Below are positions 1 to 62,914 of a stretch of 62,914 nt of DNA, piece by piece (within the stretch, counting starts at the first letter, position 1; every line of letters begins with the position of its first letter). Origin of the DNA: Sphingomicrobium sp. (GTDB lineage: Bacteria > Pseudomonadota > Alphaproteobacteria > Sphingomonadales > Sphingomonadaceae). The stretch covers positions 1 to 62,914 of the forward strand of contig DASWTR010000031.1 of NCBI GenBank assembly GCA_036402035.1, written 5' to 3'. The notes beneath the pieces are model-generated. The model had not been told where the DNA came from. It saw only the letters and a program-made list of their open reading frames with translations, and made no database searches. A program made the position numbers and the translations under genes.

Positions 1-1
1 C

Positions 2-1147
2 GGTCAGCGCATCGCCAATGCGGAAACCGCGCTGAAATCCTGCCTCGCCCGCCGGTGCCCGCCCAACGAGGACATCGATGCGACACTGGTGTTGGCCGAG
101 ACCCAGATCCTCGCCGGCAAGTATCGCGATGCCCGCAAGACACTGCTCAAGTCGCTTGGCCGGAACAAGCATGTCGCCCGGCAGTATCCGGTGCCCCTGT
201 CGGAGTTGTACCGCGCCAACGGGCGGGTCGCCGCCCATCTTGGTTTCGACAGAGATTACTACAGCTCGACCTGGGGCATCTTTCGCACCCTGAAGGAAGG
301 TTTGCCGAACGCCGACGAACGACATTTCACGGCGCGGATGGAAATCGCTGAGATGATGTTCCGCACCCGCGGCCACAGCCGGGCGCGCCTCTATTACGAG
401 GATCTCGCCAAGGATGCGCGCGCCGCCGGGCGGCCGGACATCGCGGCACTGGCCGAGTTGCGCTCGGTGCTCAACCACCTGCCACCCTACATGCGCCAGG
501 CCGAAGTCCGGAAGATCGCGGAGTCGGACGATCCTGCAACCCGGGCGGCCTCGCTCCAGGCCAAATTGGCGCTGGCTCGCCTTGCCTATGAGCGGAACGA
601 TGTTGCCGAGGCCGAAGCGATCCAGCGCTCTCTGGCCAGCTACAATTTCAAGCGGCCGATCCTCATCTATTCGCCCGCCTACGAAATGTCCGAACAGCAG
701 CGAACCAACGACCGGGAGTTTGGAATTGCCATGAACTCCGCCCCCGGAAGCGGGGGTCTCGGCAACCCGGGAGGCGCCAATGGCGGAAGGACCGCCACCT
801 CCAGCCTCCCTCTTGGCCAATTTTCGACCACCCACCGAATTTCTCGAAATTATGACGATATGTGGGTCGACGTCGCCTTCCGAATTTCGCCTGACGGCAC
901 CGTGTCTGACCTTCGTATAGCGCGCAGCAAGGGCGACACTTTCTGGGCCAAACCGCTGCTCAAATCGATCGGTGGCAGGCGTTATACGCCGGCGAAGGAA
1001 GGTTCTCCCGGTACCGCACGGCTCGAGCGCTATACTTACACCTCCGGATATGAGGAAAAGAGCGACAGCAACATGGCCGGGCGGTCCCCCAATGGACGCG
1101 TCGAGTTCATCGACCTGAGCGCTGGAGGCTTGACCGAGACCAACTGA
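2..1147 (+). CDS. Helical-repeat protein with a C-terminal TonB_C-like domain (5' truncated by the window)
   Basis: The frame is open from base 2 (GQRIANAETALKSCLARRCPPNEDIDAT...). The C-terminal WVDVAFRISPDGTVSDLRI segment resembles TonB_C. Confidence 0.6.
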   Translation, partial: GQRIANAETALKSCLARRCPPNEDIDATLVLAETQILAGKYRDARKTLLKSLGRNKHVARQYPVPLSELYRANGRVAAHLGFDRDYYSSTWGIFRTLKEGLPNADERHFTARMEIAEMMFRTRGHSRARLYYEDLAKDARAAGRPDIAALAELRSVLNHLPPYMRQAEVRKIAESDDPATRAASLQAKLALARLAYERNDVAEAEAIQRSLASYNFKRPILIYSPAYEMSEQQRTNDREFGIAMNSAPGSGGLGNPGGANGGRTATSSLPLGQFSTTHRISRNYDDMWVDVAFRISPDGTVSDLRIARSKGDTFWAKPLLKSIGGRRYTPAKEGSPGTARLERYTYTSGYEEKSDSNMAGRSPNGRVEFIDLSAGGLTETN

Positions 1148-1164
1148 TCCCCGGCAGGACGTCG

Positions 1165-1180
1165 TTTACATCGCCTTTAC
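1165..1180 (+). promoter_or_regulatory. Possible degenerate CtrA-type site
   Basis: TTTA-catcgcc-TTTAC against the consensus TTAA-N7-TTAAC (2 mismatches), upstream of the GGDEF-EAL gene. Confidence 0.3.
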
Positions 1181-1214
1181 CCTCGTCGGCTATGACGCAT
1201 CGATTGGGGGTACG

Positions 1215-2795
1215 ATGGGTAAAGGCGTCATCAACCGCGGCGCGGGCAGCAGTCGGGTGGCAAGAAGCCATCTGGTAACGACCTGCGCCACACTGGCCTC
1301 GCTGATCCTGTTCGTGATGCTGGGCGCCAATGTGCTGCCCGGCGCGATGGGCGTGACGAAGGCCGGGCAGCCTGCGCTGACCGCCGCTTTCCTGCTCAAC
1401 ATCGCCATCATCCTGTTCGGCTGGCGCCGCTCCAACGACCTCGACCAAACGTTGTCCGCGCTCCGAGAGGCGGAGCAGGATGCGCTCCACAACGCCTTTA
1501 CCGATCATGTCACCGGCCTCGCCAATCGGCGTTCTCTGCTGAGCGAGCTCGAGCAGCGGGCGGGGGCTCGCACCGCGGCAGGGGCGCTGGTCCTCATCGA
1601 CCTCGACCATTTCAAGAAGGTCAACGACCTCTACGGCCACTCGGTCGGGGACGAGCTGCTCAAGGCGGTTGCCGATATACTGGTCCGCGACCTTCCAGGC
1701 GGTGCGTTCATTGCACGGCTCGGCGGGGATGAGTTCGCCGCGGTGCTGCCCGATCTCCAGGCGGCGGAAGAATCGGTCGGTCGGCTGATCGCTTCCCTTG
1801 CCGCGCCGATCGGCTTGGGCTCGGTCACCGCGCAGATTTCGGCGTCCGCCGGAATCACGCCCTTCAGCCGCTCGCTTGCCCCGCTCGACATGCTGCGGCG
1901 CGCCGATGTCGCCATGTATTCGGTTAAACGGTCGGGCCGGAACGGCCTTGCCTGGTTTGACGGAGAAATGGAGCGGCAGCTGTACAGCCGCGTCGCGTTG
2001 GAGGAAGAAATCCGCCGCGGGATCGATGCGGACGAGTTCGTGCCCTATTTCCAGCCCCTAATCAGCCTCGACACCGGCGAGCTCAACGGGTTCGAGGTGC
2101 TGGCCCGGTGGCGTTCGCCCAGCCGCGGCATCGTCGAACCGGCCGAGTTCATCGCGATCGCCGAGCAGTCCGGCCAGATCGGCGCGCTGTCGATGCGGGT
2201 TATGGAAAAGGCGCTGCACGAGGCAAAGGATTGGCCCGCCGATTTGAAGCTGGCGGTCAATATTTCCCCTGTCCAGTTCCGCGACCCGCATCTGGCAGAG
2301 CGGATCGTCAAGCTTCTGACCGAGAGTGGCTTTCCCGCCCGCCGGCTCGAGGTTGAAATCACCGAGAGCACGCTGATGGAGGATCGCGAGCAGGCGCTGA
2401 CCATCGTTCAGAGTCTGCGCAACAATGGCATCACCATCGCGCTCGACGATTTCGGCACTGGCTACGCCTCGCTGAGCCAGCTTCACTCGCTGCCGTTCGA
2501 CCGGATCAAGATCGACAAGAGCTTCATCGCCGCCCTCGGCAGCGAGGAGCATGGCGCCGCGATCGTCGAAACCATTACCGCGCTCGGCAAATCGCTCGGC
2601 GTCCCGATCACCGCCGAGGGTGTCGAGACCGGCGACATTCGCGAGCAGTTGGCCGCGCTCGGCTGTTCAGACGCCCAGGGCTGGTATTTTGGCCGGGCGG
2701 TGGCGGGCCATGTCGCCGGCAGCAAGTTCAATCGCCCCGAAGTTCCCGAAGCCCCAGCCGACCGCGACGCCCGCGCAGCTGGGAAGAAGTGGTAG
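1215..2795 (+). CDS. Membrane-anchored diguanylate cyclase/phosphodiesterase (GGDEF-EAL)
   Basis: Two N-terminal hydrophobic helices plus DLDHFKKVND, RLGGDEF, EVLARW and DDFGTGY motifs. Confidence 0.95.
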   Translation: MGKGVINRGAGSSRVARSHLVTTCATLASLILFVMLGANVLPGAMGVTKAGQPALTAAFLLNIAIILFGWRRSNDLDQTLSALREAEQDALHNAFTDHVTGLANRRSLLSELEQRAGARTAAGALVLIDLDHFKKVNDLYGHSVGDELLKAVADILVRDLPGGAFIARLGGDEFAAVLPDLQAAEESVGRLIASLAAPIGLGSVTAQISASAGITPFSRSLAPLDMLRRADVAMYSVKRSGRNGLAWFDGEMERQLYSRVALEEEIRRGIDADEFVPYFQPLISLDTGELNGFEVLARWRSPSRGIVEPAEFIAIAEQSGQIGALSMRVMEKALHEAKDWPADLKLAVNISPVQFRDPHLAERIVKLLTESGFPARRLEVEITESTLMEDREQALTIVQSLRNNGITIALDDFGTGYASLSQLHSLPFDRIKIDKSFIAALGSEEHGAAIVETITALGKSLGVPITAEGVETGDIREQLAALGCSDAQGWYFGRAVAGHVAGSKFNRPEVPEAPADRDARAAGKKW

Positions 2796-2801
2796 TAGCC
2801 C

Positions 2802-4088
2802 TCAGCGCGAACCGAAGCCGGTAATCATCGTCCGGATGGTGCGGAAGGTGATGAGGATATCGAGCCAGGCCGAGAAATATTTGACGTAGTAAAAGTCGTA
2901 CTGAAGCTTGGCGTTGACCTCGTCGACGGACGCAACATGCCCCTGATTGACCTGCGCCCAGCCGCTGATCCCAGGCCGGACCACATGGCGATAGCGGTAA
3001 AAAGGGATTTCCCCGGTGTACCAGCTCGATAGGGATTCGGCCTCCGGCCGCGGGCCGATCCAGCTCATCTGGCCCATGAGGATGTTGAAGATTTGCGGCA
3101 GCTCATCGAGCCGCGACGCCCTGAGGCGTGCGCCGACGTGGGTGATCCTCGGGTCTCCGTCGGTGGTTATGGCTTCCTCAACTGCGCCTTCACTAGGTCC
3201 GCTGTGGACCATCGTCCGGAACTTGAGCATGCGGAACGGCTCGCCGGCCCGGCCGACACGCCGTTGCCGAAACAGGACGGGGCCGGGGCTGTCCAGTTTG
3301 ATCGCCAGCGCGATACCCGCCATCACCGGCAGTGCCAGCGGAAGGATGGCCACAGCGAGTACGAAATCCGCCGCGGACTTGAGGTGGAAATAGGCCCGCG
3401 CCGGGACCAGGCTGCCGAAGCTGTTTTCCGACAAATGGTCGATGGCCACCCGGCCGGTCAGCGATTCCTGCAGCTGCTTGACCTGATAGACCATCCGCCC
3501 ATGCACCGCCGCGTCGGCCATCAGCGCCTCCCACTCAGGCGGCATGTCCGGAGCGGCGAAATCGGCAACGATACCATCGCAAAGCGCAGCGTCGTCGAGC
3601 GTCGGTTCGCGCATCAAATGCCAGTCGACGCTGTCGACCGATTTCAGACGATCGACATCGCCGAACGGGACGATGGCGATACGGTGCCGAATCAGGCGAT
3701 GAACCGCCATATAGAGGCCGTAAGCCCAGACAATGTGGGCCATGAAGCCGGCGACCAGAGCCAGGCGATCGTAGGGAAGTCGCGTCAGCAGCAGGATGGT
3801 GACGATGGTCGCATGGGCCAGCACGATTGACGGCAGGATGACGTGCGTCGCGCGGATGCCGGGATAGGTTTCGATCGACAGGCGCACCCAGAAGGCGATC
3901 AGCACCGCTAAGCTGTTGCAGATGAAGGCGTTGACCGAGGCGGCGTAAAAAGTGTCCTGCGGCAGGATGATCGCCCGAAGGACGAAAGGCAGCACTGCCG
4001 TCGCGACCAGCGCCCCAAGCAGGTTGAACCGCTGCCGGGCAATGAAGCGGCGCTGGGTCCGGAGCGCGGTGGGCGGCGCATGCAGCAT
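2802..4088 (-). CDS. Priming sugar transferase (polyprenyl-phosphate glycosylphosphotransferase family)
   Basis: N-terminal TM helices plus KFRTM, RLDELPQ, GPRPE and PGISGWAQV motifs. Confidence 0.92.
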   Translation of the reverse strand: MLHAPPTALRTQRRFIARQRFNLLGALVATAVLPFVLRAIILPQDTFYAASVNAFICNSLAVLIAFWVRLSIETYPGIRATHVILPSIVLAHATIVTILLLTRLPYDRLALVAGFMAHIVWAYGLYMAVHRLIRHRIAIVPFGDVDRLKSVDSVDWHLMREPTLDDAALCDGIVADFAAPDMPPEWEALMADAAVHGRMVYQVKQLQESLTGRVAIDHLSENSFGSLVPARAYFHLKSAADFVLAVAILPLALPVMAGIALAIKLDSPGPVLFRQRRVGRAGEPFRMLKFRTMVHSGPSEGAVEEAITTDGDPRITHVGARLRASRLDELPQIFNILMGQMSWIGPRPEAESLSSWYTGEIPFYRYRHVVRPGISGWAQVNQGHVASVDEVNAKLQYDFYYVKYFSAWLDILITFRTIRTMITGFGSR

Positions 4089-4179
4089 CAGTCCGACTCG
4101 CTATCCCCTGCCTGTCGGCCGATGGCGGCGCGCATCGGCGGGAGCAGCCAGAATCTCGGTCCTCGACATTGCGATCTCG

Positions 4180-4542
4180 TTACCGGTCTGGGTACCAATG
4201 AGTACCGCCGTGAAGGCGCCGGGTGCCCAGCGAGATGACCCCCATGCCGCCTCGGGGCAGGCCGATCACCGCGGTGCCGTGAGCTGCGCGATAGCCACCA
4301 CTCCCGATCGAAAGGCCGACTTCTCCGCTAACGTGCGTGTCAAGCGAATCCGGCGCTTGCTCAGCCGGTAGGGTCCTTGTACCGGCGCCCTCCCGCTTGC
4401 CCGCAGCTTCGCTCAGGATTTTCTCGATTTCTTCGGGAGCAAGCCGACGCTCGTTCGAAATTGATCTCGAATCGGCCGCAACGGCGGCGCACGGCAGCGT
4501 CATTAGCGCGAATGCCAGTACCAGGGTCTGGAACGCGGTCAT
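4180..4542 (-). CDS. Hypothetical secreted protein
   Basis: 120-aa ORF with a signal-peptide-like N-terminus (AVA-AD) and a Gly-rich beta-strand-like C-terminus. Confidence 0.55.
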   Translation of the reverse strand: MTAFQTLVLAFALMTLPCAAVAADSRSISNERRLAPEEIEKILSEAAGKREGAGTRTLPAEQAPDSLDTHVSGEVGLSIGSGGYRAAHGTAVIGLPRGGMGVISLGTRRLHGGTHWYPDR

Positions 4543-4581
4543 GGGAGACCACTAGACCGAACCGGACATTGGCACAAACGA

Positions 4582-4611
4582 AAGCGGCGGCGCCTCTCGA
4601 CGCCGCCGCTT
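4582..4611. terminator. Intrinsic terminator downstream of the pilin gene
   Basis: Stem AAGCGGCGGCG / CGCCGCCGCTT with T-rich flanks on both sides. Confidence 0.8.
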
Positions 4612-4631
4612 CCTTGTTTCAGGCTTACGCC

Positions 4632-4802
4632 TTAGTTGGCCGCAGCCAGCTCGGTCGAAACGCGGTTGAACGTCGTCTCGAGTTCGTTGCCGACCGAACC
4701 CATGGCGGCAATGGCAGCAACGGCAATCAGAGCGGCGATCAGGCCATACTCAATGGCGGTCGCACCCTTCTTCGACTTAATCAGCTTAAGAAACTTGGCC
4801 AT
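4632..4802 (-). CDS. Flp family type IVb/Tad pilin (56 aa; not in the ORF track)
   Basis: Manual translation MAKFLKLIKSKKG/ATAIEYGLIAALIAVAAIAAMGSVGNELETTFNRVSTELAAAN. It has the G/xxxxEY Flp motif and an AGGAG RBS. Confidence 0.95.
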   Translation of the reverse strand: MAKFLKLIKSKKGATAIEYGLIAALIAVAAIAAMGSVGNELETTFNRVSTELAAAN

Positions 4803-4896
4803 CTCTGGTCTCCTTCAGGCTCCACAAAAGGGATCCACTTACCCCTCACCTCCGCTACAAAAGCGCGTCGGTTGCAGAGAGAATTACGACCTGAGG

Positions 4897-4912
4897 GTTG
4901 AGAAAGGCTTAA
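4897..4912 (-). promoter_or_regulatory. CtrA-like site upstream of the pilin gene
   Basis: The minus strand reads TTAA-gcctttc-TCAAC (1 mismatch to TTAA-N7-TTAAC). A TTAAC half-site lies at 4932-4936. Confidence 0.55.
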
Positions 4913-4957
4913 AGCCGCTGGTTTCCGGGCATTAACCTTGATTTTTCTTGCGATAGG

Positions 4958-6952
4958 TCAATTTTCATCGATCAGCCGCTCGACCATATCCAATATCGAA
5001 CGGATCGTCTCCCCGCCTTCGCTCCACTCGTCGGGCAACGGGCTCTTGCGCTCGGCAGGCGCCTGTCGGCGCTCAGGCAATCTGAAGCCGGCCGGCAAGG
5101 GCGGACCGCGCCGTCCATCGACAGCGATCGCCGGACCCATGAATCGGCGCCAGATTTCGGCCGGCGCGGTACCGCCGGTGATCTTGCCCAGCGATCGATT
5201 GTTGTCATGCCCGACCCATACGCCGACCACCAGGTTGCCCGCGAACCCGATGAACAGGGCGTCGCGATTCTCCTGGGTCGTGCCGGTCTTGCCGAACGTC
5301 GGGGTGGAAATAGCGGCCCGGCGCCCGGTTCCTTCGTTCGCGGCCGCCCACAGCAGCTCCAGCATTGGCGCCCGGTCGCGCCGGTCATCGAGCCGTCCAC
5401 CGCGGGCAAAGAAGCTGGATAGCCCCGCCTCCTCTTCGTCGAGCGGCAAGCCGCGCGGTTCGACGGGATAACGGCCTCCGGCGATCGCGGCATAAGCGGA
5501 TGTCAGCTCGAGCAGGCTGACGCCGGAAGTTCCGAGCGCCAGGCTCGGCCGGTCGGTCAGTGGCGAATCGATGCCGAGTTCACGTGCCGCGCGGATCACA
5601 TTCTGACGCCCCACACGTTCCGCCAGCCGCACCGTCGCGGCGTTACTCGACCGGGCAAACGCCTCGCGCAGCGTGATCGAACCGCGATAGACTCCGTCAT
5701 TGTTACCCGGCGACCAGCCATCGACGGTGATCGGCTTGTCTTCGACGATGCTGTCCGGCGTGTAACCCGCGCGGAGCGCCGCGAGGTAGACGAACAGTTT
5801 GAATGCACTTCCCGGCTGGCGTCTGGCCTGGGTTGCGCGGTTGAACGGGCTTTTGCCATAGCTCCGCCCGCCGACCATCGCCACCACTCGCCCATCTGGC
5901 CGCATCGCCACCAGCGCGGCCTGCGCGTCGCCGATCCGCGCATTGGCCACGGCACGGACAGCAAGGCGCTGAAGGTCGGCATCGAGCGTCGTCGGCACCC
6001 GCACCTCGCCATAGTCGGCATCGAACGCCTGCGCTGCCTGCGGCGCGACCCAGTCGGCGAAATAGGTGCCGGTCGGCACGCTGCCCCTTCCGCCTACGGG
6101 TCGGGCCGATTTCGTCGCCTGCGCCCGCGCCTGGGTGATATAGTCATTGTCGGCCATTTCCTGCAGCACCAGCCGGCTGCGCTTCTGGGCAGCGGCGAGG
6201 TTCCTGGTCGGCGCGAGCCGTGACGGCGCCTGCACCATGCCCGCCAGCATCGCCGACTGCGCGAGCGTCAGCCGTTCCGGCTCCCGATCGAAATAATGGC
6301 GCGATGCCGCACGCAGCCCATAGACGCCGTCGCCGAAATAGACCGACGACAAATAACGCGACAGGATCTCGTCCTTGGTCAGCCAACCCTCCAGCCAGAA
6401 GGCGATGATCACCTCCTGGGCCTTGCGCTTCAGTGAGCGGTCCGCAGACAGGAAGCTGGTCTTGGCCAGCTGCTGGGTCAGCGTGCTCCCGCCCTGCCGG
6501 ACTCCTCCGGCTTTCATGTTGGCGACCATCGCCCGCCCGATGGCACGCGGGTCGATCCCCCAATGACTCCTGAAGCGCCGATCCTCAATGGCGATGAAGG
6601 CGGCCGGCGTCATCGGGTCGAGCCCGGCGACGTCGACCGGCTCGTCCTTGATCGCGCCGCGGCGCGCGATCGGCCGGCCTTCGGCCGACACCAGCAGCAT
6701 CGCCGGATCCTCGAGCGGCTCCAGCGCGCGCGATAGCGGTGCCGTCACGATCAGCCAGATGAGGGTGACGAGCAGCAGGGCAGCAAAAACATTGAAGCCC
6801 CAGCGCAGCCAGCGCCGCTTGGATCGCCTTGGCTCCTCGGCGGGTGGCGGGACCGGCGGCGGCGTGCTGGGCGCGAACGGGTCAGGCAGGATTTCGACGT
6901 CGGTTCCGCCGCGCTGCCAGACTCCTTGGGCCGAACCGTGATATTCCGCCAT
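4958..6952 (-). CDS. Class A penicillin-binding protein (transglycosylase/transpeptidase, PBP1A family)
   Basis: EDRRF and GGSTLTQQLAK glycosyltransferase motifs; SAFK, SSN and KTG transpeptidase motifs; one TM anchor. Confidence 0.95.
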   Translation of the reverse strand: MAEYHGSAQGVWQRGGTDVEILPDPFAPSTPPPVPPPAEEPRRSKRRWLRWGFNVFAALLLVTLIWLIVTAPLSRALEPLEDPAMLLVSAEGRPIARRGAIKDEPVDVAGLDPMTPAAFIAIEDRRFRSHWGIDPRAIGRAMVANMKAGGVRQGGSTLTQQLAKTSFLSADRSLKRKAQEVIIAFWLEGWLTKDEILSRYLSSVYFGDGVYGLRAASRHYFDREPERLTLAQSAMLAGMVQAPSRLAPTRNLAAAQKRSRLVLQEMADNDYITQARAQATKSARPVGGRGSVPTGTYFADWVAPQAAQAFDADYGEVRVPTTLDADLQRLAVRAVANARIGDAQAALVAMRPDGRVVAMVGGRSYGKSPFNRATQARRQPGSAFKLFVYLAALRAGYTPDSIVEDKPITVDGWSPGNNDGVYRGSITLREAFARSSNAATVRLAERVGRQNVIRAARELGIDSPLTDRPSLALGTSGVSLLELTSAYAAIAGGRYPVEPRGLPLDEEEAGLSSFFARGGRLDDRRDRAPMLELLWAAANEGTGRRAAISTPTFGKTGTTQENRDALFIGFAGNLVVGVWVGHDNNRSLGKITGGTAPAEIWRRFMGPAIAVDGRRGPPLPAGFRLPERRQAPAERKSPLPDEWSEGGETIRSILDMVERLIDEN

Positions 6953-7068
6953 CTCTCCCCTTTCGGCGAAAAATCCGCCGAAGCCGTACTGCCTTACACT
7001 GGTAATACAGTCGGCGTCGAATATCCAGTGGTTGATGAACCACTGTTTAAGGCTAAACCCGGTCGGCG

Positions 7069-8571
7069 ATGGCCGTGTCCCCTCCCCGCTGCTGGTCGAT
7101 CGTCGCGCTTCTCGCGGCCGCCTCGCTTGCAGGCTGCGGGAGTGAACGAAGCGACGTTAGCCAAGTGGCCGTGATCGGGCCTGAGCCCAAGTTGATCGAG
7201 ACGGTGACGGCGCCGCTTAGCGAGAGTGAAGCGGTGATTCGCTCCAACATGGCGCAGGGCTTGGTCCGGTTCGACGAACGCGGCCAGGTCGTGCCCGGCC
7301 TCGCCGAACGATGGAACGTCAGCGACGACGGATTGAGTTATATCTTTCGGCTCCAGACGGGGGAATGGCCGGACGGGCGCAAGATCCGGGCCGACGACAT
7401 CGCTCGGATCATCAGTCGACAGCTGCGCCCCGCCAGCACCAATCCGCTGAAGGACACGCTGGGCGCGGTCGATGAAGTGGTGGCCATGACCGACCGAGTC
7501 ATCGAAATCCGCCTGAATGCGCCCAGGCCGAACCTGCTGCAGTTGCTGGCTCAGCCGGAATTTGGACTGGTTCGGGCCGGCGTCGGCAACGGGCCGTTTC
7601 GAGCGCCGACGGTCGAGGAGGCTGCGGCCATCCCCGCCGCCGAAATGCAGGGCAGCGGGTTGTTCATCGTCCATCGGGTGCGCGTGCCTGATGCCGAGGA
7701 CCCGATTGAAAAGGTTCGGATCACGGGCGGCGATGCGAGGCGGCTGGTCGCGGCCTTTGCCAAAGGCGACGTCGATCTTGTGCTAGGCGGTACGGTCGGC
7801 GACCTGCCTTATGCCTGGCGCGCCAAGGTTCCGCGCGGATCCCGCCGCTTCGATCCGGTGGCGGGACTGTTCGGACTGGTCCCAACCGGGCGAAGCGAGG
7901 CGCTCGAGGAGCGCGACGTGCGCCGCCTGCTTAGCCGCGCGATCGATCGACAGGCGCTGATCGACGGCCTTCTCGTCGGCGGGCTCCAACCGCGCGCTAC
8001 CCTGTTGCAGGGCGGCCTGGAGGGCATTGGAAATCCCCGACAGCCGGACTGGCTCGGGCAGCCGGCGCAGGAGCGCCGCGCGGCCTTGGTGAACGAGGCG
8101 CGCCGGTTGTTCGGCGGCACGGATCGCCCGACGCTCCGCCTGTTCCTGCCGCAAGGGCCGGGCGGTGACTATCTGTTCGATCGACTGCGCTACGATTGGG
8201 GTCCGCTCGGCATCACGCTGGAGCGAACGGCCAGCGCCCGCTCCGCCGACTTGGCTTGGATCGACGAAGTCGCACCCTCGTCGACCCCCGCCTGGTTCCT
8301 CCGCCGCTTCCGCTGCAATCTCGTAGCCATCTGTGTCGAGCAGGCGGACGAGCTGATGGATCAGGCGCGCGAGACGCTCAATTCGAGCGAGCGATCGCAA
8401 TTCCTGTTGGAAGCGGCCAGCCTGCTCGACGAAGCCCAGGTGTTCATTCCGATTGCCGCGCCCATCCGCTGGTCGCTGGTTTCCGGCCAGGTGCCGGGAT
8501 TTGCAGAGAACCCCTTTGCCCGCCACACGTTGGTCGGTTTGCGCGACCCGCGCCTTGGAGGAACGCCTTGA
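7069..8571 (+). CDS. ABC transporter substrate-binding lipoprotein (peptide/nickel family 5)
   Basis: Lipobox LAGC and the family-5 signature PGLAERWNVSDDGLSYIFRL. Confidence 0.85.
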   Translation: MAVSPPRCWSIVALLAAASLAGCGSERSDVSQVAVIGPEPKLIETVTAPLSESEAVIRSNMAQGLVRFDERGQVVPGLAERWNVSDDGLSYIFRLQTGEWPDGRKIRADDIARIISRQLRPASTNPLKDTLGAVDEVVAMTDRVIEIRLNAPRPNLLQLLAQPEFGLVRAGVGNGPFRAPTVEEAAAIPAAEMQGSGLFIVHRVRVPDAEDPIEKVRITGGDARRLVAAFAKGDVDLVLGGTVGDLPYAWRAKVPRGSRRFDPVAGLFGLVPTGRSEALEERDVRRLLSRAIDRQALIDGLLVGGLQPRATLLQGGLEGIGNPRQPDWLGQPAQERRAALVNEARRLFGGTDRPTLRLFLPQGPGGDYLFDRLRYDWGPLGITLERTASARSADLAWIDEVAPSSTPAWFLRRFRCNLVAICVEQADELMDQARETLNSSERSQFLLEAASLLDEAQVFIPIAAPIRWSLVSGQVPGFAENPFARHTLVGLRDPRLGGTP

Positions 8572-9008
8572 CCGACGCGATCGATCAACCAACGCCGAAG
8601 ATGCGCCGGGAAATGCCCGGGCTCGGTTCCGATCCGGCGTCGGTCCGTCAGAGAATCGAGGCGATGGAGAAAATCCTCGAGCGGATGTTCGTCATTCCGG
8701 GCATCAACAAACCGGTCGGTCTCGACGTTATCCTGGACGTGGTACCGGGCCTTGGGACGATCAGCGCGGCGGTCCTCGGCAGCTATATCGCCTGGGAAGC
8801 GCGCAACCTCGGGATGTCCAAGTGGCAATTCACCCGCATGGCCGGAAATATCGGGTTCGACATGCTGCTGGGGGCGATTCCCTGGGTCGGGGCCATTCCC
8901 GACCTGTTCTTCCAGTCGAACACGCGCAACCTGCGGATCATCAAACGTCACCTCGACAAGCACCACCCGCACACCCGTACGATCGATATCGACGCACGGC
9001 GTCCCTAG
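8568..9008 (+). CDS. DUF4112 family membrane protein
   Basis: The TTG start overlaps the upstream TGA and has a GGAGG RBS. GLDVILDVVPGLG...GAIPDLFFQSNTRNL pattern. Confidence 0.8.
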   Translation: MTDAIDQPTPKMRREMPGLGSDPASVRQRIEAMEKILERMFVIPGINKPVGLDVILDVVPGLGTISAAVLGSYIAWEARNLGMSKWQFTRMAGNIGFDMLLGAIPWVGAIPDLFFQSNTRNLRIIKRHLDKHHPHTRTIDIDARRP

Positions 9009-10282
9009 AGCGACAGGAAGGCCATCGCCGCGACGGCTGTCGACATCAGCAGGGTCGCGAGCCAGCCAAGCCATTGCAACGGCCCCTTGATGGTGAAATC
9101 GCCCATGATCTTCGGCCGAGCGGCCATGAACATCATCATCACCATGACGGGCACGGCCACCACCCCATTGACTACCGCGGCCCAGTAAAGCGCCTCAATC
9201 GGATCGATTGGCGTCAGGTTCATGAAGGCGCCGAGCAAGGTCGCCGCGACAATCGTGGCGTAAAAGGTCTTCGCCCTTCGCGGCTTGCGGGCCAGGCCGA
9301 CTGGTTTTCCCACCGCCTCGCCCAGGGCGTAAGCCGCCGAGCCGGCCAAGACCGGAACGGCCAGCAGGCCAGTTCCGATGATCCCTAGCGCGAAGATGAT
9401 GGTGGCGTATTCGCCGGCGATCGGCCGCAGCGCCTCAGCCGCCTGTGCGGACGTCTCGATGTCGGTGATGTTGGCGGCGTGCAGCGTCGCCGCCGCAGTC
9501 AGCATGATCGCCAGCGCCACGAGGTTCGAAAACGCCATGCCAATTAGCGTGTCCAGCTCAATTCGCTGAAGTTGAGGCGGACCGTCCTCGGGCTCGCACT
9601 TGAGCGGTTGGTGGTCGGGATCTTCCGTCACTTCTTCGGCCTCTTCCGAGGCTTGCCAAAAGAAGAGGTAGGGGCTGATGGTGGTGCCGAGAACGGCGAC
9701 GATCATCGTCACATATTCCGGGGTCAGCGAGATTGGGGGCACGACCATTGCCTTGAGCGCCTCGCCCCACGGCACGCGCACCATGAACAGCGTGGCGACA
9801 TAGGCGAACAGCGCCAGCGTCAGCCATTTGAGCAAGCGAACGTAGCGCTTGTAGCTGGCGAACACCTCGGTCAGCGCGCAGAAGGCAGCGAAGGCGAGCA
9901 GATAGGCGTGGACCGGCCCGCCAAACACCAGCGCGGTGGCATCGGCCATCGCACCGAGATCGGCGCCGATGTTTATAGTGTTAGCGACCACCAGCAGCGT
10001 GACGATCGAGACCAGCAGCCAGCGCGGGTAGCAGCGCGCGATATTGCCGGCGATGCCGTGGCCGGTGGTGCGACCGATCCGCGCGCTGATCATCTGCACG
10101 GCGGACATCAGCGGATAAGTGACGATCAACGCCCAGCACACGCCGAAGCCGAAGCGGGCACCGGCCTGGCTGTAGGTGGCGATGCCACTGGGATCGTCGT
10201 CGGAGGCGCCGGTGATCAGGCCGGGGCCGATGATCTTGCGCAGCTGCAGCCGCTTGGGCGGGGCTTCGGCGGCTTGGGTCAA
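9005..10282 (-). CDS. NRAMP family divalent metal transporter
   Basis: GPGLITGASDDDPSGIATYSQAG and GTTISPY motifs, with about 11 TM helices. Confidence 0.9.
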   Translation of the reverse strand: MTQAAEAPPKRLQLRKIIGPGLITGASDDDPSGIATYSQAGARFGFGVCWALIVTYPLMSAVQMISARIGRTTGHGIAGNIARCYPRWLLVSIVTLLVVANTINIGADLGAMADATALVFGGPVHAYLLAFAAFCALTEVFASYKRYVRLLKWLTLALFAYVATLFMVRVPWGEALKAMVVPPISLTPEYVTMIVAVLGTTISPYLFFWQASEEAEEVTEDPDHQPLKCEPEDGPPQLQRIELDTLIGMAFSNLVALAIMLTAAATLHAANITDIETSAQAAEALRPIAGEYATIIFALGIIGTGLLAVPVLAGSAAYALGEAVGKPVGLARKPRRAKTFYATIVAATLLGAFMNLTPIDPIEALYWAAVVNGVVAVPVMVMMMFMAARPKIMGDFTIKGPLQWLGWLATLLMSTAVAAMAFLSL

Positions 10283-10352
10283 TCAATCATGCTCCGGCTG
10301 CATGGGCGGCTAAACCACCACACGCGCCAGGGCGTTCCGGCGGTCCAACGAG

Positions 10353-12449
10353 CTAGCGGCCCGCCGAGCCGATTTCCTTGGTCAGAAAGGCCCATTCCAA
10401 CGCGGCGCGAAGCGCGTCCTCGGTGCGGTCCGCATCGACCGAATGCCCGCCCTCCAGATACTCATGGTAATAAACCTTACTGCCCAATCCAGTCAGCTTC
10501 GCCGCCATCTTGCGGGCATGGCCCGGGTGAACGCGATCGTCCTTCGTTGAGAGATAGACGAACATCGGCGGATAGCGCACGCCCGACCGAACCGCCTGAT
10601 AGGGCGAATATTTGCCGAGAAAGGCCCAGTCCGCGGGCTTGTCCGGGTCGCCATATTCGTCGATCCACGACGCGCCGGCCGACAGGTGCGAATAGCGCTT
10701 CATGTCGAACAGCGGCGAGCCGGCGATCACCGCCGAATAAAGGTCGGGGTGCTGGGTCATTGCCGCGCCGACTAGCACTCCGCCATTCGATCGGCCGGAG
10801 ATCGCAACGCCATCCTTCCGGGCGACACCCGTCTGGATTAGGTCGCGAGCCACCGCTTCCAGATCGTCGAAACTGTTCTGGCGTTTTTCGCGCAGCGCGT
10901 CGCGCCACCAGCCAGGTCCATATTCGCCGCCGCCGCGAATATTGGCCAGCACGAATGCCCCGCCATCCTCGACCCAGAACAGGCCGAGCGGCCCGGAGCG
11001 ATAAGGCTGCGCTGTGAGATAGGTCGGAGTCTGCGCGCTCCTGAAGCCGCCATAGGCATGGATCAGCGCGCCGGTCGGCTTGGTCACTCCTTTTTTGCGC
11101 ACCAGGAAGTAGGGCACACGGGTGCCGTCCTTCGAGGTGGCGAAGCGCTGGTCGACGGTGAACTTCGACGCGTCGAACTGGGCCGGCAGCGCCTGGACGG
11201 TGCCGATCTTGCCGGCCGCATCGACCGACATCAGCGCGGTCGGCGTCAGCATGCCCTCAACGGTGGCGAAGGCGATGTCTTGCTTGTCCGCGGTGGCCGC
11301 AATGTGAATGGTGCTGTTGCCGGGCAGCGGCATCGCCTTGCTCGACCAGCTGCCATCGGCCCCGCGGCGCAGCGCGAACAATTTCCCCGACACATCGTCC
11401 AGCGCCTTGACCCACAGCACATTGTCGCTGGCCTGGACCTCCTCGATCGCCTGGCTTTTGCTCGGCGCCATCACCAGCATCGGCGCCGGCTTCTGCCCGG
11501 CCAGCATCTGCTGGATATCGAACGCCACCACGGAGCCTGGCTGGAACTGGCCCAGGGGTTCCACCAGGGTAGCGATCGCCTGACCCGAAACCACCACATT
11601 GAATTCGGCCGTCTCGGGGATCGGCAGCTGCACCCAGCGCCCGTCCGGCGCGCGCATCGATACGCGGGATTCATAGAAGCCCACATTGCGGCTGATCGCA
11701 ACGCGGCGGACGTCGCCGTCCATCACTGCGAACGGGCTGATGCCGATATCGGCTTCGGTGCCCTCGGTCACGACAGTTGCCGCGCTCCATGGCGTGCCGC
11801 GCTTCCACTCCTTGACGATCCGCGGATAGCCGGAGCGGGTCACCGTCCCCTCGCCTTCGGCCATCGCCACCAGCAGCGTGTCGCGGTCAACCCAGGTGGC
11901 GGTGTTCTTGCTCTCCGGCACCGAGAACCCGCCCTCGACGAACTTGCCCGACGGCAGGTCGAACTCGCGCACCACATCGGCGTCGCTGCCGCCGGGGCTC
12001 AGCGATACCAGGCAGCGCTGATATTCGGGCGGCAGGCAGCTCGCGCCGTGCCACACCCAGCTCTTGCCCTCGGCTTTGCCCAGCGCGTCGACGTCGATCA
12101 GCGTCCGCCATTGCGGCGTGCCGGCGAGATAGGCGGCGAGCGGCGATGCCCGCCACAGCCCGCGCTTGTGATTGGCGTCGACCCAATGGTTCAGAACCAA
12201 GTCCCCCAGCACGGCGTCGGGAGTCGCGATCTGGTTGGGATCGTTGAGGAGCTTCAGGCCGCGGGCCTGCCGATCCTCGAAGCCGGGTACGGACCGCAGC
12301 GACGCCTCGGCATCGGCATTCCACTGCTTGACCTGCGCGATCGCGCGATCGCCCTCGACTTCCTCCAGCCAGAGATATGGGTCGTCTGCCTGGGCAAAGC
12401 CGGCGGTGGCGAGAACGGTGGCGGCGGCGGTGAGAATGAGTTTACGCAA
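10353..12449 (-). CDS. Secreted prolyl oligopeptidase (S9A)
   Basis: Signal peptide, DDPYLWLE, nucleophile motif GRSNGG, DDRVHP and GGH. Confidence 0.93.
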   Translation of the reverse strand: MRKLILTAAATVLATAGFAQADDPYLWLEEVEGDRAIAQVKQWNADAEASLRSVPGFEDRQARGLKLLNDPNQIATPDAVLGDLVLNHWVDANHKRGLWRASPLAAYLAGTPQWRTLIDVDALGKAEGKSWVWHGASCLPPEYQRCLVSLSPGGSDADVVREFDLPSGKFVEGGFSVPESKNTATWVDRDTLLVAMAEGEGTVTRSGYPRIVKEWKRGTPWSAATVVTEGTEADIGISPFAVMDGDVRRVAISRNVGFYESRVSMRAPDGRWVQLPIPETAEFNVVVSGQAIATLVEPLGQFQPGSVVAFDIQQMLAGQKPAPMLVMAPSKSQAIEEVQASDNVLWVKALDDVSGKLFALRRGADGSWSSKAMPLPGNSTIHIAATADKQDIAFATVEGMLTPTALMSVDAAGKIGTVQALPAQFDASKFTVDQRFATSKDGTRVPYFLVRKKGVTKPTGALIHAYGGFRSAQTPTYLTAQPYRSGPLGLFWVEDGGAFVLANIRGGGEYGPGWWRDALREKRQNSFDDLEAVARDLIQTGVARKDGVAISGRSNGGVLVGAAMTQHPDLYSAVIAGSPLFDMKRYSHLSAGASWIDEYGDPDKPADWAFLGKYSPYQAVRSGVRYPPMFVYLSTKDDRVHPGHARKMAAKLTGLGSKVYYHEYLEGGHSVDADRTEDALRAALEWAFLTKEIGSAGR

Positions 12450-12512
12450 AAGAACGTCCTTCCCCGAATGCGCCTCCTTGGTAAGGCGCGCTTCGAGCGG
12501 GTCAATGCTGGC

Positions 12513-13514
12513 TTAGTCCCCCGAAATCTTCGGCATGCCCACGTCCCCTTGCCCGACGGTACGCCCGGCCATGTCGAGCATCCGTTCGAGCGGCACGCGC
12601 GCTTTCTCCATCACCTCAGGGGACAGCTCGATCCGCGGCTCGAGGTCACGCAGCGCGACGTACAGCTTCTCCAGCGTGTTGAGCGCCATGTACGGGCACA
12701 TGTTGCAGTTGCAGTTCCCGTCCCCACCGGGGACGCCGATGAAGGTCTTGCCCGGCGCCGCCTTCTCCATCTGGTGGATGATGTGCGGCTCGGTCGCGAC
12801 CAGGATGGTGTCGCTTGGGCTATGAATCGCGAAGTCGAGGATCGACTTGGTCGAGCCGACATGGTCGGCATGGTCGATGATGTGCGGCGGACATTCGGGG
12901 TGCGCCGCGACCGGGGCGCCGGGATGCTCGGCCTTGAGTTTCAACAGCTCGGTCTCGCTGAATGCCTGGTGGACGATGCAGATGCCGGGCCACAGCAGCA
13001 TGTCGCGTCCGGTGCGTCTCGCCAGATAGCCGCCGAGGTGCCGGTCCGGGCCGAAGATGATCTTCTGGTCCTTCGGGATCTGTTTCAGGATAACATCCGC
13101 CGACGAGCTAGTAACGATGATGTCGCTGAGCGCCTTCACCGCCGCTGAGCAGTTGATGTAGGTCAGCGCGATATGGTCCGGGTGCGCCTCGCGGAACGCC
13201 TTGAACTGATCCGGCGGGCAGCTGTCCTCCAACGAGCAACCGGCGTCCATGTCCGGCAGGATGACGATTTTTTCCGGCGACAGGATTTTCGCCGTCTCCG
13301 CCATGAAACGCACGCCGCAGAAGGCGATCACATCTGCATCGGTCGCGGCTGCCTTTCGGCTGAGGTCGAGGCTGTCGCCGACAAAATCGGCCAGATCCTG
13401 GATCTCCGGCTTCTGGTAATAATGGGCGAGGATGACCGCGTTGCGCTCTTTCTTCAGGCGCGCGATCTCGCTGAGGAGATCGAGCCCCCTGAGGCTCTGG
13501 GTCTGGGCGGTCAT
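12513..13514 (-). CDS. nadA: Quinolinate synthase
   Basis: ILAHYYQ, FCGVRFMAETAK, AGCSL, HPEC and CPYMALNTL motifs. Confidence 0.97.
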   Translation of the reverse strand: MTAQTQSLRGLDLLSEIARLKKERNAVILAHYYQKPEIQDLADFVGDSLDLSRKAAATDADVIAFCGVRFMAETAKILSPEKIVILPDMDAGCSLEDSCPPDQFKAFREAHPDHIALTYINCSAAVKALSDIIVTSSSADVILKQIPKDQKIIFGPDRHLGGYLARRTGRDMLLWPGICIVHQAFSETELLKLKAEHPGAPVAAHPECPPHIIDHADHVGSTKSILDFAIHSPSDTILVATEPHIIHQMEKAAPGKTFIGVPGGDGNCNCNMCPYMALNTLEKLYVALRDLEPRIELSPEVMEKARVPLERMLDMAGRTVGQGDVGMPKISGD

Positions 13515-13547
13515 GGCGATTTATCCTCTAGGCCAGCGGCGCGTCTT

Positions 13548-14261
13548 CTAGCGGGTGCGCGCCTCATCCAGCACATCGTTATAGCTGCGGCTGCGGTCAA
13601 GGGGCTCGGTCACGCGCGAACCCTCGGTCGGGTCGCGCGCGACCACCTTGGCATTGTCGAAGCCGGCGGCTTGAAGCGGCAGCGCAAAGCTCCGCTCGAC
13701 CGCCTGACGACCCGCCTCGCGTGCTAGCCGCATCGGCACCGCCGCCCCTGCTTGTTTGCGAAGGTCGGCGACCGCCCGGGCGCGATTGTTGCGATCAAGC
13801 GCCTGGTCGGCGTTGGTGACGGCGGCCAGAACGCCATTCTCGCCATATTCGCGCGCCGCAGCGAGATCGACTTCGGGGCCAGCGATCTCGATCTCGGGCA
13901 GGGTGACGGCCAGGGTATTGCTCGATGCATCCCACTGCACATCCTCCGGGCCCAACTGAGCGAGATCGAGCTCGTAACGCACGTCTCCGGGCAGGATCAG
14001 TGTGCGTTCGCTGCTGACCAGCCCGCCAAGCCGTTCCTGCCGGCTGCTGACGACCGAAACATAGCGCGCCACGAACGGCACCAGCCGGTTCTGCGCCCGC
14101 ATCGATTGCAGCGCCGATGACGCGACCGTTTCCGGGTCAGGCCCGCCGAACAGCCGCTTGCCGATGTCCAGCGCCCCGCCGACAATCAACCCGAGCACCA
14201 GCGCGACGACCACCGCGGCCAGCGCGAGCGGCTTGTTCAGGCGGCTTTGGCTTTCGTCCAT
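13548..14261 (-). CDS. DUF4230 family protein
   Basis: Single N-terminal TM helix and a PGDVRYELDL...LAVTLPEIEI pattern. Confidence 0.7.
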   Translation of the reverse strand: MDESQSRLNKPLALAAVVVALVLGLIVGGALDIGKRLFGGPDPETVASSALQSMRAQNRLVPFVARYVSVVSSRQERLGGLVSSERTLILPGDVRYELDLAQLGPEDVQWDASSNTLAVTLPEIEIAGPEVDLAAAREYGENGVLAAVTNADQALDRNNRARAVADLRKQAGAAVPMRLAREAGRQAVERSFALPLQAAGFDNAKVVARDPTEGSRVTEPLDRSRSYNDVLDEARTR

Positions 14262-15097
14262 GTCTCACCCTCCCCCGCCTCAACGAGCCCGCGCTTCTGA
14301 AGGTCCAGCAGATGCGCCAGCACCGATCCGCCGGCCGCCGGCACCAGCCTTTGGTCGAGTCCGGGATAGGCATTGGCGACGATGTCGGGAATGTCGCGCG
14401 GCCGCTCGCCGACCAAGCGCAGAATCTGCCGCTCCCGCTGCAGCCGGTGCCCAATCATGCCGCGGATCAGCTGCGCCGGCTTGGTTACCGCCGGACCATG
14501 CGCGGGATAATAGATTCGATCGCCGCGCTGCCGCAGCAGATCCAGGCTCTGCATATAGGCACCCATGTCGCCATCAGGCGGCACCACCACGGTGGTCGAC
14601 CAGCCCATCACATGATCGCCGGTGAACAGGGCGTCGCCATAGGCAAAGCAAAGATGGTTGGAGGTGTGCCCCGGCGTCGCCACCGCGACCAGCCTTTGCC
14701 CGCCATCAAGCTCGATCGCGTCCCCATCGCCGAGCACCTTGTCCGGCGCATATTGCTTGTCGAAGCTGGCATCGGCGCGCGGTCCGATGCTTTCCAGCAC
14801 CAGGGGCGCGCAGCCGATAATCGGCGCGCCGGTCGCTTGGCTTAGCGCTCTGCTCGCCGGGGAATGGTCGCGGTGGGTGTGGGTGCAGGCGATCGCGATC
14901 AGTTCACGCCCATCCAGTGCCTTCACGATCGCCTCGACATGCTCGGGAAGGTCCGGGCCGGGGTCGATCACCACGATCTCATCGTCGCCGACGAGATAGG
15001 TCTGGGTTCCGAAATAGGTGAACGGCGAAGGATTGTGCGCCAACAGGCGGGCAATGCCCGGCTCCAGCTGCTCCAGTATGGCATATGGCGCTTCCAC
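14237..15097 (-). CDS. MBL-fold metallo-hydrolase (LACTB2-like)
   Basis: THTHRDH, TPGH, FTGD and PAHG motifs. Confidence 0.9.
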   Translation of the reverse strand: MEAPYAILEQLEPGIARLLAHNPSPFTYFGTQTYLVGDDEIVVIDPGPDLPEHVEAIVKALDGRELIAIACTHTHRDHSPASRALSQATGAPIIGCAPLVLESIGPRADASFDKQYAPDKVLGDGDAIELDGGQRLVAVATPGHTSNHLCFAYGDALFTGDHVMGWSTTVVVPPDGDMGAYMQSLDLLRQRGDRIYYPAHGPAVTKPAQLIRGMIGHRLQRERQILRLVGERPRDIPDIVANAYPGLDQRLVPAAGGSVLAHLLDLQKRGLVEAGEGETWTKAKAA

Positions 15098-15118
15098 GGC
15101 AGCCTCCTGCCACGGATG

Positions 15119-16369
15119 TCAGGCGTTCGCCAGCGCTCCCACGGTCTTGCGAGCGGCGCGCGCGACCCGCTCGGCGGCGCGCAGCTGCGCCCGGCGATAG
15201 ACATGACCGAACAGCCGCTCCATGCTCTGATCCCAGCTGAATTGCAGCGCATGGGCCCGCGCCCGTTCGCTCATCGCGGCCAGGTCGCCCTGCAGCACCC
15301 GGATGATATTCCCGGCCATCAGCGCCGCATCGTCGACATCGCCGACCAGGCCGAGCCCTTCCGGAACGCGATCGACCATCGCTCCGGCTGCTACCCCGAC
15401 GATGGGAAGGCCGGATGCCTGCGCCTCGATGATCGAAATTCCGAAAGTCTCGTCGGCCATGGCGGAGACATATAGATCGGCGCTGGCCAGCCAGGCAGCA
15501 AGGTCGTCGCGATCGCGGCAATATCCCGGCGCGAAGATGCGCTCATGCTCTCTTCCCGCGAATTGCTCGCGAAGCGGCCCGTCGCCCAGCAGTAGCAGCG
15601 TCGCACCCAGCGTCTGGGGAAGGCGGCGGAACGCGTCCACCACTACCTGCGGACGCTTCTCCACGTCGAGGCGGCCAACGTAGATCAGCAAGGGTCGAGC
15701 CTCGTCCACACCGAGCTTTTGGCGCAGCGCGACATTGCGCTTGGCGGGCGAGAATTGCCCCAGCTCGACGCCGAGCGGGACGACGTCGACTTCCGGAACG
15801 CCAAGCGAACGCAGCTTCGCCGCCCCGCCATTCTCGCTCATCGCATAGACGGCGTCGAACCGGCGGTAGAGCCGGGCGCAATAGGCGTAGCAAATGCGCG
15901 ATGCCGCGGCGCCTGCCGGGCGACCAAGCCAGCTGGCGAAAGGCCGGTCGACGTAAACGGTGGGGAAATCGGTGCAGTAGGCGGCAACCAGCGCAGCGCC
16001 GGGATAACGCCTGGCATGGCCGATGGCGGCCCACGGCAGATTATAGGCATCCTGGCATTCGATCAGATCGGGACAATGATCGGCCAGAAGGCGGCGTACC
16101 GCGCCGTTGCGCAGCAACAGGCGGTAATGCGGGCTGCCGGGCACCTTGGGCGATGCGATCGTGGCCGTGATGCCGCGCCCGTCATCTGTGACCTCAACCT
16201 CGTCACGAGCTCCGGGTATGATCAGCAGATGACGATGCGGCGTGTTGTCAAGAATATGCCGTCGCTTGTGGCGGAGATAGGTGCGAACCCCGCCGCCGAC
16301 GTCGGACCAGCTTTGGGTGATATCGGCATAGAGCCGGCCGGATTCGCCGCGGGGATCATAAAGCGCCAT
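15119..16369 (-). CDS. GT4 family glycosyltransferase
   Basis: YVGRLDVEK and ETFGISIIEAQASG (EX7E) motifs; GGAGGG RBS before the ATG at 16369. Confidence 0.9.
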   Translation of the reverse strand: MALYDPRGESGRLYADITQSWSDVGGGVRTYLRHKRRHILDNTPHRHLLIIPGARDEVEVTDDGRGITATIASPKVPGSPHYRLLLRNGAVRRLLADHCPDLIECQDAYNLPWAAIGHARRYPGAALVAAYCTDFPTVYVDRPFASWLGRPAGAAASRICYAYCARLYRRFDAVYAMSENGGAAKLRSLGVPEVDVVPLGVELGQFSPAKRNVALRQKLGVDEARPLLIYVGRLDVEKRPQVVVDAFRRLPQTLGATLLLLGDGPLREQFAGREHERIFAPGYCRDRDDLAAWLASADLYVSAMADETFGISIIEAQASGLPIVGVAAGAMVDRVPEGLGLVGDVDDAALMAGNIIRVLQGDLAAMSERARAHALQFSWDQSMERLFGHVYRRAQLRAAERVARAARKTVGALANA

Positions 16370-16445
16370 CCGCCCTCCAACCCCCTTGGGGCGATTTGGT
16401 GCCATTCGGCATGGCCGGCGCCTATGTCGTTTTCGTGACGAAATG

Positions 16446-16482
16446 AAAAGGCGCCCCCGGCTGCCTCCCAGCCGAGGGCGCC
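16446..16482 (-). terminator. Intrinsic terminator after the blaR1-like gene
   Basis: GGCGCCCCCGGCTG / CAGCCGAGGGCGCC stem followed by TTTT on the minus strand. Confidence 0.65.
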
Positions 16483-16522
16483 CCTCCCAAACGCAGGGGC
16501 AGGCCCTGCGCCGCTTCGAGCT

Positions 16523-18076
16523 TTATTCGTCGCGTTCGAGCCGCTGCTCCAATTGCTCCACCTCGTGCTGAGCCTGGGCGATCGACGCCTCGGCCGCGGC
16601 GACGCTTGCCTCGATCGCGGCATGGTCGATGCCGGCCATCGCCTGTCGGGTGATTTTCTCGACGTCGATTGCCTCGACCGCTTTCAGCGAGGCCCGGACC
16701 TGCGCCTTGATCGTCTCGGGATCTTGCCCCGAGCGGCGGATGTGGATGGCATGAGCGTCGACCTGGCGCATTGCCTGCTCGATCTCGACCCGTGCCTCGG
16801 CCAGATCGCGGCGCAGTTCCTCCTGATCGATCTTCGCGTCGGCCATTGCCTCGCGGATTTCGCGCTGGATTTCCTCCCGGTCGATCCGGGTCCGCGCCAG
16901 TTCTTCCTTCGCCTCGGCGATCGAGCGGCGCACTTCGGCCTTCTCTTCCGGCGTCAGGTCGCGCCAGGATTTTTGCTGGCCATCGATGATGATGGTGCCG
17001 TCATCGCGAAAGTTTAGCGCCGAGTGCCTGCGGCCAATCTGAGCGGGAGCGGCCGGGGCAGCCGGATCGGCGGGCTGGGTAACCGATGCCACCTGCGCCG
17101 GTGCCGCCGCGGGTGCGACAAAAGATCTTTCGTCCGATGCCACGGGCACGTCGACATAATTGATCGCACGAGTAGCGGTCAGCGGCAGGACGACCGCGAC
17201 GGTCGCGAGCACGATCAGCCGCCCGGCGGTACGCCGGCCGGAAGTGGGGTTGGTAAGCATGGACTTGAGCCTCCTGTGGAGCGTGTTGCGTCGATCGAGC
17301 GCCGATGCGAACAGCAGCGCTCGTCCCGAAGCGGCCTTGGCGATCGCGCGGCCGTAGTCGGCGCGATCCTGGCCATGCACCTTGTCCAGCACCCGGGCAT
17401 CGCATGCTGCTTCCTGGTCGAAGCGGAAAGCAGCATGGGCCACCCAGGCGAGCGGATTGAACCACTGGAGGCAGAGGAGGACAAAGGCGAAGAGGTTGGC
17501 GATGAGGTCGCCCGACCGGTGGTGGGCAAGCTCATGCTCGAGCGCCAGGCGGCGCTCGTGGGGGGCATAAAGCCGATCGAAGTCGGCAGGCACGGCGATC
17601 ACGCGATCGAAGATGCCAAAGGCGATCGGACCCGTGAGATCGGGCGACTGCATCAGCCTGATCGAACCGATCCTGCCCAGCTCGACCGCGTCGACCAGGA
17701 TCGCCGAGCGCTCGCGGCGGAAGGCATTCATCCGCGCCACGAACAGGCCGAGCGCAACGCCGAGCCACAACGTCAGCAAAATGGTCGGCCACCCGCCGAG
17801 CTGGTCGATCAGCGACGGCTCCGGCGGTGCGACACTGGCCAGCAGCAGCGGCTCGGCGGACACCTGCGTCATCATCAGCCGCGGTGGCACCGAGAGCGCA
17901 GCAGGGCGCTCGACCGTCTCGGTCAGCGTCGGCATCAGCAGCCGCGCGGCCGGGATCAGCCACAGGGCATAAGCCACCCGCGCGCCGAAATGGCGCCGCA
18001 CCGGTTCACGGATCAGAAGAACCAGGACAATCAGTCCGGAAGTGGCGAGCAAAGTACCAAGCAGCCAGTCCGTCAC
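16523..18076 (-). CDS. BlaR1/MecR1-like M56 metallopeptidase with a coiled-coil C-terminus
   Basis: TM N-terminus, HELAH zinc motif and WFNPLAW...EAACD; coupled to blaI. Confidence 0.92.
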   Translation of the reverse strand: MTDWLLGTLLATSGLIVLVLLIREPVRRHFGARVAYALWLIPAARLLMPTLTETVERPAALSVPPRLMMTQVSAEPLLLASVAPPEPSLIDQLGGWPTILLTLWLGVALGLFVARMNAFRRERSAILVDAVELGRIGSIRLMQSPDLTGPIAFGIFDRVIAVPADFDRLYAPHERRLALEHELAHHRSGDLIANLFAFVLLCLQWFNPLAWVAHAAFRFDQEAACDARVLDKVHGQDRADYGRAIAKAASGRALLFASALDRRNTLHRRLKSMLTNPTSGRRTAGRLIVLATVAVVLPLTATRAINYVDVPVASDERSFVAPAAAPAQVASVTQPADPAAPAAPAQIGRRHSALNFRDDGTIIIDGQQKSWRDLTPEEKAEVRRSIAEAKEELARTRIDREEIQREIREAMADAKIDQEELRRDLAEARVEIEQAMRQVDAHAIHIRRSGQDPETIKAQVRASLKAVEAIDVEKITRQAMAGIDHAAIEASVAAAEASIAQAQHEVEQLEQRLERDE

Positions 18077-18444
18077 GACTTCAGCTCCTTCAACAGCGCT
18101 TCGATGGCGGCAATGTCGTCCTGATCGAGCGCATCCTCTTCGGCCAGCCGCGCCACCAGCGGCGACAGGCGACCGCCGAACAGCTTTTCGACGAACCGCC
18201 GCGATTCATGGCCGACATAGGCTTCGCGCCGGATTGCTGGCGAATAAAGGAACCGGCGGCCGTCTTCGCGATGCTTGAGCGCGCCCTTGGCGGCCAGCCT
18301 CGACAACATGGTCTTGACGGTCGCCAGCGACCAATCGCGGTCGGAAGCGATTCGCTCGGCGACTTCGGTCGCGGTCAGCGGTTGTCCAGCCGCCCACAGC
18401 GTCTCCATCACCTCGAGCTCGGCATCGCTGATCCGCACGTCCAT
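18073..18444 (-). CDS. BlaI/MecI/CopY family repressor
   Basis: ISDAELEVMETLW...WSLATVKTMLSRLAAKG pattern. Confidence 0.93.
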   Translation of the reverse strand: MDVRISDAELEVMETLWAAGQPLTATEVAERIASDRDWSLATVKTMLSRLAAKGALKHREDGRRFLYSPAIRREAYVGHESRRFVEKLFGGRLSPLVARLAEEDALDQDDIAAIEALLKELKS

Positions 18445-18459
18445 CTGCCGTCCTTTCGA

Positions 18460-18492
18460 TTACAGGTGTAACCACTCCGATTACAGCTGTAA
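18460..18492. promoter_or_regulatory. Tandem BlaI-type operators
   Basis: TTACAGGTGTAA (18460-18471) and TTACAGCTGTAA (18481-18492), 21 bp apart. Both match the TACA-NN-TGTA BlaI/MecI/CopY box. Confidence 0.88.
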
Positions 18493-18527
18493 ACATCCGT
18501 TCGTCGAAAAGGATGATGCGACGAGAA

Positions 18528-18548
18528 AGCGTCGGAAAATCTTACGCT
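18528..18548. promoter_or_regulatory. Putative enhancer (UAS) for a sigma54 activator
   Basis: Imperfect palindrome AGCGTcggaaaatcttACGCT about 100 bp upstream of the predicted sigma54 start. Confidence 0.45.
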
Positions 18549-18610
18549 GGCGGCATGAGCCAAGTTTTCCGGTGCGAAATTTATGCCGGAAATACGCCAT
18601 TTATCTGAAT

Positions 18611-18626
18611 TGGCACGGCGGTTGCA
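18611..18626 (+). promoter_or_regulatory. Sigma54 (-24/-12) promoter
   Basis: TGGCAC-GGCGG-TTGCA is an exact match to TGGCAC-N5-TTGCW. Confidence 0.85.
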
Positions 18627-18636
18627 AATAGGATGA

Positions 18637-18717
18637 CGTCCACTTGGTTCCACGCCAACACAAAGGGGACGGCAACAGCGGTTTTCTGGTCCCGCGTTCG
18701 CCGTCCCCTTTTAGTTT
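18637..18717 (+). ncRNA. Candidate sigma54-dependent small RNA (about 80 nt)
   Basis: It lies between the sigma54 promoter and a GGGGACGGC / GCCGTCCCC hairpin with a TTTT tail. No plausible CDS on this strand. Confidence 0.55.
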
Positions 18718-18747
18718 CGGGATCTGGTGAAAGAGTTTCCTTCGGGG

Positions 18748-18786
18748 GCGGTTCCCTCCCTCAGCCCCTGTATGGGAGGGGACCGC
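18748..18786. terminator. Hairpin just after the grxD stop (terminator or RNA-stability element)
   Basis: GCGGTTCCCTCCC / GGGAGGGGACCGC stem; no clear U-tract. Confidence 0.45.
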
Positions 18787-18792
18787 AGCTAT

Positions 18793-19107
18793 TCAGGCCG
18801 GCGTTCCGACCAGCTGCTGCAACTCGCCGCTTTCGAACATCTCCATCATGATGTCCGATCCGCCGACGAACTCGCCCTTGACGTAGAGCTGGGGAATGGT
18901 CGGCCAGTCGGAATATTCCTTGATGCCGGCGCGGATTTCCTGGTCCTGGAGGACGTCGACCGTTTCGAACGGCACGTTCAGATGGTCGAGGATGGCCACC
19001 GCCCGGCTGGAGAATCCGCACTGCGGGAACAGGGTGGTGCCCTTCATGAACAGCACCACATCGTTTGCCTTGACCAGGGCGTCGATCCGCTCCTTCGCAT
19101 CACTCAT
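18793..19107 (-). CDS. grxD: Monothiol glutaredoxin Grx4
   Basis: [17 protein letters not shown] and GGSD motifs. Confidence 0.97.
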
Positions 19108-19349
19108 CGATCATCTCCGTCCGGCACTGCCGTCTCGAGTTGCAGTGCGTGAAGCTCGCCGCCCATGCGGGTCCCGAGCGCTTTGTACACAAGTTGGTGC
19201 TGACGCACGCGGTTCAACCCCTCGAATGCCTTCGACACGACCCGCGCCGCATAATGATCGCCGTCGCCGGCCAGGTCGCGGATTTCGACCTGCGCGTCGG
19301 GCAGGGCAGCGCGGATCAGCGCCTCGATATCTTCCGCCGCCATCGGCAT
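19104..19349 (-). CDS. bolA: BolA family protein
   Basis: GDGDHY...RVRQHQLVY...LHALQL pattern; coupled to grxD. Confidence 0.93.
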
Positions 19350-19362
19350 GGGATTGATATCC

Positions 19363-19692
19363 TTAGAGGTTGGTCTGCTCGATGATCTGGCGCCGCGCCT
19401 CGATCAGCTTGTGGCCCAGCGTCTCGCGGATCTTGGCGTCATCGGCATCGACTCCCGCCGCGGTGAGATCGCCCAGCACCTTGCGGATCACGTCTTCGTC
19501 GCCGGCTTCCTCGAAGTCGGCCCGGACGACGTCCTTGGCATAGGCCTCGGTCTCGACCTCGGACAGGTTCATCAGCCGAGCGGCCCATTCGCCGAGCAGC
19601 CGGTTACGGCGCGCGATGATTCGAAACTGCATTTCCTCGTCCCGGGCAAACTTCGCCTCGAAGCCGCGTTCCCGGTCGTCAAACTGTGTCAT
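19363..19692 (-). CDS. DUF1476 protein (F1Fo-ATPase zeta-inhibitor family)
   Basis: MTQFDDRERGFEAKFARDEE...ARRNRLLGEWAA pattern. Confidence 0.88.
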   Translation of the reverse strand: MTQFDDRERGFEAKFARDEEMQFRIIARRNRLLGEWAARLMNLSEVETEAYAKDVVRADFEEAGDEDVIRKVLGDLTAAGVDADDAKIRETLGHKLIEARRQIIEQTNL

Positions 19693-19763
19693 GGGCAAAT
19701 CCTGCTGTGATTGCCGGATGAATAGATGCCGTTGGGCGCCTCGTCCAGCGCGGCGGAGACACC

Positions 19764-20411
19764 CTAGCTGGCGCGGCGGATCAGCTCGGAGGGATAAAGA
19801 AGGGCGACGATGTGGGCGACCAACCTGCCCTGTTCGTCGTTCGCATGGCGCGTGAGATCATACACGTCGGGGATCAATCCAGCGTTGCGGTCGGGGAAGA
19901 CCTCGCTGAGGTGATCGCTGTCCGGATGACCGACCAGGACCCGCACCGCGCTGCCTCGCGCTTCCGCCGCCAGTGCGGCGCACAGCCGCTGAAAAGCGTG
20001 TTGCGAGCTTGCATAAGGGAAAATCTCGTCATGGGCATGTTCTTCCGACGGCGGGATATTGAGCAGGATGTTCCGCTTCGTCGCCTTGCGAAGCGCAGGA
20101 AGCAGCGCGCGTGACACACGATACATGCCCAGGGTGCGCTCGTAGCCGCCGCCGGCAGCATTGATGACCATGTTGAGTTCTGGGAAATGCGCAAGGACGT
20201 CCGCGGCGAAGACCGTCACGCTCGCTTCCGAGGCAACGTCGCAATAGCGCGTAGTCGCAGCGAGCTGCTCGCCAAGGTCAGCCAGCGCTTCGCTGTCGAT
20301 GTCGGCCAAAATGAGCTGCGCGCCCCGAGCGGCAAATTCTTCGGCGCATTGCCGGCCGACCCCTCGGCAGGCCCCCATGATCAGCACGCGCGGTTGATCG
20401 CTCGAAGACAT
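19764..20411 (-). CDS. Atypical short-chain dehydrogenase/reductase-like protein
   Basis: GACRGVG Rossmann motif, CDVAS and INAAG are present; the catalytic YxxxK appears as YASSQ. Confidence 0.65.
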   Translation of the reverse strand: MSSSDQPRVLIMGACRGVGRQCAEEFAARGAQLILADIDSEALADLGEQLAATTRYCDVASEASVTVFAADVLAHFPELNMVINAAGGGYERTLGMYRVSRALLPALRKATKRNILLNIPPSEEHAHDEIFPYASSQHAFQRLCAALAAEARGSAVRVLVGHPDSDHLSEVFPDRNAGLIPDVYDLTRHANDEQGRLVAHIVALLYPSELIRRAS

Positions 20412-20481
20412 TCAATCCCCCGTCGCTCTACATAACGGAGCGACTTGCATTTTGTTCAATTTACGGCATTTGTACACTAAA

Positions 20482-20496
20482 GCAACGCATTGTTGC
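20482..20496. promoter_or_regulatory. Palindromic putative TetR operator
   Basis: GCAAC-gcatt-GTTGC between the divergent SDR and TetR genes. Confidence 0.45.
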
Positions 20497-20526
20497 GTTT
20501 ATTCAGACTCTGTCGGGAGTCAATAT

Positions 20527-21138
20527 TTGGCCGAAGCTGCCGACCACCTCGAAGCCACCCGCCGAAAACGTCCGGGCGGGCGCACTGCCGACGTCACCCG
20601 CCGGATCAACCTAGCGATGCTGGAGCTGTTGGCCGAAGGGGGGATCGAGGCCTGCACATTCCAAAACGTGGCGAGCCGCGCGGGCGTCGAGCGCTCCACC
20701 CTTTACCGCCGCAACCCGGACCGCTGGCCCGCCATAATGGACGCGATCATCGAGCTGGCAGAGCGAGAGACGGCGCGGTTCGATTCCGGTTCGTTCCGCG
20801 ACGATCTTGCCGCGACACTGCTCAACCTTGCCAAGGTACTGAACGGTCCGATGGGACCTGCCCTGATCCAGGTCGCCGGCGCGCTTCAATCGGGCGTAGC
20901 GCCGGGCCAGGGCGAGCGGTTCTGGAAGAGCCGCCAGCGCCAGCTGGCACCCATGTTCGAGGCCGCCATCCAACGCGGCGAATTGCCCGCCGACGTCGAC
21001 CGCGACGAGCTGTTTGCAATGACCGCCGGACCAATCTACTTCCGCAAATTCATCGCTTCGCAGCCGCTCAGCGACGCCTGGGTTCGCAAGGCCGTCGACC
21101 AGGTGTGCGACCGGTATGGCGTCCCTAGTCGAGGCTGA
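20527..21138 (+). CDS. TetR/AcrR family regulator
   Basis: HTH CTFQNVASRAGVERSTLYRR; probable TTG start after GGGAG. Confidence 0.88.
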   Translation: MAEAADHLEATRRKRPGGRTADVTRRINLAMLELLAEGGIEACTFQNVASRAGVERSTLYRRNPDRWPAIMDAIIELAERETARFDSGSFRDDLAATLLNLAKVLNGPMGPALIQVAGALQSGVAPGQGERFWKSRQRQLAPMFEAAIQRGELPADVDRDELFAMTAGPIYFRKFIASQPLSDAWVRKAVDQVCDRYGVPSRG

Positions 21139-22123
21139 CGACGAGCTTCCCGATCACCTTACGCGCGGCCATCGCGGCGATTGCCTCGCCGCCGCGCTCC
21201 AGCGGGTAGGTGGCGCTGACATGGGGGCGGATCTTGCCATCGCCCCATAGCCGGAACAGCTCGTCGACATGGGCGGCGTTCGCTTTGGGATCGCGTGCTG
21301 CGAAGGCTCCCCAGAAGACGCCGCAGACGTCGCAGCTTTTGAGCAATGTCAGGTTGAGTGGGAGCTTCGGGATGCCGGCGGGGAAGCCAACCACCAGATA
21401 ACGTCCCTCCCACGCGATGCTGCGCAGCGCCGGTTCGGCATAGTCGCCGCCGACCGGATCGAGAATTACGTCGGCGCCGGCTGGCCCGACGGCATCCTTG
21501 AACTGTTGCGCCAGCGCCTTCTGTTCGTCCTTGTCGAAGGGTCCGCGCGGGTAGATCAGCACCTCGTCGGCCCCGGCGGCTCGAGCGGCCTCCGCCTTGT
21601 CTTCGCTCGAAACGGCGGCCACCACGCGCGCGCCTCTGGCCTTGCCCAGCTCGATCGCAGCGATCCCGATCCCGCCCGCGGCGCCGAGCACCAGCAGGGT
21701 TTCGCCGGCCTTGAGTCGGCCCCGGTCCCACAAAGCGTGGATCACCGTCGCATAGGTGATCAGCAGCGTCGAGCCTTCGACGAACCCATAGGCATCCGGC
21801 AGCGGAAACGCGTGCGCCGCGGGCACCGCGACCTTTTCCGCGAGACCTCCATGGCCATGATAGGCGATCAGCCGATCACCCACTTTCCAATCTCTCACAC
21901 CTTCACCGACCGCCTCGACTACTCCGGCCACCTCGCCGCCCGGCGCGAACGGGCGCGTCGGCTTGAACTGATATTTGTCCTCGATGATCAGCACGTCGGG
22001 ATAGTTGATGGCGCAGGCATGAACTCGAACCAGAAGTTCGCCGGGACCAGGCGTGGGGTCGGGCAGGTCTGCCAACTGGAGCGTTTCCGGACCGCCCGGC
22101 TCGCGGGAGAGGAGCGCCTTCAT
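21125..22123 (-). CDS. NADPH:quinone oxidoreductase (MDR/zeta-crystallin family)
   Basis: INYPD, PFAPGGEVAG, GAAGGIG and GKLVV motifs. Confidence 0.92.
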   Translation of the reverse strand: MKALLSREPGGPETLQLADLPDPTPGPGELLVRVHACAINYPDVLIIEDKYQFKPTRPFAPGGEVAGVVEAVGEGVRDWKVGDRLIAYHGHGGLAEKVAVPAAHAFPLPDAYGFVEGSTLLITYATVIHALWDRGRLKAGETLLVLGAAGGIGIAAIELGKARGARVVAAVSSEDKAEAARAAGADEVLIYPRGPFDKDEQKALAQQFKDAVGPAGADVILDPVGGDYAEPALRSIAWEGRYLVVGFPAGIPKLPLNLTLLKSCDVCGVFWGAFAARDPKANAAHVDELFRLWGDGKIRPHVSATYPLERGGEAIAAMAARKVIGKLVVSLD

Positions 22124-22950
22124 TCCGCCGCCGCCGGAAAAGCGGGGAGCTTGGCGATGTCCGCCGGCTCATGCTGGATAACGACCTTGGCGCGAAGGTT
22201 GGCCGCGATCCGGTCGAACCGGTCGTGGGATGCCAGCGTGTCGGCCCGGTTGGTGTTGAACGACGGGACGCCCCGGTTCTTCACCGCCTCGGTGAAATGA
22301 TATTGGTCGCCTGATAGCAGCACCGGCCCCGACGCGAGCTTGACGAGCAAGGCGCTATGTCCGGGCGTATGGCCCGGCAGCGAGAGCATGACGACCCGTC
22401 CGTCATGGAAGATATCGACGTCTCCGCGCGCCTGAACCGATTTGCCGGCTCCGCCGAGCCAATGGGCGAGATGCTCCTTGGGATCTTTGAGTCCCGGATG
22501 CTGGCTGTTCTTCAGCGCGTCCCAATCGGCGCTGCCGATGACGAGCTTGGCATTGGGAAAATGCCTGGCCTGTCCGGTATGATCAGCGTGGAAATGGCTG
22601 ATGCCGATGATCTCGATCTGGTCGGGGCGAACGTCAACCTGCTTCAGCTGGTCCACCAAGCTGCGTTTCAAGGACATGCTCTGTTCGGCGTCGTCGAATG
22701 GCTTTTCGATCAGCCCGTCGGACAGGCCGGTATCCCACAACATGTACCGGTCGCCGTGGCGGATCAGGTAGCAGCTGCCAACCAATGGCTTCGAGCCTTC
22801 CGGATACTGGAAAGTATCGGAGAACCAGGCTCCATATTTCTTCATGACGAAATCGCCGCAGTCCAGCCGCCACAGCTGGATCTTCGGAACCTGGGCGGCG
22901 GTGGGAGCCGCCAAGGCCAGCGCCAACGCGGCCCAAATCATCTTCTTCAT
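22120..22950 (-). CDS. Secreted N-acyl-homoserine lactonase family MBL protein
   Basis: Signal peptide MKKMIWAALALALAAPTAAQ plus HFHADH, PGHTPGH, LSGD-QYH and IQHE motifs. Confidence 0.8.
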   Translation of the reverse strand: MKKMIWAALALALAAPTAAQVPKIQLWRLDCGDFVMKKYGAWFSDTFQYPEGSKPLVGSCYLIRHGDRYMLWDTGLSDGLIEKPFDDAEQSMSLKRSLVDQLKQVDVRPDQIEIIGISHFHADHTGQARHFPNAKLVIGSADWDALKNSQHPGLKDPKEHLAHWLGGAGKSVQARGDVDIFHDGRVVMLSLPGHTPGHSALLVKLASGPVLLSGDQYHFTEAVKNRGVPSFNTNRADTLASHDRFDRIAANLRAKVVIQHEPADIAKLPAFPAAAE

Positions 22951-22960
22951 GCCTGTCCCC

Positions 22961-23242
22961 TCATTCGATCCCCCGCGCCTCGGCGTCCGCCACCACATCG
23001 AACGCGGTCATGCCATGATAGGCCTCGCGCGCCATCGCCGCGCGATCTTTGTTGGCGAAGCGCATTCCACCGGGGTTGTGCAGGGCCGCGTCGAATATCA
23101 GCCGCTGCTTGATCGGCAGATCGCGCCGGGCCTTTTCCGTCGTCTCGGCAAACAACTCCGGGGTTGAACCATCGATGATGGTCGGCGCCTTGGAGCAGGC
23201 CGTCACAAGGCCCAGTGCAACGATGGCCGGAAGCCACCTCAC
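22961..23242 (-). CDS. Small hypothetical lipoprotein
   Basis: Lipobox LVTAC; the GTG start overlaps the scoB stop. Confidence 0.7.
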
Positions 23243-23895
23243 TCGACGTAATGCGCTGTGGTCTTGGATCGCACTTCCTCGGGCGTGACGCCCGGCGCCA
23301 GCTCGATCAGCTTGAACGGAGAGTCATGGTCCGGCCGCTGGAACACCGCCAGGTCGGTGATGATCATATCGACCACATTCTTGCCAGTCAGTGGCAGGGT
23401 GCAGGCCGGGATGAACTTGGGGTCGCCGTTCTTGGAGACATGCTCCATCACGACGATGATCTTCTTGACCCCGGCAACCAGGTCCATCGCCCCGCCCATG
23501 CCCTTGATCATCTTCCCCGGGATCATCCAGTTGGCGATGTCGCCCCCCTCGCTGACCTCCATCGCGCCGAGCACGGTCAGGTCGATATGCCCGCCGCGGA
23601 TCATCGCGAAGCTGTCGGAGGAGCTGAAATAGCTCGAGCTGGGCAGCTCGCTGATCGTCTGCTTGCCGGCATTGATGAGGTCGGCGTCGACCTCGTCCGG
23701 ATAAGGGAACGGCCCGATCCCGAGCATTCCGTTCTCACTCTGCAGCGTGACGGTCATCCCCGCCGGAATATTGTTGGCCACCAGCGTCGGGATGCCGATG
23801 CCGAGGTTGACGTAATAGCCGTCCTTCAGCTCCTTCGCGGCTCGCGCCGCCATCTGGTTGCGGTCCCAGCCCTTGGTTCCGACTTCGGTCGCCAT
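23239..23895 (-). CDS. scoB: Succinyl-CoA:3-oxoacid CoA-transferase subunit B
   Basis: VNLGIGIP, catalytic SENG and GMGGAMDL motifs. Confidence 0.93.
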
Positions 23896-24227
23896 CAGTT
23901 GATGCTCCCGTCCGGATCGGCGAGCGGCTTCGGTTCGTCGGTCGGATTTTCAAGCTCGGCCTGGAAGCCCTCCATGATCCTCGCCAGGGCATGTTCCTCG
24001 CTGATGTTCACCGCGCGCGAATAGGCGATCGCGCCGTGGCGGATCGCATCGACCATCGCCATGCCGAACAGGAACGGGTCCGCGCCGAGCGCCCGCGGCT
24101 CGATAATGAAGGTCTGCTCGCCCTCCGGCTCCGACCAGAAGCGCGCGAACTCATGGGATCCGTCGAGGAAATCCAGACCCGAAAGGTCGATCTCGCCCTC
24201 GCGGCCGACCTTCTTGCTTCCAAACAT
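23895..24227 (-). CDS. DUF5076-like protein
   Basis: 110-aa ORF with TGATG couplings on both sides; [19 protein letters not shown]...[13 protein letters not shown] pattern. Confidence 0.65.
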
Positions 24228-24934
24228 CAGGCTGTCTCCCTTTCCCGCGTCGTCATGAACTCGATCTTCTTGTCGTAAGGCGCGCCGAGCACCAGCCGCT
24301 TCACATAGATCGACGGGACATGGATGCAGTCCGGATCGAGGGTTCCGACGGGGACGATCTCCTCGACCTCGGCGACGCAGATCTTTCCGCTGGTCGCCGC
24401 CGGCTGGTTGAAGTTGCGCGCGGTCTTGCGGAACACGAGGTTTCCGCTCTCATCCGCTTTCCATCCCTTGATAATCGAGAGGTCCGCGCGGATGCCCCGC
24501 TCGAGCACATAGGTCTCGCCGTCGAACTCCTTGAGCTCCTTGCCCTCGGCGACGACGGTCCCGACGCCAGTCTTGGTGTAGAAGCCAGGGATGCCCGCCC
24601 CGCCGGCCCGCATCCGCTCGGCCAGCGTTCCCTGCGGACAGAATTCTACCTCCAACTCGCCGGCCAGATATTGCCGCTCGAACTCCTTGTTTTCGCCGAC
24701 ATAGGAGGAGATCATTTTCTTGACCTGCCGAGTGCGCAGCAGCTTGCCGAGCCCCTCGTTGTCGATCCCGGCATTATTCGATGCGATGGTGAGATCCTTG
24801 ACCCCGCTCGCCTGAATCGCCTCGATCAGCCGCTCCGGGATGCCACACAGGCCGAACCCGCCGGCGGCGATGGTCATGCCGTCGAACAGCAGCCCGTCGA
24901 GCGCGGCCTCGGCACTGGGGTAGATCTTCTGCAT
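24227..24934 (-). CDS. scoA: Succinyl-CoA:3-oxoacid CoA-transferase subunit A
   Basis: [23 protein letters not shown] and ARNFN motifs. Confidence 0.93.
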
Positions 24935-24988
24935 CCGACTCTCCTTGCCCGTGGCTGTGCCGTCCACCCGTGGCAGGGTCAAGCCGGG

Positions 24989-25462
24989 TCAGTTGGCGCG
25001 GCTGCTGCGAAGGCCGGCGGCGCGAATTCCTGCCTCGGCGCAGGCCGCGTCATCTGTCGGCGCTTCACCCGATGCGCCGACCCCGCCGATCCGTGTCCTG
25101 CCGTCGGCGCTCCATACCGGCACGCCTCCTGGCACCGTGACGACGTGCGGGGCATTGGCGAATCCCGGCGTGCCCTTGGCATTCGTCTCCATCTGGGCGG
25201 TTGAAAATCCCCACCCGGCGACAGCCTTCGCCTTGGCGACTGAGAACTCCATGATGCCCCAGCCATTGCCGTCCATCCGCAAGGCGGCGACAACATGGCC
25301 GCCAGCGTCGACCACGGCGATAGCGTGGCTTTGGTTCTTGGCAGTGGCGTGCGCTGCGCAGCCCGCGACGATGGCCTGGGCGGTTTGGGCGTTCAGGATG
25401 GGCGCCGGTTGTGCTGAAGCTGCGGAACCCAACAAGAGCATCGGGACAAGAAACAGTCGCAT
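24989..25462 (-). CDS. GlcG/HbpS family heme-binding protein, secreted
   Basis: AIAVVDAGG...RMDG...AKAKA...GGVP...IGGVGASG pattern and a signal peptide. Confidence 0.88.
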   Translation of the reverse strand: MRLFLVPMLLLGSAASAQPAPILNAQTAQAIVAGCAAHATAKNQSHAIAVVDAGGHVVAALRMDGNGWGIMEFSVAKAKAVAGWGFSTAQMETNAKGTPGFANAPHVVTVPGGVPVWSADGRTRIGGVGASGEAPTDDAACAEAGIRAAGLRSSRAN

Positions 25463-25472
25463 CGACCACCTC

Positions 25473-25523
25473 CACTATTGCGAGCAATCCGAAGCAATTG
25501 AGGGCGGCTAGTCTTCGCAATGG
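25473..25523. repeat. Degenerate REP-like palindromic element remnant
   Basis: ATTGCGAGC...GAAGCAAT...TTCGCAATG resembles alphaproteobacterial GTCATTGCGAG...CTCGCAATGAC palindromes. Confidence 0.4.
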
Positions 25524-25547
25524 CGGTTCGACCAACCGGCCAGCGCG

Positions 25548-25901
25548 CTAGGCGGAACGCAAACAGTCCAGCGCTTCGTCACGGCGCTCCCACGGAACGA
25601 ACAGATGGTCGTGGTACAGACCGGCGACGATGTTGGCGCTGATCCCGGCCTCGGCGAGGCGCGACGACAGGGCCGCGGTCAGTCCGACCGCTTCCAGGCT
25701 GGAATGAACGCCAAGGCTGATCCGGGCCCAGTCGCCGGAGGCATCGGGCCGGATCGCCGTCAGCCTTTCGTCCTCGCGGACCAGCGCGAATTGGCCGTCG
25801 TGCAGCGTCGGATCGACCGCGACGCTGAAGCTGTAGCGCTCCGGATGAAGCGTCGGATCGAGCGCCGCGAGGAGGCGCGACAGATCGCGCTCCCCGACCA
25901 A
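25548..25901 (-). CDS. ACT domain-containing protein
   Basis: GERDLSRLLAALDP...VHSSLEAVGLTAA...HDHLFV pattern. Confidence 0.85.
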   Translation of the reverse strand: MVGERDLSRLLAALDPTLHPERYSFSVAVDPTLHDGQFALVREDERLTAIRPDASGDWARISLGVHSSLEAVGLTAALSSRLAEAGISANIVAGLYHDHLFVPWERRDEALDCLRSA

Positions 25902-25904
25902 CCG

Positions 25905-26207
25905 CTAACCCCGCAGCTTCGAGAAGATGCCCTGGAGCTGCATCGCGTTGCCCATGTCGCCTTCGACCTTGAGCTTGCCGGTCATGAAGGCGGTCATGCC
26001 GTCGAGCCCGCCCGACGCCAGCTGCTGGAAATCCTCCCAGCTGACCTTGATCGTGGTGTCCGCCGGCTGATCGGCGTCGCTGACCAGCGAATTGGCGCCG
26101 TCCATGAACACCACGCCTTCGTCGCCGCCGAAATCGAGCTTGATCGTCTTGCCCGGGAGCCACGCCCCCGCATCCTGCATCTTCGCCAGCAGATCAGCCT
26201 TGGTCAT
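25905..26207 (-). CDS. SCP2 sterol-binding domain protein
   Basis: ADTTIKVS...DGMTAFMTGKLKVEGDMGNAMQL pattern. Confidence 0.9.
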   Translation of the reverse strand: MTKADLLAKMQDAGAWLPGKTIKLDFGGDEGVVFMDGANSLVSDADQPADTTIKVSWEDFQQLASGGLDGMTAFMTGKLKVEGDMGNAMQLQGIFSKLRG

Positions 26208-26305
26208 GGATCGTCTCCCGTTTGATTTCCGTTTCGACTAGCGACTGGCCAAGGAGCATTCAAGGCAGGGTTGGCGACAGGCCGACACAAGCCTATCTCA
26301 CCGCC

Positions 26306-27733
26306 ATGAGCTACGACACCGACCTCCAGCTATTCATCGACGGCGTGTGGAAGAGCGGCGAAGGCCGCGGCGCCCACACGGTTCTCAACCCTGTCACCGC
26401 CAGCGGCATCGCCGAGGTGCCCTACGCCACCAAGGCAGACCTCGACGAAGCGCTCGCCGCCGCCGACCGCGCCTGGCCGGAATGGCGCTCGACCGAGGTC
26501 GAGAAGCGTGGGGCCATCCTGCACAAGGTCGCCTCGCTGCTGCGCGAACGAGCCGAGCAGATCGGCCGGATCATGACCCAGGAGCAGGGCAAGCCGATCG
26601 CCGAATCCAAGGCGGAAGTCATGGGCTCGGCCCAGCTGTTCGATTGGTATGCGGAGGAGATCAAGCGCGACTATGGCCGCACGCTCGTTCGCCCTGCCGG
26701 CCAGCTATCGCGGGTGATCCGCCAACCGGTCGGTCCGGTCGCGACCTTCACGCCGTGGAACTTCCCCATTTACCTGCTGGCCAAGAAAGTGTCGGCCGCG
26801 CTCGCCGCCGGCTGCACCGTGATTTCGCGTCCGCCCCACGAGACGCCCGGCTGCGCGACCGAGCTGTTCCGTTGTTTGGCCGACGCCGGCATCCCCAAGG
26901 GCGTCGCGCAGCTAGTCCATGGCGATGCCGACCTGATCAGCCGCACGCTGATCGGCAGCCCCGTCATTCGCAAGATCAGCTTCACGGGGTCGACCCCGGT
27001 CGGCAAGCATCTGATGAAGCTCTGCGCCGACAGCATGACGCGCGTCACGATGGAGCTCGGCGGCCATGCGCCGGTGCTGATCTTCGACGACTGCGATCTC
27101 GAAAAGACGCTCGACATGGTCGTCCCGCAGAAGTTCCGGAATGCCGGCCAAGTGTGCGTCTCGCCGACCCGCTTCTACGTCCAGGAATCGATTTACGACG
27201 CCTTCCTGAAGGGCTTCGCCGAGCGCACCGCCAAGGTGAAGGTCGGCAACGGCCTGGACGCCGACACCAAGATGGGCCCGCTAGCCAACAGCCGCCGTCC
27301 TGACGCGGTCGGCGCGCTGATCGACGATGCGGCCGCCAAGGGTGCCCGCGTGCTCGCCGGGGGGTCGAAGGGCGACGGCGGCTTTTTCTTCCAGCCGACC
27401 TTGCTCGCCGACGTCCCCAACGAGGCCAACATTATGAACGAGGAGCCGTTCGGCCCGGTCGCGGTGACTCGCGCATTCTCGACCTTCGACGAGGTGATCG
27501 AGCAAGCCAATCGCCTCCCCTTCGGCCTCGCCGCCTTCGCCTTCACCGAGAACGGCCGCCGCGCCAACCTGATCGGCGACCTGATCGAAAGCGGCATGGT
27601 CGGGATCAATACCTTCGCCATCTCGGTCGCCGACGCGCCGTTCGGTGGGGTCAAGGATTCAGGCTTCGGCTCGGAAGGCGGCAAGGAAGGGCTGGAGCCG
27701 TACCAGGTGGTGAAGGCCGTTCACCAGGCCTAA
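26306..27733 (+). CDS. gabD: NAD(P)-dependent succinate-semialdehyde dehydrogenase family
   Basis: PWNFP, FTGST, ELGG, NAGQVC and EEPFGP motifs. The exact substrate is uncertain. Confidence 0.8.
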   Translation: MSYDTDLQLFIDGVWKSGEGRGAHTVLNPVTASGIAEVPYATKADLDEALAAADRAWPEWRSTEVEKRGAILHKVASLLRERAEQIGRIMTQEQGKPIAESKAEVMGSAQLFDWYAEEIKRDYGRTLVRPAGQLSRVIRQPVGPVATFTPWNFPIYLLAKKVSAALAAGCTVISRPPHETPGCATELFRCLADAGIPKGVAQLVHGDADLISRTLIGSPVIRKISFTGSTPVGKHLMKLCADSMTRVTMELGGHAPVLIFDDCDLEKTLDMVVPQKFRNAGQVCVSPTRFYVQESIYDAFLKGFAERTAKVKVGNGLDADTKMGPLANSRRPDAVGALIDDAAAKGARVLAGGSKGDGGFFFQPTLLADVPNEANIMNEEPFGPVAVTRAFSTFDEVIEQANRLPFGLAAFAFTENGRRANLIGDLIESGMVGINTFAISVADAPFGGVKDSGFGSEGGKEGLEPYQVVKAVHQA

Positions 27734-27739
27734 AAAGGC

Positions 27740-28054
27740 TCAGGGCACCGCCGTGTTGAACTGCATCACCGGCGTGACGCTGGTGAAATTGACGATGTCA
27801 GCCATTAGCGCCTTGACGCCCTCGCTCGCCACTGCATCGCGCGCGCCTTGCTCCTCGCGGAAGCTGAGAATGGTTGTCGCGAAATAGGCTGGCGCCTTGC
27901 CATCGACGGTCTCTGCGCCCCGCAAGACGCTGGCGTAGCCGAGCCCGAAGGGCCCGAAGACCTTGCCAACCTCGGGCAGGTGCTTGGTTCGGAAATAGTC
28001 GAAGTCGAACGTTGCGCCGTCAGCGTTCGGGTAGTGGAGGGTGATGATGTACAT
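27740..28054 (-). CDS. EthD family protein
   Basis: FDFDYFRTKHLP...LMADIVNFTSVTP pattern; ATG at 28054. Confidence 0.82.
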   Translation of the reverse strand: MYIITLHYPNADGATFDFDYFRTKHLPEVGKVFGPFGLGYASVLRGAETVDGKAPAYFATTILSFREEQGARDAVASEGVKALMADIVNFTSVTPVMQFNTAVP

Positions 28055-28092
28055 GGAGCGGCTGACTAGCCACCCGCCCCATGTCCGTCCAG

Positions 28093-29229
28093 CTATCCGT
28101 CGATATCCCACCCCAGCGCTACCCGCCCGGCCAAATCCAGCTGCGGCTTTTCCTGCAGCGGGTGGAAGCGCGCTGCCTGGACGTCCCGGAAGGCGCGTTC
28201 GAGGCCGGTCTTGCGATAGAAAGCCGCGCCTCCGGCGACTTCCATCGCCTTGGTGACCGTGTCGATCGCCGCCTGCCCCACCAGCGTGCGGCACTGCATC
28301 GCCTCGCTGGTCGTTTCGGGTCCGGGCGTGCCGGTTTCGGCGATGTCGATCATCCGCGCATGGGCCAATCGGGCCGTGAGAAGCGAATTTTCCATCTCGC
28401 CAACCAGCTGAGCCAGCATCGGATCGACCGGCCGCTTTTTGGCAATTTCAACCGCCCGGTTTCGAGCGCCTTCGGCTACTCCGCGGTAAGCGGAATAAAT
28501 CAGCGCAAACGCCATCATGCTGATTATGTGGAACAGCATATGCCATTGGCCCTGCGGCCGCTTGCCGGCGATGCCCGCATCGGGGATGAACGCTCCGTCG
28601 AACACCACATCGTCGGACCCGGTGCCACGCATGCCCAGCGTCTGCCAGGTCGGCTCAATCCGCACGCCCTCGCCCTTCAACGGCGCCGCGAAGTGAAGCA
28701 CGGTCGGCCCGTCCGTGGGATCGTCGTAGACCGCGCTGGTCATCAGCAAATTGCCGGTCGGCGATCCGCTGGCGAAGGCCTTGCGCGCTGTCAGCTTGTA
28801 GCCGCCCTCGACCTTTTCCATCGTGCCCGCGCTCTTCAACCAGTCCGAGCCGCCGCTCGACACCAGCTTCAATTTCTCGGAGGCGACCCGCTTCAGCAGC
28901 CCGTCGGTCGGCGCGCCCTGATTCTTCCAGCGCCACGCCGCGACCGCAACGATATGGCTGTGCATCGCCGCCGCCAGGGCGGTTGAGCCACATGCCCGGC
29001 CGATAATCCGGATGACGTCGCAAATCTCGGCGACGCTCGCGCCGCCACCGCCAAGCTCCTCGGGCACCAGTGCGGCAAAGAAGCCGGCTTCTTCCAGTGC
29101 GGCGAAGCCTTCCGCGACGAAGCTGTCCTCGGCGTCGTGCTTTGCCGAATGTTCGGCGATCGCCGCTGCAATCTCCTCGGCCTTCTTGGTCCAATCCGTC
29201 GTCATCGGCTTCTCAACTAGCGCCAACAT
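28093..29229 (-). CDS. Acyl-CoA dehydrogenase family flavoprotein (HpaB/SfnB-like)
   Basis: PEELGGGG, KAFASGS, WQTLGMRGTGS and LERAFRD motifs. Confidence 0.88.
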   Translation of the reverse strand: MLALVEKPMTTDWTKKAEEIAAAIAEHSAKHDAEDSFVAEGFAALEEAGFFAALVPEELGGGGASVAEICDVIRIIGRACGSTALAAAMHSHIVAVAAWRWKNQGAPTDGLLKRVASEKLKLVSSGGSDWLKSAGTMEKVEGGYKLTARKAFASGSPTGNLLMTSAVYDDPTDGPTVLHFAAPLKGEGVRIEPTWQTLGMRGTGSDDVVFDGAFIPDAGIAGKRPQGQWHMLFHIISMMAFALIYSAYRGVAEGARNRAVEIAKKRPVDPMLAQLVGEMENSLLTARLAHARMIDIAETGTPGPETTSEAMQCRTLVGQAAIDTVTKAMEVAGGAAFYRKTGLERAFRDVQAARFHPLQEKPQLDLAGRVALGWDIDG

Positions 29230-29300
29230 GGCGTTCCTCCATTCTCGGCAATTTGCTTGGGATGGGAAGGAAATACCGTGGTCCCCGCGCGGCCATCCAG

Positions 29301-29335
29301 TTCAGCAACTGAATCGACCCGGTACAGAAACTGAA
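29301..29335. promoter_or_regulatory. Tandem putative HxlR operators
   Basis: TTCAG-caa-CTGAA and TACAG-aaa-CTGAA, 22 bp apart, in the divergent promoter region. Confidence 0.55.
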
Positions 29336-29382
29336 GTGGCGCAGGATGTTGCAGTGGATTAAGAGGGCGTGGGGAGCGTTCG

Positions 29383-30078
29383 ATGGAACGAAGCTATAAC
29401 CAGTTCTGCCCGGTGGCGATGGCGGCCGAAGTGCTTTGCTCGCGCTGGACGGTCGTCCTGCTGCGTGAGTTGCTCGCCGGCTCAACCCGCTTCAACGACC
29501 TTCGCCGCGGCCTGCCGCGAATGTCCCCCGCGTTGCTCTCGCAGCGGCTCAAGGAGCTTGAGGAAACCAACATCGTCGAGCGCCGTCCGATTCCGGGAGA
29601 GCCTGGCATCCACGAATATGCGCTGACCGATGCCGGCCGGGAGCTTCAGCCGCTGGTCGAATCCTTCGGCAAATGGGGCCAGCGCTGGATTCCCAGCAAG
29701 CTGTCGCTCGAGCAGCTCGATGCCCAGCTGCTGATGTGGGACATGCGGCGCGGCCTGCGCTTCGACCCGCCGCCCCAACGGCGGCTAGTCATCCAGTTCC
29801 AATATCCGGACGCACCCAAGCGCGAGCGCAGCTGGTGGCTGATCGTCGAACCCGATCATCCGGTCGACCTGTGCAATGTCGATCCCGGCCACGACGTCGA
29901 TCTCTATGTCACGTCGCCGCTCAGGGTCATGACCGCAATCTGGATGGGTCTCGAAACGGTCCGGGGCGCGCGCGCAAATGACAGCCTGATGCTGACCGGC
30001 GACCGCGACCTGATTGACACGATGGAACGCTGGCTCGGCCTAAGTCCCTTCGCGGTGGAAGAACGTAAGGTCGCTTAG
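29383..30078 (+). CDS. HxlR family regulator with a C-terminal SCP2-like domain
   Basis: YNQFCPVAMAAEVL..RWT...RFNDLRRGLP..SPALLSQRLKEL pattern. Confidence 0.9.
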   Translation: MERSYNQFCPVAMAAEVLCSRWTVVLLRELLAGSTRFNDLRRGLPRMSPALLSQRLKELEETNIVERRPIPGEPGIHEYALTDAGRELQPLVESFGKWGQRWIPSKLSLEQLDAQLLMWDMRRGLRFDPPPQRRLVIQFQYPDAPKRERSWWLIVEPDHPVDLCNVDPGHDVDLYVTSPLRVMTAIWMGLETVRGARANDSLMLTGDRDLIDTMERWLGLSPFAVEERKVA

Positions 30079-30105
30079 CCGGCAGCCGGCTGATGACCCT
30101 ACTTC

Positions 30106-30330
30106 CTACCAGAGCGGCCGCGTCGGGCGATGCCGGGCGCGGATTACCTCGCCCTTGATCAGCTTTCCCTTGAGCTTGGTGCGCAACACTTCCGCCCCGT
30201 CACTGCTCATCGTCACCAGGCGCACGCCGCCCGCCGGCAGCGCTTCGAGAGCCGATACGCCGATATCCAGCCGATGACATTCGTCGGTCGCGGCCTGGGT
30301 CGACATGTCGAGCAGCAGGACGCGGCTCAT
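30106..30330 (-). CDS. Small hypothetical protein (74 aa)
   Basis: ATGA coupling to the upstream ORF; VSALEALPAGGVRLV pattern; host-like codon use. Confidence 0.6.
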   Translation of the reverse strand: MSRVLLLDMSTQAATDECHRLDIGVSALEALPAGGVRLVTMSSDGAEVLRTKLKGKLIKGEVIRARHRPTRPLW

Positions 30331-30494
30331 GCCGTCACCGGCGGGAACGGGCTGCGGCCGCCAAAATTGTGATTGATGAGCCTGCGGATCATCCGCGCGT
30401 CGAGGCGGTGCCCTTCACGGCGCGACGCGGTGGGCGCGGTGCGGATACCATGTAGCGCGATCTGTTCGCGCATCAGTTGAAAATTGAGATCCAT
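30327..30494 (-). CDS. Small hypothetical protein (55 aa)
   Basis: MDLNFQLMREQIAL... start with AGGA upstream; its stop overlaps the next ATG. Confidence 0.5.
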   Translation of the reverse strand: MDLNFQLMREQIALHGIRTAPTASRREGHRLDARMIRRLINHNFGGRSPFPPVTA

Positions 30495-30641
30495 TGGGTG
30501 GCATGTTCCTGCGGCAAAGCGAGAGCACAGCGGTCTCTCAGTCACAGGAAGCTTTGGAGTTGGGGATCGAGTGATGCGCTGCGTGTAGCATATCCCATTC
30601 GCGTTGTCCGATTTATCTCGGCCCGTCCTCCGATCCGGCGA

Positions 30642-31124
30642 TCAGCGGTAGGCGCCCTCCCGCAGGTTGATGCCATGTTCGACCCACATTTTCAGCGCGG
30701 CCAACATCTGCGACCAGCCCATGCAATTGCCATAGCTCGCTTGCAGCCCGCCCTCGGTTTCCCGCCAGCCCTTCTCCTCGATCTCGACCAGGGTTCGGCC
30801 ATCATCCGTGGGTTTGAACAACATGGTGACAGTGGTCTTGTACCCGGCGGGTTTGACGTCAAGCGCGCCCTCACACAGCTGCTCGCCCTCGGCTGCGTCC
30901 CAACGCAGCACGATCTTTTGATTGGGCACCACCTCCTCGACCTCGACCGGGAAAGGTCCGGGAAAGTCGTGGAAGTCCCAGGTTACGGTCTTGCCCGCCT
31001 CCAAGCGGCCGCTGGCGCCGCCGGTCGTGAAATAGCTAGACAGCTCCTTGGGATCGGCAACCGCCTCAAACACCTCTTCGACCGGGCGACCGACATGGAT
31101 CATTACCTTGAATTTCAAGTCCAT
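30642..31124 (-). CDS. SRPBCC/AHSA1 domain protein
   Basis: RPVEEVFEAVADP...GWSQMLAALK pattern; GAGGAG RBS. Confidence 0.88.
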   Translation of the reverse strand: MDLKFKVMIHVGRPVEEVFEAVADPKELSSYFTTGGASGRLEAGKTVTWDFHDFPGPFPVEVEEVVPNQKIVLRWDAAEGEQLCEGALDVKPAGYKTTVTMLFKPTDDGRTLVEIEEKGWRETEGGLQASYGNCMGWSQMLAALKMWVEHGINLREGAYR

Positions 31125-31155
31125 CGACTCGGCTCCTCTTGATCAGTCGCCAGAT

Positions 31156-31175
31156 ATGTTATAAATCTATAACAT
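31156..31175. promoter_or_regulatory. ArsR-family operator
   Basis: Perfect inverted repeat ATGTTATA-aatc-TATAACAT overlapping the ArsR start codon. Confidence 0.85.
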
Positions 31176-31518
31176 GTCAAATCCGCTTCCCGACATTCGC
31201 GAACAGCAGGACCAGGTATTTCGAGCCCTCGCCTCCCATCACCGTCGCGCCATACTCGATGTGCTCCGCGACCAGCCGCTGACCACCGGCGGCCTATGCG
31301 CGCAGTTTCCAGAGCTCGACCGCTGCACGGTGATGCAGCATGTGAAAGTGCTGGAAGGTGCCGACCTGATCATCGCCGAGCGTCGCGGCCGCGAGCGCTG
31401 GAACCACCTCAACCCCCTCCCGATCCATGCCATCCACGAACGCTGGATCGGGCCGCATGCGGAACGGGCCGTGGCGATGCTGGCGAAGCTAAAACGCGAT
31501 CTGGAACGAACGGCATAG
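31174..31518 (+). CDS. ArsR/SmtB family regulator
   Basis: VFRALASHHRRAILDVL...TVMQHVKVLEGADLI...RRGRER pattern. Confidence 0.9.
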   Translation: MSNPLPDIREQQDQVFRALASHHRRAILDVLRDQPLTTGGLCAQFPELDRCTVMQHVKVLEGADLIIAERRGRERWNHLNPLPIHAIHERWIGPHAERAVAMLAKLKRDLERTA

Positions 31519-31582
31519 CGGATTGGGGACTTCAACCGAGGCTGATTGCCGCTAGGTTCAGCTGGCTCGGGTTGGAGGTGCC

Positions 31583-32140
31583 ATGAACGCCGTACTCGTC
31601 TCGATTCTCCTTTGGCTGGCGGCTGGTCAGCCAACCGCGCCGGCGCGTTTGCCCGAATTTCCGACGAACGCCGAGATGTCGGCGATGTATCAGGCGGACC
31701 AGGCCGCCCGGAAGGTTGCGGACATCGACTGGGCGAAGCTCGACCTGGAAGATGAAGTCCGACGCAAGCGCACCCGGGCGCTGCTCGACGCCGGGGCGCT
31801 CCGGAGCGGCGACGATTATTTCCATGCCGCTTATATTTTCCAGCACGGCTCGGAACCCAGCGATTACCTGCTTGCTCACGTGCTGGCGGTCGCCGCGATG
31901 AAACGCGGGCGGGAAGATGCCTCCTGGATCGCCGCCGCCACGCTCGATCGTTATTTGCAGCGCATTGGCCAGCCGCAGGTGCTCGGCACGCAATATCGAT
32001 GCCCCGGAGGCCAACCTTCGATGGACCCGTACCAAGCCGACCTCATCCCCGACTCGATCCGAGAGGCGGTCGACGTGCCGGTGCGAGCCGAGCAGGTTGA
32101 GCGCGGCAAATTGCTGTGCGGCGGCGGCACGAAGAAGTAG
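31583..32140 (+). CDS. Hypothetical secreted helical protein
   Basis: GGAGG RBS, signal peptide, and ADQAAR...AAYIFQHG...AATLDRYL...QVLGTQY pattern. Confidence 0.7.
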   Translation: MNAVLVSILLWLAAGQPTAPARLPEFPTNAEMSAMYQADQAARKVADIDWAKLDLEDEVRRKRTRALLDAGALRSGDDYFHAAYIFQHGSEPSDYLLAHVLAVAAMKRGREDASWIAAATLDRYLQRIGQPQVLGTQYRCPGGQPSMDPYQADLIPDSIREAVDVPVRAEQVERGKLLCGGGTKK

Positions 32141-32182
32141 CCCCCTCCCCATCCTTGCCACATGCCGCTAAGGCGCGTCGCC

Positions 32183-33835
32183 ATGACGACACGCACCGGC
32201 GGCCAGATCCTTGTCGAGCAGCTCAAGATCCAGGGCTGCGACCGCATCTTCACCGTTCCGGGCGAAAGCTTCCTCGCCGTTCTCGACGCGCTGCACGATG
32301 CGCCGGAGATCGAGACAATCGTCTGTCGCCAGGAAGGCGGCGTCGCCTATATGGCGGATGCCGACGGCAAGATGACCGGCAGGCCCGGCGTCGCGTTCGT
32401 CACCCGCGGCCCGGGCGCGACCAACGCTTCCGCCGGCGTCCATGTCGCCTTCCAGGACTCGGCCCCGATGATCCTGTTCGTCGGCGACCTTGACCGCGCC
32501 GACCGCGATCGCGAGGGATTCCAGGAGATCGACATGGCCGCTTTCTTCGGCCCCGTCGCCAAAGGGGCGGCGCGGATCGACGATGCCCGGCGCATTCCCG
32601 AATATGTCGCCCGCGCTTTCCGCGTCGCCACCGCCGGCCGCCCCGGCCCGGTCGTGCTGGCGCTGCCCGAGGACATGCTGCGCGACGAAGTGGAGACGCT
32701 AGACCGGCCGAAGATCGCGCCTATCGCCCAGCCGCCCTGTGCCGGAGCGATGGAGGCGATGTTCGGCCTATTGAAGGACGCAACCAACCCAGTGGCGATC
32801 ATCGGCGGCGCCGGCTGGGACCGCGACGCGGCGCACCATTTCGCCACTTTCGCCTGGCGCCACGGCATCCCCACCGCCGCCGCTTTCCGTCGCCAGGATG
32901 CGATCAGTAACGAATGCGGCGTCTATGCCGGCCAACTCGGCTACGGCCCCAATCCGAAGCTGCAGCAGCGCATCCGCGACGCCGACCTTCTGCTCGTCGT
33001 CGGCGCGCGTCTCGGCGAGTCCACGACCGACGGCTACAAGCTGATCACGCCCGACCATCCCGACCAGCTGATCGTCCACGTCCATCCCGACCCCAACGAG
33101 CTCGGCCGGGTCTACAAGGCCGACCTGCCGATTTGCGCCGACATGGGCGAGTTCGCCGAGATGGCCGCCGACTGGCACGATCCCGAGCTGGTCCGCTTCT
33201 CTTCGGGCGAGGAAGCGCACCGCGAATGGCTGGAATGGTCGGAGCCGGCACCGCGCGACGGCGTGAAGCTCGACCTCGGACCCTGCGTTAAGGCAATGCG
33301 CGACGCGCTTCCTGGCAACACCATCATCTGCAACGGCGCCGGCAATTTCTCGGGATGGTGGCACCGCTACTGGCGCTACGGCCCGTTGCCGACCCAGCTC
33401 GCCCCCACCAGCGGCACAATGGGCTATGGCCTCCCCGCCGCGGTCGCCGCTGCGATCCGCTTCAAGGACCGGCCGGTGGTCTGCGTCGCCGGCGACGGCG
33501 ATTTCCTGATGAACGGGCAGGAACTGGCGACCGCCGCCCAATATGGCGCCGACCTGCTCGTCATCCTGGTCGACAACGGCGCCTACGGCACCATCCGCAT
33601 GCACCAGGAGCGCGACTATCCGAAGCGGGTCAGCGCCACCCAGCTCGCCAACCCCGATTTCGCCAAACTCGCCGAGGCCTATGGCGGCTGGGCCGAGCGG
33701 ATCGAAAGCACCGAGCAGTTCACCCCCGCCCTTTCCCGGGCGATGGAGCGCAAGGGCATCCGCCTCCTCCACTGCTTGACTGACGTCGAGGTGATTACCA
33801 ACCAGACGACGATCGCGGCAATTCACGCCCGTTGA
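32183..33835 (+). CDS. Thiamine-diphosphate-dependent enzyme (acetolactate synthase-like)
   Basis: FTVPGESFL, RQEGG, TRGPG and the ThDP motif GDGDFLM...DNG. Confidence 0.92.
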   Translation: MTTRTGGQILVEQLKIQGCDRIFTVPGESFLAVLDALHDAPEIETIVCRQEGGVAYMADADGKMTGRPGVAFVTRGPGATNASAGVHVAFQDSAPMILFVGDLDRADRDREGFQEIDMAAFFGPVAKGAARIDDARRIPEYVARAFRVATAGRPGPVVLALPEDMLRDEVETLDRPKIAPIAQPPCAGAMEAMFGLLKDATNPVAIIGGAGWDRDAAHHFATFAWRHGIPTAAAFRRQDAISNECGVYAGQLGYGPNPKLQQRIRDADLLLVVGARLGESTTDGYKLITPDHPDQLIVHVHPDPNELGRVYKADLPICADMGEFAEMAADWHDPELVRFSSGEEAHREWLEWSEPAPRDGVKLDLGPCVKAMRDALPGNTIICNGAGNFSGWWHRYWRYGPLPTQLAPTSGTMGYGLPAAVAAAIRFKDRPVVCVAGDGDFLMNGQELATAAQYGADLLVILVDNGAYGTIRMHQERDYPKRVSATQLANPDFAKLAEAYGGWAERIESTEQFTPALSRAMERKGIRLLHCLTDVEVITNQTTIAAIHAR

Positions 33836-33942
33836 GGCCGTTGACGACTTCCCTGGCTCCCGATCGTTATCAATCCTAAGACCCTGACGGCGGCCTCCCG
33901 GCTGATGCGTTAGCTCCAGCGCCTGTTCGTTCGGAGGACAAT

Positions 33943-34302
33943 ATGGGAACGCTCCAGGAATTGCTCGAGATTGAACGCCGCCTCTGGGCCAATGATGCCG
34001 ATTACTATCGCGACGCCTATCTGGAGCATGCGGTTTTGCTATTTCCCCAGGTCGGGCGGTTGACGCGCGACGCCGCCGTAGATGCGATCCGCCGGGAAAA
34101 TGCCGAAGGGCGCCGATGGGCGGAAGTAGACTTCGAAGACGCCACCGCTCGGCAGCTGACGGACGATGTCCATTTACTGGTTTATCGCGCTCATGCGCGC
34201 TGGAACTATGAAGCATCTCCTTCGTCGACCGATTGCGCAACGGTCTACGTCCACAGCGACGGACGTTGGCGCGTCGCGTGCCATCAGCAGACACGGGTTT
34301 AA
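33943..34302 (+). CDS. NTF2-like/DUF4440 protein
   Basis: GGAGG RBS and C-terminal WRVACHQQT. Confidence 0.78.
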   Translation: MGTLQELLEIERRLWANDADYYRDAYLEHAVLLFPQVGRLTRDAAVDAIRRENAEGRRWAEVDFEDATARQLTDDVHLLVYRAHARWNYEASPSSTDCATVYVHSDGRWRVACHQQTRV

Positions 34303-36282
34303 TCATAGCCCGAACGGCCAGGTTTCGTCGGCGCTTGTCTGGTCGCCGGGTCGCGTCTGGCCCGGTAGCGGAGCGACCGCCTCCGTCTCGTCGAACCACA
34401 CCCAGCCGTCGAACTGGTCGGGCAGGATCGCCTGGCTATAGTGGCTCCAGCGCTCGGTCTCGGGCCGGTAGATTACGCCGATGAAGCGCTCCAGATGCGG
34501 CTCCATCAACTTCGCCGCGACGCGCCGGTTCTCGCCTTCGCGCAGGTCCAGCAGGAAGCGCGGAACGCCGCTGTCATGGCTCAACCGCTCATAGCTTTCG
34601 TCGAGCGAGGGCCGCACCGCCTTGACCATCATCGGCCCGTCCCAATCATCCGCGGCGGCAACGGTTCCGGCATGCGTCCCAAAGCCGATCGACATCGCCT
34701 TGTCGCCGAACTTCTCCTTGGCCAGCTGGCCGATGTTCAGCTCGCCCCTGGCGATCCCCATCTCGGTGAATCGCGCATCGCCGATGTGGCTGTTGTGCGC
34801 CCAGACGATCGCCTTTGAATCCGGCCCGCGGGCTTCGAGTAAGGCGCAAAGCGTTTCGAACATATGCGTGTCGCGCAGGTTCCAGCTTTCCGCCGAGCCT
34901 TCGTACATGACGCGATAGTAAGCCTCGGCATTCTTGACGAGCCGGGCATTAGCGGTGGCGTCGAGCCATTCCTCGCTATCCTGCGCCGCCAGCTCCAATC
35001 GCTTGCCGAGCAGATCCTTCAACATGCTGACTGCGTCGTCCCGGCAGAAGGCATAGCCGGTCGACATCGCCAGCCGGCCATATTGGGCGGGGTCGCGGCT
35101 GTAAGGGGCGAGGCATTGGTACCGCTCGCGCGCTTCGGTGGCGAGCTTGGGATCGACGCTTTCCAGATAGTCGATCACCGCCCGCATCGACGCGCTAAGA
35201 TTGTATAGGTCGAGCCCGAACAAGCCGGCCATCTGCTCCGGTTCGCGGCCCTCGTTATAGCCGTGCAGCCAGCGCACGAAGGTATCGAACTCGCGGTTGC
35301 GCCACATCCAGGTCGGGAAGCGGGCGAATGCGCGCTCCTCCCCTTCCCTTGGCCCTCGGTGGCGGACGATCCGGTCGAGCGTCGCCGCGTCCGGCCAGTC
35401 GGCTTCCAGCGCGACAATTGTGAAACCATGCCGCTCGACCAGCCGCCGCGTGATCGCCGCCCGCGCGCGATAGAATTCGGAGGTGCCATGACTCGCCTCA
35501 CCGAGCAGCGCCACGCGGGCATCGGCATAACGGTCGAACAGGGCGGCAAAGGCGGGGTCATCGATCTCGGGCAACGGCTCGGCGGCCTCGGCGATCATCT
35601 GCGGCAGCGTGGCGACCAGGGCCTCGCTGCCGCTATCTTGGAAACCCTCGCGGCCGATCAGCGGCACGAAGCGCACCGCGCCCAGATCCTCACGCTCGAG
35701 CTGCCCGTCCTCATGCTTGGTCACCTTGACCAGCGACTGGACGCTGTGCGGATCGCCGAGCGGCACCACGATCCGCCCGCCCGGTTTCAGCTGCGCGATC
35801 CAGCTTTGCGGCACATGGCTTCCGCTCGCCGCGGCGACGATCGCATCGTAGGGCGCTTCCTCTGGCCAGCCGAGCGTGCCGTCGCCCTCGACCACCCGGA
35901 CATTGTCGTAGCCGAGCCGCTCCATCCGTTTCTGCGCCAGCTGGACCAGTTCATGGTGGCGCTCGATCGCGATCACCTCGCCGGCAATCCGGCCGATCAC
36001 GGCAGCGGCGTAGCCCGACCCGGCGCCGACCTCGAGCACCTTGTCGCCCGGCTTGATCCCCGCCGCGTCGATCGTCAGCGCGACGATATAGGGCTGGCTG
36101 ATGGTCTGGCCGCTTTCGATCGGCAGCGGCGAGTCCTGATAGGCATAGTCGGAATAATCGCCGCTGATGAAATCCTCGCGCGGCACCGCGCGAAACGCTT
36201 CCAGCAGCCTGGGATCGTCGAGCCCGCGAGCCGCGATCTGCCGATCGACCATCTGCTCGCGAAGGGTGGTGAAGTCGCTCAT
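34303..36282 (-). CDS. pcm: Protein-L-isoaspartate O-methyltransferase fused to an erythromycin-esterase domain
   Basis: N-terminal GQTISQP, VLEVGAGSGY and GDGTLGW; C-terminal LGEASHGT, EADWPDA and WAHNSH. Confidence 0.9.
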   Translation of the reverse strand: MSDFTTLREQMVDRQIAARGLDDPRLLEAFRAVPREDFISGDYSDYAYQDSPLPIESGQTISQPYIVALTIDAAGIKPGDKVLEVGAGSGYAAAVIGRIAGEVIAIERHHELVQLAQKRMERLGYDNVRVVEGDGTLGWPEEAPYDAIVAAASGSHVPQSWIAQLKPGGRIVVPLGDPHSVQSLVKVTKHEDGQLEREDLGAVRFVPLIGREGFQDSGSEALVATLPQMIAEAAEPLPEIDDPAFAALFDRYADARVALLGEASHGTSEFYRARAAITRRLVERHGFTIVALEADWPDAATLDRIVRHRGPREGEERAFARFPTWMWRNREFDTFVRWLHGYNEGREPEQMAGLFGLDLYNLSASMRAVIDYLESVDPKLATEARERYQCLAPYSRDPAQYGRLAMSTGYAFCRDDAVSMLKDLLGKRLELAAQDSEEWLDATANARLVKNAEAYYRVMYEGSAESWNLRDTHMFETLCALLEARGPDSKAIVWAHNSHIGDARFTEMGIARGELNIGQLAKEKFGDKAMSIGFGTHAGTVAAADDWDGPMMVKAVRPSLDESYERLSHDSGVPRFLLDLREGENRRVAAKLMEPHLERFIGVIYRPETERWSHYSQAILPDQFDGWVWFDETEAVAPLPGQTRPGDQTSADETWPFGL

Positions 36283-36302
36283 CGCGCACCTCCAGCCATT
36301 CA

Positions 36303-36328
36303 AACTCTTGGGCTTGCTTGGGCGTTCC
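36303..36328 (-). promoter_or_regulatory. Possible EcfG (general stress) promoter
   Basis: The minus strand reads GGAAC-N18-GTT upstream of the pcm fusion. Confidence 0.5.
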
Positions 36329-36361
36329 TGCTAATGCCGCTGAGGCCAGTTGGAGGCTGCC

Positions 36362-37168
36362 ATGACCGCGACGGACACCGTTTTCGCCGGATCGATCCCG
36401 GCAATCTACGACCGATATATGGTGCCCCTAATCTTCGCACCCTACGCCCAGCTGGTGGCCGAGCGCGCGGCGGAGCTCCAGCCGCGCCGGATTCTCGAAA
36501 CCGCGGCCGGGACCGGAGTCGTTACGGAGGAGTTGTACCGCGCCTTGCCCAACGCGGAGATCGTCGCGACCGATCTCAATGCGCCGATGTTGGAGCAGGC
36601 GCAGAGCCGGGTGAGCGCATCAAACGTGCGATTCCAGCCCGCCGATGCTCAGGCCTTGCCGTTCGACGCCGACAGCTTCGACCTGGCGGTTTGCCAGTTC
36701 GGAATCATGTTCATGCCGGACAAGGTGCGGGCAAACTCGGAAGCGCGCCGGGTTCTGCGCGACGGCGGGCGCTACATGCTCGTCATCTGGGACCGCATCG
36801 AACATAATCTGGCGACCATGGCAGCTGGGCGCGCGGTGGCCGAATTGTTCCCGATAGACGGCGCCCGCTTCTACGAACGCATTCCCTTCCGCTACCATGA
36901 CGTCGGCGAGATCGAGCGTGATTTGCTGGCGGCCGGCTTCACCGACATCGAATATGAGACCGTCGAACGGCGCAGCAGCGCGGCATCAGCGCGCGACGCC
37001 GCCATTGCCCTCGTTCAAGGAACGCCAATGCGCAGCGACATCGAGCAAATCGCGCCCGACCGGCTCGGCCAGGCAACCGACGCCGCAGAGCGCGCGCTTC
37101 GTGAGTTTGAAGGCCCTGACGGCTTCGACGCGCCAATGTCGGCGCGGCTGGTGACCGCGATCAAATAA
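36362..37168 (+). CDS. Class I SAM-dependent methyltransferase
   Basis: ILETAAGTG, DAQALPF and CQFGIMF motifs. Confidence 0.9.
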   Translation: MTATDTVFAGSIPAIYDRYMVPLIFAPYAQLVAERAAELQPRRILETAAGTGVVTEELYRALPNAEIVATDLNAPMLEQAQSRVSASNVRFQPADAQALPFDADSFDLAVCQFGIMFMPDKVRANSEARRVLRDGGRYMLVIWDRIEHNLATMAAGRAVAELFPIDGARFYERIPFRYHDVGEIERDLLAAGFTDIEYETVERRSSAASARDAAIALVQGTPMRSDIEQIAPDRLGQATDAAERALREFEGPDGFDAPMSARLVTAIK

Positions 37169-37281
37169 TCGCGACATTTGCCGTCCGTCGAATAAACCGG
37201 CCGGATTGCTGGACCATTCCTTGACCGTCCTCGGCAGCGATGCTCGAACCCGCGCGAGACGGTTCGCCGGGGAGGGTTTAG

Positions 37282-39156
37282 ATGAATATGATCAGCAGGC
37301 GGGCATTGCTCGCGACAGCGGCTTCAACCGCGGCGGCAGCGCCTTTCACCTCGACAGCACTGGCCCAGGCGGTCGGTGCGGCGCCTTCGGAGTCGGGCGC
37401 GCAATGGGACCTGACCCATCTCTATCCGAACGATGCCGCCTGGGAAGCCGAGCGCAAGGCCGTCGCCGCGCAAATCCCCGGCATCGCCAGCTTCAAGGGC
37501 ACGCTCGGGCAATCGGCCGCCGCGCTGCTCACCGCGTCCGATGCCATTTCCCAGCTCAACAAGCGCGCCGCCCGGTTGCTGGTCTATGCGACCCTCAAGG
37601 CGGACGAGGACTTGCGCATCGCCCCCAACCAGGAGCGGCGGCAGCTCGCCAACGAGCTGTTCACCCAATTGGGCGAGGCCTCGTCCTGGATCGGGCCGGA
37701 ATTGCTAGGCGTCGGCAAGGCCAAGGTTGACAGCTTCATTGCCAGCGAGCCGCGCCTCGGCAAGTTCGCCTTCCAGTTGGGCGAGACCTTCCGGCTCGCG
37801 CCGCATACGCTCGACGCCAAGGGCGAAGAAGTCCTCGCCGCGGCGTCATCGCCGCTCAATGGCCCCGACGAGATTCGCGGACAATTGGTTTCGTCCGACA
37901 TTCCCTGGCCGGAAATCACATTGTCCACGGGCAAGAAGGTCCGACTCGACTCCCAGGGCTATACGCTCAATCGCGACGCGCCCAACCGGGCCGATCGGAA
38001 GCTGGTGTTCGACACCTTCTGGGCGGCGTTCAAGCAATATGAAAACTCGCTCGGCGCCAATCTTGCGACCAAGGTGCGCGGCGACATCTTCGTCGCCAAG
38101 TCGCGCAATTATCCAACCTCGCTGGCGGCCGCTCTTGCCGGCAATAACATCCCGGAGGCGGTCTATCGGACCCTCGTCGCCGAAGCCAACCGCGGCCTGC
38201 CGACGCTGCACCGCTATTTCGCGCTCCGGCAGCGCATGCTGAAGCTGCCGGACATCGGCTATTGGGATATCTACCCCCCGCTGGTCTCGATCGACCGCCG
38301 CTTCACCCTGGCCGACATGCGGCGGCTCACGCTCGAGGCCAATGCACCGCTCGGCCGCGAATATCTCGACCCGCTGTCGCTCGGCACGTCGCAGCGATGG
38401 ATGGATCCGTTCCCGCGCCAGGGAAAATCGCCCGGCGCCTACATGTTCGGCGCGGCTTATGACGTCCATCCCTACCTCCTGCTCAACCTGAAGGAGGATT
38501 ATTCGGGGTTGACGACCTACGCCCACGAATGGGGCCATGCCGTCCATTCAATGCTCGCCAAGGCAAACCAGCCGTGGGAAACCGCCGGCTATTCGACCTT
38601 CACCGCCGAGCTTGCGTCGACCGGCAACGAGCAGCTGCTGATCGCGCACATGCTCAAGAACGCTAAGACCCGGGAGGAGAAGCTCTTCTATCTCGGCCAG
38701 CAGATGGAGGGGTTCCGCGGCACCTTCTTCCGCCAGACGATGTTCGCGGAGTTCGAGCTCAAGATCCACGACATGGCCGAGGCCGGCGAGGCATTGTCCG
38801 GCGCCGCGTTCACGCGCATCTACGGCGACCTGCTACGCAAATATCACGGTCCGGCGATGAAGCTGGAGCCCAATTACTCGGTCGAGTGGGCGTTCATCTC
38901 CCACTTCCTGTCGTACAATTTCTACATCTTCCAATATGCAACCTCGATCACCGGATCGGTTCATTTCGCCGACCGCATATTGAACGGCTCCAATGCCGGG
39001 CGCGACGCCTTCCTCGGCGTGCTCAAGGCCGGTGGCTCCGATCATCCGACCAACCTCCTCAGGAAAGCCGGCCTCGACCTGGCTTCGCCCGAGCCCTATC
39101 GCCAGCTAGTGGCGGCATTCGACCGCGCATTGGACGAAGCGGAGAAATTGATCTGA
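37282..39156 (+). CDS. pepF: Oligoendopeptidase F (M3B) with a Tat signal
   Basis: SRRALL twin-arginine leader plus WDLTHLY, GAY, HEWGH and AELAST motifs. Confidence 0.9.
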   Translation: MNMISRRALLATAASTAAAAPFTSTALAQAVGAAPSESGAQWDLTHLYPNDAAWEAERKAVAAQIPGIASFKGTLGQSAAALLTASDAISQLNKRAARLLVYATLKADEDLRIAPNQERRQLANELFTQLGEASSWIGPELLGVGKAKVDSFIASEPRLGKFAFQLGETFRLAPHTLDAKGEEVLAAASSPLNGPDEIRGQLVSSDIPWPEITLSTGKKVRLDSQGYTLNRDAPNRADRKLVFDTFWAAFKQYENSLGANLATKVRGDIFVAKSRNYPTSLAAALAGNNIPEAVYRTLVAEANRGLPTLHRYFALRQRMLKLPDIGYWDIYPPLVSIDRRFTLADMRRLTLEANAPLGREYLDPLSLGTSQRWMDPFPRQGKSPGAYMFGAAYDVHPYLLLNLKEDYSGLTTYAHEWGHAVHSMLAKANQPWETAGYSTFTAELASTGNEQLLIAHMLKNAKTREEKLFYLGQQMEGFRGTFFRQTMFAEFELKIHDMAEAGEALSGAAFTRIYGDLLRKYHGPAMKLEPNYSVEWAFISHFLSYNFYIFQYATSITGSVHFADRILNGSNAGRDAFLGVLKAGGSDHPTNLLRKAGLDLASPEPYRQLVAAFDRALDEAEKLI

Positions 39157-39191
39157 CGTCGGCGGTGATCACCTCGGCCCAACAGTGCTCA

Positions 39192-39959
39192 TCAGGCCAC
39201 GCGGCGAAGCCTTGCGGGTTCTGTCGGTTGTGGATGATCCCAGGCTGGCAATTCGCCGTTGCATTCGATCGTGCCTGACTCGATCAACTTCTGGAGTCGC
39301 CAGCGCAGGAACAAATCAGATATTGGCTGATCAGCATGCGCCATCGCGTTACCGACCACCCGGGACCACTTGGTCCAATCGGAAGGACACCAGCTCAAAA
39401 TCCATTGATCGTAATGGTCGCTAGGAGCGCTCTGCAGTACGTCATTTTCGGTCACCCGCAATACTGCGGCATCATCCATGAGAAGGCTCCACTTATCGCG
39501 CGGAAATCGCCAGCTATCCCACTCATGCCGCGGACCACTGTCGAGGAGTTGACCCATCAAGTCTGGGCCAAGCTCACCCAGGCTTTGTGGAATTCCGCCG
39601 CGCCTCGAACCCAGTAGCGGATAGTCCGCGACAATAATTTGACTGGGTGGATTCTCAGAATGATGCATGAACCAAAAGAGGCCGCACTGCTCCTGGGCCG
39701 ATCTCGGTGCAATCCAGGTAAGCCAATCTTCGTCAGCGGCAACTTCGGTTAGGAACTTGGAATGACACTCAGCCAGCCAGGCCCAATCGAAGCCTGCAAT
39801 CTCCTCAAACCATCGTAGGCGATCGGCAACTCTGTCTGACGCAATCCAACCCCAATCGAGCCACTCGGTAAGATCGACGACGCGATCCCTGATCCCGCGC
39901 GACCGGAGGGCTTGACGCAGCGTACCTGCGGCTGACGGGCTGAAGAGAATGTGGATCAT
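39192..39959 (-). CDS. DUF1835/DUF3658 domain protein
   Basis: IHILFSPSAAGTLRQAL N-terminus and SRVVGNAM...DLFLRWRLQKL C-terminus; AT-richer codons than its neighbours. Confidence 0.7.
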   Translation of the reverse strand: MIHILFSPSAAGTLRQALRSRGIRDRVVDLTEWLDWGWIASDRVADRLRWFEEIAGFDWAWLAECHSKFLTEVAADEDWLTWIAPRSAQEQCGLFWFMHHSENPPSQIIVADYPLLGSRRGGIPQSLGELGPDLMGQLLDSGPRHEWDSWRFPRDKWSLLMDDAAVLRVTENDVLQSAPSDHYDQWILSWCPSDWTKWSRVVGNAMAHADQPISDLFLRWRLQKLIESGTIECNGELPAWDHPQPTEPARLRRVA

Positions 39960-39965
39960 GGATGA

Positions 39966-40748
39966 TTAAATGAGCCCCGCCAGCGGGCTGCTGGGATCGG
40001 CATAACGCCGCTTGGCCATACGGCCCGAAAGATAGGCTAGCCGCCCGCTTTCGACCGCCAGCTTCATCGCCCGCGCCATCATGACGGGGTCCTTGGCCTC
40101 GGCGATGGCGGTGTTCATTAGCACCCCATCGCAACCCAGCTCCATCGCCACCGCCGCATCGCTCGCCGTGCCGACGCCGGCATCGACCAGCACTGGCACC
40201 GACGCGCCCTCGACGATCAGGCGGATGGTGACGAGGTTCTGGATGCCGAGGCCCGATCCGATCGGCGCGCCCAGCGGCATGATCGCCACCGCCCCGGCTT
40301 CCTCCAGCTGCTTCGCCGCGATCGGATCGTCGACGCAATAGACCATCGGCTTGAAGCCTTCATTGGCCAGTATCTCGGTCGCGCGCAGCGTCTCGCGCAT
40401 GTCGGGGTAGAGCGTCTTGGCCTCGCCCAGCACCTCCAGCTTGACCAGGTCCCAGCCACCCGCCTCGCGCGCCAGCCGCAGCGTCCGGATCGCCTCCTCG
40501 GCGGTGAAGCAACCGGCGGTGTTGGGCAGATAGGTGATCTTCTTGGGGTCGATGAAATCCATCAGCATCGGCTGCTTGGGATCGCTGATATTGACCCGCC
40601 GCACCGCCACCGTGACGATCTCCGCGCCCGACGCTTCGACCGCCGCCGCGTTCTGCTCGAAATCCTTATATTTGCCCGTGCCGACGATCAGCCGCGAGGT
40701 GAAGGTGCGGCCGGCTACGGTCCAAGAGTCAGGCAACACGTCAGTCAA
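39966..40748 (-). CDS. thiG: Thiazole synthase
   Basis: [22 protein letters not shown] and DAGVG motifs. Confidence 0.97.
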
Positions 40749-40751
40749 AAC

Positions 40752-40970
40752 TCAACCCCCGCCAACGAAGTGGACGATCTCATAGGCGTCGCCATCCTCG
40801 ACGATGACATCGCCGAACGTCGACCGCGGGACGATCTCCAGATTGCGCTCCACCGCGACGCGGAGCGGGTCGAGGCCGACCTCGGCGATCAGCTGTGCCA
40901 GCGAGGTGCCCGCCGGCACCCGTCGGTGCTCGCCGTTGATGATCACGCCTGCGCTACCGTCCAGACTCAT
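40752..40970 (-). CDS. thiS: Sulfur carrier protein
   Basis: INGE...VAVERN...EIVHFVGGG, ending in the C-terminal GG. Confidence 0.95.
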   Translation of the reverse strand: MSLDGSAGVIINGEHRRVPAGTSLAQLIAEVGLDPLRVAVERNLEIVPRSTFGDVIVEDGDAYEIVHFVGGG

Positions 40971-41027
40971 GCAATCAGCCACGCTTTCGCTTCACGGATG
41001 AACTTGCGGCCCATATAGGGGCTCTCC

Positions 41028-41468
41028 ATGCCGACGCCACCGCTGATCTTCGTGCTCAACGGGCCCAACCTCAATCTTCTCGGCTCACGCGAGCCAGAAA
41101 TCTATGGCAGCGAGACGCTCGACGACATCGCGGCGCGGCTAAGTGAGCAAGCCGACCAGCTTGGCGTGGCGCTCGACATCCGCCAGTCCAATCATGAGGG
41201 ACATTTGATCGATTGGCTGCATGAGGCGCAGGCCAAGGGCGCCAAGGCCGTCATCATCAATCCGGGCGGTTACAGCCACACCTCGGTGGCGCTGCACGAC
41301 GCGGTCAAGGCGATTACGACTCCGGTGATCGAGGTTCATCTGAGCGATCCGGAAACGAGGGAGCCCTTCCGCCACGTCGACCTGGTCGCGCTGGCTGCCA
41401 CGCAGTTGATCAAGGGCCACGGCGCCATCGGTTATTCGCTGGCACTGGACGCGGCGGCCCGGCTCTGA
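41028..41468 (+). CDS. aroQ: Type II 3-dehydroquinate dehydratase
   Basis: [24 protein letters not shown] and IEVHLS motifs. Confidence 0.96.
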
Positions 41469-41503
41469 CAGGGAGCAGCGCCATGGAAAACAAGGGGTTG
41501 ATA

Positions 41504-41989
41504 ATGGCCGATCCGAAGGAACAGCAGGCGATGCGCGTAGACACCGCGCTGGTCAAGGAACTCGCCGAGTTGCTGTCCGCCAACGAGCTGACCGAGATCG
41601 AGGTCGAGGACGGCGACCGCAAGATCAAGGTAAAGCGCGAAGCCGCGCCGGTTGTATCCTATGCGCCAGCGCCGGCGGCCGCAGCGCCTACCGCCGCCCC
41701 CGTGCCAATCGCTTCCGGTCCAGCCTCGGCTGAACCTGCGCCGGCCGCCGCACCAGCCGACGCTGTGAAGTCGCCTATGGTTGGCACTGCCTATCTCTCT
41801 CCCGAGCCCGGCGCCAAGCCGTTCATCGCGCCCGGCCAAGCAATCAAGCAGGGCGATACGCTGCTGATCATTGAAGCGATGAAGGTGATGAACCCGATCA
41901 CCGCACCCAAGGCTGGCAAGGTCGCGCAGATCCTGATCGGCGACGCCCAGCCGGTCGAGTTCGACCAGCCGCTCGTTGTCATCGAGTAG
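41504..41989 (+). CDS. accB: Acetyl-CoA carboxylase biotin carboxyl carrier protein
   Basis: Ala/Pro linker, SPMVGT and the biotin motif EAMKVMN. Confidence 0.96.
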
Positions 41990-41995
41990 CACGCT

Positions 41996-43360
41996 GTGGC
42001 CATTCAAAAGCTCCTGATCGCCAACCGCGGCGAGATCGCCTTGCGCATCCATCGTGCTTGCCACGAACTCGGCATCAAGACGGTGGCGGTCCATTCGACC
42101 GCCGACGCCGATGCGATGCATGTCCGGCTGGCCGACGAAGCCGTCTGCATCGGCCCGCCGCCGGCCAAGGACAGCTATCTCAACATCGCCAACATCATCT
42201 CGGCGGCCGAGATCACCCACGCCGACGCCGTCCATCCTGGTTACGGCTTTCTCAGCGAGAACGCCCAGTTCGCGGAGATCGTCGAGAGCCATAACCTGAT
42301 CTGGGTCGGGCCCAAGCCCGAACATATCCGGATCATGGGCGACAAGATCGAGGCCAAGAACACCGCGGAGAAGCTCGGCCTGCCTTTGGTGCCCGGCTCG
42401 CCCGGTCCGCTGAACAGCGTTGAGGAGGCGAAGGGGATCGCCGCAAGCATCGGCTATCCGGTGCTGATCAAGGCCGCTTCGGGCGGCGGCGGGCGCGGGA
42501 TGAAGGTCGTACCGTCCGAAGATCAGCTCGAAAGCCTGATGAGCCAGGCCTCGTCGGAAGCCAATGCGGCGTTCGGCGACCCGACTGTCTACATGGAAAA
42601 ATATCTCGGCGACCCGCGGCACATCGAGTTCCAGGTATTCGGCGACGGCAACGGCCAGGCGATCCATCTCGGCGAACGCGACTGCTCGATCCAGCGCCGC
42701 CACCAGAAAGTGATCGAAGAGGCGCCCTCGCCGGTCATCTCAGCCGAGCAACGCGCGGAAATGGGCGGGATCGTCGCCAAGGCCATGGCTGAAATGGGCT
42801 ATCGCGGCGCGGGGACGATCGAATTCCTCTACGAGGACGGCAAATTCTACTTCATCGAGATGAACACGAGGCTGCAGGTCGAGCATCCGGTGACCGAGCT
42901 GATCAGCGACATCGACCTGGTTGCCGAGCAAATCCGCGTCGCCCAGGGTGATGGCCTGTCGGTGACGCAGGACCAGGTCAATCTCCACGGCCACGCGATC
43001 GAGTGCCGCATCAACGCCGAGGACCCGCAGACCTTCGCCCCCTCGCCCGGCCTGGTGAAAAATTATGTCGCGCCGGGCGGGATGCATGTCCGCGTCGATA
43101 GCGGCCTTTATGCCGGCTATAAGGTCCCGCCCTATTACGACAGCATGATCGGCAAGCTGATCGTCTATGGCACCGACCGCGAAAGCTGCATCCGCCGCTT
43201 GAAGCGGGCGCTGGAAGAATTCGTGGTCGACGGGATGAAAACCACCGTCCCGCTGCACCAGCGGATCATCGCCGACCCGGCGTTCCTCAGCGGCGACTAC
43301 ACCATCAAGTGGCTGGAGCGCTGGCTGGACGAGAATAAGGCGCCGGAAGCGGCCGAATAG
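41996..43360 (+). CDS. accC: Acetyl-CoA carboxylase biotin carboxylase
   Basis: [24 protein letters not shown] and [10 protein letters not shown] motifs. Confidence 0.97.
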
Positions 43361-43395
43361 CGCATCCATCGGCAGGGGAAACGCGTTTCCCCGCC

Positions 43396-44106
43396 ATGTC
43401 GAATTACCGCGCCGCGCCATCCCGGCCGGACAAGGCCAAGGCCATTGCGGGCGTTGCCGCGGTCTATGCGGCGATCGTCGGCGCGGTTCTGCTGATGCCA
43501 GCGGACTCGCCGCTGCGGGTTGGCGAACAGGAGCCCACTGTCCTGATCGACGTCAAGGAATTGCCCGAGCCCCAGCCTCCGCCCGAAGAGCAGCCCGGCC
43601 GGGCCGAGGAAGAGGAAGGCGCCGCCGGCAAGAAGGCCGAGCCGACGCCGGTCGTGGCGCCTCAGCCGAGGATCGAAGTGCCCGCTAGGCCGCCGGTGAC
43701 TGCTGCTCCGATCGCGGGAACTGGCAACGCGGCGACTGCCGGCGCGGCGACGACCGGCACCGGGCCCGGTGCCGGGGGCTCCGGAACCGGCCGCGGCGGT
43801 GGCGGAAGCGGCGGCGGCGGCATCGGCACCGAGGCGCGACTCCTCGGCGGCAACTCTTCAAAGCTTCCCTCGCGCCTGCTCCGCGGCTTCGCCGCCGACC
43901 GCGGTTATGGTCACCTCTGGCTGACCGTCACGGAGACCGGACGCGTGTCCGATTGCAGTGTTATGCAAAGCACTGGTGACGCCCAGGTCGACCAGGCGCT
44001 GTGCGGACTGATGGTCAGGCAAAGCCGCTGGGCGCCGGCCCGCGACCGCCAGGGCCGCCCAATCTCGGTCAAGGTCCGCTACACCGCGACCTGGACCAAG
44101 AATTAG
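43396..44106 (+). CDS. Energy transducer TonB family protein
   Basis: N-terminal TM helix, Pro/Gly-rich linker and TonB_C-like VTETGRVSDCSV...WAPARD. Confidence 0.8.
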   Translation: MSNYRAAPSRPDKAKAIAGVAAVYAAIVGAVLLMPADSPLRVGEQEPTVLIDVKELPEPQPPPEEQPGRAEEEEGAAGKKAEPTPVVAPQPRIEVPARPPVTAAPIAGTGNAATAGAATTGTGPGAGGSGTGRGGGGSGGGGIGTEARLLGGNSSKLPSRLLRGFAADRGYGHLWLTVTETGRVSDCSVMQSTGDAQVDQALCGLMVRQSRWAPARDRQGRPISVKVRYTATWTKN

Positions 44107-45431
44107 CGGACTGCGATCTGCTCGCTGCTTGCACCGGCCAGCATCGACCGATCCTTACCGTAAATATCCTGATAGAAGACGATGTGGTCTCCGCTCGGCA
44201 CCGCTGTCTGGTAGATCAGATAAACTGGCATCGGCGTGGGCAAGTCGACAGGCTCTTCGGTCCTCGCCCCACGCCAGCTGAGCGGTCTGCCGTAAATCCA
44301 TTGGGCCAGCCGCGGCGCATCCTCCAGCCGCACGCATCCTCCGCTGAACAGCCTGGCATCCTCATTCAGCAGTTCCTTGTTGGGCGTATCGTGCAGATAA
44401 ATGCCCTGCGGGTTGGGGAACATGAACTTCATCCGGCCCATCGAATTGTAACGTCCCGGCTCCTGACGCAGGCGGACCAATATCTTGCCGGCGGCAACCG
44501 CTTCCCAATCGACCGTCGAAGGATCGACCGGCTGCGCCCTGTCGCCCCAATCGGACAAGAGAATATACCCATTCTCATGGAGGTAGCTGAGGCCTTGTTT
44601 CACCACATATGGCGCGACCCGCTCGGCGGCGAGATCCGGCGGCACCTGCCAATAAGGATTGAGCGCGGTGAACTTGATCGTCGCAGCCATCATCGGCGTC
44701 GGCTGATGCGCCTTGCCCACTACGACGCGCATCTCGTCGACGACCTTGCCGCCTTCATACATATAAAGTTTCTGGGCAGCGGTATTGACCAGCACATAGC
44801 GGCCGTCGGCCGGTAGCAATCGAACCCGCTGAAGGTTGATCCTTAACAAGTCTGCGGAGGCGCGGTCGCCAAGTGCCTCGGATCTGGCCAGTGCGCGGCG
44901 GAGATCGGCATAGCTGCGGTGCATAAATGGCATGGCCTTGAGCCACATCTCGAGCGATGGTGCCCGAGCGGCCTCGGCCAACAGCTCATCTGCGGATGGT
45001 GCCGCCGGAATTGCCTCGCGGTCGTTGACGATCCAGTCGCGCGTCGGCGCCTGCCGCAGCGCGGTCACATAGGCCACCAGCGCCTCGTCGAGCAGGGCGT
45101 TCGCCTTGGCGACCGCGCTGGCCCTGCCCTCCTCAGCGGCGAGCACTGCGCGCTTCAATCGCTTGGTGTCGAAGCTTTTCGGATCGAGGCCGTCGAGAGC
45201 AGCGCTTTGCAGCAATCCGATCAAATGCTGTGCGGCCCGATCGTCCCCGGACCTGACCCATTGGGGCCCGCCTGCTTCCTCGTTCGATTGAGTGAAGACG
45301 GCCGCCGCCGAAACCGGCTCGGCTGGCGCAGCCACAAGCAACGCGCCGGCCGCCAGTACGGCGAAGCCCGCCGGGCGCACTTGGCGTCCGACGGGCTTCG
45401 GGAAGGATCGCGTAGCGATCTCTGCTTCCAT
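44103..45431 (-). CDS. L,D-transpeptidase (YcbB/LdtD-like)
   Basis: VVVGK..PTP, NPYWQVP, GRMKFMFPN and YLHDTP...SGGCVRL motifs. Confidence 0.9.
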   Translation of the reverse strand: MEAEIATRSFPKPVGRQVRPAGFAVLAAGALLVAAPAEPVSAAAVFTQSNEEAGGPQWVRSGDDRAAQHLIGLLQSAALDGLDPKSFDTKRLKRAVLAAEEGRASAVAKANALLDEALVAYVTALRQAPTRDWIVNDREAIPAAPSADELLAEAARAPSLEMWLKAMPFMHRSYADLRRALARSEALGDRASADLLRINLQRVRLLPADGRYVLVNTAAQKLYMYEGGKVVDEMRVVVGKAHQPTPMMAATIKFTALNPYWQVPPDLAAERVAPYVVKQGLSYLHENGYILLSDWGDRAQPVDPSTVDWEAVAAGKILVRLRQEPGRYNSMGRMKFMFPNPQGIYLHDTPNKELLNEDARLFSGGCVRLEDAPRLAQWIYGRPLSWRGARTEEPVDLPTPMPVYLIYQTAVPSGDHIVFYQDIYGKDRSMLAGASSEQIAVR

Positions 45432-45989
45432 TTAGCCCCTCTCGCCCGCCATCGGGGGAGGAGCCGAGCTCGGGGCATAGCCTGACGGCGTGCCCTGATA
45501 ATATTGGCCGTTGTAGACATAGCCGTCGGCCTGTCCGTCACGGTCGTTATCGGCCCAGACGGCCCCAGCGAGACCGCCGACCGCCGCGCCAATCACGGCG
45601 CCCGTGATCGGGCTCAGGCCAGGAATGACTGCACCGGCCACGGCACCGAGCGCCGCGCCACCGATGGCGCCGGTCGCAACGCGACGAAGCGTCGGATCAT
45701 AGCCCTGCGGAGTGCCGGCATAATAGGTGCCGTTCTGGACATAGCCGTCAGCATAGCCGTCACGGTCATTGTCGGCCCACACTGCACCGGCGAGACCGCC
45801 GATTGCTGCGCCAACTGCCGCACCTTCGATTACGCTGACGCCCGGGACCACCGCGCCAGCCACAACGCCGCCGGCCGCGCCGACTGCCGCGCCCTGCGCG
45901 ATATCGCCAGCCGTTTCACTGTCGGTCGCGCAAGCGCCAAGCGACATCGAACCGGCGAGCAGGACTGCGAGTACTGATTTCCGCATCAT
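45432..45989 (-). CDS. Glycine-zipper lipoprotein with duplicated DxDxDG modules
   Basis: Lipobox LGAC and two copies of glycine zipper + VWADNDRDG(Y/Q)ADGYV. Confidence 0.8.
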   Translation of the reverse strand: MMRKSVLAVLLAGSMSLGACATDSETAGDIAQGAAVGAAGGVVAGAVVPGVSVIEGAAVGAAIGGLAGAVWADNDRDGYADGYVQNGTYYAGTPQGYDPTLRRVATGAIGGAALGAVAGAVIPGLSPITGAVIGAAVGGLAGAVWADNDRDGQADGYVYNGQYYQGTPSGYAPSSAPPPMAGERG

Positions 45990-46073
45990 CTGACTCCCTT
46001 TTCAAACTTCCAAAAATGGACCGTGCCCCAGGACCCAGTGCCCCCGGCGGCAGTGCACAAGTCACGTCGGCCA

Positions 46074-46098
46074 AACGACAATCGATGGAGGAGGTTCC
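46074..46098 (-). promoter_or_regulatory. EcfG/sigmaT general-stress promoter
   Basis: The minus strand reads GGAAC-N16-CGTT, an exact consensus match upstream of the lipoprotein-LDT pair. Confidence 0.7.
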
Positions 46099-46194
46099 GC
46101 TTGTTCAACGATTCAGCGCTTCGCATGGCCGATACCATTGTTATGTGCCGCCCCTCTGTGGCACGCTTGGAAACGCGAATTAAACGGGACCGAA

Positions 46195-46542
46195 ATGAAA
46201 GCCACGATCTACCATAATCCGATGTGCGGCACCTCGCGCAAGACGTTGGAAATATTGTACAATGAAGGCGCCGACGTGTCGGTGATCGAGTATCTGAAGG
46301 CGCCTCCCAGCCGGGAGGAACTGAAGCGACTCTACGACCGGGCCGGGATCACGCCGCGTGACGGATTGCGGGCCAAGGAACCATTGGCGGAGGAGCTTGG
46401 GCTGACTCGGCCCGACGTTTCGGATGACGAGATTTTGGACGCGATGATGGAACATCCGATCCTGATCCAGCGTCCATTGGTGGAGACCGAAAAGGGCGTC
46501 CGCCTGTGCCGCCCGCAAGAGGAAGTGCGCCAACTGCTGTGA
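46195..46542 (+). CDS. arsC: ArsC family (glutaredoxin-type) arsenate reductase-like protein
   Basis: IYHNPMCGTSR...HPILIQRP...RLCRP pattern. Confidence 0.85.
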   Translation: MKATIYHNPMCGTSRKTLEILYNEGADVSVIEYLKAPPSREELKRLYDRAGITPRDGLRAKEPLAEELGLTRPDVSDDEILDAMMEHPILIQRPLVETEKGVRLCRPQEEVRQLL

Positions 46543-47336
46543 GTGAGGGCCTGGATCCGCGAATGCTTCTGAGAGGCTACGCGGCCGGCATTTTCCCCAT
46601 GGCCGACAGCCGCGACGCGGGCGATATCTTCTGGGTCGAGCCGCGCAGCCGGGCGATTATCCCGCTGGATCGGTTTCACCTGTCGCGTTCGCTGGCGCGA
46701 AGACTGCGCTCCGGACGGTTCACCGTCACTCGCGACACCGCATTCCATGATGTGCTGCTGGCCTGCGCCGACCGGGAAGAAACCTGGATCAATTCGGCCA
46801 TCGAACGCGCGACGCTGGGTCTTCATGCTGTCGGGCATGCTCATTCGATAGAATGCTGGCATCAAGGCAATCTGGTCGGCGGCCTTTACGGCGTGAAGCT
46901 AGGCCGGGCCTTCTTCGGGGAATCGATGTTCAGCTTGATGACCGACGCGTCGAAGGTCGCGCTGGCCTGGCTGGTGGCGCGGCTCAAGGTCGGCCGTTTC
47001 ACTTTGCTTGACTGCCAGTTCATGACGCCGCACCTCGCCTCGCTCGGCGCAACGACGGTCAGCCGGGACAATTATGTGGGATTGCTAGGCACCGCGCTGT
47101 CATCGGTTGGCGTGTCGACCGGTGGTGGCGCGCCATCCGCGGGCGGAGCATCGGTTGTAACCGGCGCTTCATCGACCGTGTTGCCCCCACCGGAGTTCGA
47201 GGCGCTCGATCGGCTTCTTGAGGAGGTCGGCGCCGCGGGTGCCGCCGGGCCGGCCGGCCAGCTCATCGTGCAACTCTTGGGCCAGACGTCGTACACCGCA
47301 TCCTCGACCACGTTCAGCGACGGGCTTTCCTTGTAG
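46539..47336 (+). CDS. aat: Leucyl/phenylalanyl-tRNA-protein transferase
   Basis: YAAGIFPM, ETWIN, AHSIECW, FFGESMFS and DASKVAL motifs; the GTG overlaps the arsC stop. Confidence 0.93.
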   Translation: MSEGLDPRMLLRGYAAGIFPMADSRDAGDIFWVEPRSRAIIPLDRFHLSRSLARRLRSGRFTVTRDTAFHDVLLACADREETWINSAIERATLGLHAVGHAHSIECWHQGNLVGGLYGVKLGRAFFGESMFSLMTDASKVALAWLVARLKVGRFTLLDCQFMTPHLASLGATTVSRDNYVGLLGTALSSVGVSTGGGAPSAGGASVVTGASSTVLPPPEFEALDRLLEEVGAAGAAGPAGQLIVQLLGQTSYTASSTTFSDGLSL

Positions 47337-47710
47337 AGCCAGCCCGAAAAGCGGCGGACCCATTGCCCGTCGGGCCGCAGCCGGTCGACCTGGACGAATG
47401 CGCCGGTCAGCTTTTCCGTTTCCCACGGCGCGCTGGTTTCGCACGCGCGCAACCGGATAGTGACATCCTTGACCCGCATCGCCTGCCCTGGGCGAAGCGT
47501 CAGGTCGCGGACGATTCCGTTGCGCTTGTTGAGCAGGCCGAGGACCGCGACGCGCTCCGCCATCGGCGTGACCCCCGGCTGCTCGGCGGCGGCGCGGGGT
47601 ACGTCGATCGTGACCGGCTGGTTTGCGTCCTGTTCGGACTGGCTAGCCCGTTCGCAGCCCGCCGCCACCAGCAGGATTGCAATCGGAAGAAGGGCCTTGG
47701 TCCGGGTCAC
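47072..47710 (-). CDS. DUF2155 lipoprotein
   Basis: Lipobox AAGC and LNKRNG...RACE...FSGW...YDVW..SC pattern; the GTG overlaps the upstream stop. Confidence 0.82.
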   Translation of the reverse strand: MTRTKALLPIAILLVAAGCERASQSEQDANQPVTIDVPRAAAEQPGVTPMAERVAVLGLLNKRNGIVRDLTLRPGQAMRVKDVTIRLRACETSAPWETEKLTGAFVQVDRLRPDGQWVRRFSGWLYKESPSLNVVEDAVYDVWPKSCTMSWPAGPAAPAAPTSSRSRSSASNSGGGNTVDEAPVTTDAPPADGAPPPVDTPTDDSAVPSNPT

Positions 47711-48096
47711 GCCTGGTCGGGCTTCCACGCCTCATAGTCGCCGGTCGAAGCCGGGCGAATCCCCTGCGACGCAAGCGAGCCACCCGGCCGGTAAGCCGCC
47801 ATGGTTCCGGTGAGGTTCGGCTGGGCGGCCTGTTCGAACTTGCGCCGCGGCGGCAATCCCTTCTCGGGCAGCTCGTCGATCGTGCCGCGAAGCCAGGCGT
47901 TCCAGCCAGGCGGTACCCGGCTGCTGTCATTCGCACCTTGATAGATCACCCAGCGGCGCTTCGGATCCTTGCGGTGGCGGAAATAGACATTTCCAGCTTC
48001 GTCGCGGCCGACTTCTTCGCCATTGCGGCGCGATGAGATCATCGTGCCCCAGGAGGCGCCGTTCCACCAGGTGAAGGCATTTGCGAATATACCCAT
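47707..48096 (-). CDS. NADH:ubiquinone oxidoreductase accessory subunit, NDUFA12 family
   Basis: FTWWNG...VGRDEAGNVYF...RRWVIY...VPPGWNAWL...PNLTGT...DYEAWKP pattern. Confidence 0.92.
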   Translation of the reverse strand: MGIFANAFTWWNGASWGTMISSRRNGEEVGRDEAGNVYFRHRKDPKRRWVIYQGANDSSRVPPGWNAWLRGTIDELPEKGLPPRRKFEQAAQPNLTGTMAAYRPGGSLASQGIRPASTGDYEAWKPDQA

Positions 48097-48133
48097 GGGC
48101 CGCGCCTTTGCCCCGATCCGACCTAAGGCGCAA

Positions 48134-48598
48134 TCACCATTTAACCGTGTCGCCGGCCTTGATCCCCAGCTCCGCAGCGCGACCGCCGGCGATTTCAAGC
48201 ACCGCCGCGACCGGGCCATCCGATGTCACCGGATCTTCGGACAGGGGAACGGTGTTGGCGGCAATATTGGCGATGCTGCCGTCGGCCCGGACGAAAATCA
48301 TGTCGAGCGGGATCAGCGTGTTGCGCATCCAGAAGCTCGCCGGCCGCGGCGGGTCGAACGGGAAGATCATGCCGCGGTCGGGCGCCAGGGCGTTGCGGTA
48401 CATGAGGCCCATCGCCTGCTCCTCCGCGGTCCGGGCGACCTCGACCGTGAACCGGTGCTGGCGGCCGCCGGAGGTGACGGTCAGCGGCACTTGGTCAAGC
48501 CCCGCCGGAGATTGCGCCAGGTCGACGGCGTTGGAAGCGGAAGGCTGGCAGGCAGCAAGGCCCGCGACGATGGTCAGCGCCAGGGTCCGTGCGATCAG
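48134..48598 (-). CDS. DUF192 family lipoprotein (start codon uncertain, possibly CTG)
   Basis: Lipobox LAAC plus GLMYR, GMIF, FWMRNTLIPLDMIF and VLEIAGG motifs. Confidence 0.85.
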   Translation of the reverse strand: MIARTLALTIVAGLAACQPSASNAVDLAQSPAGLDQVPLTVTSGGRQHRFTVEVARTAEEQAMGLMYRNALAPDRGMIFPFDPPRPASFWMRNTLIPLDMIFVRADGSIANIAANTVPLSEDPVTSDGPVAAVLEIAGGRAAELGIKAGDTVKW

Positions 48599-49188
48599 GG
48601 CTCGCGCAATTCGACGGCGGTGAGGCCCTTGCGCCCTTCGGCGATCCGCGCCTCGAGCAGCTGGCCCGGCTGCAGATCGACAATCTCTGATTGCCGCACC
48701 GTCTCCATATGGACGAAGATATCCTCGCCCTCTTCCCCCTCGCCCGCCCGGTTGAGGAAGCCATAGCCCTTGACGCGATTGAACCATTTGACCTCCACCG
48801 GCTCATACTCGCCCGCGGAATCGGCCAATGCCCTGCGGTCCGCGCGCTCGGCGGTAGAATGGACTGGACGGGGCGCCATCGGCAAGGCCGTTGAAAGGTC
48901 GATCGACAGGATTTTGCGCGCCTGGAAGCCCCGGTCCTGATGCGCCGCGATACATTCCACCGTCGCGCCTTCGGGCAATGATCGCCGGCCATGCTCCTTG
49001 AGCACGCTGAAGTGGATCAATATGTCCCCTTCGCAGTCGTCGGAGATGAGGAATCCGAAGCCGCGGGTCGCGTCGAACCATTTGACGCGGCCCGTGCAAT
49101 GCAACCCTTCAGGAAGAGGCTCAGCCGCCGTGGACATGATCCCTTCCGGCCCCTCCGCCTGAGTCGTTTCGGTAATCAAACGCTGCAC
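48595..49188 (-). CDS. Two-domain cold-shock protein
   Basis: Two CSD copies (VKWFDATRGFGF..ILIHFS and VKWFNRVKGYGF..IFVHM); AAGGAG RBS. Confidence 0.92.
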   Translation of the reverse strand: MQRLITETTQAEGPEGIMSTAAEPLPEGLHCTGRVKWFDATRGFGFLISDDCEGDILIHFSVLKEHGRRSLPEGATVECIAAHQDRGFQARKILSIDLSTALPMAPRPVHSTAERADRRALADSAGEYEPVEVKWFNRVKGYGFLNRAGEGEEGEDIFVHMETVRQSEIVDLQPGQLLEARIAEGRKGLTAVELREP

Positions 49189-49238
49189 ATACTCTCCTTA
49201 CCACGGTCTCATGTGTCGCGAAACCGACATACGCAAGG

Positions 49239-49793
49239 TTAACTTAGGTTGCTAAGGGCTTCCGCGTCGGGATTCTCACCGGGTTTCAAGTCTATAATAG
49301 CCTTTGCGACCGGGAAGCGGTGGCCGGCACGAACCATTGCCGCCAGCGCCCGCTCGCGTTTCGACGGATCTTGCGGCTCATGCGCATAGGGACCGAGCGC
49401 CCGGCGCTTGGCGAAGCGCAGCGCCGCGTTCACCGCTTCCTCCTCGGCAAAGGTGCGGGCATCGGCCCCCTTTTCCTCATCGATCCCCGCCATGGCCAGC
49501 GCCTGGTCGACCCGTCTCGCGCCATAGCCGCGCCCGGTCAGCGACCTGGCCTTCGACAGCGCGAAGGCGTGATCGTCGACATATCCCAGGCGGACGAATT
49601 TATCGGCGAGCATTTCAATCGGCGGTTCGCCATCGCTGTCCCAACCCCGCTCGCGCAGCTTCCGCTGAAGATAGGCCCTGAGCTTGGCGCGGCTGGTGGC
49701 AAAGCGGCCGACATAGCTCAGCGCCAATTCTTCCAGCTTCGCAGCCGTCAGCGGGGGCCGGGTGTTGCGCCTTTGTTGCAATGCCATGGCCAT
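49239..49793 (-). CDS. recX: Regulatory protein RecX
   Basis: LALSYVGRFATSRAKL...GYVDDHAFA...RGYGARRV...MVRAGH pattern. Confidence 0.88.
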   Translation of the reverse strand: MAMALQQRRNTRPPLTAAKLEELALSYVGRFATSRAKLRAYLQRKLRERGWDSDGEPPIEMLADKFVRLGYVDDHAFALSKARSLTGRGYGARRVDQALAMAGIDEEKGADARTFAEEEAVNAALRFAKRRALGPYAHEPQDPSKRERALAAMVRAGHRFPVAKAIIDLKPGENPDAEALSNLS

Positions 49794-49896
49794 GTTTGTG
49801 CCATAGTCCCCCACCATCAGGCAAAAAGGCCCGCGGGAGACGGGTCCGCCGGCGGCTGTCCGCCGGGACCAGAACTCAACAAAACAGGATTAGCGC

Positions 49897-51663
49897 GTGC
49901 TCGACCGTCAGGACAGGATCGACACCAGCCTTACCGCCGAAGGCTATACCCCTACCCTTGATCGCCTGCCCCGACGGGTCGCCGATTTTGCGACTCTCGG
50001 CGAGGCGCTGGACTATGCCGCAAAGGGTCATCGCGGGATGAATTTCCACGACGCCCGTGGAACGCTGGTCCGCGCCTATCCCTATGCGGAGTTGCGCCAG
50101 GATGCCCTGGCCAATGCCCGTCGATTCATGGCCATGGGGCTGAAAAAGGGCGACCGGCTGGCTTTGGTGGCCGAGACCGGCCCCGAGTTTGCCGCCTGCT
50201 TCTTCGGCGCGATTTATGCGGGGCTGTGGCCGGTGCCGTTGCCCTTGCCGACCAGCTTTGGCGGGCGCGAAGCCTATATCGACCAACTGGTCGTCATGCT
50301 GTCGAGCAGCGATCCGCAGCTGTTCCTCTATCCGGAGGAGTTGGCGGACTTCGCCATCGTCGCGGCCAAGCAGAAAGATATCGACGCTTGCTCCTGGGAA
50401 AGCCTGGGCGAAGTCGAGCCCGCCAGCACTACCGCCATGCCAAGCGCGGATGCCGACGAGATCGCCTATCTCCAATATTCGAGCGGCTCGACCCGCTTCC
50501 CGCACGGCGTCGCGGTGACCCACCGTGCCTTGCTCGACAATCTTCACTCTCACGGCGTCGCGACCGAGATTCAGGAGACGGATCGCTGCGTCAGCTGGCT
50601 GCCATGGTATCATGACATGGGCCTGGTCGGCTGCATGCTGTCGCCACTCGCGCTGCAGGTCTCGGTCGACTATCTGAAGACCGAGGACTTCGCCCGCCGC
50701 CCGCTCGCCTGGCTCGACCTGATCAGCCGCAACCCGGGCACCTCGCTCTCTTACTCGCCGACCTTCGGCTACGACATCTGCTCGCGGCGGATGAGCTCGC
50801 AAACCCGCGCCGCCGACCGCTTCGACCTGTCGCGCTGGCGGCTTGCCGGCAACGGCGCCGACATGATCCGCCCCGACGTGATGCAGGCGTTCGTCGACAG
50901 CTTCGCCGACGCCGGCTTCAAGGCCGGCGCCTTCTGCCCAAGCTATGGCCTGGCGGAAGCGACGCTGGCGGTATCGATCATGCCACCAGGCGAGGGCATC
51001 CGGCTTGAGCTGGTCGAAGAAAGCGAGCTGGCGGGGGCCGGCACACCGTCGCAGGAACGGCCACGCCGCTACCGCGCGATCGTCAACTGCGGCAAGCCGG
51101 TCAAGGGCATGGAGATCGAGATCCGCGGGGCCGACGGCGAGCTGCTGCCCGACCGTGGCATCGGCAAGGTGTGGGTTCGCGGCTCGTCGGTCATGGTCGG
51201 ATATTTCCGCGACGAAGAATCGACCGCTGCCTGCATGAAGGACGGTTGGCTCGACACCGGCGACATGGGTTACATGTCCGGTGGCTACATCTTCATCGTC
51301 GGCCGCGCCAAGGACATGATCATCATCAACGGCAAGAACCATTGGCCGCAGGACATCGAGTGGGCGGTGGAGCAGCTGCCGGGCTTCAAGTCGGGCGACA
51401 TCGCCGCCTTCGCCATCACTGGTCCCAGCGGCGAGGAAACGCCGGCGGTGCTGGTCCATTGCCGGGTAAGCGACCCCGAGGAGCGCGGTCGCCTGCGCGA
51501 CGACATCCGCGAGCGGGTTCGCGCGATCACCGGGATCAGCCCGGTGGTCGAACTGATCCCGCCCCGCACTCTGCCCCGCACCTCGTCGGGCAAGCTGTCG
51601 CGGACCAAGGCGCGCAATCTGTACCTAACCGGCGAGATCGTACCCTACGATATCGCCGCGTAG
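49897..51663 (+). CDS. Fatty acyl-AMP ligase
   Basis: LQYSSGSTRFPHGV, WLPWYHDMGL, YGLAEATL, DTGD and PRTSSGK motifs. Confidence 0.9.
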   Translation: MLDRQDRIDTSLTAEGYTPTLDRLPRRVADFATLGEALDYAAKGHRGMNFHDARGTLVRAYPYAELRQDALANARRFMAMGLKKGDRLALVAETGPEFAACFFGAIYAGLWPVPLPLPTSFGGREAYIDQLVVMLSSSDPQLFLYPEELADFAIVAAKQKDIDACSWESLGEVEPASTTAMPSADADEIAYLQYSSGSTRFPHGVAVTHRALLDNLHSHGVATEIQETDRCVSWLPWYHDMGLVGCMLSPLALQVSVDYLKTEDFARRPLAWLDLISRNPGTSLSYSPTFGYDICSRRMSSQTRAADRFDLSRWRLAGNGADMIRPDVMQAFVDSFADAGFKAGAFCPSYGLAEATLAVSIMPPGEGIRLELVEESELAGAGTPSQERPRRYRAIVNCGKPVKGMEIEIRGADGELLPDRGIGKVWVRGSSVMVGYFRDEESTAACMKDGWLDTGDMGYMSGGYIFIVGRAKDMIIINGKNHWPQDIEWAVEQLPGFKSGDIAAFAITGPSGEETPAVLVHCRVSDPEERGRLRDDIRERVRAITGISPVVELIPPRTLPRTSSGKLSRTKARNLYLTGEIVPYDIAA

Positions 51664-51749
51664 GGCGCTTGCGAAATAGGATTCTCGTCGCTACTTCGCG
51701 CCTGCTTTCCCGCGCTCCTGTAGGATCTGTAGGAAAAGCAAGGCGGCCT

Positions 51750-51825
51750 AGGGGTATAGCTCAGTTGGTAGAGCATCGGTCTCCAAAACCGAGGGTCGTG
51801 GGTTCGAGTCCCTCTGCCCCTGCCA
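51750..51825 (+). tRNA. trnW: tRNA-Trp (CCA)
   Basis: 76-nt cloverleaf: AGGGGTA acceptor stem, TAGCTCAGTTGGTAGAGC D-arm, CTCCAAA anticodon loop, GGTTCGAGTCC T-arm and encoded CCA end. Confidence 0.98.
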
Positions 51826-51962
51826 GGCCGTAGCAAGGTGCGTTGCGGAGCAACGTCGCCGGTCCGCGAAGCGGATGCGGAGCAGCCCGGCCAGCCAGCA
51901 AAGCTGGTCTGACGTCATGGAATTTACTTCCATGACGGGGTGCGCTAATCGCTCCCCACGAT

Positions 51963-51997
51963 CGAGGTCCGGCGGGGTGTCCGCGGACCTCGTTTTT
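51963..51997 (+). terminator. Intrinsic terminator after tRNA-Trp
   Basis: CGAGGTCCG / CGGACCTCG stem followed by TTTTT. Confidence 0.65.
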
Positions 51998-52021
51998 CTA
52001 TCTCTTTAAGGGCATCGCAAA

Positions 52022-52219
52022 GTGGCAAAGATCAACATCGCGGAATTTGTCCGAGAGGTGCAGCGCGAGGGCGGCAAGGTCGTCTGGCCGTCGATGAAGG
52101 AAACCCGCACCACCGCGATCATGGTGCTGATCATGACCACGCTGCTCGCCCTGTTCTTCCTGGGCGTCGATTCGGCGTTCAGCGCGATCGTCCAATGGCT
52201 GCTGGGCCTGCTCGGCTAA
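52022..52219 (+). CDS. secE: Preprotein translocase subunit SecE
   Basis: FVREVQREGGKVVWPS plus one TM helix, between tRNA-Trp and nusG. Confidence 0.96.
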   Translation: MAKINIAEFVREVQREGGKVVWPSMKETRTTAIMVLIMTTLLALFFLGVDSAFSAIVQWLLGLLG

Positions 52220-52252
52220 CCCTCACCCTACCCTCTCCCCGCGGGAGAGGAG
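52220..52252. repeat. REP-like short palindromic element
   Basis: CCCTCACCCTACCCTCTCCCCGCGGGAGAGG resembles the widespread CCCTCACCC..CCTCTCCC..GGGAGAGG repeat. Confidence 0.55.
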
Positions 52253-52267
52253 AATAAGAGAGAAACA

Positions 52268-52804
52268 ATGTCCCGCTGGTACATCATCCACGCCTATTCC
52301 GGCTTCGAGAACAAGGTCCGCGAGTCGATCATGTCCGAGGCCAAGCGCCTCGGCCTGGAAAGCCTGGTCGAGGCGGTCGAGGTGCCGACCGAGACGGTGA
52401 CCGAGATCAAGCGCGGCAAGAAGGTCCAGTCGGAACGCAAGTTCATGCCCGGCTACGTCCTCGCTAAGCTGGCGATGAACGACGACGTCTATCACCTGGT
52501 CAAGAACACCCCCAAGGTGACCGGCTTCCTCGGCCCCAACGGCAAGCCCCAGGCGATCCCCGACGCCCAGGCCCACCGCATGCTTGACACCAAGGAAGAA
52601 GCCGCCGCGGCGCCCAAGACCAAGGTCAAGGTCGATTATGAGATCGGCGATGCGGTCAAGGTGCTGGACGGCCCGTTCGCCAGCTTCAACGGCGTGGTCG
52701 AAGAGCTCGATTTCGACCGTGCGAGGGTGAAGGTGTCGGTCAGCATCTTCGGCCGCGCCACCCCGGTCGAATTGGAATTCGAGCAGGTCGAGCGCGTCAA
52801 GTAG
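52268..52804 (+). CDS. nusG: Transcription termination/antitermination factor NusG
   Basis: WYIIHAYSGFE, PGYVL, KOW motif DGPFASFNG and IFGRATPVEL. Confidence 0.98.
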   Translation: MSRWYIIHAYSGFENKVRESIMSEAKRLGLESLVEAVEVPTETVTEIKRGKKVQSERKFMPGYVLAKLAMNDDVYHLVKNTPKVTGFLGPNGKPQAIPDAQAHRMLDTKEEAAAAPKTKVKVDYEIGDAVKVLDGPFASFNGVVEELDFDRARVKVSVSIFGRATPVELEFEQVERVK

Positions 52805-52826
52805 CGCTCGCAAATCTCCGTTTTTG

Positions 52827-52854
52827 AAGGGTCGCCGAAAGGCGGCCCTTTTTT
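52827..52854 (+). terminator. Intrinsic terminator after nusG
   Basis: AAGGGTCGCC-GAAA-GGCGGCCCTT followed by TTTT. Confidence 0.9.
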
Positions 52855-52913
52855 GTCGCTTGCACGACTCTGTCGACTCTGTTACTTACTTACCAGTCAG
52901 TTAGGAGCGACTC

Positions 52914-53543
52914 GTGAAGCAACCCAAGTTCCAGCGCCGAGCAGAGGACCGCCCACGCGAGATATGCGCGGCGGCGCTGGAGGTATTTGCGGAGAAGGGG
53001 TTCGCCGCGGCGAAGCTGGACGAGATCGCGAAGCGGGCCGGCGTGTCGAAGGGGACGCTCTACCTTTATTTCAAGGACAAGGAGGAGCTGTTCCGCGCCG
53101 TGGTGCGGGACAATGTGTCGCCGAACATCGACCAGGTGCGCGCGATGATCCTCGCCGCGGACATCCCCTTTGCGCAGATCGTGCCAATGTTCCTGGCGCG
53201 GCTGTCCTCGCTGGCGGGGACGATGCCGCTGGGCGCGGTGGTCAAGATGGTGATCGGCGAGTCCGGCAATTTCCCCGAGCTGGCCAAGGTGTGGCACGAC
53301 CAGGTGGTGAGCAAGGCACTCGCCGTGCTGGTGGCGCTGATCGAGAAGGCGCAGGCCAGGGGCGAAGTGCGGCCCGGCGACCCGCGGTTCCACGCCTTCA
53401 CACTGATGGGGCCGATGCTGATGGGCATCATCTTCCGCGAAGTGCTGCAGCCCGCGGGCGGCGCGCCGATCGATATCGAAGCGCTGGCCCGGCAACATGC
53501 CGAGACGGTGCTGGCCGGGTTGCTGATGGAGGGCGCGCGATGA
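52914..53543 (+). CDS. TetR family regulator of the efflux operon
   Basis: HTH IAKRAGVSKGTLYLYFKDKEELF; AGGAG RBS. Confidence 0.93.
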   Translation: MKQPKFQRRAEDRPREICAAALEVFAEKGFAAAKLDEIAKRAGVSKGTLYLYFKDKEELFRAVVRDNVSPNIDQVRAMILAADIPFAQIVPMFLARLSSLAGTMPLGAVVKMVIGESGNFPELAKVWHDQVVSKALAVLVALIEKAQARGEVRPGDPRFHAFTLMGPMLMGIIFREVLQPAGGAPIDIEALARQHAETVLAGLLMEGAR

Positions 53544-54988
53544 AGCGGGCCGTGGTCCTCGCCTTGCTGCTGACCGGCTGCACCACGGTCGGGCCGGATT
53601 ATCGCGCGCCCGAGGTGGCGGTGCCGGCGGGTTATCTGGAGCCGTCGGCGAGCGGGGCGGCCGAGCTCGACTATTGGTGGCGAGGATTCGGCGATGCGCA
53701 GCTGGTTGGGCTGGTCGAGCAGGCGCTGAGGCAGAATCTGGACGTCGAGCTGGCCGCCGCGCGGATCCGCGAGGCGCGGGCGCAGGAGCGCGTGGCCGGG
53801 GCCGGCGCTTCACCGCAGGTCGGGGCGGAGGCTTCGGTCACCCGGCAGCGGATCAGCGAGAATGCGATCCCGGCTCCGCCCGGGTCGGGCGGGAGCGCGG
53901 GCGGCGGCGGGTTTGGGCTGCCGGGGCAGGAATTCACCACGTTCCGCGCCGGCTTCGACGCCAGCTGGGAGCTCGACCTGTTCGGCCGCAACGTCCGCGA
54001 GCGCGAGGCGGCGGCGGCGCGGACCGGCGCGGCGATCTGGAACCGGCGGGATGCGGAGGTGACGGTCGCGGCCGAGGTGGCGGGCGCCTATCTTCGCTTG
54101 CGCACGCTGCAGGCGCGGATGGCCAACGCCGAGGCCGAGCTGGCGCGGCAGCGGCGGTTCGAGCAGCTGGTCGACGCGCGGGCGCGCGGCGGGCTGGTCA
54201 CCGGGCAGGACCTGGAGCAGCAGCGCTCCGAGCGGTCGGCGGCGGCGGCGGCGATCCCGGCGCTGCAGGCCGAGGCCAAAGCGGAAATCCATGCACTTGG
54301 CGTGCTCACCGGGCAGGCGCCCGGGGCGCTCGCCGGCCAGTTGGCGGCACCTCAGGCGGGGCATGCCCCCTCCCCGCCCCTGGTGCCCCCCGGCCTGCCG
54401 TCGGAGCTGCTCCGGCGGCGGCCGGACATCCGTAGCGCCGAGCGCGAGCTGGCGGCGGCCACCGCCGACATCGGCGTCGCGGTCGCCGACCTCTACCCGC
54501 GCATCTCGCTGACCGCCGCACCGGCGCTGGTCAGCACCGCGCTCGGCGCGCTGCTCGAATGGGGCAGCCGCAGCTTCAGCGCCGGCGCCGCGCTCGACTG
54601 GCCGATCTTCGACGGCGGGCGGCGGAAGGCCAATGTCGCGGTGCGCAATGCCCGGCAGGAGCAGGCAGCGATCGCCTACCGCAAGACGGTGCTGACCGCG
54701 CTTCAGGACGTCGAGGACGCGCTCGGCCGGGTCGACGGCGACCGCCGCCGGCTGGCCGAGCTGGAGCAGGCGCTGGCCACTGCCGGACGCGCCGAGGAGA
54801 TCGCCCGCACCCGCTACCGCGGCGGGCTCGTCATTCTGTCCGACGTGCTGATTGCGCAGCAGCGCCGGCTGTCATTGGAGGAACAAGTGATCGAAACCCG
54901 CGGCGCCCTGGCGCGCGACACGGTGGCGCTGGTGAAAGCGCTCGGCGGCGGCTGGCCAGAAGAAACCAAGGCGGAGGATGGGCAATGA
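53540..54988 (+). CDS. Efflux outer-membrane lipoprotein (NodT/TolC family)
   Basis: MKRAVVLALLLTGC lipobox plus VGPDY, ASWELDLFG and LLRRRPDI motifs. Confidence 0.93.
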   Translation: MKRAVVLALLLTGCTTVGPDYRAPEVAVPAGYLEPSASGAAELDYWWRGFGDAQLVGLVEQALRQNLDVELAAARIREARAQERVAGAGASPQVGAEASVTRQRISENAIPAPPGSGGSAGGGGFGLPGQEFTTFRAGFDASWELDLFGRNVREREAAAARTGAAIWNRRDAEVTVAAEVAGAYLRLRTLQARMANAEAELARQRRFEQLVDARARGGLVTGQDLEQQRSERSAAAAAIPALQAEAKAEIHALGVLTGQAPGALAGQLAAPQAGHAPSPPLVPPGLPSELLRRRPDIRSAERELAAATADIGVAVADLYPRISLTAAPALVSTALGALLEWGSRSFSAGAALDWPIFDGGRRKANVAVRNARQEQAAIAYRKTVLTALQDVEDALGRVDGDRRRLAELEQALATAGRAEEIARTRYRGGLVILSDVLIAQQRRLSLEEQVIETRGALARDTVALVKALGGGWPEETKAEDGQ

Positions 54989-55929
54989 ACCGGGCGAGAC
55001 CGATTATCGTCATCATCCTGCTGATCGCCGCCGCGGCGCTGGCCTGGTATCTGTTGCGCGGAAACGGCCGCGAGCGGATGCTGTCCGGCTATATCGAAGG
55101 CGACAGCCTGTTCCTCGCCGCGCCGGTCGCCGGGACGATCGGCAGCATTTCCGCCCAGGAAGGACAGCGCGTTCCCGCGGGGGCGCGGCTGTTCACCATC
55201 GACCCCGCGACCCTCTCCGCCCAGGGCGAGCAGGCGCGGGCGCAGGTGCTGGAAGCCCGTACCCAGATCGCCGCGGCCGCGGCCAATGCCGAGCAGGCCG
55301 AAGCCGAGGCGACCGCCGCCGCGGCGGACGCCGATAGGGCTCGGCGCGACCTCAACCGGCTGCTATCAGTCCGGCGCGATGATGCTGCGGCTGTAGCCGG
55401 CAAGGACATCGACGCCGCTCAGGCCGCCTTGCGCGAAGCCAATGCGCGGCTGAATGCCGCCCGCCAGACTGCCAGCGCCCGGCGCGCCCAGATTGCCGCC
55501 GCCCGCGCCCAGGAAAGCCAGGCCCGCGGCGGCGAGCGCGAAGTGGCGATCCGGGTCGGCCAGCTGGCCCCGCCCGCGCCGTCCGCAGCGCGGGTCGAGG
55601 ATGTCTTCTACCGTCCCGGCGAGTGGGTCGCCGCCAACCAGCCGATCGTCAGCCTGCTGCCCGACGACCGCGTGAAAATCCGCTTCTTCGTTCCCGAGCA
55701 GGAAGTGGCCCGCTATCGCCCCGGCCGCAATGTGCGCTTCTCCTGTGACGGCTGCGCGGGCGGGCTCAGCGCGAAGATCAGCTATGTCAGCCCGCGGCCC
55801 GAGTTCACCCCGCCGATCATCTTCAGCCGCGACAGCCGCGACCGGCTGGTGTTCATGGTCGAAGCATTGCCCGCTAAGCCGGCCAATCTGATGCCCGGCC
55901 TGCCGGTCGACGTGGAACCGCTTCCATGA
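54985..55929 (+). CDS. HlyD family membrane fusion protein (YbhG-like)
   Basis: N-terminal TM helix, lipoyl-like halves, coiled coil and PEFTPP. Confidence 0.9.
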   Translation: MNRARPIIVIILLIAAAALAWYLLRGNGRERMLSGYIEGDSLFLAAPVAGTIGSISAQEGQRVPAGARLFTIDPATLSAQGEQARAQVLEARTQIAAAAANAEQAEAEATAAAADADRARRDLNRLLSVRRDDAAAVAGKDIDAAQAALREANARLNAARQTASARRAQIAAARAQESQARGGEREVAIRVGQLAPPAPSAARVEDVFYRPGEWVAANQPIVSLLPDDRVKIRFFVPEQEVARYRPGRNVRFSCDGCAGGLSAKISYVSPRPEFTPPIIFSRDSRDRLVFMVEALPAKPANLMPGLPVDVEPLP

Positions 55930-56852
55930 CCCTGGCGATCGATGTCCAGGGGCTCAGCAAGCGATTCGGCTCGCTCCAGGCGGTCGACAATGTCTCGCTG
56001 CAGATCGAGCAGGGCCACATCACCGGCTTCCTCGGCCCCAACGGCTCGGGCAAGACGACATCCCTGCGGATGCTGTGCGGCCTGCTGACGCCCGACAGCG
56101 GCACCGGACAGGTGCTCGGGCTCGACTTCCCGCGTGAGGCGGAGGCGATCAAGCGCCAGACCGGCTATATGACCCAGCGCTTCTCGCTCTACGAAGATCT
56201 GACGATCGAGGAGAATCTCGCCTTCATCGCCCGGGTCTACGGCCTCAGCGAGGTCAACCGGACGGTCGACGAGACGCTCGACAAGCTTGGCCTCGACCAT
56301 CGCCGCAAGCAGCTTGCCGGCACATTATCGGGCGGCTGGAAGCAGCGCCTGGCCTTGGCCGCGGCGGTGATGCACCAGCCGAGATTGCTGCTGCTTGACG
56401 AGCCGACCGCCGGCGTCGACCCGCAGGCCCGCCGCGATTTCTGGGACGAGATCCACCGCCTTGCCGACGATGGCATGACCGTGCTGGTCTCGACCCATTA
56501 TATGGACGAGGCCGAGCGGTGTCACGAGATCGCCTATATCTTCAACGGCAAGCTGATCGCCCGCGGTACCGGCGACGCGGTGATCGCGCAGAGCGGCCTG
56601 GTCACCTTCGAAGCCGAGGGCCCGCGCGCCGACCGGCTGGGCCGCGAACTGGCCGCCAAACCGGGCGTCGAGATGGCCGCTCCGTTCGGCGAAGCGTTGC
56701 ACGTCAGCGGCACCGACCGGGCCGCGCTCGAAGCGGCGATCCAGCCCTACCGCCGCGATCCGTTCAAATGGACCGAGGTCCAGCCAACGCTGGAGGATGT
56801 GTTCATTCACCTGATGCGGACCCATGCGCCGCCGCAGGTCAAAGCGGCATGA
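55926..56852 (+). CDS. ABC transporter ATP-binding protein
   Basis: GPNGSGKT, LSGG, LLLLDEPT and STH motifs. Confidence 0.95.
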   Translation: MTLAIDVQGLSKRFGSLQAVDNVSLQIEQGHITGFLGPNGSGKTTSLRMLCGLLTPDSGTGQVLGLDFPREAEAIKRQTGYMTQRFSLYEDLTIEENLAFIARVYGLSEVNRTVDETLDKLGLDHRRKQLAGTLSGGWKQRLALAAAVMHQPRLLLLDEPTAGVDPQARRDFWDEIHRLADDGMTVLVSTHYMDEAERCHEIAYIFNGKLIARGTGDAVIAQSGLVTFEAEGPRADRLGRELAAKPGVEMAAPFGEALHVSGTDRAALEAAIQPYRRDPFKWTEVQPTLEDVFIHLMRTHAPPQVKAA

Positions 56853-56865
56853 TGGGGCGTTTGCC

Positions 56866-57996
56866 ATGATGGGCTTGTCCCTCACCCGCATGATGGCGGT
56901 GCTGACCAAGGAGTTCACGCAGCTGGTCCGCGACCGCCTGACCTATGCCATGATCATCGGCGTTCCGGTGTTTCAGCTGCTGCTGTTCGGCTATGCGATC
57001 AACACCGATCCCAAGCATCTGCCGACCGCGGTACTGGTCCAGGACCAGGGGCAGTTTTCCCGCTCGATTCTCGGTTCGCTCCAGCGCAGCGATTATTTCC
57101 GGATCGACCATGTCGCCCGCTCGCCGGCCGAGATGGATGGGCTGATCGAGCGCGGCGCCGTCCAGTTCGCGATCACCATTCCGGGCGATTTCACCCGCCG
57201 CGTCGTGCGGCAGGACAATGCCCAGATACTGGTCGAAGCCGACGCGTCCGACCCGGCCGCCACCGGCAGCGCGGTCGCCGCGCTGGCTTCGCTCCCAACC
57301 GAAGGCTTGAAGCACGACCTCAAGGGCCCGCTGGCGCAACCCGCCATGGCGCCACCGTTCGAGGTCGTCGTCCAGCGCCGTTACAACCCGGAAAGCATCA
57401 CCAGCTACAACATCGTCCCCGGCCTGGTCGCGACCATCCTTACCATGACCTTGGTGATGATGACCGCACTGGCCATGACACGCGAGACCGAACGCGGGAC
57501 GATGGAGACTTTGCTCTCCACGCCGCTGAGGCCGCTGGAGGTGATGGTCGGCAAGCTGACCCCGTTCGTGCTGGTCGGGATCATCCAGGCGACGATCATT
57601 ATCTCCATGGCCTGGCTGCTGTTCGGCGTGCCGATGGCCGGCGGCTGGGCGGCGCTGATCCTTGGCCTGTTCCTGTTCATCGTCGGCAGCCTGGCGCTCG
57701 GCTTTCTGGTCTCGACCGTCGCCCGCAACCAGCTGCAGGCGATGCAGATGAGCTTCTTCTACTTCCTGCCCTCGATCCTGCTCAGCGGCTTCCTCTTTCC
57801 GTTCCGCGGCATGCCCGAATGGGCGCAATGGCTGGGCTCCATCCTCCCCGTCACCCACATGCTGAGGGTGGTCCGCGGCGCGATGCTCAAAGGGGTCGGC
57901 CTGGCTGAGGCGGCGCCGAGCCTAGGGGCGCTGGCCCTGTTCGTGGTGATCGTCGCCGGGATCGCCGTGAAGAAGTACCGGACGACGCTGGATTAG
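56866..57996 (+). CDS. ABC-2 type permease (YbhS/R-like)
   Basis: KEFTQLVRDR, YNP, RETERGTME and LLSGF motifs. Confidence 0.93.
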   Translation: MMGLSLTRMMAVLTKEFTQLVRDRLTYAMIIGVPVFQLLLFGYAINTDPKHLPTAVLVQDQGQFSRSILGSLQRSDYFRIDHVARSPAEMDGLIERGAVQFAITIPGDFTRRVVRQDNAQILVEADASDPAATGSAVAALASLPTEGLKHDLKGPLAQPAMAPPFEVVVQRRYNPESITSYNIVPGLVATILTMTLVMMTALAMTRETERGTMETLLSTPLRPLEVMVGKLTPFVLVGIIQATIIISMAWLLFGVPMAGGWAALILGLFLFIVGSLALGFLVSTVARNQLQAMQMSFFYFLPSILLSGFLFPFRGMPEWAQWLGSILPVTHMLRVVRGAMLKGVGLAEAAPSLGALALFVVIVAGIAVKKYRTTLD

Positions 57997-57997
57997 C
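57969..57997 (+). repeat. Direct repeat, copy 1 (permease 3' end)
   Basis: GAAGAAGTACCGGACGACgcTGGaTTAGC is 26/29 identical to 60244-60272. Confidence 0.85.
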
Positions 57998-58000
57998 CTA

Positions 58001-58048
58001 ATGTCCGCACTTGGCCGTTTGTGGCCGAAAGGGGTGGAAAGTGCCTAC
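58001..58048 (+). repeat. Cassette-boundary site 1 (half-site plus 28-bp unit)
   Basis: ATGTCCGCACT-TGGCCG-TTT then GTGGCCGAAAG-GGGTGG-AAAGTGCCTAC; overlaps the VOC stop. Confidence 0.65.
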
Positions 58049-58434
58049 GATGTCAGGTTTTCCATGGCTTCCGCTTTCTTGAACTCAAACAGCTCAATGA
58101 GGTTACCCGACGGGTCTTCCACGAGCCTCGCGCGCCCGGCACCTGCCTCGCTAATCTCTCCCTTGAACTTAGCGCCAGCGTTGCTCAGCCGCTCGATGAG
58201 AGCGTCGATGCGGTCAGTAACCAACATGAACCTGTTCCAACCGCCGGGCTGTGGATCGCCTCCCGCCGTGCCTCCACTGCCTGCACCGGGCGCACTGAGG
58301 TAAAGCGTTAGGTCGTTATGTTTGAGCGCCGCGAACTTCCCCGGATTATGCATTTCAACATCGAACTCGAGCCTGTCCCGATAAAATTCGACCGAGCGAT
58401 CAACATCGCTCACAATGTATCTAACGGATGCCAT
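58045..58434 (-). CDS. VOC/glyoxalase family protein
   Basis: VRYIVSDVDRSVEFY...PGGWNR...DPSGNLIELFE pattern; AAGGAG RBS. Confidence 0.9.
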   Translation of the reverse strand: MASVRYIVSDVDRSVEFYRDRLEFDVEMHNPGKFAALKHNDLTLYLSAPGAGSGGTAGGDPQPGGWNRFMLVTDRIDALIERLSNAGAKFKGEISEAGAGRARLVEDPSGNLIELFEFKKAEAMENLTS

Positions 58435-58520
58435 TGCATGCACTCCTTGCCCTTGAGACGATCGCTCAGCCGGAGGACAAACGCAAACGCCAGCGAAGGC
58501 TTCCCAATTATCGGTCGCCG

Positions 58521-58548
58521 GTGGCAGGAATGGGTGGAAAGCGGACAT
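58521..58548 (+). repeat. Cassette-boundary site 2 (28 bp)
   Basis: GTGGCAGGAAT-GGGTGG-AAAGCGGACAT, 18 nt past the DUF1993 stop. Confidence 0.75.
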
Positions 58549-58566
58549 CTGCGGCGGTCGGGACTG

Positions 58567-59079
58567 CTACTCCGCGTTCGGCACCTTATGCCGATCCATA
58601 TGGGGCAAGAAATCCATCTTGCCCACGGCCAACCCCGCGCTGCGCAGCAAGGCATATGCCATCGTCACGTGGAAGTAGAAGTTTGGCATAATCCAATCTC
58701 GAATGTCCTCTTCCGACGTCATCAAAAAGCGGACGCCATTCGGCAATGTTAGATCGACAGCCACATCTGGTGCCGCCCATTCCGTCGGGTCCGCTTGATC
58801 AATCTGCGAGCGCACCGCGGCAATGCGTTCGCGAAGCTCCGCGAGCGATCGATAGGGCGCCTCTTCGAGCGGCACTGTTTTCCCGGCGACTTGATTGAGT
58901 GCCAACAGCACCTGATTGATTGCGACGCGAAACTGCAACTCTAAAGTAAACATGTCCTCGGTGAGTTTCACCGCCAACACATCGTCCGCCATACCGGCCT
59001 CCTCGGCCTTGGCAACGAGGTGATCGAGAGTGCCGAGCATGTCGGCGAAGACTATCCGAGCTGAATGAGCGTAAGACAT
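58567..59079 (-). CDS. DUF1993 family protein
   Basis: KLTEDMFTL...PNFYFHVTMAYALLRSAGLAVGKMDFL pattern. Confidence 0.88.
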   Translation of the reverse strand: MSYAHSARIVFADMLGTLDHLVAKAEEAGMADDVLAVKLTEDMFTLELQFRVAINQVLLALNQVAGKTVPLEEAPYRSLAELRERIAAVRSQIDQADPTEWAAPDVAVDLTLPNGVRFLMTSEEDIRDWIMPNFYFHVTMAYALLRSAGLAVGKMDFLPHMDRHKVPNAE

Positions 59080-59130
59080 CACGGACGCTCTGCAGCAGAG
59101 TCTCAAATCGGTCAAAACATCCAGCAGTTA

Positions 59131-59179
59131 AGGTCGGCAATGGGGTCGATTGTGGCCGCTAAGAGTGGAAAGCGGACAT
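59131..59179 (+). repeat. Cassette-boundary site 3 (half-site plus 28-bp unit)
   Basis: AGGTCGGCAAT-GGGGTCGATT then GTGGCCGCTAA-GAGTGG-AAAGCGGACAT, 6 nt past the stop of 59186-59464. Confidence 0.75.
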
Positions 59180-59185
59180 CACCGC

Positions 59186-59464
59186 TCAGAGGCAAGGTCC
59201 GACCATACAGGAGGCGGACAAGGTAAGCATGGGCAGCAGGAAGATGGAGACGAGGGTATAGGCAATGCCAACCGCGATGATAACCGATACCCGCCACTTC
59301 GATGTCAGCAATGCCGCCATGCCGACGGACCAGATTGCGATAAGGATGCTCGCGATGCGCAGCTCTCCCGAGGTGGTGAGCAAAATCCTCAAATGTGCCA
59401 GCGAATAGATGAGAAACGGCGGCGCCAGCACCATGATCGCGATCGTTCGGAAAGTGCGCGGCAT
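59186..59464 (-). CDS. Small hypothetical membrane protein (3 TM)
   Basis: 92-aa hydrophobic ORF ending SCMVGPCL; it fills the space between two repeat sites. Confidence 0.6.
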   Translation of the reverse strand: MPRTFRTIAIMVLAPPFLIYSLAHLRILLTTSGELRIASILIAIWSVGMAALLTSKWRVSVIIAVGIAYTLVSIFLLPMLTLSASCMVGPCL

Positions 59465-59488
59465 TAATCCAGCTTAGCTGAGCCGGCC

Positions 59489-59499
59489 ATGTCCGCAAC
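59489..59499 (+). repeat. Cassette-boundary half-site 4
   Basis: ATGTCCGCAAC is a left arm only; its first 9 bp match 58001-58009. Confidence 0.55.
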
Positions 59500-59568
59500 G
59501 ATCCAGCCGCCCCGCGATCCTCTCGGGCCTTTCCTTGAAACGCGGGCGGATCGGCCCATAATCCTGTC

Positions 59569-60237
59569 ATGGACATGCGGCCTGCCTATCCGTCCTTGAA
59601 CGATCGGATGACCAGCTATTGGGAGCGCGGCGTGCGCATCGCGACGCGCTTCGCGATCGCGTTCGGCCTGTCGACGCTGGCCGGTATCGGCATCGGATTT
59701 GCCGTGACCGACAATGTGTTGGCCCAAATCTTCGTCACCGTCCTCGCCGCCTTCGCGCTGTGGATCCCGTTCGTAGTCGGGGTTGCGCGCTTCGAAGGGT
59801 GGCGGGAAGCGCGGCGCAATCGCAAGGCGCTGGCCGGCCTGCCGATCGCCCAACAGGCCAACAAGCCTTTCGAGCAGGATTGGCAGCGCCTGTGGGCCGT
59901 AGCGCCGACGGAGCGGTCCCGGCTCTCGGCAATCAAATCCTCGATCGACCGGAGCCGGCTGGCGCTGGGCAAGGCCGAACTCGACCCGAACGCGCATGAT
60001 CTGTGCGTACTGATCGACCGGCGCCTGCCCGAGCTAATCCGCCACGAGCTGGACGATCTGCCGCCCGACGATGCCGGCCGGCGCCGCCAGGTCGGCGAGC
60101 TGATCGACCTGGTCGAGCAGTTCGCCCGGCATTGCGGCCGCCAGCGCGACGGCGTTTCCAGCGGCAAATCGCGCGAGGCGGAAATCCTTCGCCGCCGCTT
60201 CGAGGCCCGGCTCGCCGATTATCGCGACGGGCTGTGA
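59569..60237 (+). CDS. Hypothetical membrane protein (2 TM plus helical domain)
   Basis: 222-aa ORF with host-like codon use. Confidence 0.7.
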   Translation: MDMRPAYPSLNDRMTSYWERGVRIATRFAIAFGLSTLAGIGIGFAVTDNVLAQIFVTVLAAFALWIPFVVGVARFEGWREARRNRKALAGLPIAQQANKPFEQDWQRLWAVAPTERSRLSAIKSSIDRSRLALGKAELDPNAHDLCVLIDRRLPELIRHELDDLPPDDAGRRRQVGELIDLVEQFARHCGRQRDGVSSGKSREAEILRRRFEARLADYRDGL

Positions 60238-60243
60238 TTCCCG

Positions 60244-60272
60244 GAAGAAGTACCGGACGACCTTGGCTTAGC
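60244..60272 (+). repeat. Direct repeat, copy 2 (duplicated permease 3' end, KKYRTTLA*)
   Basis: GAAGAAGTACCGGACGACctTGGcTTAGC; first 18 bp identical to 57969-57986. Confidence 0.85.
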
Positions 60273-61245
60273 GCTTCGCCGCCGTCCGCTGCTCCGTGGT
60301 CCAGTCGATCGGCCCTTCGGCAAAGCGCTGGCGCAGCCGCTCGAGCGAGATCCGGTTGCCCTCGGTAAAGAAGCCGGCCAGCTGCCGGCCTGCTTCGTCA
60401 TCGGCATAGCCGGCGCTGACCAGACGGACCCGGGTCCGTCCCTCGCCGGCCGGTTCCAGCTCGATCCAGTGGGTCGTGCGGCTGAAGCTTTCGAAATTGG
60501 GGAACCCCTTGGGCGCCTTGGTGGTGCGGAAGGCGATCAGCCGCTCCGGCACCTTGAGGATGATCTGCTGGCGGATGGTGGTGTCGTCGCCGCGCGCCGC
60601 CGCCGGGGCATAGCTGGTTTCCAGCAGTTCGCCCTCCATCCAGGCAGTCGGCACCGCCCAGCTTTTCCAGCCCTCGGCGGTGGCGATCGCGGCCCAGGCC
60701 TCGGCTGGCGGGGCCGCGACCGTCGTTTCGTGAACCAGAATCTGACTGCCGTCCGCCGCCTTCTCGGCGCGGATCGACACCGGCGCCGCGACGCGCCGAT
60801 ACACCACTGTCCGATTCATCGACGGCAGGTCGGCGGACGAGGTCACGGACTGGTAAGCATCCGCGCCCTGCCGCTGCCAATGCGTGGCGATGGCGATGTC
60901 CTTGCCGTCCTTGGTGCGATGACGCTCGGTGCCGAAGTCGAGCCGGTCGCCGTCGCCTTTCATCGAGCCGCGACTGACGCCCCCGACCGAGTTCCAATAG
61001 GTGTAGCTGACGCCCTGTCCGTCGCGGCTGTAGATGGTCTCGCCACGATAAAGCTTCTTGCCGCCCTTCACCTCATGGCGGTCGCGGATATGCTGGCCAT
61101 CATAGAGGCTGTCGTAGCAGTGGGTGTCGACCTGGCCGTTCTCGAACTTCCCTTCCCAGCAATGGCCGACCAGGAAGGCCATCGGCTGGAAGGCCGGGGG
61201 GATCGTCGCGGGCTCCGCGGCCAGCGCGGCAAGCAGGATCAGCAT
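60268..61245 (-). CDS. Secreted two-domain protein with a C-terminal SRPBCC domain
   Basis: Signal peptide, AFLVGHCWEG N-terminal domain and VAAPPAEAWAAIATAEG...GRTRVRL START-like domain. Confidence 0.72.
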   Translation of the reverse strand: MLILLAALAAEPATIPPAFQPMAFLVGHCWEGKFENGQVDTHCYDSLYDGQHIRDRHEVKGGKKLYRGETIYSRDGQGVSYTYWNSVGGVSRGSMKGDGDRLDFGTERHRTKDGKDIAIATHWQRQGADAYQSVTSSADLPSMNRTVVYRRVAAPVSIRAEKAADGSQILVHETTVAAPPAEAWAAIATAEGWKSWAVPTAWMEGELLETSYAPAAARGDDTTIRQQIILKVPERLIAFRTTKAPKGFPNFESFSRTTHWIELEPAGEGRTRVRLVSAGYADDEAGRQLAGFFTEGNRISLERLRQRFAEGPIDWTTEQRTAAKR

Positions 61246-61249
61246 CAGC

Positions 61250-61837
61250 TCACTCCTTCTTCAGACAGTCGAGATAATTGCGCAGTTGCTCGACGGCGCG
61301 GTCGTAATGGCCGATGTCGCGGTAAGTGCGGGTCTGCATCACCGCCCCTTCCATCACCGTCAGCACCAGCTCCGCCAACCCCTGCGTATCGGTACGCCGG
61401 TCGAGCTGCGCCTGGTCGAGACAGGTCTTCACCGCCTCGGTCCAGTTGGCGAAATTGGCGGCGATCAGCTCGCGTATGTCGGGGTCGGGCTCGTGCAGCT
61501 CCAGCGCCAGGCTGCCGATCGGGCAGCCGTAGAAACAATCGGTCTCGACCAGCAGCCGGCGATAGGTGCCGAGCAGCGCGAAGACTTTCTCGATCGGGTC
61601 CTCGACATCGCCCCAGCTCGGCTCCAGCAGCATCGGGCCGATCCCGTCCCGATAAGCCTCCAGCACCGCGACCAGCAGCTCCTGCTTGCCCTTGAAGAAG
61701 TAATAGAGGCTGCCGCTGTTGACCTTGGCGGTCTCGAGGATGTCGGCGATCGAGGTGGAGCCATAGCCCTTACGCCAGAACAGCTCCATCGCCGCATGCA
61801 CGATTCGGTCGCGGGTGGAGGTCGCTGGCGAGTCCAT
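61250..61837 (-). CDS. TetR family regulator
   Basis: HTH TSIADILETAKVNSGSLYYFFKGK plus GCPIG. Confidence 0.92.
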   Translation of the reverse strand: MDSPATSTRDRIVHAAMELFWRKGYGSTSIADILETAKVNSGSLYYFFKGKQELLVAVLEAYRDGIGPMLLEPSWGDVEDPIEKVFALLGTYRRLLVETDCFYGCPIGSLALELHEPDPDIRELIAANFANWTEAVKTCLDQAQLDRRTDTQGLAELVLTVMEGAVMQTRTYRDIGHYDRAVEQLRNYLDCLKKE

Positions 61838-61847
61838 GCGCCAATTG

Positions 61848-61867
61848 TTGATTGAACGTTCAATCAA
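61848..61867. promoter_or_regulatory. TetR operator
   Basis: Perfect 20-bp palindrome TTGATTGAACGTTCAATCAA, 10 bp upstream of the TetR ATG. Confidence 0.85.
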
Positions 61868-61969
61868 GTCAAGTCGCTTGGTCTAAGGAGATCCGCTAAG
61901 CCTAGCCCGAGCTTTCGCCGCACCTTTTTTCTGCGCTAGTGAGACTTCGACATCAAAGCGGAGGGATGC

Positions 61970-62914
61970 ATGGAATCGATCGGCCTGGACCTCGTGACCA
62001 TGCAGCGCGTGCCGCTGGCCCAATCCCATGTCGAACGGCTTCGCGCTGCAGGGCGGGAGCGGAGCTACGACGCCGGCCAGATGGTGACCGAGGCCGGTGA
62101 GCCGATGGATCGGTTCATCTACGTGGTCGAGGGCGAGATCGAGCCGTTCGATCCGACCACTGGCCAACGGCCGATCAACGCGACGCTCGGCCCGACCCAG
62201 TTCGCGGGCGAGCTCAGTTTCCTGTCTGGCGGCGCCTGGGGACTAGCCATGCGCGCAACCCGGCTAACCCACACCGTCGAAGTCGACCGGGCCGACATGC
62301 TCGCCCTGATGAGCGAAATTCCCGAGCTGGGCGATCATGTGCTGACCGTGTTCGCAGCACGACGTCGAAGGCAGTTCGAGGTCGGCGCCAGCTCCCTTGT
62401 CTTGATCGGAGCGGAGGTCGACCCAGCCGTCCAGCGCGCCGCGATCTTCCTCAGCCGAAACCGCATCCCATTTCGCTCGGCGAAACTCGGCACAGTCGAA
62501 GGCGATGAAACGGCCCGCGCCTGCGCCATCGAGCCGCCGCGGCCTGCGGTCGTGTTCGGCCGGAACGAAGAGGTTCTGGACCCCACGCCGGTTGAGCTCG
62601 CCCGCCGGCTCGGCCTGAACATGGCCATCTGCGACTCCCACGAGATCGACCTGCTGGTCGTCGGCGGCGGGCCGGCCGGGGTCGCGGCTGCGGTCTATGC
62701 GGGGTCGGAAGGGCTGTCCGCTTTGGTAATCGAGGATACCGCAGTCGGCGGGCAGGCCGGCACGTCGAGCAGGATCGAGAATTACATGGGCTTTCCAACC
62801 GGCATTTCGGGCGCGGACCTCGTGTTCCGCGGGCAGATCCAGGCGATGAAGTTCGGCACCCGCTTTGCAATGCCACACCGGGTAACGCGCCTCGAGGAGC
62901 TCGACGACGGCATG
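61970..62914 (+). CDS. cNMP-binding domain fused to a thioredoxin-reductase-like FAD oxidoreductase (3' truncated; not in the ORF track)
   Basis: Manual translation MESIGLDL...GPTQFAGELSFL...VVGGGPAGVAAAVY...GGQAGTSSRIENYMGFPTGISG; GGAGGG RBS; open to the window end. Confidence 0.9.
   Translation, partial: MESIGLDLVTMQRVPLAQSHVERLRAAGRERSYDAGQMVTEAGEPMDRFIYVVEGEIEPFDPTTGQRPINATLGPTQFAGELSFLSGGAWGLAMRATRLTHTVEVDRADMLALMSEIPELGDHVLTVFAARRRRQFEVGASSLVLIGAEVDPAVQRAAIFLSRNRIPFRSAKLGTVEGDETARACAIEPPRPAVVFGRNEEVLDPTPVELARRLGLNMAICDSHEIDLLVVGGGPAGVAAAVYAGSEGLSALVIEDTAVGGQAGTSSRIENYMGFPTGISGADLVFRGQIQAMKFGTRFAMPHRVTRLEELDDGM

Follow-up and report, generated by a model that had tools for sequence, protein, structure and literature searches.

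Integrons stack single-gene cassettes with the help of the tyrosine recombinase IntI, an attI site and attC sites that have RYYYAAC...GTTRRRY ends and act as single-strand hairpins, and orphan cassette arrays lacking the enzyme are known as CALINs. Tn916 and Tn1549 are large conjugative elements with arm-binding integrases, inverted arms at their ends, a mismatch-tolerant 6-bp junction and a circular intermediate, while FimB/FimE-type invertases invert one fixed switch. IntI is further marked by an extra insertion in its catalytic domain, according to the accessible part of one source (PMC8138268). On Acinetobacter Rep_3/OrfX plasmids, pdif modules consist of single accessory genes bounded by arm-6-arm sites with crossover in the spacer; the sites tolerate one spacer mismatch, alternate in orientation and have the host XerC and XerD boxes as arms, and the enzyme may act in trans (PMC13141974, accessible part).

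The window studied here is the whole analysed stretch of 62,914 nucleotides from a Sphingomicrobium sp. genome, labelled G000; other G numbers are compared genomes, and C and L label contigs and loci. It contains a three-cassette array bounded by 12-6-12 sites. These are the likely recombination sites of a system of gene cassettes driven by a tyrosine recombinase of about 200 aa that consists of the catalytic domain only. From left to right the array comprises a double site (58000, 58020), a VOC gene, a site at 58520, a DUF1993 gene, a second double site (59130, 59151), a 3-TM gene and a left arm with a decayed core at 59489, with the following features:

56866..57996, plus strand: ABC-2 permease (Pfam), left flank, with an insertion hotspot at the 3′ end
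57969..57997, plus strand: 29-bp direct repeat, copy 1, at the permease 3′ end; single copy in G001
58000..58029, plus strand: site 1a, first half of a double site with 20-bp offset, core TGGCCG at 58012-58017; 20.3 bits with the general model
58020..58049, plus strand: site 1b, core GGGTGG at 58032-58037; the VOC stop lies in its decayed right arm; 10.6 bits
58045..58434, minus strand: cargo 1, VOC/glyoxalase protein, 129 aa (PF00903, E 4.5e-13)
58520..58549, plus strand: site 2, core GGGTGG at 58532-58537; 35.5 bits; homology to G166 and G033 begins here
58567..59079, minus strand: cargo 2, DUF1993 protein, 170 aa (PF09351, E 8.5e-34); the cassette recurs in G166, G033 and G251
59130..59160, plus strand: site 3a, core GGGTCG at 59143-59148 with an additional G; opens a double site (20-bp offset) and forms the right end of the DUF1993 cassette
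59151..59180, plus strand: site 3b, core GAGTGG at 59163-59168; 31.2 bits
59186..59464, minus strand: cargo 3, small membrane protein of 92 aa, or 82 aa if begun at the ESM Atlas start
59489..59505, plus strand: site 4, right end of the array, with a decayed core beside an intact left arm; below the profile threshold
59569..60237, plus strand: 222-aa gene with its own promoter-like sequence, in the duplicated block and not bounded by sites; homologues occur in other contexts
60244..60272, plus strand: second copy of the 29-bp direct repeat (90% identical), closing on the right the 2.3-kb block missing in G001

The original prediction, made from the window alone, described an integron-like array of small genes separated by 11-6-11 sites, and its motif copies are present at the places and in the common orientation it gave, one overlapping the VOC stop codon, one lying 18 nt from the DUF1993 stop and one 6 nt from the 3-TM stop; the low GC of the array is likewise real (0.571 against 0.648 for the window). 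Pfam supports the proposed identities of the VOC and DUF1993 genes, and the 92-aa product of the 3-TM gene has no Pfam, NCBIfam or PADLOC match and resembles unnamed ESM Atlas clusters (score 0.96). The 6-bp core of the predicted layout stands, but the arms measure 12 bp with a conserved GCT/AGC extension, not 11. Left arms had also been said to mark both array ends, which is true of 59489, likely the remnant of the first target, and wrong for 58000, which is half of an overlapping double site, as is 59130, the first half of another with a 20-bp offset and no lone arm. Site 2 has a possible decayed partner core at 58512-58517, noted by eye, and the core at 58012-58017 reads GGGTCG in other public contigs as against TGGCCG in the window. 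Public contigs back the assembly of the array, and a run from a second study contains the cassettes with few differences; an excision reading of one contig joint that skips 58548-59143 was dropped, only 20 letters being present on one side. The predicted lack of a recombinase extends to the entire contig, where no PF00589 match was found. The prediction did not include the double sites, the existence of two core types, a candidate enzyme or the 29-bp duplication round the insert.

An iterated profile from G000 and G033 gives the site family the consensus AATGWCCGCAAT-GGGT(C/G)G-AAAGCGGACATT, with a 12-6-12 layout and two core types, GGGTCG and GGGTGG, that differ at core position 5. The profile, trained partly on these sites, finds 37 of them in G000 at 13 bits or more and none in the reversed genome, which excludes chance as their source, and an earlier profile from seven seeds gave 35 against 1 in reversed sequence above 16 bits. 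The sites of G000 are clustered, with nine on contig C360, for example. An 18-letter pattern with one mismatch allowed matches in 30 of 36 genomes of the genus versus 3 of 24 others, a 20-letter pattern occurs in 60 of 301 genomes of the order, and counts per genome range from 0 to 89; two long double-site patterns had no match in the viral and genome collections.

The sites had been predicted to be neither attC nor dif, and both statements are upheld. No RYYYAAC...GTTRRRY pair spaced 40-150 nt apart occurs on either strand between 57900 and 60350, none of six site folds shows a notable hairpin (z from -1.55 to +1.11), and Rfam gives no match at E up to 1 in 57900-60400. The arms are unlike those of a dif-like 28-bp site near position 2014 on the minus strand of contig C304 in G000, recognised by its motif and probably the chromosomal dif. 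Like integrons and CALINs, the family stacks diverse AT-richer single genes, forms orphan arrays and is associated with a tyrosine recombinase; unlike integrons, it has no attC cores or hairpin and no single attI/promoter platform, its genes lie in either orientation, and the enzyme gene can have an array running outward on either side. The single AT-richer genes, the frequent lack of a nearby enzyme and the stop codons that often touch a site would also suit a divergent integron or CALIN with atypical attC sites, but with neither a core pair nor a folded site, with genes in both orientations and with a 203-aa enzyme that aligns to XerD without a large insertion, this origin is very improbable.

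The sites were followed across relatives in 513 copies, which represent site clusters fetched from several genomes rather than whole genomes, with up to 177 sites from one genome in the fetched stretches alone. Neighbouring sites within 3 kb share an orientation in 393 of 404 pairs, and in 112 of 114 pairs in two further genomes (G069 and G072). They bound variable single genes in tandem arrays, as a profile scan suggested by the original prediction was meant to find, and recurring cassettes stand among unrelated flanks in same-orientation arrays, which bears out its proposal of cassette stacking. The segments have a median length of 576 bp, and by a longest-ORF rule 231 of 312 contain an unambiguous gene, which runs against the core direction in 149 and with it in 82 (81 segments are ambiguous); Pfam-confirmed cassette genes also lie in both directions relative to the cores, and only within this window is gene orientation relative to the sites uniform. 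Stop codons often touch a site in these segments too, and no promoter motif was found at a fixed distance from the sites. The cargo is diverse, with 231 proteins in 213 clusters, and none of 12 cargo proteins matched in PADLOC. One 680-bp cassette has three copies in G016 (L245 3817, L247 4856 and L249 13637; 86-92% identity, two apparently frameshifted) and another in G002 (L222 6421); found near switch points, it was considered as a helper and set aside, since it appears to encode an ordinary small protein and no obvious helper.

The ends of these units lie at the cores. Homology of the DUF1993 cassette to other genomes ends at sites, with sites at both ends and different neighbours in G166 (86%), G033 and G251; at its right end homology to G166 and G033 stops at 59144, and other public contigs diverge at 59143. 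These belong to eight homologous loci examined, of which two more have a site on one side and three have none above threshold, and all three VOC homologues examined likewise lack a site above threshold. Twenty-one homologous cassette pairs (75% identity, 80% cover; some pairs share members) were found among 404 segments, and all 21 keep their orientation within unrelated flanks, unlike the switch of FimB/FimE. G072 contains a 378-nt unit twice, 99.4% identical inside, with inner arms that are identical even in a rare variant and seven of nine differences in the two outer arms; identical inner and differing outer arms place the crossover at the 6-bp cores. The unit is therefore not one gene plus a downstream site, as had been supposed, and runs instead from core to core with the inner arm of both sites; the assignment to tyrosine-recombinase-type sites, based on the arm-6-arm layout, is in accord with breakpoints at cores. 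Cassette-facing arm pairs are also more complementary than pairs permuted within the same genome, the same locus or the same core class (n=312, z 4.0-5.8), and no such covariation is seen between the arms of one site or between outer arms. The signal is significant in only two of six single genomes and was not replicated in G069 and G072 (n=92, z 1.3), so it counts as supporting evidence only.

These observations bear on whether the sites are a dispersed palindrome of the REP or MITE kind, the genes between copies being swapped by homologous or illegitimate recombination, as many scattered copies often close to stop codons and conserved double units of 35-37 bp might suggest. Sites keep a single orientation within arrays, however, the arms within a site do not covary and form no notable hairpin, breakpoints fall at cores, and the family is tightly linked to one enzyme clade; a palindrome copied as one unit in either orientation is not what was found. 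This explanation is already largely refuted and can be given only a small probability.

The permease locus itself varies among relatives, and the empty and differently filled alleles sought there were found. In the closest relative, G001 (94% permease identity), gene 60268 follows immediately after the permease stop and the whole insert is missing, and G070 has a four-site array in the opposite orientation after the same stop, so that there is no fixed platform. G163 has one weak site at this position, and nine of 11 other newly fetched permease loci, as well as G001, have no site after the stop. The block missing in G001 measures 2.3 kb, includes gene 59569 and is bounded by the 29-bp direct repeat, and so probably has a second history apart from the sites; the duplicated 29 bp of the permease 3′ end suggest that an insertion or deletion took place separately. 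Gene 59569 was rejected as a cassette, only three of eight metagenome loci having a single site, two of those more than 2 kb away. Upstream of it lies a promoter-like TTGAAA-16-CATAAT at 59535-59562, largely kept in homologues, whose homology starts just before this sequence; the gene belongs to no Pfam family and its homologues occur in varied contexts.

Linkage of the sites to a tyrosine recombinase, another of the suggested checks, was found in relatives, where sites flank the gene for a 203-aa enzyme. This PF00589 gene (E 3e-18; G033:C1:2131852-2132460) emerged in G033 from a scan of 74 ORFs between sites and lies at the junction of a minus and a plus array. The catalytic residues R54, K82, H151, R154, H177 and Y186 are conserved, and the XerH, XerA and Cre catalytic domains are among the structural matches of the predicted model (pLDDT 86), as are Tn916/Tn1549-type enzymes. 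The model has no N-terminal core-binding domain, its catalytic helices beginning at residue 23, and the protein aligns to XerD 132-283 without a large insertion; unlike IntI, it therefore has neither a core-binding domain nor the extra insertion. Among the best 120 homologues almost all have lengths of 199-214 aa, and the closest named relative is from Sphingomonas hankyongi (85%). At about 200 aa with a catalytic domain only, the enzyme resembles FimB/FimE (PRK09870/PRK09871, profile lengths 198-200), but does not reach the cut-off of that family (22-23 bits versus 221-222).

Eight enzymes form a close clade (SH-aLRT 94 in a quick tree of 97 relatives); all eight have an outward GGGTGG site and seven have one on both sides, and in G007 the distances between the gene and its two sites are 46 bp and 3 bp. 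Array orientation switches are back-to-back GGGTGG in nine of 11 cases, six of which contain the enzyme, although the loci were partly chosen for it. Back-to-back GGGTGG switch points without a recombinase were seen at L249 13402-13666, L244 2398-2744, L041 1499-1586 and L323 4296-4599; such points are possibly emptied or replaced enzyme modules, and at the switch point of G069 no remains of an enzyme are present. Core type tracks enzyme clade. In more distant relatives across Proteobacteria the arms recur with inward-facing TGGCCG or GGGTCG cores, and 80 of their loci yield 191 sites versus 10 in reversed sequence, 60 within 1 kb of the gene, with a model that was seeded near the genes. The link between the sites and this candidate enzyme appears strong. 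The relatives are numerous: 7,999 of 8,000 scored proteins and about 9,900 GTDB stretches with a pattern match, and they occur on 331 plasmids, some from Escherichia and Klebsiella. On the E. coli plasmid NZ_OM105940.1 (L097, 4965-5567) a 56% relative lies beside IS26 with weak site-like matches on both sides. Variable genes between short inverted repeats, subject to site-specific recombination by an enzyme that was not identified, were reportedly described in the Z/fun region of phage P2 by Nilsson et al. in 2004, and these repeats, set beside the present system by description only, may be an early sighting of its enterobacterial branch. The recombinase on contig C327 (L065) of G000, although adjoining a site, was rejected as the cognate enzyme, being a P4-like integrase at a tRNA-Ser with a premature stop; there the integrase lies at 10851-11939, the tRNA-Ser at 12086-12176 and the cassette site at 10681, and in G023 (L088) the small recombinase occupies the same tRNA-Ser.

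Likeness to pdif lies in arm-6-arm sites with crossover in the spacer that bound single genes. The family differs in its near-palindromic arms, unlike those of host dif, in its chromosomal and scattered arrays, in cores that read one way (the 393 of 404 pairs above) and in a dedicated, linked small recombinase. The main rival reading keeps the same enzyme and sites and has them work as in pdif modules, with GGGTCG and GGGTGG of opposite polarity and two crossovers via cointegrates in place of single-gene circles. Double sites, that is pairs less than 45 bp apart and mostly at 35-37 bp, run GGGTCG then GGGTGG in 56 of 76 cases (14 of 18 in G069 and G072), as this reading would have it; the arms that face the enzyme are those facing inward in double sites, and the enzyme gene, lying between inverted sites, could not be excised alone. 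Outside the genus, moreover, 41 of 59 long pairs of neighbouring sites are inverted, a poor fit to single-cassette excision, and two arrays round the recombinase, in Massilia (L157, 26 sites) and Pseudomonas (L184, 11 sites), contain GGGTCG and TGGCCG cores that point in opposite directions, an arrangement closer to that of dif modules. Strict alternation is absent, however: left and right cores of cassettes are independent (Fisher p=0.8) with the same core on both sides in 141 of 299 typed cassettes, although undetected decayed double sites could hide alternation, and arrays occupy many chromosomal places with only seven viral contigs matching the strict site. Neither a like-with-like core rule nor a strict two-core exchange rule is supported by the pairing data. 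A hidden polarity of the two core types, which would allow pdif-like alternation, is possible, and double crossover of this kind is on balance unlikely, at something under one chance in five.

Genomes with a close-clade enzyme have a median of 55 sites versus 3 and 7 otherwise (p=8e-4, kin not being independent; p=0.008 without G033 and the unpublished G020). The close enzyme was not found in G000 (79% complete), G001 (95%), G002 (74%, 89 sites) or G166 (85%), and of five genomes that are both near-complete and rich in sites, the close clade is present in one, two carry distant relatives or a fragment only, and two, G069 (99%, 57 sites) and G072 (100%, 60 sites), have none. The close enzyme accompanies many sites, and many sites need no enzyme today; loss after use would account for site-rich genomes without it, as with CALINs. 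These same two genomes might instead indicate that the sites are the substrate of a host enzyme (XerC/XerD or another), the small recombinase being a passenger that uses them, particularly since the only PF00589 genes of G072 are two Xer-sized and one phage-type, in a genome that carries the 99.4% identical, very recent cassette duplicate. Set against this are arms unlike the dif-like site on C304, the agreement of core type with enzyme clade, and the range of 0 to 60 sites among near-complete members of the genus although Xer is a housekeeping system, which together leave a host enzyme improbable.

Under the favoured reading, in which the small recombinase moves single cassettes, the enzyme would bind the arms on double-stranded DNA and cut at the edges of the 6-bp core, by analogy with Cre/Xer chemistry. 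The core-to-core unit between two direct sites would be excised as a circle whose junction forms a new complete site, and the circle would be inserted at another site or a look-alike, so that array growth at many chromosomal places would require no fixed attI or promoter; none of the data contain an excised circle. One mismatch at core position 5 (GGGTCG/GGGTGG) is apparently tolerated, as the independence of left and right cores suggests. Double sites would be too short for excision and may be stable junction units that offer both cores. The enzyme gene itself appears to be mobile and often lost, leaving orphan arrays like that of the window, where it would act in trans or was lost after use. 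Such a scheme resembles Tn916/Tn1549 in its inverted arms, its 6-bp junction tolerating mismatch and its presumed circle, but the units here are single genes of 0.3-1.5 kb and the junction is conserved.

Plasmid recombinases shorter than 200 aa in one family are regarded as likely defective in the accessible part of one paper (PMC3414803); the accessible part of PMC8138268 makes no mention of a catalytic-only subgroup, and that of PMC13586616 none of inverted repeats, palindromes or integrons. No description of the site-cassette system was found in the literature searched, which covered listings and the opening parts of abstracts, along with passages of papers such as PMC3091744 and PMC6379469. 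The array is real and likely represents an undescribed cassette system. It works like integrons and dif modules and departs from them in defining features, and there is a slightly better than even chance that it represents a third class of gene-capture platform beside them, in which a mobile recombinase of 200 aa, lacking a core-binding domain, founds and fills arrays across Proteobacteria at many places in the chromosome, using double-stranded 12-6-12 sites with clade-specific cores and leaving orphan arrays after its loss. Integron and dif finders would miss such arrays. The 203-aa recombinase and its 30-bp site could make a very compact engineering tool and are easily tested; if the interpretation is correct, the catalytic-only enzyme would challenge the view that such recombinases need a core-binding domain, and the system would explain a large share of the small strain-specific genes in these bacteria.
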